Shown: positions 1-64,000 of the stretch, piece after piece
How positions within the stretch are numbered: the first letter of the stretch is position 1
Layout: every line of letters starts with the position of its first letter
NCBI GenBank assembly: GCA_038087875.1
Contig: CM075989.1
Location: 3,224,001 to 3,288,000 of the forward strand
Direction of reading: 5' to 3'
Source: Malacoraja senta
Taxonomy: Eukaryota
DNA length: 64,000 nucleotides
Position numbers and translations under genes: made by a program
The notes under the pieces: model-generated
Databases searched by the model: none
What the model saw: only the letters and a program-made list of their open reading frames with translations
What the model was told of the DNA's origin: nothing

Positions 1-2491
1 GGGAGGAGACCGGAGCACCTGGAGAAAACCCCACGCAGTCACAGGGAGAACGCACCAACGTTGTACAGACAGCACCCAAAGTCAGGAATGAACCTGGGTC
101 TATGGCACAGTAAGGCAGCAACTCTACCACTGCGCCACTGTGCTGCCCTTGAGTGGGAAGAATGAGGGGTGATTCTCCTGAAATATATATCAGGGTGGAT
201 GTTGATTCACTGGTGGTAGAGTCTTGAACATAAGGATATGAATTCAAGATAAGGGACTGGCCATTTAAAGCTGCGGTACATAGAAATATCTTTCTCGAGG
301 AGGGGGTGAATACGTGGAATCTTCTGCCCCAGACAGTTATGGATTCCAGCCTGTTAGAAATAGTTAACGTGAAGGTTTGTCTTCACTTCTTTAGAGAGAT
401 CGGGCGTTGAGTTGCTATGGGAATCTGACACAGAGGAGGAGTTGTAGCTGTGATGAATCAGCCATGATCGCCCTGAATGATGTTTTAATTTTTTAGTTTT
501 AGAGATACAGCGCGGAAACGGGCCATTCAGCCCATCGGGGTCTGCAATGACCAGCAATCCCTGCACATTAACACTATCCTACAGACGCTAGGGGCAATTT
601 ACATTTATCCCAAGCCAATTAACCTACAAGCCTACAAACCTGTACGTCTTTGGAGCATGGGAGGAAACCGGAGATCTTGGCGAAAACCCAGGTGGTCACG
701 GGGAGAACGTACAAACTCCGCACAGACAGCACCCGTAGTCAGGATGGAACCCGTGTCTCTGGTGCTGTGAGGCTGCAACTCTACCGCTGCGCCACCGTGC
801 CGCCCCAGTGGGGCAGGCTGGTTGATTCCTGCTCCCGTTTCCTTGCCTGCTTGTCAGAAATTTAGAAACAGATAATTAAAAGAAATAAAATGATTAATAA
901 AGTAAACTGATATTTTAACAAGTTAATTAAATACTCAAACGTGCCAAACAATTAATGAGGAATCTACATTAAATTAACGCAAAATATAATCAAACACTTA
1001 CCTTCTTCCACAGAGCCAGCAAAGCCACACAACCAGTCGACACAGGAACTGCAGATGCTGGTTTAAAAAAAAAAGACAGACAAAAATAGTGCTGGGGTAT
1101 CTCAGCAGGTTAGCCAGCATCTCTGGAGAAAAGGAATAGGTGATGTTTCGGGTCGAGACATTCACTGGAGAACATGGATAGGTGACGTTTCGGTTGGGAC
1201 CCTTCGCCAGATGATGCAAGTAAATAGTGTTGCTCTTTGTATGCCTGCTTTCCTGTCCTGAAGTGAGTGAGGGGACTGAGACTCCAGCATGTCTATGCTC
1301 CACTTCTTCTTCTCGAGTCCACATCAAGATTAGAAGTTGTCCAGCCAGAGCTGAACACACTTCTTGGCATCTGCATACAATGGTGTCTGTCTTGTCGCTT
1401 TTTGTGTGTGCTGGTGGAATCAGGGCCGCGACGTGAATGCTCTTTCCTTGACCCCTATGCTCCACTGCCAGGCTCAGTGGAGAGATGAGGGGCAGAGTTA
1501 GTCCCATAGCTACTGAGAGCCAAGAATGGAACACGCTATCAAAACATGGAGGGGACGGGGGACACAATTTTTTGTCGGCCGCGCGTGCATGCGCACACTC
1601 ACACACACACGCGAGGCTTCGGAGGCTCAATCCAGCGCTAAATGCAGCTCAACGCTGCCTGTCTCACCGGGTTAACTACAGCCCTGCCTGGACTGACGGG
1701 ACACCAGCAGTGCTTCTCCGCGCTGGCCATATTTCCCGCGTCCAGGAAGGCTATAGGCTCACCCGGTGGGACAGGCAGAGTTAGCTGGGTTTAGCGCTGT
1801 TTCTCTGCGCTGGATGTGGGCCTGGGGGGCACCGCGCCCGTCTGACTCCCGACCAAAGATCCTATAGCGGAGGATCTTTGCTGCTGACCTCTCCGGCCAC
1901 CCGTGGAAGGGGGGGGGCACTCGGGTAGGGACAGGACAGCGCCAGAGACCCGGCCGGGATCGATCCTGCCTGCGGATGAAGCGCAGGTCTATGCCACGTC
2001 TCCCTCCTCCAATCACCGCACTCTATCCTCAGGCCCACCCCCCCACTCCTCCCTCCTCCAATCATCGCGCTGAATCATCATGTCCCGCCCCTATTGCCTG
2101 CTGACTGACGTCTCTCTCGTCCAATCGGCTCCCTCGATCTTCAGTCCCACCCCCACTGCCTTGCGCAAAGCGGAGATTTCACCGGGTTTTAAAATACGGA
2201 TCACAAAAACTTGGGGGGACGTGTCCCCTCTGCCCCCCCCCCCCCCGGGTTTTCCGCCCCTGCTGAGAGCAGTGGTCAGCTCCATACAGGCCAGCATTTA
2301 GTTTTTAGTTTTAGTTTTAGAGATACAGCACGGAAACAGGCCCTTCGGCCCACCGGGTCCGCACCAACCAGCGATCCCTGCACACTAATACTGTCCTACA
2401 CATACTGGGGACAATTTACACTTATACCAAGCCAATTAACCTACATACCTGGACGTCATTAGAGTGTGGGAGGAAACCGAAGATCTCTGAG
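1..2491 (-). repeat. Inverted near-identical copy of 7196-9690
   Basis: Reverse complement of 1-2491 matches 7196-9690; the differences spotted are mostly homopolymer-length indels; the partner starts right at the N gap. Confidence 0.95.
1521..2262 (-). mobile_element. Non-autonomous hAT-like DNA transposon (duplicate of 7426-8168)
   Basis: 8-bp TSD CTGAGAGC at 1513-1520 and 2263-2270; CAGGGGCGG terminus on the minus strand. Confidence 0.75.
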
Positions 2492-2610
2492 AAATCCACG
2501 CAGGTCACGGGGAGAACGTACAAATCTGTACAGACAGCGCTCATAGTTGGGATCGAACCCGGGTCTCCGGCGCTGCAAGCGCTGTAAGGCAGCGACTCCA
2601 CCGCTGCGCC
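2298..2610 (-). mobile_element. HE1-like V-SINE
   Basis: tRNA-like head, V-domain, CR1-like tail and (TAAAAC)n on the minus strand. Confidence 0.85.
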
Positions 2611-3589
2611 GTTTCTCCGTGATTGACCCAGCAAAAACATAGAACGCTGTACTGTGGCACAGCGGTAGAGTTGCTGCCCTTACAGGGCCAAAGACCCTGG
2701 TTCGATCCTGACTAGGGGTACTTGTCTGTACGGAGGTTTGTACGTTCTCCCTGTGACCCCATGGGTTTTCTCCGGGTGCCACGGCGCTCTCCTACATCCC
2801 AAAGACGTGCAGGTTTATCCGTTAATTGGCTTCTGTAAATTATAAATTGTCCCCAGTGTGTAAGGTAGAACTTTAGTACTGGTGATCATAGGTTGTTGGA
2901 CTCGATGGGCCAAAGGGCCTGTTTCCATGCTATATCGCTAAACTAACCAAACAAAAAAAAACATAGAACATAACAGTACAGCACAGGAAGGGGCCCTTTG
3001 GGCCACAATGTCTGTGCCTAACATGTTGCCAAGTTAAACTGATCTCATCTGCCTGCATATGATCAGTTCTTGATATCTTACTCGAGGAGGGTGGTGAATA
3101 TGTGGCAACTTCTGCCCCAGAGAGTTATGGATTCCAGCCTGTTAGAAATAGTTAACGTGAAGGTTTGTCTTCACTTCTCTAGAGAGATCGGGCGTTGAGT
3201 TGCTATGGGGATCTGACACAGAGGAGGAGTTGTAGCTGTGATGAATCAGCCATGATCGCACTGAATGATGTTTTAGTTTTTTGTTGTTTTAGAGATACAC
3301 CGACCAGTGACCCCCGCACACTAACACTATCCTACACACACTAGAGACAATTTACATTTATACCAAGCCAATTAACCTACCAACCTGTACCTCTTTGGAG
3401 TGTGGGAGGAAACCAGAGCATGCAGAGGAAACTCAAACGTCACGGGGAGAACATACAAACTCCGTACAGACAGCACCAGTAGTCAGGATCAAACCTGGGT
3501 CTCTGGCGCTGTAAGGCAGCAACTCTACCGCTGCGCCACTGTGCCACCTATTTAGTTTGGTTTAGTTTATTGAAAAGGTACAGGAGAAG

Positions 3590-3900
3590 CGTTTTTGTCT
3601 TTACTATCCAGGCAGTGGAAAGGCTACGTATGGTTTCAATAAAGTCATCACAGTGTACAGATATAGGATAAAGGGAATAATGTTTAGTGCAAGATAAAAT
3701 CCAGTAAAGTCGGATTAATGATAGTCCGAGGGTTTCCAATGAAGCAGATGGGAGGTCAGGACTGCTCTCTGGTTGTTGGTGATAGGATGGTTCAGTTGCC
3801 TGATAACAGCTGGGAAGAAATCTGGAGGTGTGCGTTTTCACACTTTTGTACCTCTTGCCTGGTGGGAGAGGGGAGAAGTGGGAGTGACCAGGGTGAGACT
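3590..3900 (-). mobile_element. 3' fragment of a Rex1-type LINE or derivative
   Basis: Minus strand reads HPGHS.FSPLPPGKRYKSV, same 3' region as 27400-27915. Confidence 0.6.
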
Positions 3901-3924
3901 CAACCTTGTATTCCCCCACCCAAT

Positions 3925-4250
3925 GCATCTCCCACCCATTCCTCCCCCACCCCCCACACTTCCACAACTTCACCAACCCCATCTCCCCGAACCCCAACCC
4001 CATCCCCACACAAACCCACCCCTCACCTCCCATCATCTGTCTCCCATCCATTCCAGCTTCCAAAACTCCCCCACACCCCCAACCCCACCCCTCCCTGAAA
4101 CCACTCCCCCAATCTCCAAAGTCTCCCCCACCCCACAATCCCCTCCCCACCCCCCCAACCCTCCCCCCACCCCCAAACTCCTCCCCCACTCCCTAAACAC
4201 TCCTCCAATCCCCCACCCACTCCATCGCCCCATATCCCACCCCCTATTCC
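3925..4250. repeat. C/A-rich low-complexity tract
   Basis: Degenerate CCCCA/CTCCC repeats. Confidence 0.85.
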
Positions 4251-5440
4251 CCAGTCCTAGTCTGAGGAAGGGTCCCGACCAGAAACGTCACCTATCCAAG
4301 TTCTCCAGTGAGGCTGCCCTGACCCGCTGAGTTACTCCAGTGTTGTTAGTTTTTGCCTGCCTTTCTTACATCTGATGATGAGGTTAAATTATGATGATGA
4401 TCTTTGCAGCAACGTGGCTCGAGAATCTCGGCAGGGGCCACTCTCCGATTCCCTCCACGGGTGAAGGGAGAAGCTTGTAATGTCTCCTCACGGTGGAGAG
4501 AGAGACCTTTGGAAAAGCAATCCTCGACTTTCGTTTCCAGGCATTTCACAAACACAGTGCCCTCATCATCTTTACAAGCCAGGAAATACTTTTAGAAGTG
4601 AAATCAATGTTGTCGTGTTGGTAAATTCCAAGCACATTAATGCAATAATGATATTCTAGCGATGTTGATTAAGCGATAAATATTTTTGCAGGGCATTTTA
4701 TATACTGGAAGGGCTTTTATCATTTGAACCTGTCTTTTCCAATGTGAAGGAAAGAACTGCAGATGCTGGTTTAAATCGAAGATAGACACAAAATGCTGGA
4801 GTAACTCAGTGGGGCAGGCAGCATCTCTGGAGAGAAGGAATGGGTGATGTTTCGGGTCGAGACCCTTCTTCAGGCTGAGAGTCAGGGGAGAGGGAAACGA
4901 GAGGTTGGAAAATGTAAACTAAAACCAAATGTATGAAAAGAACGAATCAAAGCCAGCAACGATGATCAAGGAAAGCTGGAGCCCACAATGATCCATTGTT
5001 GACTTTGGAGGAGGCGATAACGAGGTGATTTGAACAGTAAATCTTGAATAAAACAAGTAAGCCTTGAGTCTGATTGATTGATTGATTGAAAGATACAAAA
5101 TGGATACTGGCCCTTCAGCCCATCGAGTCGACACATCCATCAATCACCTGGCCACACTAGTTCTGTGTTATTCCACTTTTGAATCTACCCCTGTATACTT
5201 GGGGTAATTTACAGGACCAATTAACCTACAAACCCGCACGTCTTTGCAGTGTGGGAGTAAATCAGTGCACCCAGAGAAAACCAACGCGATCACTGAGGGG
5301 TCGTGCAAACTCCACACACACAGCACTCCGAGGTCAGGATCAAAACCACTGCTCTCAGGCGCTGTGAGGCAGCAGTTCTACCAGCTGCTCCACTGTGGTT
5401 ACATTTCAGAGGAATTGGGTGGAAAATAAAGTGGGATTAA

Positions 5441-5730
5441 GGGGCAGCACGGTGGTGCAGCGGTAGAGTTGCTGCCTCACAGTGCCAGAGACCCAGGTTT
5501 GATCCTGACTACAGGTGCTGTCTGTACGGAGTTTCTACGTTCTCCCCGTGACCTGCGTGAGTTTTCTCAGGGAGCTCCGGGTTCCTCCCACACTCCAAAG
5601 ACGTACAGGTTTGTAGGCTAATTGGCTTCGGTAAGAATTGGATATTGTCTCTAATGTGTGCGATAATGCTAGTATATGGGGATCACTGGTCGGCAAGGAC
5701 TCGGTGGGCCGAAGGGCCTGTTTCTCTATA
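5441..5730 (+). mobile_element. HE1-like V-SINE
   Basis: GGCAGCACGGTGGTGCAGCGGTAGAG head, GGTTTGATCC B-box-like motif, V-domain, GGGCCGAAGGGCCTGTTTC tail. Confidence 0.9.
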
Positions 5731-5814
5731 TTTATGTGTAGTAGTATCTTATGTTATGGGATACAGCTTTTCACTCTAACATTGGCACAGGTGACAATAA
5801 TAAACCTAAACTTA

Positions 5815-6370
5815 GACACGCTCAGTCCGCTTGGGCCTACACAATCTCCCGGTTGCCAACCACTTTAACTCCCCTCCCATTCCCACACTGACCTTTCTCT
5901 CCTGGGCCTCCTCCACAGTCAGAGTGAGGCCACATGCAAATTGGAGGAACAGCACCTCATATTTTGCTTGGGCAGCTTACAACCCAGCGGCATGAATTTT
6001 GATTTCTCTAACTTCAAGTAACCCTTTGCTTACCCTCTCTCTCCGTCCCTCCCCTGCCCTAATTCTCCGTCTAGTTTCACTGCCCTCCTGATTAATTTCA
6101 CCGACTGTATGCCTCCCCTTCCCCTCAGCCATTCAACATCTCCTTGATCATCATCTGCTTTGATCTGTCCTTTTCACACCTTAATCCCACTTTGTGTCTT
6201 TCCATATCTCTAGTTTCCCTCTCCCCTAACTCTCGGTCTGAAGAAGGGTCTCGACCTGAAAATGTCACCCGTTCCTCCTCTCCAGAGATGCTGCCTGCCC
6301 CGCTGAGGTACTCCAGCATTTTGTGTCTATCTTCGGTTTAAACCAGCATCTGCAGTTCCTTCCTTCACAT
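5815..6370 (+). mobile_element. Penelope-like element 3' fragment (endonuclease end plus pLTR)
   Basis: KLEEQHLIFCLGSLQPSGMN coding remnant followed by CTGAAGAAGGGTCTCGACC pLTR. Confidence 0.85.
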
Positions 6371-6995
6371 ATATTCAAGCGTTATTATGGAAGACTCTAA
6401 GATGTCTCTTTCTAGCTCTTGACGATTCCTTATGTTTTTTTAATCCCGTGAATCCTCAGAGGTTGAAAGATTAAAATAATACAGATCACAGATCCTTGAA
6501 ATGTGAGGTTTAAATTAGATTTCCCTTAAAATCCTAATTTTATGCCCGAATGATTTTTGGATAATATAATTTTATGTGCTTTGAATCCCTGTCAGATATT
6601 AATGAGCTGAAGCTGGTTCCATGGGATTAAACACTGAGGCTTTGAAACGTTGATGGAACAGAAATTGTTGAGTAAATTATTCTGGAGCATAACAGTTCTG
6701 AAATTTAAGCTGTTAACAATTTAAAAAGGTACTTTCTCTGTTTGCCGCTCAATACTACAGCTCCATGCAATGCTGGATAGTGTTCTGTGGGTCTATAAAA
6801 TGGCTGTTGCAGTGAATATCTCTGGGAGACTCATGGCCCTGTCCCACGGTACGAGTTCATTCCAAGAGCTCTCCTGAGCCCTGATTCGAACTCGGAGATT
6901 TACGGTAATGGCCGCTCGTCAGTACTCGGGGCTCTCGTGGACATTTTTCAACATGTTGAAAAATCTTCACGAGTCTTTCCCGAGCTTACCTGCTG

Positions 6996-7195
6996 NNNNN
7001 NNNNNNNNNNNNNNNNNNNNNNNNNNNNNNNNNNNNNNNNNNNNNNNNNNNNNNNNNNNNNNNNNNNNNNNNNNNNNNNNNNNNNNNNNNNNNNNNNNNN
7101 NNNNNNNNNNNNNNNNNNNNNNNNNNNNNNNNNNNNNNNNNNNNNNNNNNNNNNNNNNNNNNNNNNNNNNNNNNNNNNNNNNNNNNNNNNNNNNN
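6996..7195. other. Assembly gap (200 N)
   Basis: Run of N. Confidence 1.
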
Positions 7196-7425
7196 CTCAG
7201 AGATCTTCGGTTTCCTCCCACACTCTAATGACGTCCAGGTATGTAGGTTAATTGGCTTGGTATAAGTGTAAATTGTCCCCAGTATGTGTAGGACAGTATT
7301 AGTGTGCAGGGATCGCTGGTTGGTGCGGACCCGGTGGGCCGAAGGGCCTGTTTCCGTGCTGTATCTCTAAAACTAAAACTAAAAACTAAATGCTGGCCTG
7401 TATGGAGCTGACCCACTGCTCTCAG

Positions 7426-8168
7426 CAGGGGCGGAAAACCCGGGGGGGGGGGGGGCAGAGGGGACACGTCCCCCCAAGTTTTTGTGATCCGTATTTTAAA
7501 ACCCGGTGAAATCTCCGCTTTGCGCAAGGCAGTGGGGGTGGGACTGAAGATCGAGGGAGCCGATTGGACGAGAGAGACGTCAGTCAGCAGGCAATAGGGG
7601 CGGGACATGATGATTCAGCGCGATGATTGGAGGAGGGAGGAGTGGGGGGGGTGGGCCTGAGGATAGAGTGCGGTGATTGGAGGAGGGAGACGTGGCATAG
7701 ACCTGCGCTTCATCCGCAGGCAGGATCGATCCCGGCCGGGTCTCTGGCGCTGTCCTGTCCCTACCCGAGTGCCCCCCCCCTTCCACGGGTGGCCGGAGAG
7801 GTCAGCAGCAAAGATCCTCCGCTATAGGATCTTTGGTCGGGAGTCAGACGGGCGCGGTGCCCCCCAGGCCCACATCCAGCGCAGAGAAACAGCGCTAAAC
7901 CCAGCTAACTCTGCCTGTCCCACCGGGTGAGCCTATAGCCTTCCTGGACGCGGGAAATATGGCCAGCGCGGAGAAGCACTGCTGGTGTCCCGTCAGTCCA
8001 GGCAGGGCTGTAGTTAACCCGGTGAGACAGGCAGCGTTGAGCTGCATTTAGCGCTGGATTGAGCCTCCGAAGCCTCGCGTGTGTGTGTGAGTGTGCGCAT
8101 GCACGCGCGGCCGACAAAAAATTGTGTCCCCCGTCCCCTCCATGTTTTGATAGCGTGTTCCATTCTTG
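7426..8168 (+). mobile_element. Non-autonomous hAT-like DNA transposon with GC-rich interior
   Basis: Perfect 8-bp TSD GCTCTCAG (7418-7425, 8169-8176); CAGGGGCGGAAAAC left end and decayed right end GTGTTCCATTCTTG. Confidence 0.75.
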
Positions 8169-8233
8169 GCTCTCAGTAGCTATGGGACTAACTCTGCCCC
8201 TCATCTCTCCACTGAGCCTGGCAGTGGAGCATA

Positions 8234-8363
8234 GGGGTCAAGGAAAGAGCATTCACGTCGCGGCCCTGATTCCACCAGCACACACAAAAAGCGACAAGAC
8301 AGACACCATTGTATGCAGATGCCAAGAAGTGTGTTCAGCTCTGGCTGGACAACTTCTAATCTT
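8234..8363 (+). ncRNA. Decayed HDV-like ribozyme motif (also at 1326-1455 on the minus strand)
   Basis: P1 GGGGUC/GGCCCU, P3 GCA/CGC, L3 UUCACGU, P4 UCCA-CCAG-CACAC/GUGUG-CUGG-UGGA, J4/2 CUAA, short P2 AAGA/UCUU. Confidence 0.5.
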
Positions 8364-8885
8364 GATGTGGACTCGAGAAGAAGAAGTGGAGCATAGACAT
8401 GCTGGAGTCTCAGTCCCCCTCACTCACTTCAGGACAGGAAAGCAGGCATACAAAGAGCAACACTATTTACTTGCATCATCTGGCGAAGGGTCCCAAACCG
8501 AAACGTCACCTATCCATGTTCTCCAGTGAATGTCTCGACCCGAAACATCACCTATTCCTTTTCTCCAGAGATGCTGGCTAACCTGCTGAGATACCCCAGC
8601 ACTATTTTTGTCTGTCTTTTTTTTTTAAACCAGCATCTGCAGTTCCTTGTGTCGACTGGTTGTGTGGCTTTGCTGGCTCTGTGGAAGAAGGTAAGTGTTT
8701 GATTATATTTTGCGTTAATTTAATGTAGATTCCTCATTAATTGTTTGGCACGTTTGAGTATTTAATTAACTTGTTAAAATATCAGTTTACTTTATTAATC
8801 ATTTTATTTCTTTTAATTATCTGTTTCTAAATTTCTGACAAGCAGGCAAGGAAACGGGAGCAGGAATCAACCAGCCTGCCCCACT

Positions 8886-9208
8886 GGGGCGGCACGGTGG
8901 CGCAGCGGTAGAGTTGCAGCCTCACAGCACCAGAGACACGGGTTCCATCCTGACTACGGGTGCTGTCTGTGCGGAGTTTGTACGTTCTCCCCGTGACCAC
9001 CTGGGTTTTCGCCAAGATCTCCGGTTTCCTCCCATGCTCCAAAGACGTACAGGTTTGTAGGCTTGTAGGTTAATTGGCTTGGGATAAATGTAAATTGCCC
9101 CTAGCGTCTGTAGGATAGTGTTAATGTGCAGGGATTGCTGGTCATTGCAGACCCGATGGGCTGAATGGCCCGTTTCCGCGCTGTATCTCTAAAACTAAAA
9201 AATTAAAA
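8886..9208 (+). mobile_element. HE1-like V-SINE
   Basis: tRNA-like head, V-domain, CR1-like tail. Confidence 0.9.
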
Positions 9209-9543
9209 CATCATTCAGGGCGATCATGGCTGATTCATCACAGCTACAACTCCTCCTCTGTGTCAGATTCCCATAGCAACTCAACGCCCGATCTCTCTAA
9301 AGAAGTGAAGACAAACCTTCACGTTAACTATTTCTAACAGGCTGGAATCCATAACTGTCTGGGGCAGAAGATTCCACGTATTCACCCCCTCCTCGAGAAA
9401 GATATTTCTATGTACCGCAGCTTTAAATGGCCAGTCCCTTATCTTGAATTCATATCCTTATGTTCAAGACTCTACCACCAGTGAATCAACATCCACCCTG
9501 ATATATATTTCAGGAGAATCACCCCTCATTCTTCCCAACTCAA

Positions 9544-9838
9544 GGGCAGCACAGTGGCGCAGTGGTAGAGTTGCTGCCTTACTGTGCCATAGACCCAGGT
9601 TCATTCCTGACTTTGGGTGCTGTCTGTACAACGTTGGTGCGTTCTCCCTGTGACTGCGTGGGTTTTCTCCAGGTGCTCCGGTCTCCTCCCACACTCCAAA
9701 GACGTACAGGTTTGTAGGTTAATTGGCTTCGGTAAAATTGTCCCTGGTGTATAGGATAGTGTTAGTGTACGGGGTGATTACTGGTCGGCGTGGACTCGGT
9801 GGGCAGAAGGGCCTGTTTCTGCGCTGTATCTCTAAATA
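9544..9838 (+). mobile_element. HE1-like V-SINE
   Basis: Same head, body and tail as the other copies. Confidence 0.9.
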
Positions 9839-10199
9839 AACGGAAGTAAAGCTCAACCTATACAGACTTATCCTGTCAAGTCTCTGTTGGTAGGGAGACT
9901 TTGTATTTAGAGATACACGGTGGAAAAAGACCCTTCCGCCCACTGAGTCCACATTAACCATCAATAACCTGTTTACACCAGTTCTTTATTTTCCCACCTT
10001 CTCATCCACTCCCTGCACACTAGGAGGACTTTACAAAGGCCAATGGCCCTACAAACCCACACATCTTTTCGATGTGGGACGAAATTGGAGTACCGGAGAA
10101 TGTGCAAACTCCACACAGTCAGCACCCGGGGTCAGGATCGAACCCGGGTCTCTGGCCCGATGGGGGCAGCAGCTCTACCAGCTGTGCCACCGTACCTTC

Positions 10200-11340
10200 C
10201 TCAAAGGTATGGGAAATTTGCAACATTGGAGAAGACCAAGAATAGCTGGCATAAAATGGAATGCTGAGAAGTTGATCATCAAAGTTTCGCAATGTCAGTT
10301 CTTTTGGTAGATGGAGTGAGGGCAAGGTGAGGATTATCAGTGAGATGAAGGCACCAACCGACAAGAAGGAACTACAAAGGTTTCTGGGACTAATACGCTA
10401 CATTTGGGTCCTTCATCCCCAAACTCACCAACTACACAGCCAACAATGGACCATTGTGGGCTCCACCTTTCCTTGATCATGCTGGTCTTGATTTGTTATT
10501 TTCCATACCTTTCATTCTTTTGTTCTTTGTACCTTTATATTGCTCTAGTTTCCCTCTCCCCTGACTCTCAGTCTGAAGAAGGGTCTCGACCCGAAATGTC
10601 ACCTATTCCTTTTCTGCAGAGATGCTGCCTGGCCCGCTGAGTGACTCCAGCTTTTTGTGTCTATCATTGATGAAAGAGGATGTTGATTTCCAATGGTCTA
10701 CCTCCCATGGACAAGATTTCAACAGGGGCAAACAATCGACAATAGGTGCAGGAGTAGGCCATTCGGCCCTTCGAGCCAGCACCGCCATTTAATATGATCA
10801 CAGCTGATCATCCCCAATCAGTACCCCGTTCCTGCCTTCTCCCCATATCCCCTGACTCTGCTATCTTTAAGAGCCCTATCTAGCTCTCTCTTGAAAGCAT
10901 CCAGAGAACCGGCCTCCACCGCCCTCTGAGGCAGAGAATTCCACAGACAAATGATCACAAGAGAGATAACTCCTCACTACTATGATCGAAGAAAGCCTGT
11001 CACTCTACAAGTAGACTCACCTCAGAAGGGTACACAAAAATGCTGGAGAAACTCAGCGGGTGCAGCAGCATCTATGGAGCAAAGGAAATAGGCAACGTTT
11101 CGGCCCGAAACCCTTCCGGGTTTCGTCCCGAAACGTTGCCTATTTCCTTCAGGGTTTCATCCCGAAACGTTGCCTATTTCCTTCGCTCCATAGATGCTGC
11201 TGCACCCGCTGAGTTTCTCCAGCATTTTTGTGTACCTTCGATTTTCCAGCATCTGCAGTTCCTTCTTTAACACACTCACCTCAGAAGGGAATAGGTGCTA
11301 CCCAGTTTTAAGATGGTAGACCAATTGCATTCTCTTCACC
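10200..11340 (+). pseudogene. Fragmented Ty3/Gypsy pol remnant (RT end to RNase H start)
   Basis: Manually translated pieces: AGIKWNAEKLIIK, EMKAPTDKKELQRFLGLI, MKEDVDFQWS, YYDRRKPVTLQVDSPQKGIGA, DGRPIAFSS, separated by later insertions. Confidence 0.8.
11031..11273 (+). mobile_element. Fold-back mini-element made of PLE terminal repeats
   Basis: Inverted pLTR arms; 16-bp flanking duplication ACTCACCTCAGAAGGG (11015-11030, 11274-11289). Confidence 0.85.
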
Positions 11341-11768
11341 AGCGGCAACAAGATACACCAACATACCTATAAAGAAGGAAATCCGATTGAGTTTTATACA
11401 TTTTTGAAGCAATTTGCTTGTAGATTTGTGTCCATTTTTGGTACAACATCCCTCTGTGAACAAACATTTTCAAGAATGAAGTTTGTCAAGTCTAAATATC
11501 GAGCAGATTTATCCGATGAGCATTTGAAGTACATCCTCATAATTGGCTCCTCATATTTGGATCCTCAATTCAATGAAATTTTGAAATCATAAAAGCAGTT
11601 CCATCCTTCCCATTAATGTAGTTGCATAAAACTTTATGATGTGGTTTGTTAACCTTGATTGATGGCTACAAGTTTAGTTTTGAATTTCTTCCATTTGTTT
11701 CACTTAAGTTCTTTTTTGAGTTCATTAAATTTATAATAAATTTATTGAACCGCTAGCAGAAAAAATTA

Positions 11769-13894
11769 GAATACACCCTGATATTCATGGATATAATACT
11801 AAAGACTCATATAATAAAATATCTTTATACGCGGATGATATATTATTGTATATTACAAAACCTCAAATCACTATACCAAATATATTAAATTTAATTGAAG
11901 ACTTCGGATCTTTTTCTGGATATAGAATAAATTTGGAATAAAAGTGAAATTATGTCAATAAAACCGAAAGATTCAACACATCTTTTAAAATTCCCTTTTA
12001 AAATAGCTACAGAAAAATTTAAATATTTGGGAATCGAAATTACCAGAGCATATCAAGGTATGCTCAGGGCAAATTTTGACCCCCTACTTAATAAACTGAA
12101 TACATTAATTAAATTCTGGAAAACGCTTCCGATGTCTTTAATAGGCCGAATAAACGCAATAAAAAATGATCTTTTTACCACAAATTTTATACCTATTTCA
12201 ATCAATTCCTATATACTTACCTAAGAAGTTTTTTAAAAAACTCGACTCAGATATCACTAATTTTATATGGGACTATAAATCACATAGAATACAAAAAACC
12301 CATCTGAACAAATCTAAAGTATTGGGGGGTCTAGCACTACCCAATTTTTGTATTATTATTGGTCAGTAAATATTAAAAACATGATTCAACTGATGGATAA
12401 CTCCGCCCAGCAAGTAGACTGGATTGTAATGGAGAAAGAGGATTGCTCCTCTAGAAACATTGGAGCGATCCTCCTCTCTCCAATGAAATTGAATAACATA
12501 AACTATAATAAGAACCCAATTATTCATAGTACAATCCGTATTTGGAAACAAATAAAACAAAATTTAAAATTAAGAAACTTATCACTTTTATTACCTATAG
12601 TCAATAACCCTTCGTTTAGTCCTTCTATTATAGATAAAGCTTATACACAATGGGATAGACTAGGAATTAAAACGCTTGGTGACTTGTATGAAACTGGAAA
12701 ATTACTTTCATTTCAACAATTACAAATAAAATATAAACTCGGAAATAATCAATATTTTAAATACTTTCAAATATGCGACTATTTGAAAAAATATATAAAA
12801 GATCATCATAATAACCCAGCAGATGTATTGGACGAGGCAATGCAGACAAAAGCGGAATCAGCAAACTTAATATCATATTTGTACAATATTATCTTAAATG
12901 TACAAATACCATCTACGGAGGGTATCAGAAGAGACTGGGAACAAGAGTTAGCTATTAAAATTTCAAAGGAAAGTTGGAATGAATACTTATTAAAAGTACA
13001 TAAATGCTCGATTAATGTAAGACACACTTTAATACAATTTAAAATTTTACATAGATTATATTATTCGAAAACTAAAATTCATAAAATTTTCCCAAACGTA
13101 TCATCTATTTGTGATAAATGTCAATCCCAAGAAGCAACTATAGCGCACTCATTTGTCTTCTGTACAAAAATTCAAAAATTTTGGAATGAAATTTTTGAAA
13201 TCTTTACAAAGTTATTTAAAACAAGACTGATACCCAAAGCAGAATGGATTATCTTCGGAATAACGGAAGATGATCCAGAACTAAATGTGTTTCAAAAGAA
13301 ATTAATGGATTATGGGTTAATAACTGGAAAAAAGCTAATTCTAAAATTTTGGAAGAAGGCTCCAATACCAACTATAAATATGTGGATTTCAAATATGTTT
13401 GAAACACTACACCTTGAAGAGATAAGACTCCTCCTAGCAGGTAAACCAGATCACTTCCACCTGACGTGGTCTGCATTTATAGAATTATTACAAACATAGG
13501 GTGCAAAAGTACTTTAAAAAAATAAAAAATTGAGGTCGGGTAAGGGGGGATGATAGTTGAAGAGTTGGTATGTCCTATTTACGTGATGCTCAAAAAAAAA
13601 AACATTTGTTTTTCTTTTTTTTCTCTCTCTCTTTTCTTTTCTTAGGGCCTATTTCTTAACTCTTTTTCTTTTTGTTTTTAATTTCGCTCTCATAGGGTCC
13701 TCGTCCTTTTTTTTTGTTGTTACATTTTCTACACTTTTCTACACTTGCACTTTTCCTTCACTTTCTTCTCTCTTTCAATCTTTTCTTTCTTTAGTGTAAA
13801 AAAAATAAATAAAGGGAGTACATTAATTGTAAGAAGATATAAATGACGAGTATTAATGTATGTGGCTGTGATGTAATGTACTTCTAATAAATAA

Positions 13895-13944
<50 letters not shown>
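11769..13944 (+). mobile_element. 5'-truncated L1-clade LINE with poly(A) tail
   Basis: SLYADD and FKYLGI RT motifs, CDKC..H....C zinc finger, AATAAA, about 45-nt poly(A), short AAAAAATTA TSD. Confidence 0.95.
12348..13499 (+). CDS. L1 ORF2 C-terminal region (383-aa open segment)
   Basis: Continues upstream RT frames through homopolymer frameshifts; CCHC zinc finger CDKCQSQEATIAHSFVFC. Confidence 0.85.
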   Translation: MYYYWSVNIKNMIQLMDNSAQQVDWIVMEKEDCSSRNIGAILLSPMKLNNINYNKNPIIHSTIRIWKQIKQNLKLRNLSLLLPIVNNPSFSPSIIDKAYTQWDRLGIKTLGDLYETGKLLSFQQLQIKYKLGNNQYFKYFQICDYLKKYIKDHHNNPADVLDEAMQTKAESANLISYLYNIILNVQIPSTEGIRRDWEQELAIKISKESWNEYLLKVHKCSINVRHTLIQFKILHRLYYSKTKIHKIFPNVSSICDKCQSQEATIAHSFVFCTKIQKFWNEIFEIFTKLFKTRLIPKAEWIIFGITEDDPELNVFQKKLMDYGLITGKKLILKFWKKAPIPTINMWISNMFETLHLEEIRLLLAGKPDHFHLTWSAFIELLQT

Positions 13945-13946
<2 letters not shown>

Positions 13947-15374
13947 ATAATAACTGACGTTTCTTTATATTTTCCAACGGCCCGCAAAAATGTGTCAAAT
14001 ATAAATGTGGCCCTCATGCTGAAAAGTTTGGAGGCCCCTGCTCTAAACTAAACTAAACCAACATAAAACCACCAGCCAGATACTGTGATTCAGATTTCAA
14101 ATGCTCGTAAAATATCATTTTTTAAGAAAGGGGGATGCTGTACAGATTTTCCAGCAACTGGTGGTCTGGCATCTCCATTAATCCAGGCAAAATTACCAGA
14201 GCGCACTTGAAATTCCCTCTGGAAGTCCCCCCAAAAATGTGGCGCCTAAGCCGGGTGAGGCGGCCGATCATGACCTCATCAGGACTTCCGCGTCAAACGA
14301 TGGGTTGAATTTGCCCCCTGCGGCTGGGACGCTGGAACTCTGGCCCGGCCAGAGCCGGCAGATCCGTTCACATAGTCGACTTCCAAGGCCGACTTTGCGG
14401 GCCGGTATCTCGGCTCCTCGGTGGCCCAGGCGGAAGGTTCCGGTACCGTTGGACTCCTCTCGGAGGCCGTGACCTCTGTTGGTCCTGCATAACAGATAAT
14501 TCAGAAAGGCTCTGCAACCAAGGGTGCTGGGAAATCGATGGTGGGCCTGTATTGCCACTGTGTGGTTGTGACATACTGGGTGAGCACAGGACATACCAAT
14601 GTCATGTGACCAGGAGCAGTCTGAGGGCAGGAGCAGATTAAAGACCATTAAAGAGCAGACACCATTAAGTTGGAAGTTATTAAATGTGAACCACAACACA
14701 AAGTGCTCGTTATATTTGGTCCTGTTCATTATTTATACTCAGAGAGTCATAGAGTGATACCGTGTGGAAACAGGCCCTTCAGCCCAACTTGCCCACACCG
14801 GCCAACATGTCCCAGCTGCACTAGTCCCACCTGCCCGCGTTTGGTCCATATCCCTCCAAACCTGTCCTATCCATATACTAGTCTAACTGTTTTTTAAATG
14901 TTGGGATAGTCCCTACCTCAACTACCTCCTCTGGCAGCTTGTTCCATTTGTGTGAAAAAGGTACCCCTCAGATTTCTATTAAATTTCTTTATTTACATTT
15001 AACAACTACAAAACATAACACCTATCATCCATCCAAGCTCCACTTCCTTCGATGAAGTACATCTTCATCTACAAGATCTACTTCTTGTAGAAGTAGACAC
15101 AGAATGGTGGAGTTACTCACCCATTCCTTCTCTCCAGAGATGCTGCCTGTCCCACTGAGTTATTCCACCATTTTGTGTCTATCTTCGGTTTAAACCAGCA
15201 TCTGCAGTTCCCTCCTACACATCTACTTCTGGTAGATCTGGTATTCATGCCAGCTCCGTGTTCAGGGTCTTTTAACTCATTTGTCTTGTGATCTAGTCCC
15301 TCGGGATTCACGCTCCCATTCCAAGGTACAGTGAATAGCCTTTGTTTGCGTGCTATCAAATCAAATCAGGTAAT

Positions 15375-15908
15375 ACTGTACATGAATCAATCACAATCAC
15401 AATAATACTTTATTAGCCTCAAGCCCTCCATTGACGGGACGATCTTGACTCCTGTAGCCGGCAGCGTTTGGGCCCTCCGCATCCGGCGATTGGGCCCCGG
15501 GTCGGGGCTGGTCTAGCCTCTGCGTCGTTGGAGCTTCCCGACTCGGCCTCACCCGACACTGCGAGCTCTTGATGGTACGTGCGTAGGCCGCGGTTGGAGC
15601 GATCCCAGGCAAGGGATCGACTCCGATGTTAAGTCCACGCCCCGCGGTGGGGCTCAAGTCAGTCCGAGGAGGCCTCCAGCTCCATCGATGGTCGGCCGCA
15701 GAGCGACCTGAAAATTAATCGCATCTCCGGCAAGGTAAGAAACTGAAAAAAAGTTTTCCCCGACCCCTTCCCCCTCCCCCTCCCCCCAAATAAAACAAAC
15801 CGGAGAACATTTACACAAACTTTTAACACACACTAAAAAAAATTTAAGAGACGAAAAAACAGACAGACTGTTGGCGGGGCTGCCAATCGTGCGGTGCCCC
15901 CTGGTGGA
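15375..15908 (-). mobile_element. GC-rich non-autonomous retroposon with Rex-like AATAAAG-(ATTGTG)n tail
   Basis: Head similar to the 34052 element (CAGTCTGTCTGTTTTT); tail GGCTAATAAAGTATTATTGTG shared with the 53640-54062 element. Confidence 0.55.
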
Positions 15909-17209
15909 TAATAGAATCAACCTAAACACAGGTAGAGTGAAGAGAAATATGCCAGAGGGCAGGGTACACAGGAGATTTAAAAGCTTGGGGTGATCGTAGC
16001 AGAAGATAGTAGATCCTCCTCTGGGACCAGCAGGCAAAGATTCGCCATTTTCCAGCACCATCTTTGATGCCCACGGCCAGTTTCTAGATTTCACTAAAAC
16101 AATAGATTATAGAAACAATTATTAACTGTGAGGCATTTTGGCCTCTGAAAGCTTCTTTCAAAATGCAAATCTAGCCATCCCCACAGCTGAACGTGATATT
16201 TCAATAATATTGATTCTCACTATCGATCTAACAGTTCACTTTGACATCGCCGAACTAAACATTCGCACGGGCTGACAACAGTAAACCTTCAGCAAGAAAG
16301 GTTTCTCAGGAGAGCTCAACAAATGCAAAGCCTTTTGTGAGATGAAACTCGATATGTCTATCTTCACATCATTTCTATTAATCCTCCCTCCAAAGGCATT
16401 TTTGCATCTAAATCTATTTTTAGTCTTTCTTTGGAGATACAGCACGGAGAACAGGTCCTTCATCCTATCATCGATCACCCTTCCACTAGTTCTATGTTAT
16501 ACCGCTTTCTCATCCACTCATTACACACCAGGAGCCATTTTACAGAAGCCATTAGCCTACAAACCTCCATATCTTTTGGATGTGGGAAACCAGAGCACCC
16601 GGTGGAAACCCACAGAGTCACCTGGAGAACATGCAAACTCCACACGGACAGCACCCGAGGTTAGGATCGAACCTGGTCTCAGAAGCTGTGAGGCAACGGC
16701 TCTACCAGCTGTGCCACTCTGCTGCCCAGTAATTATACTATCCCACTGAGTGAAAGATTGTGGAAACAAAGAACTGCAGATGCTGGTTTACATAACAAGG
16801 TTCTGGAGTTCTGGAGTAACTCAGTGGGTCAGGCAGCATCTCTGGAGAACACGGATAGCCAACCGCTTGGGTTGGGTCTGAAGAAAGGTCCCTACCTGAA
16901 ATGTCACCTAACCATGTTCTCCAGAGATGCTGCCTGTCCCACTGAGCTACCCCAGCACTCTGTGTCCTTTCAGTGAAAGACTCTGGTCAGCTTCTACTTA
17001 CAGAAACACATTTCCACATATTTTTTAACATTGTGTCCCTTATCTCCTGAACCTCATGCTATTATTAAGAAATTGCTTGAATTATTATTTTTCATAATCT
17101 TCGCTTCGTAATCTTGAGAACTCCGTTTGCCCCATCTTAACACATCCTCTTTCTCAAGTTCATTTTAGTTTATTGTCATGTGTACCGAGGTACAGTGAAA
17201 AGCTTAGTA

Positions 17210-17540
17210 GTTTAGTTTAGTTTGGAGATACAGCGCAGATACAGGTCTTTCGGCCCAACAGGTCCACATCGACTAGCGATCCCCTCACACTAACACAGCC
17301 TGCACACACTAGGGACAGTTTACACTTACACCAAGTATACAAACCCAAGTCAATTAACCTACCAGACTGTACATCTTTGGAGTATGGGAGGAAACTGAAT
17401 ATCTCGGAGAAAACTCTTGCGCTCACGGGGAGAATGTACAAACTCCATGCGGACAGCACCCATGGTCGAGATCGAACCCGGGTCCCCTGGTTACATCAAG
17501 CGTTGTAAGACAGCAACTCTATCGCTGCGCCACCGTGCAG
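17210..17540 (-). mobile_element. HE1-like V-SINE
   Basis: Full head-to-tail copy on the minus strand. Confidence 0.85.
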
Positions 17541-18084
17541 CCCTACCCAGTCATCAGAAAGACAATGCATGATTACAATCGAGCCATTTACTGTGTATGG
17601 ATACATGATAAGGGAATAACGTTTAGTGCCAGGTTAAGCTGTAAAGTTCGATCAAGATTAGTCCGAGGGTCACCAATGAGGTAGTTAGTAGTTCAGCACT
17701 GCTCTCTGGTTGCGGTTGGATGGTTCAGTTACCTGATATAAAGGGAATACGAAAGACTTAACCTGAGCCTTTCTCAGAGCTTGCAATCTAGTGTCACTTT
17801 GTCATCTCTCCGGGGGAATAATCGCTGTAAATGCAGCAAGGATTGTCCAAAGCACAGCACCCAGCGACTGTCAGCACAGACTGAGTCCAACGCTGATGAA
17901 ATCGTCTCATCCATCTCTCAGCATTCACATGTTCAGCACAAATTCCAATGACTGCGGTGTAAACAATTCTTAGATACAGATTCAATTTTGCATTAATAAT
18001 AGTTCACAAATCGGTCCAGGAGCGGAGATAACTTTTATCAGGAAATGAGACTTCCATAATAAGTCCGTGCTGTCAAACCAAGCA

Positions 18085-18345
18085 AGATAATGGGTTCAGA
18101 ATGGCAGGCAGTGAGTGACTAGTGGGGTACCACAGGGCTCGGTGCTGGGACCGCAGCTATTTACAATATACATCAATGATTTAGATGAAGGGGCTCAAAG
18201 TAACATTAGCAAATTTGCAGATGACACAAAGCTGAGTGGCAGTGTGAACTATGAGAATGCAGGGTGACTTGGTGAGTGGGCAGATGCAGTTTAATGTGGA
18301 TAAATGTGAGGTTATCCACTTTGGTAGCAAAAACAGGAAGGCAGT
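18085..18345 (+). mobile_element. CR1 LINE RT fragment
   Basis: [34 protein letters not shown]. Confidence 0.9.
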
Positions 18346-18367
18346 GTATCCCAACTACACTAGTCCC

Positions 18368-18453
18368 GGGGATCACGACAGAAGCCTCCTCGTGGTGATC
18401 CCCGGAAACGACAACACGATGCACTGTGTGATGCGTCGGGCGACCAATCTGTT
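18368..18453 (+). ncRNA. Predicted HDV-like self-cleaving ribozyme
   Basis: P1 GGGGAUC/GAUCCCC, P2 GACAGA/UCUGUU, P3 GCC/GGU, L3 UCCUCGU, P1.1 CC/GG, P4 CGAC/GUCG, J4/2 CCAA. Confidence 0.7.
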
Positions 18454-18518
18454 AACGTGTTGGACGACGACGGGAGCCAACAGCGAGCTATGGCGTCTTC
18501 TGACACACGAGCAAATGA
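18368..18518 (+). mobile_element. 151-bp retroposon headed by an HDV-like ribozyme (possibly Ingi/Vingi-related)
   Basis: Perfect 11-bp TSD ACACTAGTCCC (18357-18367, 18519-18529); CpG-rich insert. Confidence 0.8.
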
Positions 18519-18711
18519 ACACTAGTCCCACCTGCTTGCATTTGGCCCATATCCCTCCAAACCTGTGCAGGAAGGAACTGCAGATACTGGTTTAAACCGA
18601 AGATAGACGCAAAATGCTGGAGTAACTCAGCGGGACAGGCAGCCCCTCTTGTGAGAAGGAATGGGTGACGAAGGGCCTGTTCCTGTGCTGTACTGTACCA
18701 GTGGCAAAGCC

Positions 18712-19228
18712 ATGAAGTCATAAGCTCTTGGAGCAGAATAATGCCATTCGGCCCATCAAGTCTACTGCCATTCAATCATGGCTGATCTATCTCTCCCTCC
18801 TAACCCCATAACCCCTGACACCCATGCTAAACAAAAATCTGTCAATTTCCGCCTTAAAAATATCCATTAACTTGGCCTCCACGGCTGTCTGTAGCAATGA
18901 ATTCCACAGATTCTCCACCCTCTAACCAAATAAATTTCTTCTCATCTTTCTAAGGGTACACCCTTTTATTCTGAGGCTCTGGCCTCTGATCCCAGTCTCT
19001 GCCACGAGTGGAAACACTCTCTCCATGTCCACTCTATCCAGGCCTTTCACTATTCGGTACGTTTCAATGAGATTCCCCCTCATCCTTCTAAACTCCTGCG
19101 AGTACAGGCCCAGTGCCCTCAAACGCTCATCATATCTCAACCCAATCATTCCTGGTATCAATCTTGTAAACCTCCTCTGAACCCTCTCCAACGCCAGCAC
19201 ATCCCTCCTCAGATATGGGGCCCACAAC
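18712..19228 (-). mobile_element. CR1 (HER1-like) LINE 3' fragment
   Basis: WAPYLRRDVLALERVQRRFTRLIPG...RGNLIETY plus CR1 3' UTR. Confidence 0.9.
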
Positions 19229-19514
19229 TACTGCTCAGAAAGCCCTCCATCATTCAGTTGGGGTTACTGAAGGAACCAACGGATTATTTCCAGGGCAATG
19301 ATGCTCTTGTTAAAATTACAATGAAAACACAAAGTACATGCTATAACTCCAGGATAAGTGCGCAACCAAGAAAACCAAGCCCAAAGCCAAAGTATTATCT
19401 AATTATTTAACTAAATATACCCTTACAATAATTAACTCCGTGTGCAAAAAACAACTACCTACATATTAACTAGCTCTTAAACAAAAAACTAATCCTATGG
19501 ATGCAAGTATATCA

Positions 19515-19832
19515 TTTAGTTTAGTTTAGTTTAATTTAGTTTAGAGATACAGCACAGAAACAGGCCCTTCGGCCCACCAAGTCCGCGCCGTCCATCGATC
19601 CTTAACACTATCCTCCACACACTAGGGACATTCTTTTACAATTTTACCAAAGTCAATTAACCTACAAACCTGTACGTCTTTGGAATGTGGGAGGAAACCG
19701 AAGATCTCAGAGAAAACCCACGCAGGTCACGGGGAGAACGTACAAACTCCGTACAGACAGCACCCGTTGTCAGGATTGAAGGCGGGTCTCTGCCGCTGTA
19801 AGGCAGCAACTCTACTGCTGCGCCACCGTGCT
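19515..19832 (-). mobile_element. HE1-like V-SINE
   Basis: Full copy with (TAAAC)n tail. Confidence 0.9.
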
Positions 19833-20153
19833 CCACCATGTCTCGTGTTGTAATTAAACAAATAAAACTCTTACGCAGTCACTGTAAGAAAATTGAAACC
19901 CTTCCAGTGGGACACACAGTAGGAAGATCAATAACCACGAAACAGAGATTCAACCGCAGGAGAAATTGGAAAATATGAAAAATAAAACTCATTGTAGTGA
20001 ACTTAAAACCTCATTGGTAGACAGAAAATGCTGGAGTAGCTCAGCGGGACAGGCAGCATCTCTGGAGAGAAGGAATGGGTGACGTTTTGGGTCGAGACCC
20101 TTCTTCAGACACATTCTTTCCTACACACAAAACCTCAGTGCATTTAAAACCAA

Positions 20154-21880
20154 TTGGATGAACACTTACAATACAAGGCGGAATCAGGAGGTAGCTCACA
20201 TGTCAGCGAAGCATCAATCCCTGACGAGTTCAATGCGTTTTACGCACGTTTTGATAGGGAGAACACTGATGTGCCTTCCCAAGCCCCCATTCGCCGTGAT
20301 GGTATTTCGGTCACAGTCACAGAGGTCGACGTCAGAAGATCCTTCAGAGGGGTGAACCCTCGGAAAGTGCCTGGACCTGATGGTATACCCGGTCGTGTTT
20401 TAAAAACCTGTGCGGACCAACTGGCTGGAGTTTTTATGGACACTTTCAACCTCTCACTTCTGAGGTCTGAGGTTTCCACCTGCTTTAAAAGGGCATCAAT
20501 TATACCGGTGCCCAAGAAGAGCAAGGTGACGTGTCTCAATGTCTATCAACCAGTGGCACTTATGTCTGTGGTGATGAAGTGCTCTGAGAGGCTGATCATG
20601 GCTCAAATCAACTCCAACCTCGACAAAAACCTGGACCCACTGCAGTTCGCTTACCGCCACAACAGATCAACGGTGGATGCGATCTCGCTGGCCCTCCACT
20701 CTGCTCTGGACCACTTGGACAACAAAACTCATATGTCAGGCTGCTATTCATTGACTACAGCTCGGCATGTAATACCATCATCCCCTCCAAGTTGGTTACC
20801 AAGCTCTCAGATCAGGGTCTCTGCAATTGGATCCTCGACTTCCTCACTCACAGACCACAGTCTGTCCGTATTGGTGGAAATGTGTCATCCTCGATAACAA
20901 TCAACACGGGAGCACCTCAAGGCTGCGTCCTCAGCCCCCTGCTGTACTCACTCTATACTCATGACTACGTAGCGGGACATAGTGCGAACTCCATCATCAA
21001 GTTCTCCGACGACACCACTGTTGTTGGACGTATCACTGATGGGGGAGAGCCAGAGTATAGAAGTGAGATCAACCGATTGACCAAATGGTGCCAGCACAAT
21101 AACCTGGCCCTCAACACCAGCAAAACCAAGGAACTGATTGTGGACTTTGGAAGGGGTAGGATGGAGACCCACAGTCCCGTTATATCAACGGGTCGATGGT
21201 GGAAAGGGTCAAGAACTTCAAATTACTGGGCGTGCATATTTCCAAAGATCTCTCCTGGTCCCAGAACACTGATGCAATCATAAAGAAAGCACATCAGCGC
21301 CTCTACTTCCTGAGAAGATTACGGAGAGTCGGTATGTCAAGGAGGACTCTCTCAAACTTCTACAGGTGCACAGTAGAGAGCATGCTGACCGGTTGCATCA
21401 TGGCTTGGTAGGCAACCTGAGCGTCCAGGAGCGGAAAAGGCTGCAATAAGTTGTAAACACTGCCCAGTCCATCATCGGCTCTGACCTCCCTACCTTCGAG
21501 GGGATCTATCACAGTCGCTGCCTCAAAAAGTCTGGCAGCATCATCAAGGACCCACACCATCCTGGCCACACACTCATCTCTCCGCTGCCATCAGGTAGAA
21601 GGTACAGGAGCCTGAAATCTGCAACATCCAGGTTCAGGAACAGATTCTTCCCCACAGCCATCAGACTATTAAACACAACTTCAAACAAACTCTGAACTAT
21701 AACACCCTATTGCACTTTATCTGTTTATTTATGTGTGTATATATATATTCTATGGTATATGGACACACTGATCTGATCTGTATTTATGCCTACAATATTC
21801 TGTTGTGTTGCAACAAGCAAGAATTTCATTGTCCTATCTGGGACACATGACAATAAACTCTCTTGACTTGACTTGACTTG
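20154..21880 (+). mobile_element. 5'-truncated Rex1/Babar LINE with frameshifted RT
   Basis: [73 protein letters not shown]; (CTTGA)n tail. Confidence 0.93.
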
Positions 21881-22949
21881 AAGCATGACCTTAGAGTTCT
21901 GGTTTGAGCACGGGGAAGAGGGATTAGTATGAACAGCTCCTGGTTGACCAAGTCCATCCAGAAACTGCACAATTTCCTCCTGTATCATGAATATCGATAA
22001 TTCTAAATCAATGTTCAGTGATATATTCGGCACTCTGCATCATTCCCTTCTCTCTACCTTTGAGTTTGGCTTTATATAGTTTGGCTTGTATAGAATTATC
22101 AGATTTGGTTGGATCGCACGCAAAACAAAGCTTTTCACTGTGCCTGAATTATTACCACGTGATAATTATTAACGAAATCTAAACCAGCATTTTATAGCAT
22201 GTTGGTTATGGATAAAATCGACTGTTTTCTCCATAAAGATGGTCTCCTTCCCATTTGGGCAAAAGGTATAGAAATGTGAAAATGCACACCTCCAGATTCA
22301 GGGACAGTTTCATCCCAGCTGTTATCAGGCAACTGAAACATCCAACCAACTACCAGAGAGCAGATATTTACAAAATGCTGGAGTAACTCAGCAGGACAGC
22401 CAGCATCGCTGGAACGAAAGAATGGGTGACGTTTTTGGGTCGAGACCCATCTTTATACTCTGGATAGTCCTGAATCTACCTCATTGGAGACTCTCAGATG
22501 ATCTTTTATCAGATTTTACTGGCTTTATCTTGCACTAAACGTTATTCCCTCTATCATGTATCGATTCTGTAGATGGCTCGATTGTAATCAGGTATTCTCT
22601 TACCGCTGATTGGTTAGCACGCTACAAAGGCTTTTCACTGTACACTGCACACGTAAGCAATAAAGTAAACGCAACTCAACTCAACTTCAGTTCCCATCTC
22701 CCCAGATGGAATAGTTTCTGTTGTTCAAGACAGTCAAGAGTCAAGAGTGTTTTATTGTCACATGTCCAGAATACATGTTCAAGGCTAAATATGAGTCAAT
22801 GCTGCTCCGCTATACCTATTTCATGCTGGAATAGCGTTAGTTTGAATTCATTTTCAGGAACAGTGCTTGCCGGGGCCTGATTAGTCATAGAGTGCTGCAG
22901 CATGGAAACAGGCCCTTCGGCTCAACTTGCCCACTACAGCCAACATGTC

Positions 22950-23231
22950 CCGTATAGGAGCAAAGAGGTCCTTCCGCAGTTGTATAGGGCCCCAGTGAGA
23001 CCACACCTGGAGTATTGTGTGCAGTTTTGGTCCCCTAATTTGATGAAGGACATTCTTGCTATTTCTCTGGATACTTTCAAGAGAGAGCTAGATAGGGCTC
23101 TTAGAGATAGTGGAGTCAGGGGATATGGGGAGAAGGCAGGAACGGGGTACTGATTGGGGATGATCAGCCATGAATGGCGGTGCAGGCTCAAAGGGTTGAA
23201 TGGCCTACTCCTGCACCTATTGTCTATTGTC
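22950..23231 (+). mobile_element. Internally deleted CR1 3' fragment
   Basis: VRPHLEYCVQFWSP joined to the CR1 3' UTR and (CTATTGT)n tail. Confidence 0.8.
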
Positions 23232-24450
23232 TTTCTTTCTTTTAAAATCTTTTTATTGATTTTTTTCCAAAAAACTAAAACAAAAATAAAACATAAAAAA
23301 CAGAGCAAAAAGAATAATGAAAAACATAACAATGATATTGATACATAGGGATCAGGATTACATTAATAACAGGTATAACCTAAATATGAGTCCAGTGTCA
23401 AAATACACAATGAATATAGACCTATGTAAATATGTAAATATAGTTAAATCTTTAAAAAGAAACTTATAAATGTTTAAAAAAAGCAAAGATGAAAAGACAA
23501 AAAGAAAAAGAAAAAACAAAACCCCTCTAAACTAAGAATTAAATTTGTTTCATAAAACAGCAAAACCGAATCTGAACTGATAAATTCAACAATTTAAGTC
23601 TGTTTGTCATCGTCCGTTCCACTCTATGTAGGTAAAATATTTTTTATAACGGTTACAGAGGGAACAATTTATGTTGTATGAAAATGTTCAATAAATTTTC
23701 CCCAAGTCTTATCAAATTTAACCAAGGGTTCAACAATGTCACTTCTGATTTATTCTAAATTTAAACATGATATAGTTTCAGAATACCACTGGAGTGTGGT
23801 TGGAATCTTTCCAATAAAATAAAATAAATCTTCTGGCAATTAATGTGGTAAAAGCAATCAACCGATGGGCGGAGCGGGACAAATTAATAAAATCTAACAT
23901 TGGTAACCCAAAAATTGCAGTTATAGGATGAGGTTGTAAATCTATACCTAAGACTACCGAAATAGTATCAAAAATGTCTTTTCAATATTTTTCCAAAAGA
24001 GAGCAGGACCAAAACATATGGGTCAGTGAGGCCACTTCAAAGTTACACCTATCACAGGTAGGATTTATATGACCATAAAAAGGAGCTAACTTATCTTTTG
24101 ACATATGAGCTCTGTGAACCACCTTGAATTGTATCAGAGTGTGTCTTGCACACATTGAAGAGGTATTGACTAATTGAAGAATCCTCTCCCATTTCTCTAT
24201 AGATAAAGACATTTGGAGTTCTCTTTCCCAGTCATTCTTAATTTTATCAAATGTATCTATTTGTAATTTCAAAATCAACTCATAAATAGTCGTTATTAAT
24301 CCTTTCTGATAAGGGTTCAACTGTAAAAAAAATTCCAAAATTTCGGGTTGATGTGGTAGCGGAAAAAGGGGTATGGTAGCCTTCAAAAAATGTCTAATTT
24401 GTAAATATCTAAAAAAGTGTGAATTAGGTAAGTTATATTTATTGGAGAGT
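23232..24450 (-). mobile_element. L1-clade LINE 3' fragment
   Basis: ORF 23982-24386 with LIQFKVVHR and CDRC..HMFWSC zinc finger; T-rich tail on the plus strand. Confidence 0.88.
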
Positions 24451-24894
24451 TGTTCTATTGTCTATTGTCTATTGTCCCAACTACACAAGTCCCACCTGCG
24501 TGCGTTTGGTCCATATCCCACCAAACTTGTCCTATCCATACACCTGTTGGGATAATCCCTCAATTACTTGTTCAAGAAGGAACTGCAGATGCTGGACAAT
24601 CGAAGTTCAAGAAGGAACTGCGGATGCTGCGGCACCCGCTGAGTTACTTCAGCATTTTTGTCTACCCTCAATTACTTCCTCTGGCAGCTTGTTCCATACA
24701 CCCACCACCCTTTGTGTGAAAAAGTTACCCCTCAGATTCCTAATAAATCTTTTCCCCTTCAATCTGAACCCATGTCCTCTGGTCCTCGATTCCCCAACTC
24801 TGGGCACGAGACTCTGTGCATCTAAATGATTGATGGACATTTATTCTCACGCCTCATTAACATGCCATTGTCTCTTGTCAGCCCTTTCGGATGA

Positions 24895-25415
24895 GTTTGT
24901 CCAGCCAGCCTTCCCAATTGCCAACCACTTTAACTCCCCTTCCCATTCCCACACTGCCCTGAGCCTCCTCCACTGTCAGAGTGATGGCACACGCAAATCG
25001 GAGGAACAGCATCTCATATTTTGCTCGGGCAGCTTACACCACAACGGTATAATTATTGATTTCTCTAACTTCAAGTAACCCTTGCATCCCCTCTCCCTCC
25101 ATCCCTCCCCCACCCTAGTCATTGTACTAGTTTCACTGTCGTCCTGCTGAGTTTCACTGTTCATACCCCGTCGTTATCACCTCTTCCACAGCCAACAATG
25201 GACCATTGTGGGCTCCACCTTTCCTTGATCACCCTAGCTGGCATTGATTTGTTCCTTTCATACCTTTCATTCTTCTGTTCTTTGTACCTGCTCATTCCTC
25301 CAGCTTCCCTCTTCCCTGACTCTCAGTCTGAAGAAGAATCTTGATCACTTATTCCTTTTCTGTACAGATGCTGCCTGACCTCTTGAGTTACTCCAATATA
25401 TTGAGTCTATCTTCC
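24895..25415 (+). mobile_element. Penelope-like element 3' fragment
   Basis: HFNSPSHSH..EEQHLIF then decayed pLTR. Confidence 0.8.
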
Positions 25416-25639
25416 ACTAGCAATTGACTTCTTCGCCTCTGCTCTCAGACTCCAGAACCAATGTCCACTTTCACATCCCCTTTCCTCATCGCCTATTCTT
25501 ACTCTTAACTCTCCCTCGGTTATTTCACTATTTAGACTTTTGAGATACAGCGAGGAAACAAGCCCTTCGGCCCACCGAGTTCGTGCCGACCATCAATTAT
25601 CCTACACGCTATCCCGCCCTATCCTACACACTACCAGTT

Positions 25640-26670
25640 GTTTAAGAAGGAACTGCAGATGCTGGAAAATCGAAGGTAGACAAAAATGCTGGAGAAACTC
25701 AGCGGGTGAGGCAGCATCTATGGAGCGAAGGAAATAGGCAACGTTTTGGGTCGAGACCCTTCTTCAGACTGATGTGAGGGTGGGGGGGGGGCGGGAAGAA
25801 GAAAGGAAGAGGCAGAGACAGTGGGTTGAGGGAGAGCTGAGAAGGGGAGGAGAAAGCAAAGGGACTACCTGAAATTACTGAAGTCAATGTTCATACCACT
25901 GGGGTGTAAACTGCCCAAGCAAAATATGAGGTGCTGCTCCTTCAATTTATGGGGGGCCTCACTCTGGCCATGGAGAAGGCCCAGGACTGAAAGGTCGGAT
26001 TCGGAATGGGAGGGTGTTGAAATGCTGAGCCACCGGGAGATCAGGTAGGTTAATGCGAACCGAGCGGAGGTGTTGGATGAAGTGATCGCCAAGCCTACGC
26101 TTGGTCTCACCAATGTAGAGCAGCTGACACCTAGAGCAGCGGATGCAATAGATGAGGTTGGAGGAGGTGCAGGTGAACCTCTGCCACATCTGGAAAGGCT
26201 GCTTGGGTCCTTGAATGGAGTCAAGGGGGGAGGTAAAGCGACAAGTGTATCATTTCCTGCGGTTGCAAGGGAAAGTGCCAGGAGAGGGGGTGGTTTGGGT
26301 GGGAAGGGACTAATTGTCCAGGGAGTTATGGAGGGAGCGGTCTCTGCGGAAAGCAGTCAGGGGAGGAGATGGGAAGATGTGGCCAGTGGTGGGAGGTGGC
26401 GAAAATGTCGGAAAATTATTTGTTGTATGTGACGGCTGGTAGGGTGGAAGGTGAGGACAAGGGGGATTCTGCCCTTGTTACGAGTGGGGGGATGGGGAGT
26501 GAGAGCAGAGTGACGGGGTATAAAAGAGATCCTGGTGAGAGTCTCATCTATAGTAGAAGAGGGGAACCCCCGTTCCCTGAAGAATTAGGACATCGCCGAT
26601 GCCCTGGTGTGGAAAACCTCATCCTGGATGCAGATGCGGCGTAGACGGAGGAATTGGGAGTAGGAGATGG
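25640..26670 (-). mobile_element. Penelope-like (Neptune-type) retroelement 3' part
   Basis: GIY-YIG motif LIYCIRCSRCQLLYIGETKRRL; pLTR with hammerhead-like motif. Confidence 0.9.
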
Positions 26671-27399
26671 GATAGTCCAGATAGCCTTTCTTTTTCGCGC
26701 CCCCCCCTCCCCCCCACCCTCACATCAGTCTGAAGAAGGGTCTGGACCCGAAACGTTGGGGGGGTGGGGAATGGGGAGGATGGGGGGGGGGAGGGTTGTT
26801 AGAGATTACCTAAAATTGGAGAAGTCATACCATAGGGTTGTAAGATTCCCAAGCTGAATATGAGGTGCTGTTCCTCCAGTTTGTGTGTGTGGCCTCACTC
26901 TGGCCATGGAAGAGGCTCAGGACAGAAAGGTCAGTGTGGGAATGGGCAGGGGAGTAAACGTGGTTAGATCTATATTTTCTGGATTTCAGAGGAAGAATAT
27001 ATCATCTCATTAAAATGAACCCAGTCCAGTTATTGCCACTCAAGAGGAAGTACATGACTGCCCTACAGGGCCTTAGTGGAGCGCCAGACTGGTAAAGTGA
27101 TGAACTCTCCATGATTCAATGATACTGTATGGAGGCAAGTTATGTGTCAGGAGTACCCTGGCAGGCCATGGCCAACCCCACCAGTGTACACTCTACACCT
27201 CGACACCTGCTCTACACCTGTTAAACCACAGCAATCATCACAATGCATTCCAGTCTTGCAACGTACAGTACTTGTTCCCCTCCATCAGGAAGCCATGTGG
27301 CCCATCTAGTTTGTGCTAGCTCTTCATTGATCTATCACCATCCCCACCTTGTCCCCGACTCTTTCCATCTCACTTCCCAGCAGTGTGATTTAGCAAGCG

Positions 27400-27915
27400 T
27401 TTTATCAGGATGCATCGCAGCATGGTTTGGGAACGGCTTCATCCAAGACCGTAAGAATAAGCAGAGAATTGTTGACGCAGCCCAGACAATCACACAAACC
27501 AACCACACTTCCACCAACTCCATTTACACCTCACGTTGCCTCAGCATAATCAAGGACGAGTCTCACCCCGGCCACTCCCTCTTCTCCCCTCTCCCCTCTC
27601 CCATCAGGCAAGAGATACAGAAGTGTGAAAACGCACACCTCCAGATTCAGGGACAGTTTCTTCCCGGCTGTTATCAGGCAACTGGTCTATCCTAGCAACA
27701 ACTAGAGAGCAGGCCTGAGCAACAATCTACCTCATTGGAGACACTCGGACGATCGGACTTAACTGGATTTTACCTTATTCACATTATTCCCTTTATTATG
27801 TATCTATACACTGTGGACGGCTCGATTGTAATCATGTATTGTCTTTCTGCTGACTGGTTAGCATGCAACTAAAGCTTTGCACTGTACCTCGGTAAACGTA
27901 ACAATAAACCAAACT
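27400..27915 (+). mobile_element. Rex1-type LINE 3' fragment
   Basis: SVLSGCIAAWFGN...IIKDESHPGHSLFSPLPS and 3' tail. Confidence 0.75.
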
Positions 27916-27919
27916 CATC

Positions 27920-28470
27920 ACGAGGTTAATTCTCGGGATGGTGGGACTGTCATATGTTGAAAGAATAGAGCAGCTGAGCTTATATACACTGGAATTTAGG
28001 ATGAGAGGGGATCTTATTGAAACATATAAGACATATAAAATGTCACGTCACCCCGCGACATGTCGCCTGTATGGTTGTGAGTTGTCGCCCAAAGTCATAC
28101 CTTTTTCTGGTTGCCGCTGGATTTTCAACATGTTGAGATTTTTCGGCCACCTGCTGTGACTATGACGGGTGCCAGCAGTCACCGAAAAAATCGCGTAAGT
28201 GGGACAGGCCCTTTAAAACGGATGTGAGGAATAACCTTTTCACCCAGAGGGTTGTGAATCTGTGGAATTCTCTGCCACAGGAGGCAGTGGAGGCCAATTC
28301 TCTGGATGCTTTCAAGAGAGAGTTAGATAGAGCTCTTAAAGATAGCGGAGTCAAGGGGTATGGGGAGAAGGCAGGAACGGGGTACAGATTGTGGATGATC
28401 AGTCATGATCACAGTGAATGGCGGTGCTGGCTCGTAGGGCCGAATGTCCTACTCCTGCACCTACTGTCTG
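27920..28470 (+). mobile_element. CR1 3' fragment with a Harbinger-like MITE end inserted at about 28040-28212
   Basis: RGDLIETYK, FTQRVVNLWNSLP; GTGGGACAGGCCCT terminus. Confidence 0.75.
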
Positions 28471-30305
28471 TCTTAAGCACCACACCAAGTGTATGTAAAC
28501 ACTTCCTCACATCCTCGCTAAATATTTGTCCCATCAACTTCCATCCATGTTCCATCTTCTTCATCCATCTGCCCCAAGGCTCCTGATGTGATTAGGAAAA
28601 CAGAGGGACCTATGGAACTGTGATAGTATCTTCAGAAACTGTTAAACAGTCTCCTAAAATCAAATGGAATCATGCCAGATTTCCTAAAGCTGTTTGAATG
28701 TCATCTTGTCATGAGCTGTTACTTATTTCTCTGAATCAGTAATCATTATTTCATTATAAATATTCTGCCATCTCGCCAGCCTCTATAATTTAGTTCGTGT
28801 TTAACAGCCTCCTTGCATGTCATGTGACGTTCCTAAGCCCTCCCCCCGGCATCGTTCAAAGAGTTTCAAGGGTGCGTTCCACTCCCATTTTAATCGCCTC
28901 CAATTTAATGGAAAAAATAAAATATATATCATTACCAAAAATGCTAGGCAGAGCATGAATCAAAGGTTGCAATTTAAACTGTGAGTTCAATCATTGTTCA
29001 GAGGCCAGAGCAGTTTAGTGGCAATCTACAGAAAGCACAGCATGCGTGACCTTGTTACTCATTCTCAGCTGCTGAGAATTCTTATCATGTTATTGAAATG
29101 CTAAGAGTGCTGCAAATCTCGCAGTGCAATTTGCAGAATAGATGAAGCGGTGGTCAGTGCAGCCGTCGGAGAAGTCAGTGAAAACCCAGATGTTACAGAG
29201 GCCAATTAACCTGCAAACGCACAGGTCTTTGGGACGTGGGAGGAAACCGGAGCGCCCGGAGGAAAACCGTCTGTCCAACTGCTCATTATAACTAATACAC
29301 CCCTAATCCAGGCAGCATTCTGGTAGAGCTCTTCATTCATTCATGTTCATAAGTGATACGTAGGAGCAGAATTAAGTCATTCCGCCCATCAAGTCTACTC
29401 GGCCATTCAATCATGGCTGATCTATCTTTCCCCCCTCAACCCCATTCTCCTGCCTTCTCCCCATAACCCCTGACACCCATACACTCTCTCCAATGCCTCC
29501 ACAATCTTCCTGTAATGAACCAAACAAAACTCCAATACTCCAAATGCGACCTAACGAAAGTTTTATAAAGCAAGAAAATACATTTTTTTGTTATTTATCA
29601 TGGTGTTTCCAGAGTACTCTGTTTACATATGTGTTGAAGAAGGAACTGCAGATGCTGGAAAATCGACGGTAGACAAAAGTGCTGGAGAAATGCAGCGGGT
29701 GAGGCAGCATTTATGGAGCGAAGGAAATGGGCAACGTTTCGGGCCGAGTTTCGGCCCGAACGTTGCCTATTTCCTTCACTCCATAAATGCTGCCTCACCC
29801 GCTGAGTTTCTCCAGCACTTTTGTCTGTCCTGTCTAGATAGTCCTATTTCCCCATGTTTGGCTCATAACCCCCAGAAACCTTTCCGATCTATCCATCTAA
29901 TTGGTGATTGATACAAAAGTAGCTGGAGTAGTAAGTCAGTGGGACTTTCAGTCCGAAGAAGGGTCTCGACCTGAAACGTCACCCATTCCTTCTCTCCAGA
30001 GATGCTGCCTGTGCCGCTGTGTTTTTTGTATCTATCTTCGGTTTAAACCAGCATCTGCAGTTCCTTCCTACACATTTTATCTAATTGGTGAGTTTCTGTG
30101 GTTGATAGGTGTAGGAAGAAACTGCAGATGCTGGTATATATATGTTGTGCTGCTGCTGCTGCAAGGAGGAATTTCATTGATCCATTTGAGGACATATAAC
30201 AATTAGAACGCTCTTGATACTTCACTCTCTTGACTCGGACTCTGGATTGCCTCTCACAATGGATAGGTGACGATTCAGGTCAGAGGCCAAAGTGTCAAGA
30301 GTCAA

Positions 30306-31780
30306 GGTACACAAAAATTCTGGAGAAACTCAGCGGATGCAGCAGCATCTATGGAGCGAAGGAGATAGGCAACGTTTCGGGCCGAAACCCTTCTTCAGAC
30401 TGATGGGGGATGGGGAGAAGAAAGGAAAAAGGCAGAGGAGGAGCCCGACGGGCTGAGGGATGGGAGGAGACAACCAGAGGGCTGAAGAAGAGGAGGAGAC
30501 AGCAAGGGCTAGCAAAATTGGGAGAATTCAATGTTCATGCCCCAGGATGCAGACTACCCAAGCGGAATATGAGGAGCATTTCCTCCAATTTCCGGTGTTG
30601 CTCGCTGTGGCCATGGAAGAGACCCAGTACAGAGAGGTCGGATACGGAATGGGAGGGGGAGTTGAAGTGCTGAGCCACCGGGAGGTCAGGTTGGTTATTG
30701 CGGACCGAGCGAAATGATCGCCAAGCCTCCGCTTGGTCTCACCGATGTAGATCAGCTGACATCTAGAGCAGCGGATGCAATAGATGAGGTTGGAGGAGAT
30801 GCAGGTGAACCTCTGTCGCACCTGGAACGACTGCTTGGGTCCTTGAATGGAGTCGAGGGGGGAGGTGAAGGGACAAGTGTTGCATCTCTTGTGGTTGCAA
30901 GGGAAAGTACCCGGGGAGGGGGTGGTACGGGAGGGAAGGGAAGAATAGACAAGGGAGTTACAGAGGGAGCGGTCTTTGTGGAAGGCAGACATGGGGGGTG
31001 GGAAGATGTGGCGAGTGGTGGAGTCACGTTCCAGAAACTGACGGAGGATTACTTGTTGTATGTGACGGCTGGTGGGGTGAAAGGTGAGGACTAGGGGGAC
31101 TCTGCCCTTGTTGCGAGTGGGGGGGATGGGGAGAGAGAGCAGTGTTGCGCGGTATGGAAGAGACCCTGGTGCGAGCCCCATCTATGGTGGAGGAGGGGAA
31201 CCCCCGTTCCCTGAAGAATTAGGACATTTCGGATGCCCTGGTGTGGAACGCCTCATCCTGGGAGCAGATGCGGCGTAGACGGAGGAATTGGGAGTAGTGG
31301 ATGGAGTTCTTACAGGAAGCAGGGTGGGAAGAAGTGTAGTCCAGATAGCCATGGGAGTCAGTAGGTTTATAGTGGATGTCGGTCAGAAGTCTATCACCTG
31401 CGATGGAGATAGTGAGGTCAACGAATGGTAGGGAAGTGTCGGAAATGGTCCAGGTGTATTTGAGTGCCGGATGGAAGTTGGTGGTGAAGCGGATGAAGTC
31501 AGTCAGTTGTGTGTGGGTGCAGGAGGTGGCACCAAAGCAGTCGTCGATGTAGTGGAGGTAGAGGTCGGGGATGGGGCCCTGGTACGTATTGAACAAGGAT
31601 TGTTCTACGTACCCGACAAAGAGGCAGGCGTAGCTGGGGCCCATGCGTGTGCCCATAGCTACGCCTTGTATTTGGAGGAAATGGGAGGAGTCAAACGAGA
31701 AGTTATTGAGGGTAAGGACCAGCTCCGCAAGGCGGAGGAGGGCGTCAGTGTCCGGGTATAGGTTGCTTCTCTGGTCGAGG
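30306..31780 (-). mobile_element. Penelope-like (Neptune-type) retroelement: RT, Cys-rich linker, GIY-YIG, pLTR
   Basis: QIQGVAMGTRMGPSYA, YIDD, CNHKRCNTC linker, LIYCIRCSRCQLIYIGETKRRL. Confidence 0.95.
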
Positions 31781-31789
31781 AAGAACACC

Positions 31790-31920
31790 AGAATATGTAA
31801 CTCTGTAAACAAAATAATGAGAGAGAAAAAAGGTCAGGTGTGTATATATACACATACTCACAAGTGCACACACATACTATATATATATATATACTATGTG
31901 TATATACAGTATATACATAT

Positions 31921-31961
<41 letters not shown>

Positions 31962-31996
31962 TATACACATATACAAAAAACAAACAATAGGTGTGC

Positions 31997-32033
<37 letters not shown>

Positions 32034-32375
32034 GTCTATTGTAGTTCAGAGCTTATTGAGGTTATCGTGTTTAATAGCCTGATGGCTGCAGGGAAGAAGC
32101 TGTTCCTGAACCTGGACGTTACAGTTTTCAGGCTCCTGTCCGTTCTCCCTGATGGCAGTGGTGAAATGAGAGCGTGGCCAGGATGGTGTGGGTCTCCGAT
32201 GATGCTGGCTGCCTTTTTGAGGCAGCGACTCTGATAAATCCCTTCGATGGTGGGGAGGTCAGAGCCGGTGATGGACTGGGCAGTGGTCACAACTTTTTGC
32301 GGTCTTTTCCACTCCTGGACGTTCAAGTTGCCGAACCAGGCCACGATGCAACCAGTCAATATGCTCTCTACTGTA
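31790..32375 (-). mobile_element. Rex1 LINE 3' fragment containing microsatellites
   Basis: TGCIVAWFGN...HHPGHALISPLPSGR...FRNSFFP; (TAA)n and (TACACA)n at 31840-32033. Confidence 0.88.
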
Positions 32376-33214
32376 CATGTTCACCTATCCATGTTCTACA
32401 AAGATGTTGCATAACCCGCTGAGTTACTCCAGCACTTTGTGTCCTTTTTTTGTAAAACAGCATTTGGAGTTAGAAACAGAGAAATATAGAAAATGCGTGC
32501 AGGAGTAGGCCATTCGGCCCTTCGAACCAGCACCATCATTCAACATGATCATGGCTGATCATCCAAAATCAGTACCCCGTTCCTGCTTTCTCCCCATATC
32601 CATTGATTCCTTTAGCCCTAAGAGCTCTATCTAACTCTCTCTTGAAAACATCCAGTAAATTGGCCTCCACTGTCTTCTGGGGCAGAGAATTCCACAGATT
32701 CACAACTCTCTGGGTGAAAATGTCTTTCTTCATCTCAGTCTCAATGGCCTACCCCTTATTCTTAAACTGTGACCCCTGGTTCTGGACTCCCCCAACATGG
32801 GGAACATTTTTCCAATCCCTTAAGAATTGTACATGTTTCTATAAATTCTTTCTATAAGTTCTATGAGTTCCTTGTTTCTACTTCTTCTACGCCAATCTAT
32901 CCACCTGTGTTGCCGTTTTCGGGGATCTTTGGGCTTGAACCCCAAGATCTCTCCGTACATCAATGCTGTTAAGGATCTTGCCAGAGATTGCACAGCTGCT
33001 GGTAACTGAATTGGATCGAATGCATAAAATCAATCTTTTCACAGCAATTTTCTGGAGAAACTATCAGTTTCTTTCCTCCCCTCTTTAACCAGATTGTTTT
33101 CTGAGTAAGTGGATTCTTGAGCCGAGAATATGTTTGGCCTGTCTCCAAGTAATTCATTGCCAGTGTACACTCTGTACTTGCTTATTACAGACACTCATTC
33201 CCTTCTGGTTCGAA

Positions 33215-33620
33215 AAATGGACATGCATTTCTATAGCGCCCTCCAAGAACCTTTCAGGACATTTCAAAGTACTTCGCGTCAACCGAGTGAGTTTGAATGT
33301 GAAATAAAGAATGCTGGTTTACACCAAAGACAGACACAAGTGCTGGGGTTACTTAGTGGGTAGGGCAGCATCTCTGGAGAAAAAGGATTGGTTGGACCCT
33401 TCTTCAGACTGAAAGTAGGGGGGGGGGGGGAGGGGTGAAGCGCTGGGGGGCGAGAAAAGGCCAGGATCAATCAGGGCCAGCCACAAATGGCCTCAGGTGT
33501 GGTGGTGCCTGGAAGGTCCATTGTTGGGTCGGGAAGGAGAAGTGTGGCCATTGTGTAAATATAGAAAACACAACAACCAATTTACTTTCTGCTAGGTCTT
33601 ACAAATGAGATCATGAGCCG
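33215..33620 (-). mobile_element. Old DeuSINE (SacSINE1/AmnSINE1-like) relic interrupted by a PLE end
   Basis: TGCATTTCTATAGCGCC...CAAAGTACTTC...AGTGTGGCCATTGTG...CCAATTT resembles the reverse-complemented DeuSINE 3' region as I recall it. Confidence 0.45.
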
Positions 33621-34285
33621 GAGTTTAAATGAGGTTAGGTGTGGGTCGTGTGGGTGAGAAGAAACTGCAGATGCTGATTTAAACTGAAGATAGACACAAA
33701 TTGCTGGAGTGACTCAGCGGGGCAGGCAGCATCTCTGGAGAGAAGGAATGGGTGACGTTCCGCGTCAACCCGAAACATCACCCATTCCTTCTCTCCAGAG
33801 ATGCTGCCTGTCCCGCTGAGTTACTCCAGCATTTTGTGTCTATCTAAGTGTGGGTTAACTCTGAAGAAGGGTTTCGGCCCGAAACGTTGCCTATTTCCTT
33901 CGCTCCATAGATGCTGCTGCACCCGCTGAGTTTCTCCAGCATTTTTGTGTACCGTAGGTTAACTCTTCTGCCCAAAAAAGAGCCCAACATCCTCTTTATT
34001 CTAAATCTTCCTGACTTCCCACTCACATCCCCTGGTCTTCTTCCCTTATCTGTTTCCGGAAGTGGCGGCGCTGTCGTACAGCAGCGGCTCGCCTGCAGTC
34101 CGTCTGTTTTTACTTTTTTTGTTGTTTTCTTTTGTCCTGTTTCAGTTAAATTTTAGTTTATTGGGTTGTGTATGTGTGGGGTGGGGGGGTGAAACATGAC
34201 TTTTGTCTCTTCCTTCGGGGGAATGCGACTTTTTCTTGTCGTATCCCCCTTCTCTGCCTCCGTCTGCGCTGAGGCCAAAATGGCG

Positions 34286-34478
34286 GAGCTGCCGGCCTCC
34301 AACTCCAACTGCGAGCTGCCGGCCTCCAACTCCAACTGCGAGCTGCCGGCCTCCAACTCCAACTGCGAGCTGCCGGCCTCCAACTCCAACTGCGAGCTGC
34401 CGGCCTCCAACTCCAACTGCGAGCTGCCGGCCTCCAACTCCAACTGCGAGCTGCCGGCCTCCAACTCCAACTGCGAGC
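34286..34478 (+). repeat. 27-bp tandem repeat, 7 perfect copies
   Basis: (GAGCTGCCGGCCTCCAACTCCAACTGC)7. Confidence 0.98.
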
Positions 34479-34550
34479 GACCGACCGACCTCGAGGCTCC
34501 GGAGGCAGAGCCAGGACTTACCAGGGCGAGGCTGGCCAACTTCGGGGCTG

Positions 34551-34610
34551 CGGTGGCGTTCCGGCGGTGGCGGTGGCGTTCCGGCGGTGGCGGTGGCGTT
34601 CCGGCGGTGG
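34551..34610 (+). repeat. 20-bp tandem repeat, 3 copies
   Basis: (CGGTGGCGTTCCGGCGGTGG)3. Confidence 0.95.
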
Positions 34611-36517
34611 CGACCGAGGACACTGGTGGCGACCTGAATCCGGAGGCTCGGCCGCGGGCCCAGTGGACGACATCGTCGGGAGCGCGCAGGTCACAGGTTG
34701 GTGACCTGTTTTTCTGGGGCTCCCGCAACTACAGCTGCGTCCGCTGGACTGGAGGGCGGCAGCTTCGGCAGCTTCGACCACCCCGGGCCGCGGAGTTTGA
34801 ACCGGCCCGTCGCGGAGCACGGATTCGGCCGCTGGACTGGCTTACCGTCGCCCGGCGGGGTCACAGCATCAGAAGCCTGGATCGCCTCAGCGCAGAGGGA
34901 GAAGAAAGCGGGAAGAGACAGAGACTTTAAGACTTTTGCCTCCATCACAGTGAGGAGGTGCCTGGTGAACTCACTGTGGTGGATGTTAATTTGTGTTTAT
35001 TGTGTGTTTTGTCATTTATTATTATATGTATGACTGCAGGCAACGAAATTTCGTTCAGACCGAAAGGTCTGAATGACAAATAAAGGAATCTCTAATCTCT
35101 AATCTCTAACCTGCAATAATAGTTTAATATGTCCACCTTCTGATCTTTAATAATTGCATTGTTTAGTTTAGTTTAGACAATAGACAATAGGTGCAGGAGT
35201 GGGCCATTCAGCCTTTTGAGCCAGCACCGCCATTCAATGTGATCATGGTTGATCATCCCCAATCAGTACTCCGTTCCTGCCTTCTCCCCATATCCCCTGA
35301 CTCCGCTATCTTTAAGAGCCCCATCTAGCTCTCTCTTGATAGTATCCAGAGAAGCGGCCTCCACCGCGCTCTGAGGCAGAATTTAGTTTAGTTTGATTTA
35401 GTTTAATTTAGTTTAGTTTCGAGACACAGTGTGGAAACAGGCCCTCTGGCCCACTGAGTCGGTGCCAAGCAACAATCACCCCGTACACCAGTGCTTTCCT
35501 GCACTCTAGGGACAATTTACAAACCCGCACGTCTTTGGAATGTGGGAAGAAACGGGAGTACCCGGAGAAAACCCACGCAGTCGCAGGGAGAACGTGCAAA
35601 CTCCACACACGTAATCAGGATTGAACCCAGGACTCTGGTGCTGTGAGGCAGCAACTCTGCTGTCATCGTACCAGTGCGCCAACACACTGTTTGATGACAT
35701 CACAGTGTCTGCCATCTTGAAAAGTATTGCCCTTGGAATTTAGCGTCACAATAATCCTCCCAATGAAAGATTCGCCTCCACGATGGCAGCCACAATAAAT
35801 AGAGGAGAGAGAGAGAGAGAAAGGATTCAAAAACTATCAGCACAGACACAGCCATTAAATTGGTACTGTCAAAGATTATTCTCTTCATTTTGAAAACGAG
35901 GTGAATAGTCAAGCCTCTCTCCAAGAGATTGTATAGATAAGAAAAAAGGATGATATAAGTCATAAATTAGAACAAGATGGCACATTGTTTGGGAATTAAA
36001 CACTGGTGCATTGGCGAAGGAAAGGAAGACAGACAGATACTGACACGGAGTCAGACATTCACACAGATTCTGTAATTGTTTCGCTGTTTTGTATGAGCAC
36101 GTTGTCCTATTTAATCTAAGGCGTCTCGTTTGCATGGGTGATGTGTCAAAGGTAGCTCATTCACAGGAGGCTCGAACCACAAAGGCAGGAATCTACCCAA
36201 GCAAAAGACTATAAATAATTCACCGTGACCGCCTGTTTACTTTTGATTTTGCTTAATTTATTCCGGAGTGCAGCTGGGGGAGGCTGCTGGAGATTTTTTT
36301 TCACACAGGTTGCCGGCGATTCACAGATATTAATTAAGCTGAGGAGCGAAGTAGAGTTTCAAACACAAAGGTGAATTAAATCCACACTCCAGTATTTGTG
36401 TATAATGACTGCAGGAGCATCTAAGGCTCCATCACTAGATGAAAGGATCCAAACATAACCTGTATGACCCTTGGGTATAAGCCTCTTCAACCTGTTTGAC
36501 ACAAATAGCTGGAGTAA

Positions 36518-37164
36518 AGGACCTGTCTCACTTTCACGACCTAATTCACGACCTTTTTTACTCGTGGCCATTTTTCATCATGCTAAAAAACGCCCCGACC
36601 TACTTAAGGTCACGAGTACCTACGACCAAAGATCCTATAGCGGAGCAAGATAGACCACTCCTGCTATATGCAATGGGCTAATGTGTAGTACGCAACGGAA
36701 CAGAACGTGGGCCTTTTTTTCATCCATTTCCGTAACCGGACCCGACCCGACCCGACCCGACTCGCAGTGTAATCAACATTGCGGGGGAACAGTTTGTGTT
36801 AATAAATTAAAATTCTGAAAATGAGGAGAAGATTTTGACTAAGTAACTTTTATTTATACGAGGATGTTTCCGTAACCGGCTTCCGTCTCCGCACTAGTAT
36901 CCTATGGGATCTTTGGTGCGGACGGAAGCCGGTTATGGAAATGGGGCCTTAAATTATCCAGGAATCTGCCCATGACCGTACTACGTCTTTTTCATCGAGT
37001 GGACTATCTTGCTCACTATAGGATCTTTGACAACGACTCGCATCACGACCTCCTACGACCTACCTATGAACTCCTACAACCTCGTGACGACCATGCTGCG
37101 AGTATGAGTCAAGGGCAAACTCGGCAGAGGTTGTGAATTAGGTCTTGAAAGTGGGACAGGCCCT
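36518..37164. mobile_element. PIF/Harbinger-like MITE carrying a nested insertion
   Basis: TAA TSD; TIRs like those of 38381-38618; inserted in a PLE pLTR (GCTGGAGTAA|CTCAG). Confidence 0.85.
36627..37029. mobile_element. CAAAG-terminated MITE (P-element-like)
   Basis: About 33-bp imperfect TIR CAAAGATCCTATAG..; degenerate 8-bp TSD CCTACGAC/ACAACGAC; absent from the 38381 copy of the host MITE. Confidence 0.7.
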
Positions 37165-38140
37165 TAACTCAGTGGGACAGGCAGCATCTCTGGATAGAAG
37201 GAATGGGTGACGTTTCGGGTCGAGACTCTTCTTCAGACTGATTCAGGGTAGAGGGAGACAGAGATATGGAAGGGTAAGGTGTGAAAACAAGAGATCAAAG
37301 GATGCAAAGCTCAAGCAAAATGTAGAATAGATCATTGTTACCTGTGGAAGGTGACAACGTGGCATCCAATCAGTAAAACCTAATCAGGAGGACAGTCAAA
37401 CTAGTCGAAGAACTAGCATGGTGGAGGGATGGAGAGAAAGAGAAAGCAAGAGTTACTTGAAGTTAGAGAAGTCAATGTTCATACCGCTGGGTTGTAAACT
37501 GCCCAAGCGAAATATGAGGTGCTGTTCCTCCAATTTGCGCTGGGCCTCACTCTGATAATGGAGGAGGCCCAGGACAGAAAGGTCAGTGTGGGAATGTGAG
37601 GGGAAGTTTAAGTGTTTAGCAACCGGGAGATCAGATAGGTCCAAGCGGACTGAGCGGAGGTGTTCAGCGAAACAAACGCCGAGCCTGCGCTTGGTCTCTC
37701 CAATATATAGGAGTCCACACCTGGAACAGCAGATACAGTAGATGAGGTTGGAAGAGGTGCACGTGAACCTCTGTCGCACCTGAAAGAACTGTCAGGGTCC
37801 TTGGACGTAATCGAGGGAGGAGGTATAGGGACAGGTGTTGCATGTCCTGCAGTTGCAGGCAAAGTCTGCTCCAATGATGTTTGTATGCCTTGTTGTCACT
37901 TTCCCTTCAGCCAAAAATGAACCATTGTACATTGCCTTAATCATCCTCTGCTTTGATCTGTCCTTTTCACACATTACATGTTTGTACCCTTCCATATCTC
38001 TAGTTTTCCTCTCCCCTGACTCTCAGACTGAAGAAGGGTCTCGACCCGAAACACCACCCATTCCTTCTCTCCAGGGATGTCCCGCTGAATTACTCCAGCA
38101 TTTTGTGTCTACCTTCAGTGTATCTGCAGTTCCTTCCTAC
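37165..38140 (-). mobile_element. Penelope-like element 3' part with inverted pLTR
   Basis: GIY-YIG ORF 37453-37779 on the minus strand; opposite-orientation pLTR at about 37875-38140. Confidence 0.88.
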
Positions 38141-38380
38141 ACATGGTTCCAAAGGAAGATGGTTGCAAAAGAAATAACATTATATTCACCAGCAAAAGAG
38201 AGAATTCTGAGCATGAGGTGCAGGAAGAAACATCATAGAGTCACTGAGTTATACAGCATGGAAATTGGCCCTTCGGCCCAACTTGCCCACACCGGCCAAC
38301 ATGTCCCAGCTACACTAGTCCCACCTGCCCGCGTTTGGTCCATATCCCTCCAAACCTGTCCTATCCATGTACCTGTCTAA

Positions 38381-38618
38381 AGGGCCTGTCCCACTTTCAC
38401 GACCTAATTCACGACCTTTGTTACTCGTGGACATTTTTCATCAGGCTAGGAAAATGCCCCGACCTACTTGATGCCACGAGTACCTACGACTAGCATCACG
38501 GCCTACCTACGACCTACCTACGACCTCCTACGACCTCGTGACGACCATACTGCGAGTATGAGTCAAGGGCAAACTCGGCAGAGGTCGTGAATTAGGTCGT
38601 GAAAGTGGGACAGGCCCT
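38381..38618. mobile_element. PIF/Harbinger-like MITE (238 bp)
   Basis: 37-bp TIR AGGGCCTGTCCCACTTTCACGACCTAATTCACGACCT; TAA TSD. Confidence 0.9.
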
Positions 38619-41169
38619 TAACTGTTTCTTAAATGTTGGGATAGTCCCCGCCTCAACTACCTCCTCTGGCAGCTTGTTCCATACACCCACCACCCTTTGT
38701 GTACCAAAGACAATGGTGGGGAATGGGACAGCACAGTGGTAGAGTTGCTGCCTCACAGTGCCAGAGACCACGGTTTGATCCCGACTGAACATGGACACAA
38801 AGTGCTGGGGTAACTCAGCGGGCCAGGCAGCATCTCTGAAGAAAAGGGTTGGGTGATGTTTCAGGTCGGGGCCCGTCTTCAGATGATTGGAGTTGAAGAG
38901 CTGGGAGCAAGAAAAGACCAGGAACAATCAGGGCCAGCTACAAATGACACCCGTACTAATCAAGTACTTTTTCCCAGAACCATCCCACCAACAACTAAAG
39001 GGCAGTCCTGAGCTACTACCGTCCTCAATAGAGACCCTTGGACTATATTTGGTTGGACTTTACTGGACTATCTTGCACTCAACGTTATTCATGTTATTCC
39101 CTTTATCATGTATCTGTACACTGAGGAAGGCTCGATTGTAATCACGTATTGTCTTTCCGCTGGCTGCATAGCTCTGTTTAGTTTATTGTGACGTGGACCG
39201 AGGTACAGTGAAAAGCTTTTTGTTGCGTGCTAACCAGTCAGCGGAAAGACAGCAGTGTACAAGGTAAAGTGCAAGGTAAAGCCAGCAAAGTCCGATCAAA
39301 AATAGAGGATCATCAAATGATCAAGGATATCAAGGATAGTCCGAGGGTTAGCACGCAGCAAAAGCTTTTCACTGTACCTCGGTGCAAGTGCCAATAAACT
39401 AAACTCAAGGCATGAATATTGTCGACAAACTCAGCGTTTATTACACATTCTTACCGGTCAATAATTTAGGTTTCTCAGAGAGCAGCAATCACATTGCTGT
39501 TGCTTGGGAGTCACGTATCAATCTGATCAAATAAATGGAATAGATTTCCTATCCGGCAAAGGGCATGAGTGAATTAGATGAGTTTTCCCTGACCTTTTTA
39601 CTTCTAGATTTACTTAATTAACTGAGATTAAAGTGCCTCGCCACTATGGTGGAATCCAAACACTCTGCAGAAGGGTCTCGATCTGAAACGTCACCCGCTC
39701 CTTCTCTCCATAGATGCTGCTGCCTGTCCCGCTGAGTTACTCCAGCATTTTGTGTCTCTCTTTGGATTCTTCCTCCAAACCTATGAATGGCTGATCCATT
39801 AATTTAATCACCGTGGTCACATGGAGAAAAAAGGTTTAGAAACCTCAGGAAAAGAAAATAAGAAACGCTGAGAATTGTGCACAAGGCATTAAGGAAACGG
39901 AATCAGTGTGAAGACTTTGAAATGACAATTGGTTTCAGTGTGTTAGATACTAAGAAGGTGTTTCCATGAAATATTCCTGAACATGGGATGAACAGAGGAA
40001 GTCTAGAAGCCCATTCCCATGCCTACCACATGTTTTAGCAAAATGTTGCATATATTAGAGGGTATTTTAGTTTGATAGTTTAGTTTAGAGAGACAGCACC
40101 CGTAGTAACGATCAAATCCAGGTCTCTGGCGATGAAAGGTAGTATCTCTACCGCTGCGTCACCATGCCATCCAGAGACATTAGTTCAGCGAATCTCATTA
40201 GTTTAGATTAGCTACAGGCAGAGGTTGGATAGACTTGGATTGTTTTTTTCTGGAACGCCAAAGGTGGCGGTGAGACATGATGGAAGTATATCAAATTATG
40301 AGAGGCAGAGATAGGATAGACAGTCAGGATATTTTTCCCAACAAGGGAAAATCAAATGCTAGAGGGCGTAGCTTTAAGGTGTGGAGGGCAAAGTTTAATT
40401 GAGGTGTTTAAGTTAGTTTTGAGATTATTTGAGAGATACAGTACGGAAACAGCCCCTTCGGCCAACTTAGTGCACGCCGACCTGTGATCCCTGTACACTA
40501 ACACTATCCGACACATTAGGGATCATTTTTACCGACGTCAACTACAAACATGTACGTCGTTTCAGTGTGGGAGGAAACCGGAGCTCCCGGAGAAAACCCA
40601 CACAGGTCACGGGGAGAATGTACAAACATGGTACAGGCAGGACCCGTAGTCTGGATGGAACCTGGGTCTCTGGCACTGTAAAGCAGCAACTCTACCGCTG
40701 CGCCACCGTGCCGTCCTCAGTGCCAGAGACCTTCAGTTTCCTCCCACACTCCAAAGACGTACAGATTTGTAGGTTAATTGGCTTGGTGCAGACTCGGTGG
40801 GCCGAAGGGCCTGTTTCCGCCCTGTATCTCTAAACTAAACTAAACTAAACCACTCCTGAAACAATCAATAGTATAATTCTTGGAATGAACTACAATGATA
40901 CTCCTGGGACTGACCATAATACTCTTCAATGCTAAATAATACCACTGGAAACGATCACACTGTTCATAAGGTCAGAAGGTCAGAAGGAATAGGAGTAGAA
41001 TTAGGCCATTCGGCCCATCAAGTCAACTCCACCATTCAATCATGGCTGATCTATCTCTCCCTCCTAACCCCATTCTCCTGCCTTCTCCCCATAACCTCTG
41101 ACACCCGTACTAATGAAGAAACTCAGGAGGCAGTTGCAAACATCATTCCTGGTACAATGGTGTACAACT

Positions 41170-41478
41170 GGGCAGTCACGGTGGCACAGCGGTAGAGTTG
41201 CTGCCTTACAGCGAATGCAGCGCCGGAGACCAGGGTTCGATCCTGACTACGGGGTGCTGTCTGTACGGAGTTTGTGCGTTCTCCCCGTGACCTGCGTGGG
41301 TTGTCTCCGAGATCTTCGGTTTCCTCCCACACTCCAAAGACGTACAGTTATGTAGGTTAATTGGCTTGGTAAATGTAAAAATTGTCCCTAGTGTGTATTA
41401 ATGTGCAGGGATCGCTGGTCGGCGCGGACCCGGTGGGCCAAAGGGCCTGTTTCAGCGCTGTATCTCTAAACTAAACTG
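41170..41478 (+). mobile_element. HE1-like V-SINE
   Basis: Full head-to-tail copy. Confidence 0.9.
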
Positions 41479-41479
41479 G

Positions 41480-42420
41480 AGCAGTTCACGAGTTGGGCAT
41501 CAATTAAAATGTAGGACCTGGCTCAGTGCTACATGCTGGTGTGGGCAGCAATGGGAGGATAGGACTGATGATAATGTGGCTGAGGAGTTAGTACAGGGGA
41601 CAGGGGTTCACATTCTTGGACCATTGGGATCTCTTCTGGAGCGGAGGAGACCTGTACGACAGGGACACGTTGCACCTGGACTGGAGGGGCACCAACCTCC
41701 TTGCAAGGCGGTTTGCTCGTGCTATTCAGGAGGGTTTAAACTAGAGAGGCAGTGGGGTGAGAACGAGAGCAGCAGGTCAGCAAAGGGGAGGACTGATGAG
41801 AAAGTGGAGGTTGTGACAAGTAAACTTCAACGGAAGAACAGGCAGGGAGATGGAGATGATGAATATGGAGATGATGAAGAGCTGGCCAAGCTGACCCCTA
41901 CAACACCGACCCAGTGTCAAAGGGCCTTTGTGGCCAAGTTAAGGCTAACATTTTCAAGAACTTTGAAGCCTGAAGGATACAAGATGGGGCTGGAAATGTG
42001 GCAACCCCTATGTACTGACAGTGAAATCAACTATTCGTACCCTCTTGTACATAAGTAAGATTGCGTGTATGTATAGTGAGATGTTTACTGAGACACAATG
42101 AATAAGGGGATTGAAGGCTTTGTGGCCAAGTTTGCTGATGATGCTAAGATAGTGGAGGGGTATGCAGTGTAGAGGAAGCAAGAAGGACATGGACAGTTTA
42201 GAAGCATGGGCAGAGAAGTGGCAGCTAAAATTCAGTGCAGCAAAGTGCGGAGTCATGCATTTTGGTAATAAGAATAAAGGCGTCGATTATTTTATAAATG
42301 GGGAGAGAATCCAGAAATCGGAGGTGGAGAGGAACATGGGAGTGGTGGTGCTGGACTCCCAACACGTTAATTTGCAAGTCGACTCAATAGTAAGGAAGGC
42401 AAATTCAATGCTAGCATTTA
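41480..42420 (+). mobile_element. Decayed CR1 LINE pieces (ORF1 esterase-like region and RT)
   Basis: GFTFLDHWDLFW-like segment; AKFADD, WQLKFSAAKCGVMHFG. Confidence 0.7.
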
Positions 42421-42428
42421 TAGCATTT

Positions 42429-42728
42429 GGGAGGTCACGGTGGTGCAGCGGTAGAGTTGCTGCCTTACAGCGAATACAGCGCCGGAGACCCGGGCTCGAT
42501 CCTGACTACGGGTGCTGTCTGTATGGAGTTTGTACGTTCTCCCCGTGACCTGCGTGGGTTTTCTCCCAGATCTTCGGTTTCCTCCCACACTCCAAAGACG
42601 TACAGGTTTGTAGGTTAATTGGCTTGGTAAATGTAAAAATGTTAATATGTGGGATTCGCTGGCCGGCGCGGACTCGGTGGGCTGAAGGATCTGTTTCCGC
42701 ACTGTATCTCTAAACTAAACTAAACTAA
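42429..42728 (+). mobile_element. HE1-like V-SINE
   Basis: Full head-to-tail copy with (TAAAC)n. Confidence 0.9.
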
Positions 42729-42802
42729 TTGCAAGAGGACTGGGCATTTCACCGTACCTGGTTACATGTGACAACTTACAAAGCACCATTGTCCAGGGTC
42801 TT

Positions 42803-43456
42803 GGGCCTGTCCCACTTTGGCCGTCAGTTCAGCGACAGGCTGTTGGCGCGCGAAGATTTTGTTCACTACAAAAATTTCAGAGCCAATTCCAATTCAATTC
42901 AATTTATTTGTCTTTTGAGGGACAAATTTGTCATTTGGACCCCTTGAGGTCCAAACGAAATGTCGTTTCTGCAGCCATACAATACAAAACAAAGAAGACC
43001 CGAGACACAACACAATTTACACATACATCCATCACAACGCTGTGATGGAAGGCAAAAATAACGTATCTCTCCACTGCACTCCCCCCCCCCCCCCCGATGT
43101 CAGAGTCAAAGTCAAAGCCCCCGGCGGGCGATGGTGATTGTCCCGCAGCCATTAAAGCCACGCCGGGTGATGCAGGGTCGCGCACACGGGTCTTGGTGTT
43201 AGAGCCCCGGCGCTCGCCCGCAAAGTCCGGCAGCCATTCCAAGCCGCGCGGGGGGATAAAGCCCCGCTCCAGGTGCTCCTCAACCCCGCAACTCGGGCGG
43301 GAGAAGTCGCCGCACGCGATGTCTCGCACAACTAAAAAAAACCTCCGCGCTTCTTAGTGGGACCGGCCCCGCGCGGCCATACGATGCCCGTGCCCTCAAC
43401 GCAACCACGGGGTCGCGTAATTTGCGTGCCAAGGACACGTAAGTGGGACAGGCCCT
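42803..43456. mobile_element. Harbinger-like MITE containing a minus-strand Rex-tailed retroposon (about 42884-43320)
   Basis: GGGCCTGTCCCACTT / AAGTGGGACAGGCCC termini; TSD not clean. Confidence 0.6.
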
Positions 43457-43968
43457 TTACTCCTTACTCCTGAGGCAATGTGGGGTTATACTCCCACAAC
43501 AGTGTGGGAGTATAACTGAAGCAACCAGTGGAACTTGCAAGTGAACGAGTCTGAAGAAGGGCCTCGACCCGAAACGTCACCCATTCCTTCTCTCCAGGGA
43601 TGCTGCCTGTCCCGCTGAGTTACTCAAGCTTTTTGTGTCCACCGTGTGAAAGACAGGTTCCATGATCTGCACTGCCCTGCATCAATTGTCTTTGCTGATT
43701 GCCCTGTCTATCAGAGCGAGCCTCTGGTTTGATGCTACATACATTTTACCTGACAACCCTGTGTAAGGTTGGACGGGCATGTAGGCAGCTTGAAGATTGC
43801 GAGTTTCAGATGAGTGAAAATGGTCTAATGACTTCTTGAAGCTTAAACATCAGCTTCATGTTCAGTGGACTGTCCATTCACCTTCCTGCCTTAAATTATC
43901 TCTCTGCTGCCCCTGCTCTCTTTTGCTTGCACATGAAATTCCTCGTATGTTGCAAAACATACTTGGCG

Positions 43969-44168
43969 NNNNNNNNNNNNNNNNNNNNNNNNNNNNNNNN
44001 NNNNNNNNNNNNNNNNNNNNNNNNNNNNNNNNNNNNNNNNNNNNNNNNNNNNNNNNNNNNNNNNNNNNNNNNNNNNNNNNNNNNNNNNNNNNNNNNNNNN
44101 NNNNNNNNNNNNNNNNNNNNNNNNNNNNNNNNNNNNNNNNNNNNNNNNNNNNNNNNNNNNNNNNNNNN
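43969..44168. other. Assembly gap (200 N)
   Basis: Run of N. Confidence 1.
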
Positions 44169-45048
44169 CAACTGTCCACACACGTTCAATGTTATCCCAC
44201 TTACTCATCCACTCCCGAGTCACTAGGGGCAATTTACAGAAACTAATTAACCTACGAACCTGCACCTCTTTGGGATGTGGGAGGAAACCCGGAGGAAACA
44301 CACGTGGTCACAGGAAGGCCATGCAAACTCTACACAGTCAGCAGCCATGGTCAGGATTGAACCCGGGTCTCTGGTGCCGTGAGGCAGCAGCTCTACCTGC
44401 TGTACCATTGTGCCACTCAGTATTTCTTGTGCCAAACACCATGTTTTGTAGATAAACTGTGGCACTTCAGGAACTCCGACACTGCTCCTCCCAGTACATT
44501 AGCAGATGGAAACTTGTACTTTTCCAATTAGAGTGGCACGGTGGCGCAGCGGTAGAGTTGCTGAATCACAGCGCCAGGGACCCGGGTTCGATCCTGACTA
44601 TGGGTGCTGTCTGTACAGAGTTTGTACGTTCTCCCCGTGACCCACGTGGGTTATCTCCAGTTCTCTCTGGTTTCTTCCCACGCTCCAAAGACGTACAGGT
44701 TTGTAGGCTAATTGGCCTGGTATAATTGAAATTGTCCCTAGTTTGTGTGTAGGATAGTGTGAGTGTGAGATGATCGCTGGTTGGTGCGGACTCGGAGGGG
44801 GAAGGGAGATAACTCAGCCGGACAGGCAGCATCTGTGGAGAGAAGGAATGGGTGATGTTTCGGGTCGAGACCCTTCTCTCTTTGTGTCTGGAACTCCACC
44901 CTCGTGGACCCTTGGTACTGGAGTTGATACAAGTTGTCCTTATTTCAGGCAGCTTTATGCTGAGCTTATCAACAACGCAGGAGCAGAATTGAAGTTGCAG
45001 CGCTCATTAACATCCTCATTGTTGTATTCCTCTTTGTTATTACAACGT

Positions 45049-45373
45049 GGGCGGCATGGTGGTGCAGCGGTAGACTTGCTGCCTGACAGCGCTTTCAGAG
45101 CCAGGCATGCAGGTTCGATCCCGGCTACAGGTGCTGTCTGTACAGAGTTTGCATGTTCTCCCCGTGACCTGCGTGGATTTTCCCCAGGTGCTCCGGTTTC
45201 CTCCCGCACTCCAAAGACGTACAGGTTTGTAGGTTAATTGGCCTCGGTAAAGATTGTAAATTGTTCCTAGTGTGTAGGATGGTGCTAGTGTACGGGGATC
45301 GCTGGTCGGTGCCGACTCGGTGGACCGAAGATGCTGTTTCCATGCTGTATCTCTAAATTAAACTAAAATAAAC
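45049..45373 (+). mobile_element. HE1-like V-SINE
   Basis: Full head-to-tail copy. Confidence 0.88.
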
Positions 45374-45577
45374 TAGGAATTAGTGCCTTACAAGTGGAGA
45401 AGTGCAATGTTTGGGAAGTCGAACCAAGGCAGGACTTTCACAGTGAATGGCAGGGCTATGGGGAGTGTTATAGAGCAGAGGGATCTAGGAGTGCAGGTAC
45501 ATAGCTTCATGAAAGTGGCGTCACAGTAGATAGGGTGGTCGAGAAGGCTTTCATCTGTCAGGGTACTGTGTATAGAA

Positions 45578-45819
45578 TTTAAGAAGGAACTGCAGATGCT
45601 GGAAAATCGAAGGTAGACAAAAGTGCTGGAGAAACTCAGCGGGTGCAGCAGCATCTATGGAGCGAAGGAAATAGGCAACGTTTCGGGCCGAAACCCTGAA
45701 GGAAATAGGCAACGTTTCGGGACGAAACCCGGAAGGGTTTCGGGCCGAAACGTTGCCTATTTCCTTCGCTCCATAGATGCTGCTGCACCCGCTGAGTTTC
45801 TCCAGCACTTTTGTCTACC
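45578..45819 (-). mobile_element. Fold-back PLE-derived mini-element (same structure as 11031-11273)
   Basis: Near-identical reverse complement of the 11031 unit; 14-bp flanking duplication with 2 mismatches (45564-45577, 45820-45833). Confidence 0.85.
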
Positions 45820-47029
45820 TACTGAGTGTAGAAGTTGGGATGTGTAGGAAAGAACTGCAGATGCTGGTTTAAACCGAAGATGGGCGCAAAAAGCTGGAGT
45901 AACTCAACGGGACGGGCAACATCTCTGGAGAGAAGGAATGGGTGGCGTTTCGGTTCGAGTCCCTTCTTCAGACCTGAAGGGTCTCGACCTGAAACGTCAC
46001 CCATGCCTTATTTCCAGAGATGCTGCCTGTCCCGCTGAGATACTCCAGCTTTTTGCATTTATCTATAGAAGTTGGGAAGTTATATTACAGGTGTACAGGT
46101 GAGGCCACTTTAGGAGTATTGACTATTACATCCTTCTTGTAATGAGGCGACCATTACAATACTCACAATACTCCAAACGCAAGAGTAACCAATGTTCAAT
46201 GAAGCTGCATCATGACCTTCTGGCTCCCATACTCAATGCCCCGACCAATGGAGGCAGGTAGAGCTTCTTTACCACCTTCTTTACCACCCTATAGAAACAT
46301 AGAAACATAGAAAATAGGTGCAGGAGGAGGCCATTCGGCCCTTCGAGCCAGCACCACCATTCATTATGATCATGACTATCAATAACCCGTGCCTGCCTTC
46401 TCCCCATATCCATTGCCTCCACTAGCCCCTAAAGCTCTATCCAACTCTCTCTTAAATCCATCCAGTGATTATGATCAATGGCTGATCGTCCCCAATCAAT
46501 AACCCGTGCCTGCCTTCTCCCCATATCCCTTGGATTAATTGGCCACCAGAATCTGCCTCAGGTTAGAAAGGAACTGCAGATATTTGTTTACAGCAAAGAT
46601 AGACACAAATGCTGGAGTAACTCAGCAGGACAGGCAGCATCTGTGGGGAGGAGGAATGGGTGACGGTTCGGGTCGAGGCCTGAAGAAGGGTCGAGACCCG
46701 AAACATCACCCATTCCTTCAGTCAAGAGATGCGGCCTGTCCAGCTGAGTTACTCCGGTATTTTGTGTCTATCTCAGGTGCGTCAGTGAGTGGTGGAATCA
46801 AGGGGAGGAGATGAGAATGTGGGGGAATACAATAGGATTAGCATAAAATTCGTGTAGAAAATTACCCAACTTGCCAGAGTAACTCAATGGGTCAGACGTT
46901 TCGGGTAGGACCGATCTTCTTCAGACCGATCCAACACAAAATGTCACCTATCCATGTTCTCCACAGATGCTGCCTGACCTGCTGAGTTATTCCAGCACTT
47001 TGTGTCTTTTCTTGTCAACCAGCATATGA

Positions 47030-47680
47030 CAATACAATACGACAGAATTTTCCAACAGTCATAAAAACACAACATACATGAAACATGAAATTAAAGTGAC
47101 GAGTGGAAAGGCTTTGGGGGTGTGTAAAGATTGAGGAGGTGGGGGGGAGCGGGGAGGGGGGAGGGAGTCAGTCTCAGTCTCAGTCTACCCCACGACAGAA
47201 GGGGGAGGAGTTGTACAGTTTGATAGCCACTGGGAAGAAGGATCTCCTGTGGCGTTCTGTGCTGCATCTTGGTGGAACCAGTCTGTTGCTGAAGGTGCTC
47301 CTCAGGTTGACCAGTGTGACATGGAGGGGGTGAGCTGTATTGTCCAGGATGCTCCGCAGTTTGAGGAGCATCCTCCCCTCCAAGACCCACCTCCCATGAA
47401 TCCAACTCCAACTCCACCCCCAGGACGGAGCCAGCCTTCCTGATGAGTTTGTTGATCCTATTGGCGATCACGGCCTTCGCCCCAGCACACGGCAGCGAAG
47501 AAGATGGCACTGGCTGCCACCGATTGTTAGAACATCTGCAGCATCTTACTGCAGACGTTGATGGAGCGGAGCCTTCTCAAAAAGTACAGCCGTCTCTGTC
47601 CCGTCTTGTACAGGGCCTCAGTGTTCCTGGACCAGTCCAGTTTACAATCCAGGTACACTCCCAGGTATTTGTACTCCCTG
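47030..47680 (-). mobile_element. Rex1/Babar LINE 3' fragment (second subfamily)
   Basis: YKYLGVYLD, SRLYFLRRL, STERHRRSFFPVAIKLYN; (TATTG)n tail. Confidence 0.85.
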
Positions 47681-48311
47681 CTAAACTACACATCCGCACT
47701 GCACCAATGCACATCCACATCTGCAGTTCCTTGTTTCCACATGAGATTAGTGTAGATAGGTTCTTGGTGGCTTAGTGCAGACTTGGTGGGCAGAATGGCC
47801 TGTTTCTGTTCTTTATGATTTATAATCTAAACCCAGAGTAAAACAGGGCATGTGCAGGAAGGAACTGCAGATGCTGGTTTAAACCGAAGATAGACACAAA
47901 ATGCTGGAGTAACCCAACGGGACAGGCAGCATCTGTGGAGAGAAGGAATGGGTGACGTTTCGGGTCAAGACCCTTCTTCAGACTGAGAGTCAGGGGAAAG
48001 GGAAACGAGAGATATAGACGGTGATATGGAGAGATATAGAACAAATGAATGAAAGATATGCAAAAAATCGACGATGATAAAGAAAACAGGCCATTGTTAG
48101 CTGTGGAAAAGTCATGCTCCATTCTGAAGGAGTGCCTAAGAAGAAAAAGGCAACTCTCAGGTGTTCTTTTAAACAATTTGGCCGTGGGCCATGAAACCAG
48201 TTGCATAGCAGACTGAGGCAATTGCTGTTGTCTAAAAGGATGTGAGGTTTGCACATAATTTAGTGTTAATTCTCAGCGGGTCTTTGCACTGTGTTGGCTT
48301 GTGGTGACCTG

Positions 48312-48330
48312 CACTGCCCTCTGGTGGCCA
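48312..48330 (-). promoter_or_regulatory. Candidate CTCF binding site
   Basis: TGGCCACCAGAGGGCAGTG matches the CTCF core consensus and lies in non-repeat sequence. Confidence 0.55.
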
Positions 48331-49011
48331 GTCATGATTGATCATTCCACGTTAAATGCGGAAGATAGACACAAAATGCTGGGGTAACTCAGCGGGACAG
48401 GCAGCATCTCTGGAGAGAAGGAATGGGTGACGTTTCGGGCCGAGACCCTTCTTCAGACTGAGAGTCAGGGGAGAGGGAGACACAGAGATAAGGAAGGCTA
48501 AAGGTGTCCAAGCGAGATGATGATGATCAAGGAATACGTAGAATAGATCATTGTTAGCTGGGAGAAGGTAACAACAAAGCAAACAGAGATAAAATGTAAT
48601 CAGGGGAACAGTCAGACTGGTCGGAGAACTGGGAAGGGGGAGGGATGGAGAGAGAGGGAAAGCAAGGGTTACTTGAAGTTAGAGAAGTCAATATTCATCC
48701 CGCTGGGGGTGTAAGCTGCCCAAGCGAAATATGAGGAACTCCACTATGAAATCTCCTCAAGGTATGCCTACATTAAATGCATTCTGTCTGGTCTGCATGC
48801 ATCACTCTTGTTTGTACCCGAGGCACTCAGAAGCAGTTGTTTACAGATCAATTATATTTGAAGCACAAATTCCTTTGATGGTTTAGTAATGGTTTTGGAA
48901 AGACACTAGTGAGGTGCCAGGTAACTGGAGCATGGCTAATGTGTCTCTATTTCAGGAGTGCTGCAAGGAAAAGCCTGGGAACTATAGACCAGCGAGCCTA
49001 ACATCTGTGGT

Positions 49012-49447
49012 ACACAAAAATGCTGGAGAAACTCAGCGGGTGCAGCAGCATCTATGGAGCGAAGGAAATAGGTAACGTTTCGGGCCGAAACCCTTCTTCA
49101 GACTGATAGGGGGTGGGGAAGAAAGGAAAAAAGGAAAAGGCGGAGGAGGAGCCCGAGGGCTGGGGGAGGGGAGGAGACAACCAGATGGCTGATGAAGGGG
49201 AGGGGACAGCCAGGGCTAGCAGAATTGGGAGAATTCAACGTTCAGGCCACCAGGATGTAGACTGCCCAAGCGGAATATGAGGTGCATTTCCTCCAATTTA
49301 CGGTGTTGCTCGCTGTGGCCATGGAGGAGACCCAGGACAGAGAGGTCAGATACGGAATGGGAGGGGGAGTTGAAGTGCTGAGCCACCGGGAGTTCAGGTT
49401 GGTTATTGCGGACCGACCGGAGGTGTTCGGCGAAACGATCGCCAAGC
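49012..49447 (-). mobile_element. PLE 3' fragment inserted in an old CR1 (about 48900-50200)
   Basis: 10-bp TSD CATCTGTGGT (49002-49011, 49448-49457). Confidence 0.85.
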
Positions 49448-50391
49448 CATCTGTGGTGGGCGAGTTACTGGAGAAGATTCTGAGATAAGATATATATGTA
49501 TTTGGTTAGTCTGGGGCTGATTAGCGATAGACAGCGTGGTTTTGTACATAGGAGATTGAGCCTTATTCATTTAATTGAGCTGAAGGTTGTTGACAAAGCA
49601 AGGCCGTAAATATTTTCTACATGGACTTCAGCAGGGCCTTTGATAAAGTTCCGCATAGTAGGCTGCTCTGGAAGGTTAGATAACATGGAGACGAGAGCGA
49701 GCTTTAATTTAGTTTGGAGGTACAGCATGGAAACAGGCCCTTTGCCCCATTGAGTCCGTGCAACCACGATAAACCATGCACTAGTTCCATCCTACACATT
49801 GGCGACAATTTAACAAAGCCAATTAACCTACAAACATCTTTGGAATGTGCGACGAAACCTGAGCACCCAGAGAAAACCCACTTGGTCAAGGTGAGAACGT
49901 GCAAACTCCATACAGGCAGCACCCGTTATCAGGATCGAACCTGGGACTCTGACGCAGCAACTCCACCCCTGCGCACTGTGCTGCCATCGCTGACTGGGTA
50001 GAGAAATGGCTTCATGGAAGGAAGCAGAGGGCGAGGGCGGAAGGTGGTATTCCAGACTGCAGGCCTGAGACTAGTGGCATGCCTCAGGGTTCTGTTCTTG
50101 GCCCATTGCTGTTTGTGGTCTAGATCAATGATTTGGATGAGAATATGCAAGGCATGATTAGTAAGTTTGCAAGTGACACAAAAGTAGATGATATCGGAGA
50201 TGGTGAAGATCGAAAAAATTCTGCTTCAGTGAGAAAGAAGTTAGTCTTTGGTAACTAGTAATGCATACATGCATGAATGTGACCACAATGTGTGCTACTG
50301 CACATCCAATGGAACGCTAGGCCTTCTAGCTAAAGGCATGGGTCTCAGGTTTAGTTAACACTGGAGGGTGCAGGGTTTAACTGGAGTGAAG

Positions 50392-50558
50392 GTGATGGAT
50401 GCTGGTGTAATTGGATGGTGAGACACCGGTTTAATTGGATGGTGCTGACTGTGGTGTAGTTATCTGGTGATGACAGTGGTTTAGTTGTATGGTGGTGACT
50501 GCGGTTTAGTTGGTGTGGTGGTGACACTGGTTTAGTTAGTGCGATGGGACACCGGTTT
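50392..50558. repeat. Degenerate minisatellite, unit about 25 bp
   Basis: 6-7 units of GTGRTGACASTGGTTTAGTTGGATG-like sequence. Confidence 0.75.
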
Positions 50559-51269
50559 GAACGTTCTTGTCATGAAGATCACACAGCAAAGTTTACACAT
50601 CATCTTAAACATCTCTTTCATGCCCAGTTATCCCCAGAAGATCCACGATTCCTGACTTCAGCTTCCCCCTGTCTCACATGTCATGCCTGTTGGAGCATCA
50701 CTCCCCTAGACTCTTCACCAATGGCCGCATGGATGGATCGCTACTCTTGCCATCCTGGTTTCTTCCTTCAGAAATGGTGACAATATGTCATTCGCATGAA
50801 TGCACTTGCCTCTCCCCAGTGGTCAGTGAGGCCAACGGTGCACCAACTCTAGTCATAGTCACACAGCAGAGCAAGAGGCCCTTTGGCCCAACATACCCAT
50901 GCTGACCAAGATGCCCCATCTACACACGAACACTATCCTACACACACTAGGGACAAGTTGCATTTTTTACCAAGCCAATCAACCAACAACGCCTGAACCA
51001 GCCTGATCTCCCGGTTGCTGGACACTTTAATTCTCCTTCCCATTCCTACACAGACCTTTCTGTCCTCGGTCTCCTCCATTGTCAGAGTGAGGCTAAACGC
51101 AAATTGGAGGAACAGCATCTCATATTTCGCTTGGGCAGCTTACAGCCCAGTGGTATGAATATTGAATTCTCTCACTTCAGGTAGATCCGGCATTCCCTCT
51201 CTCTCTATCCCTCCCCCACCCAAGTCGCACCAGCTTCTCTTTTTCACACAACAAACAGCTAACACTGAA

Positions 51270-52530
51270 TCCCACACACAATTGACTGACTTCATCCGCT
51301 TCACCACTAACTTCCATCCGGCACTCAAGTACACCTGGACCATATCCGACACTTCCCTACCATTTCCTGACCTCACTATCTCCATCGCAGGTGATAGACT
51401 TCTGACCGACATCCACTAGAAACCCACTGACTCCCATGGCTGTCTAGACTACACTTCTTCCCACCCTGCTTCCTGTAAGGACTCCATCCCCTACTCCCAA
51501 TTCCTCCATCTACGCTGCATCTGCTCCCAGGATGAGGTGTTCCACACCAGGGCATCGGAAATGTCCTAATTCTTCAGGGAACGGGGGTTCCCCTCCCCTA
51601 CTATAGATGAGGCTCTCATCAGGGTCTCTTCCATACCCCGTAACACTGTTCTCTCTCCCCATCCCCCCACTCACAACAAGGGCAGAGTCCCCCTAGTCCT
51701 CACCTTTCACCCCACTAGCCATCACATACAACAAGTGATCCTCCTCCATCAGTTTCGCCACCTCCAACGTGACCCCACCACTTGCCACATCTTCCCATCT
51801 CCCCCCTGTCTGCTTTCCGCAAAGACCGCTCCCTCCGTAACTCTCTGGTCAATTCTTCCCTTCCCTCCCGCACCACCCCCTCCCCGGGCACTTTCCCTTG
51901 CAACCGCAAGAGGTGCTACACTTCTCGCTTTACCTCCCCCCTCGACTCCATTCAAGGACCCAAGCAGTCATTCCAGGTGTGACAGAGGTTCACCTGCATC
52001 TCCTCCAACCTCATCTATTGCATCCGCTGCTCTAGATGTCAGCTGATCTACATCGGCGTAGGCTTGGCGATCGTTTCGCCGAACACCTCCGCTCGGTCCG
52101 CAATAACCAACCTGATCTCCCGGTGACTCAGCACTTCAACTCCCCCTCCCATTCCGAATCCGACCTTTCTGTCCTGGGCCTCCTCCATGGCCAGAGTGAG
52201 CACCACCGGAAATTGGAGGAACAGCACCTCATATTCCGCTTGGGGAGTTTGCACCCTAGCGCCATAAACATTGACTTCTCCAATTTCCGGTAGCCCTTGC
52301 TGTCTCCTCCCCTTCTCAGCTCTCCCTCAGCCCTTGGCCTCCTCTTCCTTTCTCCTTTCTTCTCCCCGCCCACCCCCCCCCCCCTCCTCCACCCCACATC
52401 AGTCTGCAGAAGGGTTTCGGCCCAAAACGTTGCCTATATCCTTCGCTCCATAGATGCTGCTGCACCCGCTGAGTTTCTCCAGCACTTTTGTCTACCTTTG
52501 ATTTTCCAGCATCTGCAGTTCCTTCTTAAA
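51270..52530 (+). mobile_element. Penelope-like (Neptune-type) element 3' part
   Basis: FHPALKYTWTIS, CNRKRC, GIY-YIG remnant, pLTR. Confidence 0.9.
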
Positions 52531-53639
52531 CACTGAATGGCCTGTTTCCTTTATCATCGTTACTTTTTCGCATATCTTTCATTCATTGTTCTTTATCTCT
52601 CTACATCACCGTCTATATCTCTCATTTCCCTTATCCCTAACCAGTCTGAAGAAGTGTCTCGACTCGAAACGTCACCCATTCCTTCCCTCCAGAGATGCCG
52701 CCTGTCCTGCTGAGTTACTCCAGCGTTTTGTGTCCACCTACAAACCTGTACGTCTTTGGAGTGTGGGAGGAAACCGGAGATCTTGGGCAAAAACCAACAC
52801 AGGTCACGGAGAGAACGTACAAACTCTGTATAGACAGCGCCCGTAGTCAGGATCGAACCCGGGTCTCTGGCGCTGTAAGGCAGCAACTCTACCGCCGCGC
52901 CACTCTTAGTGATGTTACACAGAGCAGGACTCTGCCCAGAGCAAACAGTCCACTCCACTCTCTTAAAGAATATTTAGTCTTTCTTCCAACAGCAGGAGTA
53001 TGATAAATGCAAGGAGAAGTTATACTGTAGGCTCCTCTAACTGCACTAAATCACTGCATGTCAGCCAGCATTGTTTAATTTATTCCCTTGGTTCACATCA
53101 GTTATTAATTCTCTGAACATTTAAAATCATTTAATACAATTCTGTCCGAACAGGAATGCAAAATCACATTCAGAGGTTGGTGCTTTAAAAAGGCCCTTCA
53201 GCCCAACCTGTCCACGCCAGCCAACATGTCCCAGCCACACTAGTCCCACCTGCCTGCTCTTGGACCATTCCCTCCACACATGTCCTATCCGTGTACCTGG
53301 TTTATCTAAAAGGTGGGACTCGGAAACATCCGTCATTTCAGGCAGAATCAAGTGTCCAGGCCAGCAATCATTCCCCAGCCATCACAATCAGAAGATGAGA
53401 CAACAGGAACTGCAGAGGCTGGATTAGGGAAAAAGATACATGCAAACTCGGTGGGCCGAAGGGCCTGTTTCCAGGCTGTATCTCTAAAACTAAAACTAAC
53501 ACTGGTAGTGATCCGTGACATCCCGTTGTGATGAAGTCTCCACATCCGGCCTCTCCACACACACACCACTAAGGCGCCGGAGCTGTTGACATTTTCTTTG
53601 TTGTATTTATGCATAAGGTCATAAGTGATAGGAGCAGGA

Positions 53640-54062
53640 TTCCTTGCCTGGGATCGCTCCAAACGCGGCCTGCGAACTTTACATCGAGAGCTCGCAGCCT
53701 CGGGAGAGGCCGTAGATGTCGGGAAGCTCCAACGACGCAGAAGGTTTGAACAGCCCCGACCCGGGGTCCGATCGCTCGGCGCGGGGAGCTGACATCCCCC
53801 CGATGTGGAAGCTTGATCGCCCCGACGCAGAGGGCTCAAACACCGCCGGCTGAGGGAGAACAAAGAGGGGAAGAGATTTAACTTTTTTCCGCCTTCCATC
53901 ACAGTGAGGAATGTGGAGGAGTCACTGTGGTGGATGTTCATATTAAAATGTACTTTGTGTGTTACGTTGCTTTTTATTTGTATGACTGACTTGGCAAATG
54001 AAATTCCTCGTATGTTGCAAAACATACTTGGCTAATAAAGTATTATTGTATTGTATTGTATT
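53640..54062 (+). mobile_element. GC-rich non-autonomous retroposon with Rex-like tail
   Basis: CCATCACAGTGA..TCACTGTGGTGG hairpin, GTATGTT-GCAA-AACATAC stem-loop, (TATTG)n tail. Confidence 0.65.
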
Positions 54063-54730
54063 AGGCCATTTGGCCTGTCAAGTCTATTCCACCATTCAAT
54101 TACGGCTGATCGACCTCTCCCTCCTAACCCATTCTCCAGCCTTCTCCCCGTAACCCCTGACACTCGTACTGATCAAGAATAGTAAGATTAAACGAGAACT
54201 TACCAGTTTGAAGTTTGATCTTTATTTTATGAGGAGTTACGTTGGTGATTACGTGAAGAAGACCCGTCAGGGCGCATGCGCGTCAATCTTCAAAGCAGCG
54301 GTATGAAATCACAGACAACACAATAATTGAAGTAACATATTAAGATGATCAACATGAGAACTACCATTATGACCTTTTTTCTATGAGAGAGGGTTGGGCG
54401 TGGCAGGCACGTAATCACCAACGTAACTCCTCATAAAAGAAAGATCAAACTTCAAACTGGTAAGTTCTCGTTTAATCTTACTATTTTACTTCGGAGTCAC
54501 GTGAGTGACTACGTGAAGATTTTAAAGCTCTGTGATTTTTATGCCGCAGATCAAAATCCCGGCTTCTCACTGCATCGATTGACTCCGAGTATCATCAATA
54601 GTGTTGTAAACATGACATTACATAACATGCAAAAACAAACAGTTTTATTTTTGGTCATAAAACAACCAATAAACCCTCTTAATTTAGGGGCAACAAACGA
54701 AACAGAATGAAAGAGTATTGAAAACAGACT

Positions 54731-55690
54731 TTAAACAATAGCAACAGCACTCAATATTGAGTTGGCAAACAGCCCTCCATCGGCAATCGGCCGATGGTAG
54801 TATTGCTGAAACACAAGTTCATTTTTCCAACCTGCAGCTTTTAATATATGGTCGATGGGAACGTCCATCGCCCTGACCGCGGATGTTGCTACTGCGCTAG
54901 TGGAACGAGATGTAAGCACATAAATGTTAATTCCTGCCTGAACCAACTCTTGCTTTAACCATGTTGAGATAGTCTGAACTGCCACTCTTTTATGTTGGCT
55001 TCTTGTAACTGACAAATAATCCTGTTTCTTCTTGTCTTAAAGCCCTTGTGGCTTCAATGTAATGTAAGAAATGTGTCCTTACACATAAACATGGAGCTGT
55101 AGGATATGCTGAGAACACAATCTTAAATCCTGTCACACCTGGCCTGCTTTGTTTGAGCAGGTCATAAATATAAAACAGAACATTCTCTGTAGTCACTTCC
55201 ATTCTATCTAACTGAAGTTTTTGCAAAGTCTGCACTCTCTGTACTGACACCAATGCCATTAGCATAGCCAATTTCATGGTTAATTTTAACAAAGTTATAG
55301 ACGTGACAGGGACCCAATGACAAAGCATGTTAAGAACAACGCTTACATCGCAGATTACCACATACCTAGGCTTAGGCAGTTTGGAATTAAAGATTCCTTT
55401 CATCAACCTAGATATCAGAGGGTGAGAACCTATACTTTGTGTCCGTGTACCTATTACAAGATATGCCGACAAAGCATTTCTAGCTGTATTGATAGCACTG
55501 TAGCTAAGAACCTCATCATAATAAAGTGTAGATAAAAATCTAACACATTTTCAATAACTACAGTATCATATTGAATATTCTTTTGAACACAATATTGTTC
55601 CCATTTTTTACATAAGTCATATACTGCTTTTGAGTACTCTTTCTCCAGGCTGCAGTGAGTATATCCACCATTGGCCTAGAAAGTCCTCGA
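54731..55690 (-). pseudogene. DIRS tyrosine recombinase (frameshifted)
   Basis: HPLISRLMKG..PKPRY, KLAMLMAL..QR, ILKAAGW....FQQYY. Confidence 0.9.
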
Positions 55691-55719
55691 CCAATGTAAA
55701 ACATTCTTAAAAACCTGCA

Positions 55720-56960
55720 AATTAACAGATCAATACGATCACATAACGGATGAACTTAACGCATTACTGGATGCTCCAGCAAATTCCTACTGTTTGGAAT
55801 CAGCAAAAGGGGGTTGGATCGCTATCTGTAACATCAAAGGGAACCATGGTTGAATCGGGCAATTTGGTATCACCAAAACCCCTGAAGCGGCATCCTGCTT
55901 GATTTCCTCAAACACCCATGTGATTCATATAAGCAACTGCTGCAGTGTTGTCTATTTGGCACTGCACATGCAAACTACTTTTGTTAGTGCCATAAGCCTT
56001 GAGTCCATAAAATACTCCTGGTTAATTCCCCATGTTTGCAGAAGCAATGTCCATCTGTCTCCACAGCTGGATCTTGTATCAGTAGCACCCTACCCAAGTG
56101 CTCTGACATCTGTCTGCAAAATCATGGAAGCTTGGTCCAATAACACTTTGGAACTACTAGTGGACACATGCTGAATCCACCATTGTACATCAGCAACAGC
56201 CTCTATTGATAGAAGCATAGGTCTATTATAATGACCCCAATGTATCCTCAGTGCTTGTTCCTTTGACCTTTGTAATTGTAGATAATAAAGTGGCCACTAT
56301 TGAACTGCTGGAAATGCTGCCAGCAATTTCCCCAGCAGACTCGTCACCTGGCTAATTGAAGGCTGTGTGTCAGCAATTAACTTGATACAGCTCTTAATTA
56401 GCTCTACCCTTTTTTGCCTCGGCAAGGTCACAATCATGTTGATTAAGTCTATTGTGAACCCAACTAGTCAATTTGTGTCACAGGTATTAATTTAGATTTC
56501 ACTGGATAGCTTAAGAAGCCCAATTTTTTAAAAAGTGGTTTTTACCAACTGCCACTGATGCTTCAGCTGTTTCCTTTGATTGTCCTACAATCAAGATATT
56601 ATCTAGATAAGCCATCCAGCTGAATTTTAAATCTTCTATCCTGCAAATGAACAGACACTGAATCCGCATCTTGAAGATCTCCCCAAATGTTTCCATCTTA
56701 AAATGTCTATACCGTACAAAAAGGTTTAAGACTATTCAGGTCCAGTATAATTCTGCATCCCCCATCCTTTTTTGGTCTGGGAAAGATATTGGACACAAAC
56801 TGATGGCTTTGGTAAACTGCCTTAGCAATTACACCTTAATTACATAAGCTTGCAAGTTCCACCTGAACTTCCAATTGTTCAGTGATACTGAAGTCAAACT
56901 CCTTTTTGGAACATGTTGCATGGGTAAATCAGAATTTGCATTAAGCTTTATTCAAAACCC
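55720..56960 (-). pseudogene. DIRS RT, RNase H and methyltransferase-like remnants with deletions
   Basis: FVSNIFPRPKKDGGCRIILDL, HFKMET, AYLDNILI, ILQTDV, IDNTAAVAYMNHMG, GVLVIPNCPIQPWFP. Confidence 0.88.
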
Positions 56961-56971
56961 TTCAATAACCT

Positions 56972-58248
56972 TCAGTATAAACATATCTGAGGTATCACAT
57001 TAGATCTGTCTACATGAGAACCAGACCCACTTACCTCCTTACCACCTGGCATTCTTCCCCGGCCTTGAGCTGGATATCTCACCTTCCCTGGCGCTGCTAC
57101 AGCCGAACGCCAACTGCGCTGCATCGTAGCTGGACTCGTCCGTTGCCCGGACCAGTCTCCTGGCTTATAGGGATACTTCCGCTTTAGTGGATATGTGGCT
57201 GCTGGCTGCTTAATCAAGCCCACCATCTTGGCCTCCTCCTCCTCCAGCTCCTTCACCTGCTTTGCGAAATCCTCGCCAAACAGATTTGCCAGTTGCACTG
57301 TGCCAGGCTGGCAGAGTGAAGCATATTTAGGGTTGATGGTTGGTCTAAAAGCATTCTTGTGGAGGCAGTTGATCTCAAAGTGGGCACTCCACAATAGCGC
57401 CACACCTTTTGTTGTAATTCGTCATGGCCTCTCCATCCACCATCCTGGCAAAGCTCGTTATGCCAGATGCCAGCAACTTTAAAAATATGCTGGAGCTTCA
57501 CCTCCTCCTGGGCTCTCATTTGTATGCCCATCTTGCCCCAAATCTTCCTGTTCCCAACAGGAACTTTTAACAGGCCACAGTTTATTGGGGCTTCATGCTT
57601 CCTTACTGGCTCATCCATTGTCAGCTCCTGTAGCTGGTGTGAGACTTGGTAATTTATGCTGGTGGTAAGTTCCTCACCCAGAGGATCACCAGCGTCCGAC
57701 GACATGGCAAACCGTGCTGCACACGGTGTCAGCTCTGGCCGCTGCATGCCCTCCCGTTGGAAGTCATCGTCGGACTCAGGGTCAGAGCATATCTGCCCTT
57801 CTGCACTCACCTCTTGCAAAGAGGGTGCTTTCAAGCAGGCCTCTACTAGGCACTGCCGGGGGAGCCTTCCCGACGGCCTCCCGCCCTCACAACTCCTCCT
57901 GGAGTGTGGCTTTGTGGAGCAGCCCCTGTATGCGCTGCTCCTTTTGGATAACCGCTGGGGAACGGTATCCTGTCCCCGACGGGACTCTCCTGGCCCGACT
58001 CTGCGGAGTCAATGGCCCTGACAGACTTGGCTTATGCCTACCGCCCGACTGGCGTTGGCTGTGTACCCGGCTGGGCACTTTGCCAAGTCTGTCGCCGCAC
58101 CGCTACCGGCTTGCGACTCCCCACAGGTGACAGGCTGCCTTTCAGAGACTGCGCTCCCGCAGCTCTCTCTCTCCTTGTCCGTAGCACGCCTGCACCTTGA
58201 TGATTTTCCTTGTTCCTGCATTGTGGGGAAAATAAAATACAGCAACAA
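56972..58248 (-). pseudogene. DIRS gag-like ORF (frameshifted)
   Basis: FRPTINPKYASLC...LFGEDFAKQVKEL motif; lies 5' of RT. Confidence 0.7.
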
Positions 58249-58429
58249 TTTCTCTACTTTTTTTCTAACTCCTCCAAAGTCTCCCCGACTTTGGTGGAGC
58301 TGTAACTACTCACCTGCAGGAGGAGCTCCGTCCTCCTGCTGCCGGGCGCCAATGCGTCAGACGTAATGACACGCATGCGCCCTGACGGGTCTTCTTCACG
58401 TAGTCACTCACGTGACTCCGAAGTAAAAT

Positions 58430-58970
58430 CTGTCAATCTCTGCCTTAAAAGTATCCATTGACTTGGCCTCCACAGCCTTCCTTGGCAAAGGATTCCACAG
58501 ATTCACCACCCTCTGACTAAAGAAATTCCTCCTCATCTCCTTCCTAAAGGAACATCCTATAATTCTGAGGCTATGACCTGCGGTCCTAGATTCTCCCACT
58601 AATGGAAACATCCTCTCCACATACACTCTATCCAGGCCTTTCACTATTCGGCAAGTTTCAATGAGGTCCCCTCTCACCTTCTAAACTCCAGCGAGGTCAG
58701 GCCCAGTGCCATCAAACGCTCATCATAGGTTAACCCACTCATTCCTGGGATCATTCGTGTAAACCTCCTCTGGACCCTCTCCAGGGCCAGCACATCCTTC
58801 CTCAGATATGGTGGCCCAAAATTGTTCACAATGCTCTCCAATGCGGCCCAACCTGCGCCTCATAGAGCCTCAGCATTACATCCCTGGTTTTGTATTCTAG
58901 TCCTCTTGAAATATATGCTATAATTGCGTTCACCGATTCAACTTGCCGATTAACTTTTTGGGAATCCTGG
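58430..58970 (-). mobile_element. CR1 LINE 3' fragment hosting the DIRS (continues at 54062-54180)
   Basis: RGDLIET..KGLDRV, FFSQRVVNLWN; the flanks rejoin as CAAGAAT-CTGTCAATC. Confidence 0.9.
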
Positions 58971-59243
58971 ATTCCCATTTAGAAAATATGCATTCTGCAC
59001 AGGTTGCACGCTGAGTTCATTGGCTGCAAAACACCTTCAGTATAATCATTGGTCTGACATGATCATTGTGATTCTGCTGCTAAACACCATCCTCAGTCAG
59101 TAATGATAAGGTACACGGTGCAGTGAACGAGAGTGGTGTAGCGTGAATCTAGCATAAGTCACGGCTCTGTGCTCCTGCAGTGGAGAGAGGAGAGGGTTTC
59201 AGAGAGCCTGATCTCAGGTCTTTCTGCAACAATCCAATGGACA

Positions 59244-60722
59244 TCTCTATAATACTAAATCTCTTTGTCTTGTTTGTGGCTGTGTGTGTGTGTGTGTGTC
59301 AATATCTGGTTAGTTCAAATTTGCTTCCAAAACGCTAGGCCACAGCCTTCCCATTTTCACACATTCTACTCATAGTTTTCCCGTCGAGGCGATAAATATC
59401 TTCGCGTCACATTCACTAACACCCTCCCCCTCCCTCTCTACCCCCCCCCCCTCTCTAGGGATTGAAGAGGGAGGGAGAAGAGGAGGAGGAGGGAGTGCTG
59501 GGGGATGAGGAGAAATGGGCCGCGCCTGCTCAGTTGGGGGCTCTGCGTGAGTGGTGCAATATTGTGTTGGGGGAACGGGTGAGTGGTGGAATCTTGTGTT
59601 GGGGGAGCAGGCCCAATGGGTCCGCACTTGGTCTGGTACAGAACTAAAACTGATCTTGTGCTCTTCTGGTTTGCACGTTTTTTCTATTCGTGTAAAAACG
59701 GTACGCGATAGCGCTACAATTTTTTGCCAGGTTACTCACCATCCCCCTGTGCTGCGAGTGCAACAGGTTTCCTTGGTGGTATATTGGAAAAAGTTATCGA
59801 GGTTTAAAAATCTTAAAAAACGCGCGTGCCCAGGTTCCTTCAGTCAGCGCCACGCAGATTGGTCTCTTCTCCTGTCAGTCAATGTCACGGTCGGGTTGGT
59901 GACGCCCCTTCCTGCCCCACCGGCGACGGCCTGTCCCGCCTCACTCACAAACTCCACTGGGCCCAGTGGAGGCCCAGTGGAGGCCCAGTGGAGGCCCTGG
60001 TCCTGTCTCTCTCTCCCTCATCACTCACCCCTCTCCCCCGCCCGCCCTCTGTGGCAATGGCGGTCCCGTCTACCCGTCCTCCCGGGTCCGTCTCCTCTGT
60101 CGCCGCTATTGCGGTAACTCACCCGCACGGCCTTCTCGGAGGAGATCTTCTCCACCAGCTCATTGAAACTCGTGGTGCCCACTGTGACGAATACTGACAA
60201 CATCCCCCCTCCCACCCCCCCAGCGGCGGCAGCAAGCAGCCAGGCAGGTAGGCGGGTGGGCAGGGAGGGGACGGGCCGATAGGCGGCTGAGCCGGAGTGG
60301 GCAGAGGGAGGGAGGGAGGGAGAGTTGGGTTGCAGGGTGGCCGAACAGTTTGCGCGGAGTTTGAGTAACTCACACGATACAAACTGGTCCAATCATCAAG
60401 TCAACTGGATCTAAACCACAGCTAGCAATGAATGACCTGTGGAGGAAGGAACTGCAGATGCTGCTTTCTATGGATGGAGTGAGGGAGTGACTGAGGGTAG
60501 GGGAAAGGAGAGGGGGGAGAGGTGAGGGAGAGATTGGGGGAGGAGGAGAGGGGAAAGAAGAGGGAGGGTGAAGAGGAGGAGGAGGGAGTGCTGGGGATGA
60601 GGGGAAATGAGCACAGCTGGGGGCTATGCGTGAGTGGTGGAATATTGCATTGGGGAACGGGTTGCGTTGGGGGGACCAGGCCTCCCGTGTGACAGGAACC
60701 CAATGGGTCCCACTTCATCTAG
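59244..60722 (+). mobile_element. Tandem non-autonomous Helitron
   Basis: A|TC 5' end; two homologous 3' ends with a CCC-AAT-GGG hairpin followed by CTGG|T (59633-59637) and CTAG|T (60719-60723); no TSD. Confidence 0.75.
60123..60203 (-). pseudogene. ALG13: ALG13-like first coding exon, probably Helitron-captured
   Basis: ATG..MLSVFVTVGTTSFNELVEKISSEKAVR (27 codons) then GTGAGT donor; matches the ALG13 N-terminal VFVTVGTTSF motif. Confidence 0.85.
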
Positions 60723-60739
60723 TGACACTATAAAAGCAG

Positions 60740-61310
60740 GCATGTAATGTTGAAGCTCTATGAGGCACTGGTCAGAACGCATTTTGCATTATGAGCAGGT
60801 TTAGGCCCCATTTCTGAGGAAGGATGTGCTGACATTGTAGAGGGTCCTGAGGAGGTTTACGAGAATGATCCCAGGAATGAATGGGTTAATGTATGACGAG
60901 CGTTTGACGGCACTGGGCCTGGAGTTTAGAAGGACGAGGGGGGACCTCATTGAAACTTACCGAATAGTGAAAGGCTTGGATAGGGTGGATGTGGGGAGGA
61001 TGTTTCCACTAGTGGGAGAGTTCAGGACCAGTGCACAGCCTCAGAATAAAAGGTCATACCTTTAGAAGGGAGATGAGGAGGATTTTCTTTAGTCAGAGAG
61101 TGGCAAATCTGTGGAATTAATTGCCATCAATGGGTATTTTTAATGCTGAGGTTAACAGATTCTTAATTAGTAACGGTGTCAGGGTTATGGGGAGAAGGCG
61201 GGAGAATGGGGTTGATAGAGGGAAAGATAGATCAGCCATGATTGAATGGCGGAGTAGACGATGAGCCAAATGGCCTAATTCTGCTCCTATAATTTATGAA
61301 CTTATGAACA
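60740..61310 (+). mobile_element. CR1 LINE 3' fragment
   Basis: RRFTRMIPG, RGDLIETY, 3' UTR. Confidence 0.88.
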
Positions 61311-61549
61311 TAAGAGAAACACGACAAAATGGAGACACAATAGTGCCCAGAACATGGATGAACATCCAGGGAATTACTGCTTGCAATGGGCATAAATGCC
61401 AGATGACACAGTGAACAAACCTTTCAAAGGACAGAGCATGAATAGACGACAATGGAAAATATTTGGCCTTAATACACTCTCCTTCCTCAGCACCAGAGAA
61501 TACTCACTGTCACATTGTACACTACAAGGATGACCCAGTGTATATGCAC

Positions 61550-61880
61550 TTGTGGACACAGGCACACAAACCTGTGTGCACATACGCACACACTCACGTG
61601 TTTGTGTACGCACACACACACCTGGATACTCATGCATGAAGAGACACACACATGCACACTTCCATACACATAGGCACACACATACAATGCACACACACTC
61701 ATGTCCGCACACACATACACATATACACACACATGTATACATACACACATGCACACATCTATACAGATAAACACACACAGCACAATACACACACATGTGT
61801 ACTCACACAAATGCACACACACACATGTATACATGTAAAGTACACACGCTTGTGTTCACACGCACGCATACATAATACAC
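61550..61880. repeat. Degenerate (CA)n tract
   Basis: CA/TA-rich low complexity. Confidence 0.9.
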
Positions 61881-62560
61881 TCTCTTGAAAGTATCCAGAG
61901 ATCCCGTCTCCACCGCCCTCTGAGGCAGAGAATTCCACACTCACAACTCTCTGTGTGAAAAAGTGTTTCCTCATCTCCGTTCTAAATGGCTTACCCCTTA
62001 TTTTTAAACTGTGGCCCCTGGTTCTGGACTCCCCGAACATCGGGAACATGTTTCCTGCCTCTAGCGTGTCCAAACCCTTAATAACCTTATTTGATTCAAT
62101 AAGATACCCTCTCATCCTTCTAAATTCCAGAGTATACAAGCCCAGCCGCTCCATTCTCTCAGCATATGACAGTCCCGCCATCCCGGGAATTAACCTTGTG
62201 AACCTATACTGCACTCCCTCAATAGCAAGAATGTCCTTCCTCAAATTTGGAGATCAAAACTGCACACAATACTCCAGGTGTGGACTCACTAGGACCCTAT
62301 TCAACTGCAGATGGACCTCTTTGCCCTTATACTCAACTCCTCTTGTTATGAAGGCCAACATGCCTTTTGCTTTCCTCACTGCCTGCTGTACCTGCATGCT
62401 TACTTTAATTGACTGATGAACAAGGACCCCCAGATCCTCTTGTCCTTCCCCTTTTCCCAACTTGATACCATTTAGATAATAATCTGCCTTCATATTGTTG
62501 CTACCAAAGTGGATAACCTCACATTTATCCACATTAAACTTCATCTGTCATGCATCTTCC
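61880..62560 (-). mobile_element. CR1 LINE fragment
   Basis: FNVDKCEVIHFG, PHLEYCVQF, FFTQRVV. Confidence 0.9.
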
Positions 62561-62564
62561 CACT

Positions 62565-63020
62565 CATGCACACACACACATACACTCAAAATGTACACAT
62601 ACTCATGTTTGTACACACACACACAAACAGTGTATGCACACTTGTGAACACACACACACACTTGTGTATGCACACACATACATACACACACGTGTGCATA
62701 CACACACATGTACACACATACATACACATGTGTGTGCACACACATGTACACACACACACATGTACACACATACATACACACACACACTTCTGTGCACACA
62801 CACAGACACATACACACATTCATACACACACTTGTGTGCACACACATGTACATACACACACGTGTACGCAGACACACACTCATACACATGTACATACACA
62901 CACTTGTGCATACACACACACAGGTTGCCACATACATACACACACTTGTGAGCACACACACTTGTACATACACACACTTGTGCTCACACACACACATGTA
63001 CACACATACAAATGCATAAG
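62565..63020. repeat. Degenerate (CA)n tract
   Basis: CACACATGTA-type low complexity. Confidence 0.9.
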
Positions 63021-63337
63021 CACATGACTTTCTCCTGTTCTATTTTCACCTCTGCCCACATTTACCATCCTCACTACAAAGACAGAAAACCCAGAATGAG
63101 AACCTCCCTCACTGACACAAACATGGACCATGCTCTCCACACGACGCATTTCACAATCGTTCTGTTTAATCCTGTTTGAGCTGATGAATATTCAACCTCT
63201 GAGACCGTGATGTTCACGTCCCCACAGTTTAATATTCCTTCCACAGTTTGATTTATGCCAGTTTATTCTCAATCCTTCATCTTTACTCCAAACATATGTT
63301 TTCTTAGGTAGTCGGACTAAACAGGCTGTGTTGTATG

Positions 63338-63640
63338 TTTTTTAGTTTTTAGTTTTAGAGACACAGCACAGACCGGTCCTTCGGCCCACCGAGTCCAGGC
63401 CAACCTGCGATCCCCGCACATCAACACCACCCCACGCACACTAGGGACAGTTTACATTTATACCAAGCCAAACCTGCACGACTTTGGAGTGTGGGAGGAA
63501 ACTGGGGATCTTACAGAAAACCAACCCGGTCATGGGGATGAACGTACAAACTCCATACAGACAGCACCCATAGTCAGGTTCGAACCCGGGTCTCTGGCGC
63601 TGTAAGGCAGCAACTTTACCGCTGCGCCACCGTGCCGCCC
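63338..63640 (-). mobile_element. HE1-like V-SINE
   Basis: Full copy on the minus strand. Confidence 0.88.
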
Positions 63641-64000
63641 TCAGGTCAGATTAAGACTTTGTAATTTGCTTCTGACGTTCATGCCATTAATTCCAACAGA
63701 ATTTCAGGAGTACAGTCCATAACGTTGATGGAACTGGATTCAGTGCTCAGTGGCGCCAGCTAGGACTCTGTAAGGGTTTTATTTAGTTCCTTATTTTCAC
63801 CACCTTTACTATTTGTTTGCGCACGTGGGGTTGATTGCATAGGTCGAAACAGGGTGGACCGTGTGAAGGTTGCAACCTCCCACTGAGTGGTGCAGAGCCT
63901 GGAAAGATGCCAACACCAGCAATGGAGAGGTCATCGCAGACCCCACAGTGAAACCGCTGGGTTTTGACCTCCATCGCAAGCAATGGCTAACCCTGTACAG

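What the first reader, a model, noticed from the sequence alone, without database searches (positions are those of the whole stretch)
18368..18518. 151-bp retroposon that starts exactly at G1 of an HDV-like ribozyme
Seen: a perfect 11-bp TSD brackets a CpG-rich insert. Its first 86 nt fit the nested double pseudoknot: P1 GGGGAUC/GAUCCCC, P2 GACAGA/UCUGUU, P3 GCC/GGU, L3 UCCUCGU, P1.1 CC/GG, P4 CGAC/GUCG, J4/2 CCAA. Established: HDV ribozymes cleave just 5' of P1, the HDV core reads GCC-UCCUCG..GG, and L1Tc/Ingi, R2 and RTE LINEs use such 5' ribozymes. Inference: a SINE-sized element with no tRNA head, released from read-through transcripts by self-cleavage and mobilised by an Ingi/Vingi-like LINE (3' end ..GACACACGAGCAAATGA). 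Caveats: one extra A between P2 and P3, and G1 pairs with C, not U. An alternative P2' (UUCUG near 18498-18502) exists.
Basis: partly seen in the sequence, partly recalled or inferred. Interest (0 to 1): 0.85.

Follow-up and report, generated by a model that had tools for sequence, protein, structure and literature searches.

The report
Ribozyme-headed mini Vingi retroposon
This 151-base insert is one of hundreds of copies of a shortened Vingi-type jumping gene that keeps only its parent's two ends and starts with a fold predicted to cut itself free like the hepatitis-delta ribozyme, and sister families in the same genome carry heads that nearly match the mammalian CPEB3 ribozyme, which likely points to where that ribozyme came from.

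Summary
Observation confirmed. The insert is one decayed copy of a family with at least 312 copies in this 1.94-Gb genome, also held in runs of seven organisms. It is an internal-deletion derivative of a 3-kb single-ORF APE-RT LINE (Vingi-type) found here: the LINE's first ~124 nt joined to its last ~25 nt. Copies start at G1 of an HDV-like double pseudoknot. Helices covary across 11 related elements (188 of 198 cells paired); cleavage itself is untested. The element is a new member of a known kind (NARTc/RIME, R2 SIDEs, Vingi-1_EE derivatives). Two by-products were not found in the searchable literature: (1) an 8-12-bp helix pairing the bases just after the ribozyme with the 3' end in 7 of 8 families, a candidate reason why Vingi makes two-ended derivatives; (2) sister Vingi heads, and published Repbase Vingi 5' ends, nearly match the mammalian CPEB3 ribozyme, including its P4 stem, suggesting a Vingi origin. 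The scan earlier noted elements of this kind in fungi and a diatom, not this family.

The parts
18357..18367 (+). left copy of the 11-bp target site duplication
   Evidence: empty site with a single copy in 13 uninterrupted host-repeat copies
18368..18454 (+). HDV-like ribozyme fold = whole 5' UTR of the parent LINE; predicted cleavage just 5' of 18368
18368..18403 (+). P1 (18368-74 with 18397-403), P2 5' strand (18376-83), P3 (18384-86 with 18394-96), L3 UCCUCGU (18387-93)
   Evidence: P1 pair probability 1.0 with or without flank
18404..18405 (+). P1.1 GG, pairing with L3 CC at 18388-18389
   Evidence: 97.5% paired in 20 copies
18406..18443 (+). P4 domain (CGAC 18409-12 with GUCG 18435-38; register uncertain, stronger in subfamily A2)
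18444..18447 (+). J4/2 CCAA; C18444 predicted catalytic cytosine
   Evidence: same position in 11 related elements; Rfam alignment
18448..18454 (+). P2 3' strand, decayed in this copy (one U lost, one C-to-U)
18457..18490 (+). remnant of the LINE ORF start (ATG of the parent reads GTG here)
   Evidence: ATG at element position 91 in 5 of 5 LINE heads, in frame with the APE domain in L127 and L133
18458..18469 (+). 5' strand of the predicted end-to-end helix
18491..18493 (+). deletion junction between LINE 5' end and LINE 3' end
18494..18518 (+). LINE 3' end: 3' strand of end helix (18494-18505), stop codon TGA (18501-03), ACACGA motif and short tail
18519..18529 (+). right copy of the target site duplication

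Best explanation
The insert is a non-coding, two-ended deletion derivative of a Vingi-type LINE, and its RNA is likely freed from a longer transcript by an HDV-like ribozyme cutting just before G1 and then likely copied into new sites by the parent LINE's endonuclease-reverse transcriptase. Shown: family, exact ends, target duplications, the parent LINE with both ends, the junction, covarying fold across related families. Inferred: (1) self-cleavage at G1 with C18444 as catalytic base; (2) mobilisation in trans by target-primed reverse transcription; (3) a helix between the bases just after the ribozyme and the last ~25 bases holds the two RNA ends together, which would let the enzyme recognise both ends and would favour deletion or second priming just downstream of that helix. 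This particular copy is 92% identical to the family majority, has a damaged P2 and is probably a weak or dead ribozyme.
For: Family: 837 candidates, 40 of 40 scored match; 312 exact 5' 19-mers and 165 exact 3' 20-mers, reversed controls 0. Ends: 27 of 37 copies have a 10-13-bp duplication ending at G1-1; in runs of two other organisms 112 and 117 contigs turn into unrelated flank at the same place. Parent: 6 of 30 loci picked by the 3' 20-mer are LINE 3' ends; L100 has both ends and an 11-bp duplication; L127 likewise; Pfam shows APE and RT, no RNase H hit. Fold: descriptor hits upstream of related ORFs in 5 of 19 metagenome loci, 0 of 190 shuffles; across 11 elements 188 of 198 cells pair, 10 of 18 pairs show double changes, permutation mean 142, 0 of 2000. 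RNA 5' end: an inverted head in L090 runs out exactly at G1. Sister heads score up to 64 bits on the model of the experimentally active CPEB3 ribozyme. End helix: own partner pairing reached by 1 of 5040 permutations of 7 families; 0 of 100 windows inside the A LINE pair as well.
Against: No cleavage or RNA 5'-end data: no RNA holder was listed and only contigs could be laid. No covariation beyond shuffles within this family (137 of 500 shuffles as high). Family A itself scores below Rfam cut-offs (20-26 bits). The cross-family parse was chosen by a pairing descriptor and families B-F were found with a covariance model, so one search is partly circular; L142, L164 and L173 share nearly the same core. 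Subfamily A2 has CAA instead of CNAA in J4/2 (7 copies), and five unpaired bases precede the catalytic C, so the P4-J4/2 register is unsure. The end-helix windows were set after the pattern was seen; with wider windows the test gives 7 of 720 and L173 shows no helix. All parent LINE copies examined are broken.
Confidence: 0.8

Rival explanations
1. The exact 5' end comes from an internal Pol II promoter that starts at G1; the ribozyme fold is kept for another job (cap-independent translation start, exonuclease protection or protein binding) or works alongside the promoter, as in L1Tc Pr77.
For: L1Tc's first 77 nt are both promoter and ribozyme (PMC3185411, passages). The parent's ATG follows P2 by two bases, as expected for a translation role. 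A start at G1 fits either mechanism.
Against: The catalytic-core letters (L3 U/C/G, P1.1, J4/2 C and AA) are kept in 11 of 11 parsed elements while stems change. In the tRNA-headed alligator SINE that carries a Vingi head internally, L3 and P1 are altered (supplement of PMC5786205), as expected if cleavage had to be lost.
Confidence: 0.13
2. The parent LINE's ribozyme is real, but the short family is a passive, repeatedly formed deletion product that never spread as its own master element.
For: Two junction variants exist (A1, A2), and Vingi heads of 100-135 nt appear repeatedly in inverted insertions, so the parent makes such products readily.
Against: Short copies share one junction and diagnostic changes absent from the LINE (TTG vs TTA, one GAC-A shift), outnumber LINE heads (837 candidates vs 15 for the LINE's APE start), and A2 carries linked changes at 36, 41, 49 and J4/2.
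Confidence: 0.05
3. The fold is a chance pattern in an ordinary Pol III SINE.
For: Weak folding z-score and sub-threshold Rfam hits for this copy.
Against: No tRNA gene; every base is accounted for by the LINE's two ends; 0 of 190 shuffles match the descriptor.
Confidence: 0.02

Closest known systems
NARTc / RIME (two-ended derivatives of L1Tc / ingi, trypanosomes)
   Same: Only the LINE's 5' and 3' ends; 5' end is an HDV-like ribozyme cleaving at +1; mobilised in trans (PMC3185411 passages; PMC4035085 parts 1-2 of 7).
   Different: Here an animal genome, 150 nt, parent without RNase H; activity not tested; end-to-end helix not reported there as far as I read.
R2 SIDEs of Drosophila
   Same: Ribozyme plus LINE 3' end, formed by internal deletion, ribozymes shown to cleave (PMC3414825 passages).
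   Different: R2 SIDEs are rDNA-specific and use an RLE enzyme; this family is dispersed with 10-13-bp duplications and an APE parent.
Non-autonomous derivatives of Vingi-1_EE (hedgehog); SINE2-1_ACar, SINE2-1_AMi
   Same: Vingi is one of four clades known to make two-ended derivatives (PMC5786205 section 23).
   Different: [quoted passage not shown] Kojima 2011 itself was not held.
Mammalian CPEB3 ribozyme (Rfam RF00622)
   Same: Same fold; sister families B-F score over the cut-off (39 hits); family D majority matches the Rfam consensus at about 59 of 67 positions with all 14 P4-stem bases identical (by eye).
   Different: CPEB3's is a single intronic copy with one-pair P1.1; family A has a two-pair P1.1, longer P4 and scores only 20-26 bits.

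Membership tests
HDV-like ribozyme | Nested double pseudoknot: 7-bp P1, P2, 3-bp P3, P1.1, P4 | tested here: met
   95.9% of cells paired in 20 copies; covariation across 11 elements; this copy has a damaged P2
HDV-like ribozyme | Conserved core: L3 U..C..G, catalytic C first in J4/2 followed by AA | tested here: met
   UCCUCGU and CCAA in family majority; A2 subfamily has CAA, register less sure
HDV-like ribozyme | Element 5' end coincides with P1 position 1 | tested here: met
   45 of 50 copies; 27 of 37 with duplication ending at G1-1; two other organisms
HDV-like ribozyme | Score over an Rfam HDV-type cut-off | tested here: not met
   Family A 20.2-26 bits vs 35; sister families do pass
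HDV-like ribozyme | Mg2+-dependent self-cleavage abolished by C-to-U | not testable with these tools
   needs in vitro assay
Two-ended non-autonomous LINE derivative (SIDE) | Consists only of 5' and 3' ends of a LINE in the same genome | tested here: met
   first ~124 nt and last ~25 nt
Two-ended non-autonomous LINE derivative (SIDE) | Dispersed copies with target duplications like the parent's | tested here: met
   10-13 bp in short copies, 9-13 bp in most LINE copies where found
Two-ended non-autonomous LINE derivative (SIDE) | Mobilisation in trans by the parent protein | not testable with these tools
   inferred from shared ends
Vingi clade (parent LINE) | Single ORF, APE + RT, no RNase H, about 3 kb | tested here: met
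   definition from PMC13708176 passages
Vingi clade (parent LINE) | RT groups with named Vingi elements | tested here: inconclusive
   No protein named Vingi was available; 46% identical to an Anolis protein of the same layout; quick tree only; sister heads match named Vingi-1_BF and Vingi-2_Gav 5' ends printed in a supplement
Pol III SINE | tRNA/5S/7SL-derived head | tested here: not met
   ARAGORN 0; head is the LINE 5' UTR; no Rfam hit at cut-off

The most novel reading that the evidence does not exclude
Vingi retrotransposons as a clade are headed by CPEB3-type self-cleaving ribozymes and clamp their RNA ends with a short helix, which explains their two-ended derivatives; the mammalian CPEB3 ribozyme, tied to memory, is a domesticated 5' end of such a Vingi element.
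Probability: 0.65. Interest if true: 0.8.

Novelty: new variant of a known kind. Interest (0 to 1): 0.62.

Why it matters
The element alone is an expected kind, though it extends ribozyme-headed SIDEs to a clade (Vingi) not listed as ribozyme-bearing in the papers I could read. Following it made two open questions testable. First, why only RTE, Ingi, Vingi and R2 make two-ended derivatives (stated as unknown in PMC5786205): the covarying end-to-end helix offers a mechanism and a 150-nt minimal template, relevant because Vingi-1 is used for gene writing with both UTRs on the template and, unusually, its native 5' UTR on the driver (PMC13708176, which mentions ribozymes only for R2). Second, the origin of the CPEB3 ribozyme: near-identity, including the freely variable P4 stem, with Vingi heads here and with published crocodilian Vingi ends names a donor that can be checked in mammalian genomes.

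Tried and rejected
Alternative P2 at 18498-18502: rejected (copy-specific, weaker). Within-family covariation: none (one search was the same test with mis-set columns and is void). MAFFT alignment of divergent heads misaligned P2/P4, so RNAalifold recovered only P1 and P3; a descriptor parse was used instead. Expression: no RNA holder listed; the two possibly-RNA runs were contigs and probably DNA, no evidence either way. Bacterial promoter scan and a Pol III A-box pattern were uninformative. No Vingi ORF in the window itself (only weak RT hits). The D row of the tree picked up an unrelated RT and is unusable; the careful tree did not finish. A kink-turn in the P4 junction was considered and left unsupported (A2 changes the key A). 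Target duplications were not found for 8 of 13 inverted heads of C-E. Webb 2009, Ruminski 2011, Webb and Luptak 2011 and Kojima 2011 were not held; patents cannot be searched.

Full report
Observation. The window holds, at 18368-18518, a 151-bp CpG-rich insert between two copies of ACACTAGTCCC. The insert interrupts a common host repeat whose intact copies carry the motif once (13 cases in fetched loci), so the repeat is a true target duplication. The copy alone is weak evidence: folding z -1.64, best Rfam hits CPEB3 20.2 bits and HDV-F-prausnitzii 17.9 bits, both under cut-off.

Family. The own genome (1.94 Gb, an animal genome by its repeats; my impression of a cartilaginous fish is recalled and untested) gives 837 candidates, 40 of 40 scored at 88-92% apart from the self match, 312 exact 5' 19-mers and 165 exact 3' 20-mers, with 0 for reversed controls. 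Of 50 distinct aligned copies 45 start at position 1-2, mean identity to the majority 93.7%; 27 of 37 testable copies have a 10-13-bp duplication (up to one mismatch) ending directly before G1. The stretch is held by runs of seven coded organisms (16 runs with half the words or more); in two organisms other than the best holder 112 and 117 contigs pass into unrelated flank at the same 5' point. A subfamily A2 (7 of 48 copies) has U36, giving G1.U, with G41, G49, CAA in J4/2, a stronger P4 (-15.5 vs -9.4 kcal/mol) and a junction two bases shorter.

Parent LINE. Of the first 30 loci with the exact 3' 20-mer, 6 were 3' ends of a LINE ORF. Among 40 such LINE loci, L100 is a 2535-bp element with both ends of the short family and an 11-bp duplication; a search with its APE start gave 15 matches, five of ten fetched with an intact head. 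The short element equals the LINE's first ~124 nt joined to its last ~25 nt; the LINE's ATG lies at position 91, two bases after P2, and reads into the APE domain. Pfam finds APE and RT and no RNase H; 128 relatives at E <= 1e-50 are mostly 900-1050-aa single-ORF proteins from sea urchin, lancelet, fish, insects and Anolis. This is the layout given for Vingi in PMC13708176 (passages). No protein named Vingi was available and the tree is a quick one, so clade membership rests on layout and on the named 5' ends below. All parent copies seen are broken.

Is the fold real? Within the family there is no covariation beyond shuffles, as expected for copies that decay neutrally. Between families there is. 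Relatives from metagenome contigs (80 loci) show the fold upstream of the ORF in 5 of 19 loci with an N-terminus (three families), 0 of 190 shuffles; L146 is complete, with a 14-bp duplication ending at the fold's first base. A search of the own genome with the Rfam CPEB3 model gave 39 hits over cut-off, none over cut-off in 14 control prokaryotes; the 30 fetched fall in five more families: B (full 3.1-kb LINEs), C, D, E (mostly 5'-inverted heads of Vingi-type LINEs; D also as a 253-bp two-ended copy) and F (a ~175-bp two-ended family with no P4). Parsing 11 elements, 188 of 198 cells pair, 10 of 18 pairs show double changes, and no permutation of 3' halves of 2000 reaches this (mean 142). The test is partly circular (descriptor parse, model-based selection, three close relatives), but P2 and P1.1 are pseudoknot pairs that the Rfam model does not score as pairs, and they covary too.

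Mechanism. Shown: ends, junction, parent, fold. Inferred: cleavage before G1 releases the RNA from a host or self-started transcript; the parent protein copies it by target-primed reverse transcription. By established knowledge HDV-like ribozymes cleave 5' of P1 with the first C of J4/2 (PMC10879173 passages) and do so in L1Tc/NARTc and R2 SIDEs (PMC3185411, PMC3414825 passages). A promoter at +1 cannot be excluded; no RNA data were available.

End-to-end helix. In family A the 12 bases from the ATG pair with the 12 bases around the stop codon (95% paired in 20 copies). The same pairing, with different sequences, starts 2-5 nt after P2 and ends just before the terminal ACACGA-type motif in A, B, C, D, E, F and L146, also where the strands are 3 kb apart; only the true assignment reaches the summed energy among 5040 permutations. 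L173, in a separate clade, lacks it; with it 3 of 40320; with wider windows and six families 7 of 720. Windows were chosen after the pattern was seen. In eight inverted insertions bounded by target duplications (three in A; five of 13 examined in C-E) the inverted piece is the head and ends 14-46 nt after P2; the short family's junction is about 35 nt after P2. C-E loci were selected by their heads, and one A inversion is internal (L107), so this clustering is a lead. It fits a model in which the helix holds the region after the ribozyme next to the priming site.

CPEB3 link. By eye, the family D majority matches the Rfam CPEB3 consensus at about 59 of 67 positions, with a compensatory P2 change and all 14 P4-stem bases identical, although P4 differs freely among B, C, E and F. 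The supplement of PMC5786205 (passages) prints 5' ends of Vingi-2_Gav, Vingi-4_Crp, Vingi-2_SPur and Vingi-1_BF; they read as the same fold, Vingi-2_Gav differing from the CPEB3 consensus at two shown positions outside the P4 interior, and the alligator SINE2-1_AMi has the CPEB3 P4 stem and a short end helix before its tail. That paper does not mention CPEB3 and does not list Vingi among ribozyme clades. A Vingi fossil, X12_LINE, exists in the human genome (PMC5753468 passages). The CPEB3 evolution paper has no occurrence of 'origin', 'transpos' or 'mobile' (PMC8233481). I could not examine mammalian sequence, so descent is inferred from similarity alone.

Novelty. Ten searches (listings and abstract starts, with passages of 15 papers) found no report of this family, of a Vingi ribozyme, of the end helix or of a Vingi origin for CPEB3. 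Four key papers were not held and patents are not searched; HDV-like ribozymes are already reported from sea urchin, lamprey and lancelet (PMC8256844 passages) and some may be these heads, and ribozyme-using SINEs are mentioned in general terms (PMC6765202 passages). bioRxiv supplements were not read. Earlier notes of this scan describe ribozyme-headed short retroposons in fungi and a diatom, none for this sequence or genome. Verdict: real; the element is of a known kind, with an added structural feature and a testable link that raise interest to about 0.6.

Noticed in passing
window 1305-1455 (-) and 8234-8384 (+): Two copies of family F, a second two-ended Vingi-type element with a P4-less HDV-like head and 11-bp duplication; the head is damaged here.
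   Followed up: partly
window 1-2491 and 7196-9690: 2.5-kb inverted duplication at 99.7% identity next to an assembly gap (N run 6996-7195); may be an assembly artefact.
   Followed up: no
L251, L253, L254, L256 (family B): Full-length 3.1-kb Vingi-type LINEs with 11-12-bp duplications and near-intact ORFs, headed by a fold scoring up to 64 bits on the CPEB3 model; younger than family A.
   Followed up: partly
L229:1500-1568 (-), L246-L250 (family D): Heads with the same P4 stem as the mammalian CPEB3 ribozyme consensus.
   Followed up: partly
L236, L238, L242-L245 (family F): Inserted copies begin with four G, one base inside the predicted 7-bp P1, so the first pair would come from the flank.
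   Followed up: no
L259 start (G000:C8:937600-937800): Tandem repeats of the 5' part of the family B ribozyme in front of a full element.
   Followed up: no
L161:77-149 and L174: Related elements whose P4 junction reads like a loop-E (AGUA/GAA) motif (motif name recalled).
   Followed up: no
L138, L139 5' regions: Vingi-like ORFs whose long 5' UTRs did not match the HDV descriptor but look structured.
   Followed up: no
window 18060-18345: Upstream flank is a decayed CR1/L2-type RT fragment on the same strand, a possible source of read-through.
   Followed up: partly

Follow-up and report, generated by a model that had tools for sequence, protein, structure and literature searches.

In bats, a Helitron architecture that combines a host gene's promoter, first codons and splice donor has already been described and tested (PMC4778049). 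In vesper bats, HelibatN3, with approximately 1,000 copies, holds the promoter, 5' UTR, first six codons, splice donor and intron start of NUBPL (PMC4224331; PMC4778049), and it is described as having promoter activity and as trapping exons both in cells and in the animals (PMC4778049). HelibatN217.1 carries TMBIM4's 5' UTR, its first exon and a portion of intron 1, in reverse orientation to the Helitron (PMC4224331), and, in Xenopus laevis, 19 coding fragments are reported as captured by Heli1Xen1, 17 of which come from the 5' ends of genes (PMC12001565).

In the stretch of 64,000 nucleotides analysed here (the window), the 5' flank, start codon and splice donor of ALG13 are present between Helitron ends, as in promoter/exon-trap Helitrons of the HelibatN3 type. 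Both elements are non-autonomous, reached high copy number and contain the 5' flank, first codons, donor and intron start of a housekeeping gene; they differ in gene and lineage, in the number of codons (27 here, six in HelibatN3), and in that the present element is known from its sequence, whereas promoter activity and trapping were assayed for HelibatN3. The TMBIM4 fragment of HelibatN217.1 resembles the ALG13 fragment in that it takes in a first exon with some of intron 1 and is reversed relative to its Helitron, but it spans 223 bp against approximately 630 bp here and was accompanied by a sequential capture of TACC3, with no such second capture identified in the ALG13 subfamily. Heli1Xen1 is also a single family with several captured coding fragments; however, it is a young family of 64 insertions in total, whereas we observed hundreds of copies per cargo, with ~4-7% non-CpG divergence. 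In agreement with the initial annotation of this DNA, which knew of no such case in cartilaginous fishes, we found no report of a Helitron with ALG13, or of a capture of this kind in cartilaginous fishes, in the literature covered (mostly open-access articles). With this element, bats and Xenopus are joined by a third vertebrate lineage in which Helitrons have captured the 5' ends of genes.

An ALG13 first exon between Helitron ends

The exon-1 copy, MLSVFVTVGTTSFNELVEKISSEKAVR, is a 27-codon minus-strand frame that starts at ATG 60203 (60203-60123) and is read directly from the sequence; the start codon, open exon and donor (60122-60117) given by the initial annotation were thereby borne out. 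The first coding exon of human ALG13 has 27 codons. The copy is identical to exon 1 of the single ALG13 gene found here at 23 of 27 residues (85%; E 1e-11 in a tblastn search of the peptide against 120 kb of contig C7), matches positions 2-23 of Pfam PF04101 weakly and below the cut-off (E 0.027), and gave no match in the PDB when searched as a 27-mer peptide. ALG13 exons other than exon 1 are absent from the window, as had been noted by eye: a tblastn search with three full-length proteins from shark, skate and ray matched only 60203-60120. The cassette was also said to be CpG-rich, of which the GC-richness holds (63%), but the CpG observed/expected ratio of 0.55 is like that of the whole window (0.53) and below that of the parental gene (0.83).

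Table 1. Features of the two adjacent Helitrons, in positions of the window.
Feature	Position	Strand	Remarks
Short non-autonomous Helitron A	59244..59636	+	5' end A/TC, 3' hairpin and CTGG, from the sequence
Non-autonomous Helitron B with ALG13 fragment	59637..60722	+	1,086 bp
Family head, ~280 bp	59637..59915	+	Common to subfamilies with differing cargo
Captured start of ALG13 intron 1	59916..60116	-	Parent ~+88 to +293; far boundary approximate
Splice donor GTGAGT	60117..60122	-	Intact, identical to that of the parent, from the sequence
Copy of ALG13 coding exon 1	60123..60203	-	27 codons, open frame
Captured ALG13 5' flank	60204..60437	-	Probable 5' UTR with proximal promoter
Inner 30 bp of a common repeat remnant	60438..60467	-	Remnant at parent -365 to -305
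Family tail	60468..60722	+	GA-rich stretch, subterminal repeats, hairpin 60695-60710, CTAG 60719-60722, then T

The Helitron context proposed for the exon was correct, but the extent given to it, 59880..60470, was too narrow, since the element is Helitron B over its full length, with Helitron A as a second one (Table 1). Helitron A contains no ALG13 cargo and sits head-to-tail ahead of Helitron B, and its 3' part is repeated in the 3' part of the latter. Helitron B starts without the initial TCTA of the family 5' end, directly against the 3' end of Helitron A; the 5' TC end is present in Helitron A (59243/59244) and in the family. The terminal hairpin has a predicted energy of -3.4 kcal/mol (DNA parameters) and one mismatch, and forms a perfect 7-bp stem in many sibling copies. 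No terminal inverted repeat was found in the element, and the ALG13 exon is antisense to its carrier. Starts that are devoid of TCTA and come straight after the CTAG of another element were noticed at many copies (window 59637, L004, L072, L074, L083 and L119, and further L122, L126, L129, L132, L133, L138 and L141), and other copies follow TCTA/TCCA microsatellites. Among other repeats in the window, we noticed ~3.8 kb (54547-58349, minus strand) with frames resembling what we take to be a DIRS-type tyrosine-recombinase retrotransposon, a name that Pfam did not give, and AT-rich L1-like LINE fragments at 12318-13499 (plus strand), with a zf-RVT match, and at 23241-24472 (minus strand).

The exon is present in many copies. 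A DNA search with it returned 58 matches (40 scored of 473 candidates), a search with the exon-1 peptide returned at least 150 (150 of 150 scored, from 350 candidates), and a 15-mer with one mismatch allowed was found 288 times versus 76 in the control. The number of exon-1 copies is estimated as ~340 from the 15-mer; counts of the head give 300-530, with an uncorrected 95% range of 100-620. Sixty loci were examined, which, after nine duplicates were dropped, left 51 distinct ones, including the window and two near-identical pairs; these were selected by the exon and another 30 loci by the family head, both sets being samples of the copies. The 3' end was located within 1.5 kb in 41 of the 51 loci, with CTAG in 29 of the 41 (the other ends being one-base variants) and T as the next base in 38. 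The head is visible in 37 of the 51: 11 have clean TCTA starts, 10 follow a microsatellite, five follow the 3' end of another element and 11 are variants. Where both ends are defined (n=29), the elements span 0.6-2.1 kb.

The phylogeny of the copies is star-like, and the indels relative to the parental gene are common to the copies. Nine of the 51 form a subfamily with three parent-like bases, likely the older one, and the window copy belongs to the main subfamily. The family is common to two other organism labels, since many contigs in the DNA runs of both cover the cassette region. In addition, one contig in each of these runs joins the unique left flank (~96% alike) to the first 22-24 bases of Helitron A, a length below the 31-letter threshold, which no more than hints that the other two organisms may share the insertion of Helitron A.

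The parental gene and the route of capture

The parental ALG13 gene lies on contig C7, a contig other than that of the window, with exon 1 at C7:5532565-5532645, exon 2 at C7:5535748, exon 3 at 5539990 and further exons that reach residue 1048 of the 1,130-residue skate protein. It was pointed out by a PF04101 match at C7:5539990 and examined in twelve C7 stretches (120 kb). Its exon 1 also has 27 codons followed by GTGAGT, and exon 2 opens in phase 0. An ALG13 exon on C7 is identical to a Leucoraja protein, by which the host is skate-like, and conservation of the ALG13 N-terminus extends from sharks to mammals. With a 164-residue shark ALG13 as query, 18 matches were obtained in the genome (150 of 315 candidates scored): one each for exons 2, 3 and 4, on C7 only, the remaining matches being exon 1. 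In intron 1, just past the captured stretch, there is a 33-bp GC-rich minisatellite of 8.9 units (L051:2919-3212). Six long single-frame PF04101 matches, likely a UDP-glycosyltransferase gene cluster, were observed at C13:3.65-3.96 Mb, 0.4-0.7 Mb from the window.

The initial annotation had considered that a unique exon splicing to ALG13 exon 2 downstream would make the window copy the genuine gene, with Helitron pieces inserted around it. The open frame and intact donor agree with a true first exon of ALG13 or of a paralogue, but the probability of this reading is practically negligible, as the later exons are missing from the window and exons 2-4 are found only on C7, and as the matches to exon 1 number at least 150, with Helitron ends around them in most of the loci examined. 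The further copies and the parental locus that the annotation supposed elsewhere were both found, the latter at C7:5532565. A functional ALG13 gene in the window was rejected, since exons 2 onward are not in cis.

The proposal that a Helitron transduced the first exon of ALG13 along with its 5' flank and the start of the intron, in antisense orientation, is upheld by the element ends, the copies and the parent elsewhere. The stretch shared with the parent extends from -334/-335 to ~+270-293 relative to its ATG, which amounts to ~630 bp of the ALG13 5' end. The start at -334/-335 is found in the window copy and in five of the seven head-selected copies with a BLAST match to the parent, the other two being partial. 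This start falls inside the repeat remnant, which extends further upstream at the parent only. Because the capture starts inside this remnant and the copies hold just its inner 30 bp, the direction was from gene to element; the conserved ALG13 N-terminus, together with the partial remnant, therefore identifies the gene as the donor. Since upstream DNA, the repeat remnant and the intron are all included, capture took place at the DNA level, and capture via mRNA was rejected on the same grounds. Two separate captures of ALG13 were considered and set aside, given that the nine-copy subfamily is nearer to the parent at three sites only and shares the other diagnostic changes, for which one capture is simpler; Lys24 of the copies as the ancestral state was dropped on the grounds of the same subfamily.

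We propose that a single DNA-level capture of the ALG13 5' end may have occurred by template switch or gap fill, which would have inserted host DNA after the family head and ahead of part of the tail, and that the product would have spread at first as the smaller subfamily, which is nearer to the parent, and later as the main one, to which the window copy belongs. With modest confidence, we favour template switch or gap fill over read-through between neighbouring elements, because there is no spent 3' end between head and cargo and no second head between cargo and tail, because the head is joined to the tail in relatives that lack a recognisable gene cargo (L122, L141 and L144), and because the 40 kb around the parent exon show neither the head nor the tail motif, none lying closer to it than 41 kb. 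By read-through, a Helitron in intron 1 would have run past its terminus, over exon 1 and the promoter, to a second element upstream (compound transposition), with the internal ends deleted later and the donor allele lost. Internal 3' ends, head-to-tail pairs and compound arrays are frequent in the family, and read-through is reported for HelibatN539 (PMC4224331) and for Helraiser in cells (PMC4778049), so that this route is plausible, if somewhat improbable: it requires two further deletions and left no relic within 40 kb of the parent exon, although relics are also described as lacking in 26 cases in bats (PMC4224331).

Decay, selection and transcription of the copies

The ATG is kept in 37 of the 51 copies and the GT in 46, and 31 keep ATG, frame and GT together, an upper estimate, given that similarity was the basis on which the loci were chosen. 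In the five head-selected copies with a readable exon, ATG and GT are present in all, and four have gaps of 3 or 12 bases. The number of synonymous changes is 37 in 27 DNA-selected copies, from which two near-duplicates and the window copy were left out, versus a neutral expectation of 46.8 +/- 5.3, and six in the five head-selected copies versus 7.6 +/- 2.1. A synonymous excess (42 versus 26.9 expected) was seen in 21 protein-selected copies, and is due to their having been chosen by protein similarity. Purifying selection on the copies was thus rejected as a selection artefact, being apparent only in the protein-selected set. The window exon differs from the family majority by seven changes, three non-synonymous and four synonymous, the latter against ~2.4 expected in this small number (n=7). 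Bases private to this copy are found in codon 2 (TTG), codon 14 (AAT) and codon 27 (CGG).

In the window copy, 11 of 38 ancestral CpGs are gone by deamination and the non-CpG divergence is 4.1%, the family medians being 26% CpG loss and 5.8% non-CpG divergence (34 well-aligned copies; a further 17, with apparent divergence above 12%, were excluded). Relative to the majority of the copies, the parent differs at nine of 44 CpGs, and by 10.5% elsewhere. The CpG loss suggests that the copies are methylated in the germline, and it disfavours a live CpG-island promoter at the window copy. We conclude that this copy is very probably one of several hundred non-autonomous Helitrons with ~630 bp of the ALG13 5' end in antisense, and an unselected, methylated passenger rather than a working promoter.

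The initial annotation also proposed that the cassette could seed chimeric transcripts. This is structurally possible, since 31 of the 51 sampled copies, a biased set, keep ATG, frame and GT, but such a role appears unlikely for the CpG-decayed window copy. Since the cassette faces against the element's own direction, its role as a trap supplying a start codon and donor would be limited to genes on the minus strand of the element. Four sequencing runs were aligned to 58960-61530 at 80% likeness, with matches swamped by the flanking LINE. In the polyA run X23, which comes from another organism and of which ~6% was read, depth over the exon is ~2, mostly with the first mate on the plus strand, and the exon reads are mostly in the ALG13-sense direction, with reads of parent and copy not distinguishable. 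RNA depth in X23 is 0 over 58960-59217, a flank covered by the DNA run of the same organism label. In this shallow run, the 15 splice joints listed of 1,086 include none at 60123, and none of the 24 loose read ends listed of 5,285 lies at that position. No exon-carrying sequence recorded as RNA was present among the matches listed. One search for a fused protein gave no candidate, and a second one, with 24 candidates, gave 10 matches, all covering 95-100% of the 40 residues and accompanied by PF04101; both are weak tests. No host gene was recognised around the window copy, either by eye in the unmasked segments or by an Ig-domain motif scan over 124 kb, and Pfam searches of 11 frames named only retroelement-like pieces.

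Co-option of the window copy, by which the captured promoter would fire and the donor at 60122 would splice to a downstream acceptor, for example 59175/59174 on the minus strand, was also considered. The start codon, reading frame and GTGAGT are undamaged; on the same strand, 948 nt downstream, there is an in-phase, pyrimidine-rich AG outside maskable repeats, which would give a 52-codon in-frame fusion; and HelibatN3 is described as behaving in this way in cells and in vivo (PMC4778049). Nevertheless, we regard co-option as quite improbable: the CpG loss of the copy is at the family median, the RNA depth of X23 is 0 over the flank with the candidate acceptor and no joint or loose end is listed at 60123, no host gene is recognised nearby in the segments covered and no fused protein was found among the 24 candidates, a weak test. 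The window copy alone is unlikely to matter functionally. The stretch 59020-59180 (minus strand) itself comprises an acceptor-like tract and the AG at 59175/59174, followed by a 25-codon frame with the word VTYARF; it is unique, ~96% conserved in the DNA runs of the two other organisms, and has no RNA depth in X23.

Other cargos and autonomous partners

The head motif was matched 1,796 times, versus 0 in the control, and the cargos diverge past the CCCCTTCC motif. Among the first 30 exact head matches, all on contig C1 and selected without regard to cargo, eight carry ALG13 (five with a readable exon), nine cargo B, two cargo C and two cargo D, the remaining nine being short, interrupted or single. 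Cargo B is a GC-rich, exon-like stretch that ends in GTGAGT and is sense to the element, with 1,849 first-look candidates; it received no name from Pfam or PDB, and its parent was not among the 30 loci examined (40 scored, of the 1,849 candidates). It was observed at L130 (element bases 290-700), L121, L123, L125-L127, L131, L134, L135 and L147-L176. Cargo D, a GC-rich stretch with a TATA-like word at element bases 300-750, was noticed at L120 and L142, with a related motif at L144, and has no Pfam match.

In cargo C, we recognised a partial SAC3D1 exon together with its splice donor, in sense orientation to the element and behind the same Helitron head. Over a 49-residue piece of this cargo, identity to a SAC3D1-like protein of a skate reaches 82% (E 5e-17); the piece matched 95 places in the genome, and all three matches to PF03399 over the cut-off are Helitron copies of this cargo. 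The parent was not among 30 loci of this assembly; SAC3D1 residues 286-444 gave no match among 95 scored, and an exon-2 query did not find it among 17 candidates. Because of this, the direction from SAC3D1 to the element rests on the Helitron ends and on the orthologues. Atlas and PDB searches with a less useful reading frame of the cargo as query gave nothing. Loci with this cargo are L208:1440-1830 (plus strand), L207, L209, L136, L143 and L177-L206, from 446 first-look candidates.

We tentatively suggest, with more doubt than belief, that a skate family of at least 1,800 copies may have repeatedly loaded host exons with their donors (ALG13 in antisense, SAC3D1 and cargo B in sense) between a fixed head and a shared tail, scattering hundreds of cassettes, some of which might now start or splice lineage-specific transcripts. 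If so, a genome-shuffling episode like that of bats would have taken place in cartilaginous fishes, and the fixed loading point would make the 5'-capture bias testable. Several independent cargos joined near the same point of the head constitute a natural series on the mechanism of capture and its 5' bias. In practice, the hundreds of sequences that resemble exon 1 can mislead gene annotation for ALG13 and SAC3D1 in skates, as well as the design of probes and the mapping of reads.

The genome also contains 112 matches to PF14214, in frames of up to 1,766 residues with a PIF1 helicase domain. In five of the six coding RepHel loci examined, the 3' end is the same as that of Helitron B, several times in each, and the 5' starts are similar. 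These shared ends, and the analogy to Helraiser (PMC4778049), suggest that the ALG13 element may have been mobilised by RepHel elements, which would have amplified it in trans. RepHel Helitrons, possibly young, were observed at L099-L102 and L105-L110; their frames reach 1,302-1,766 residues in three of five loci, and the elements are ~95% alike and occur in arrays with several internal 3' ends. At L101, a LINE-like piece apparently interrupts the end of the helicase.
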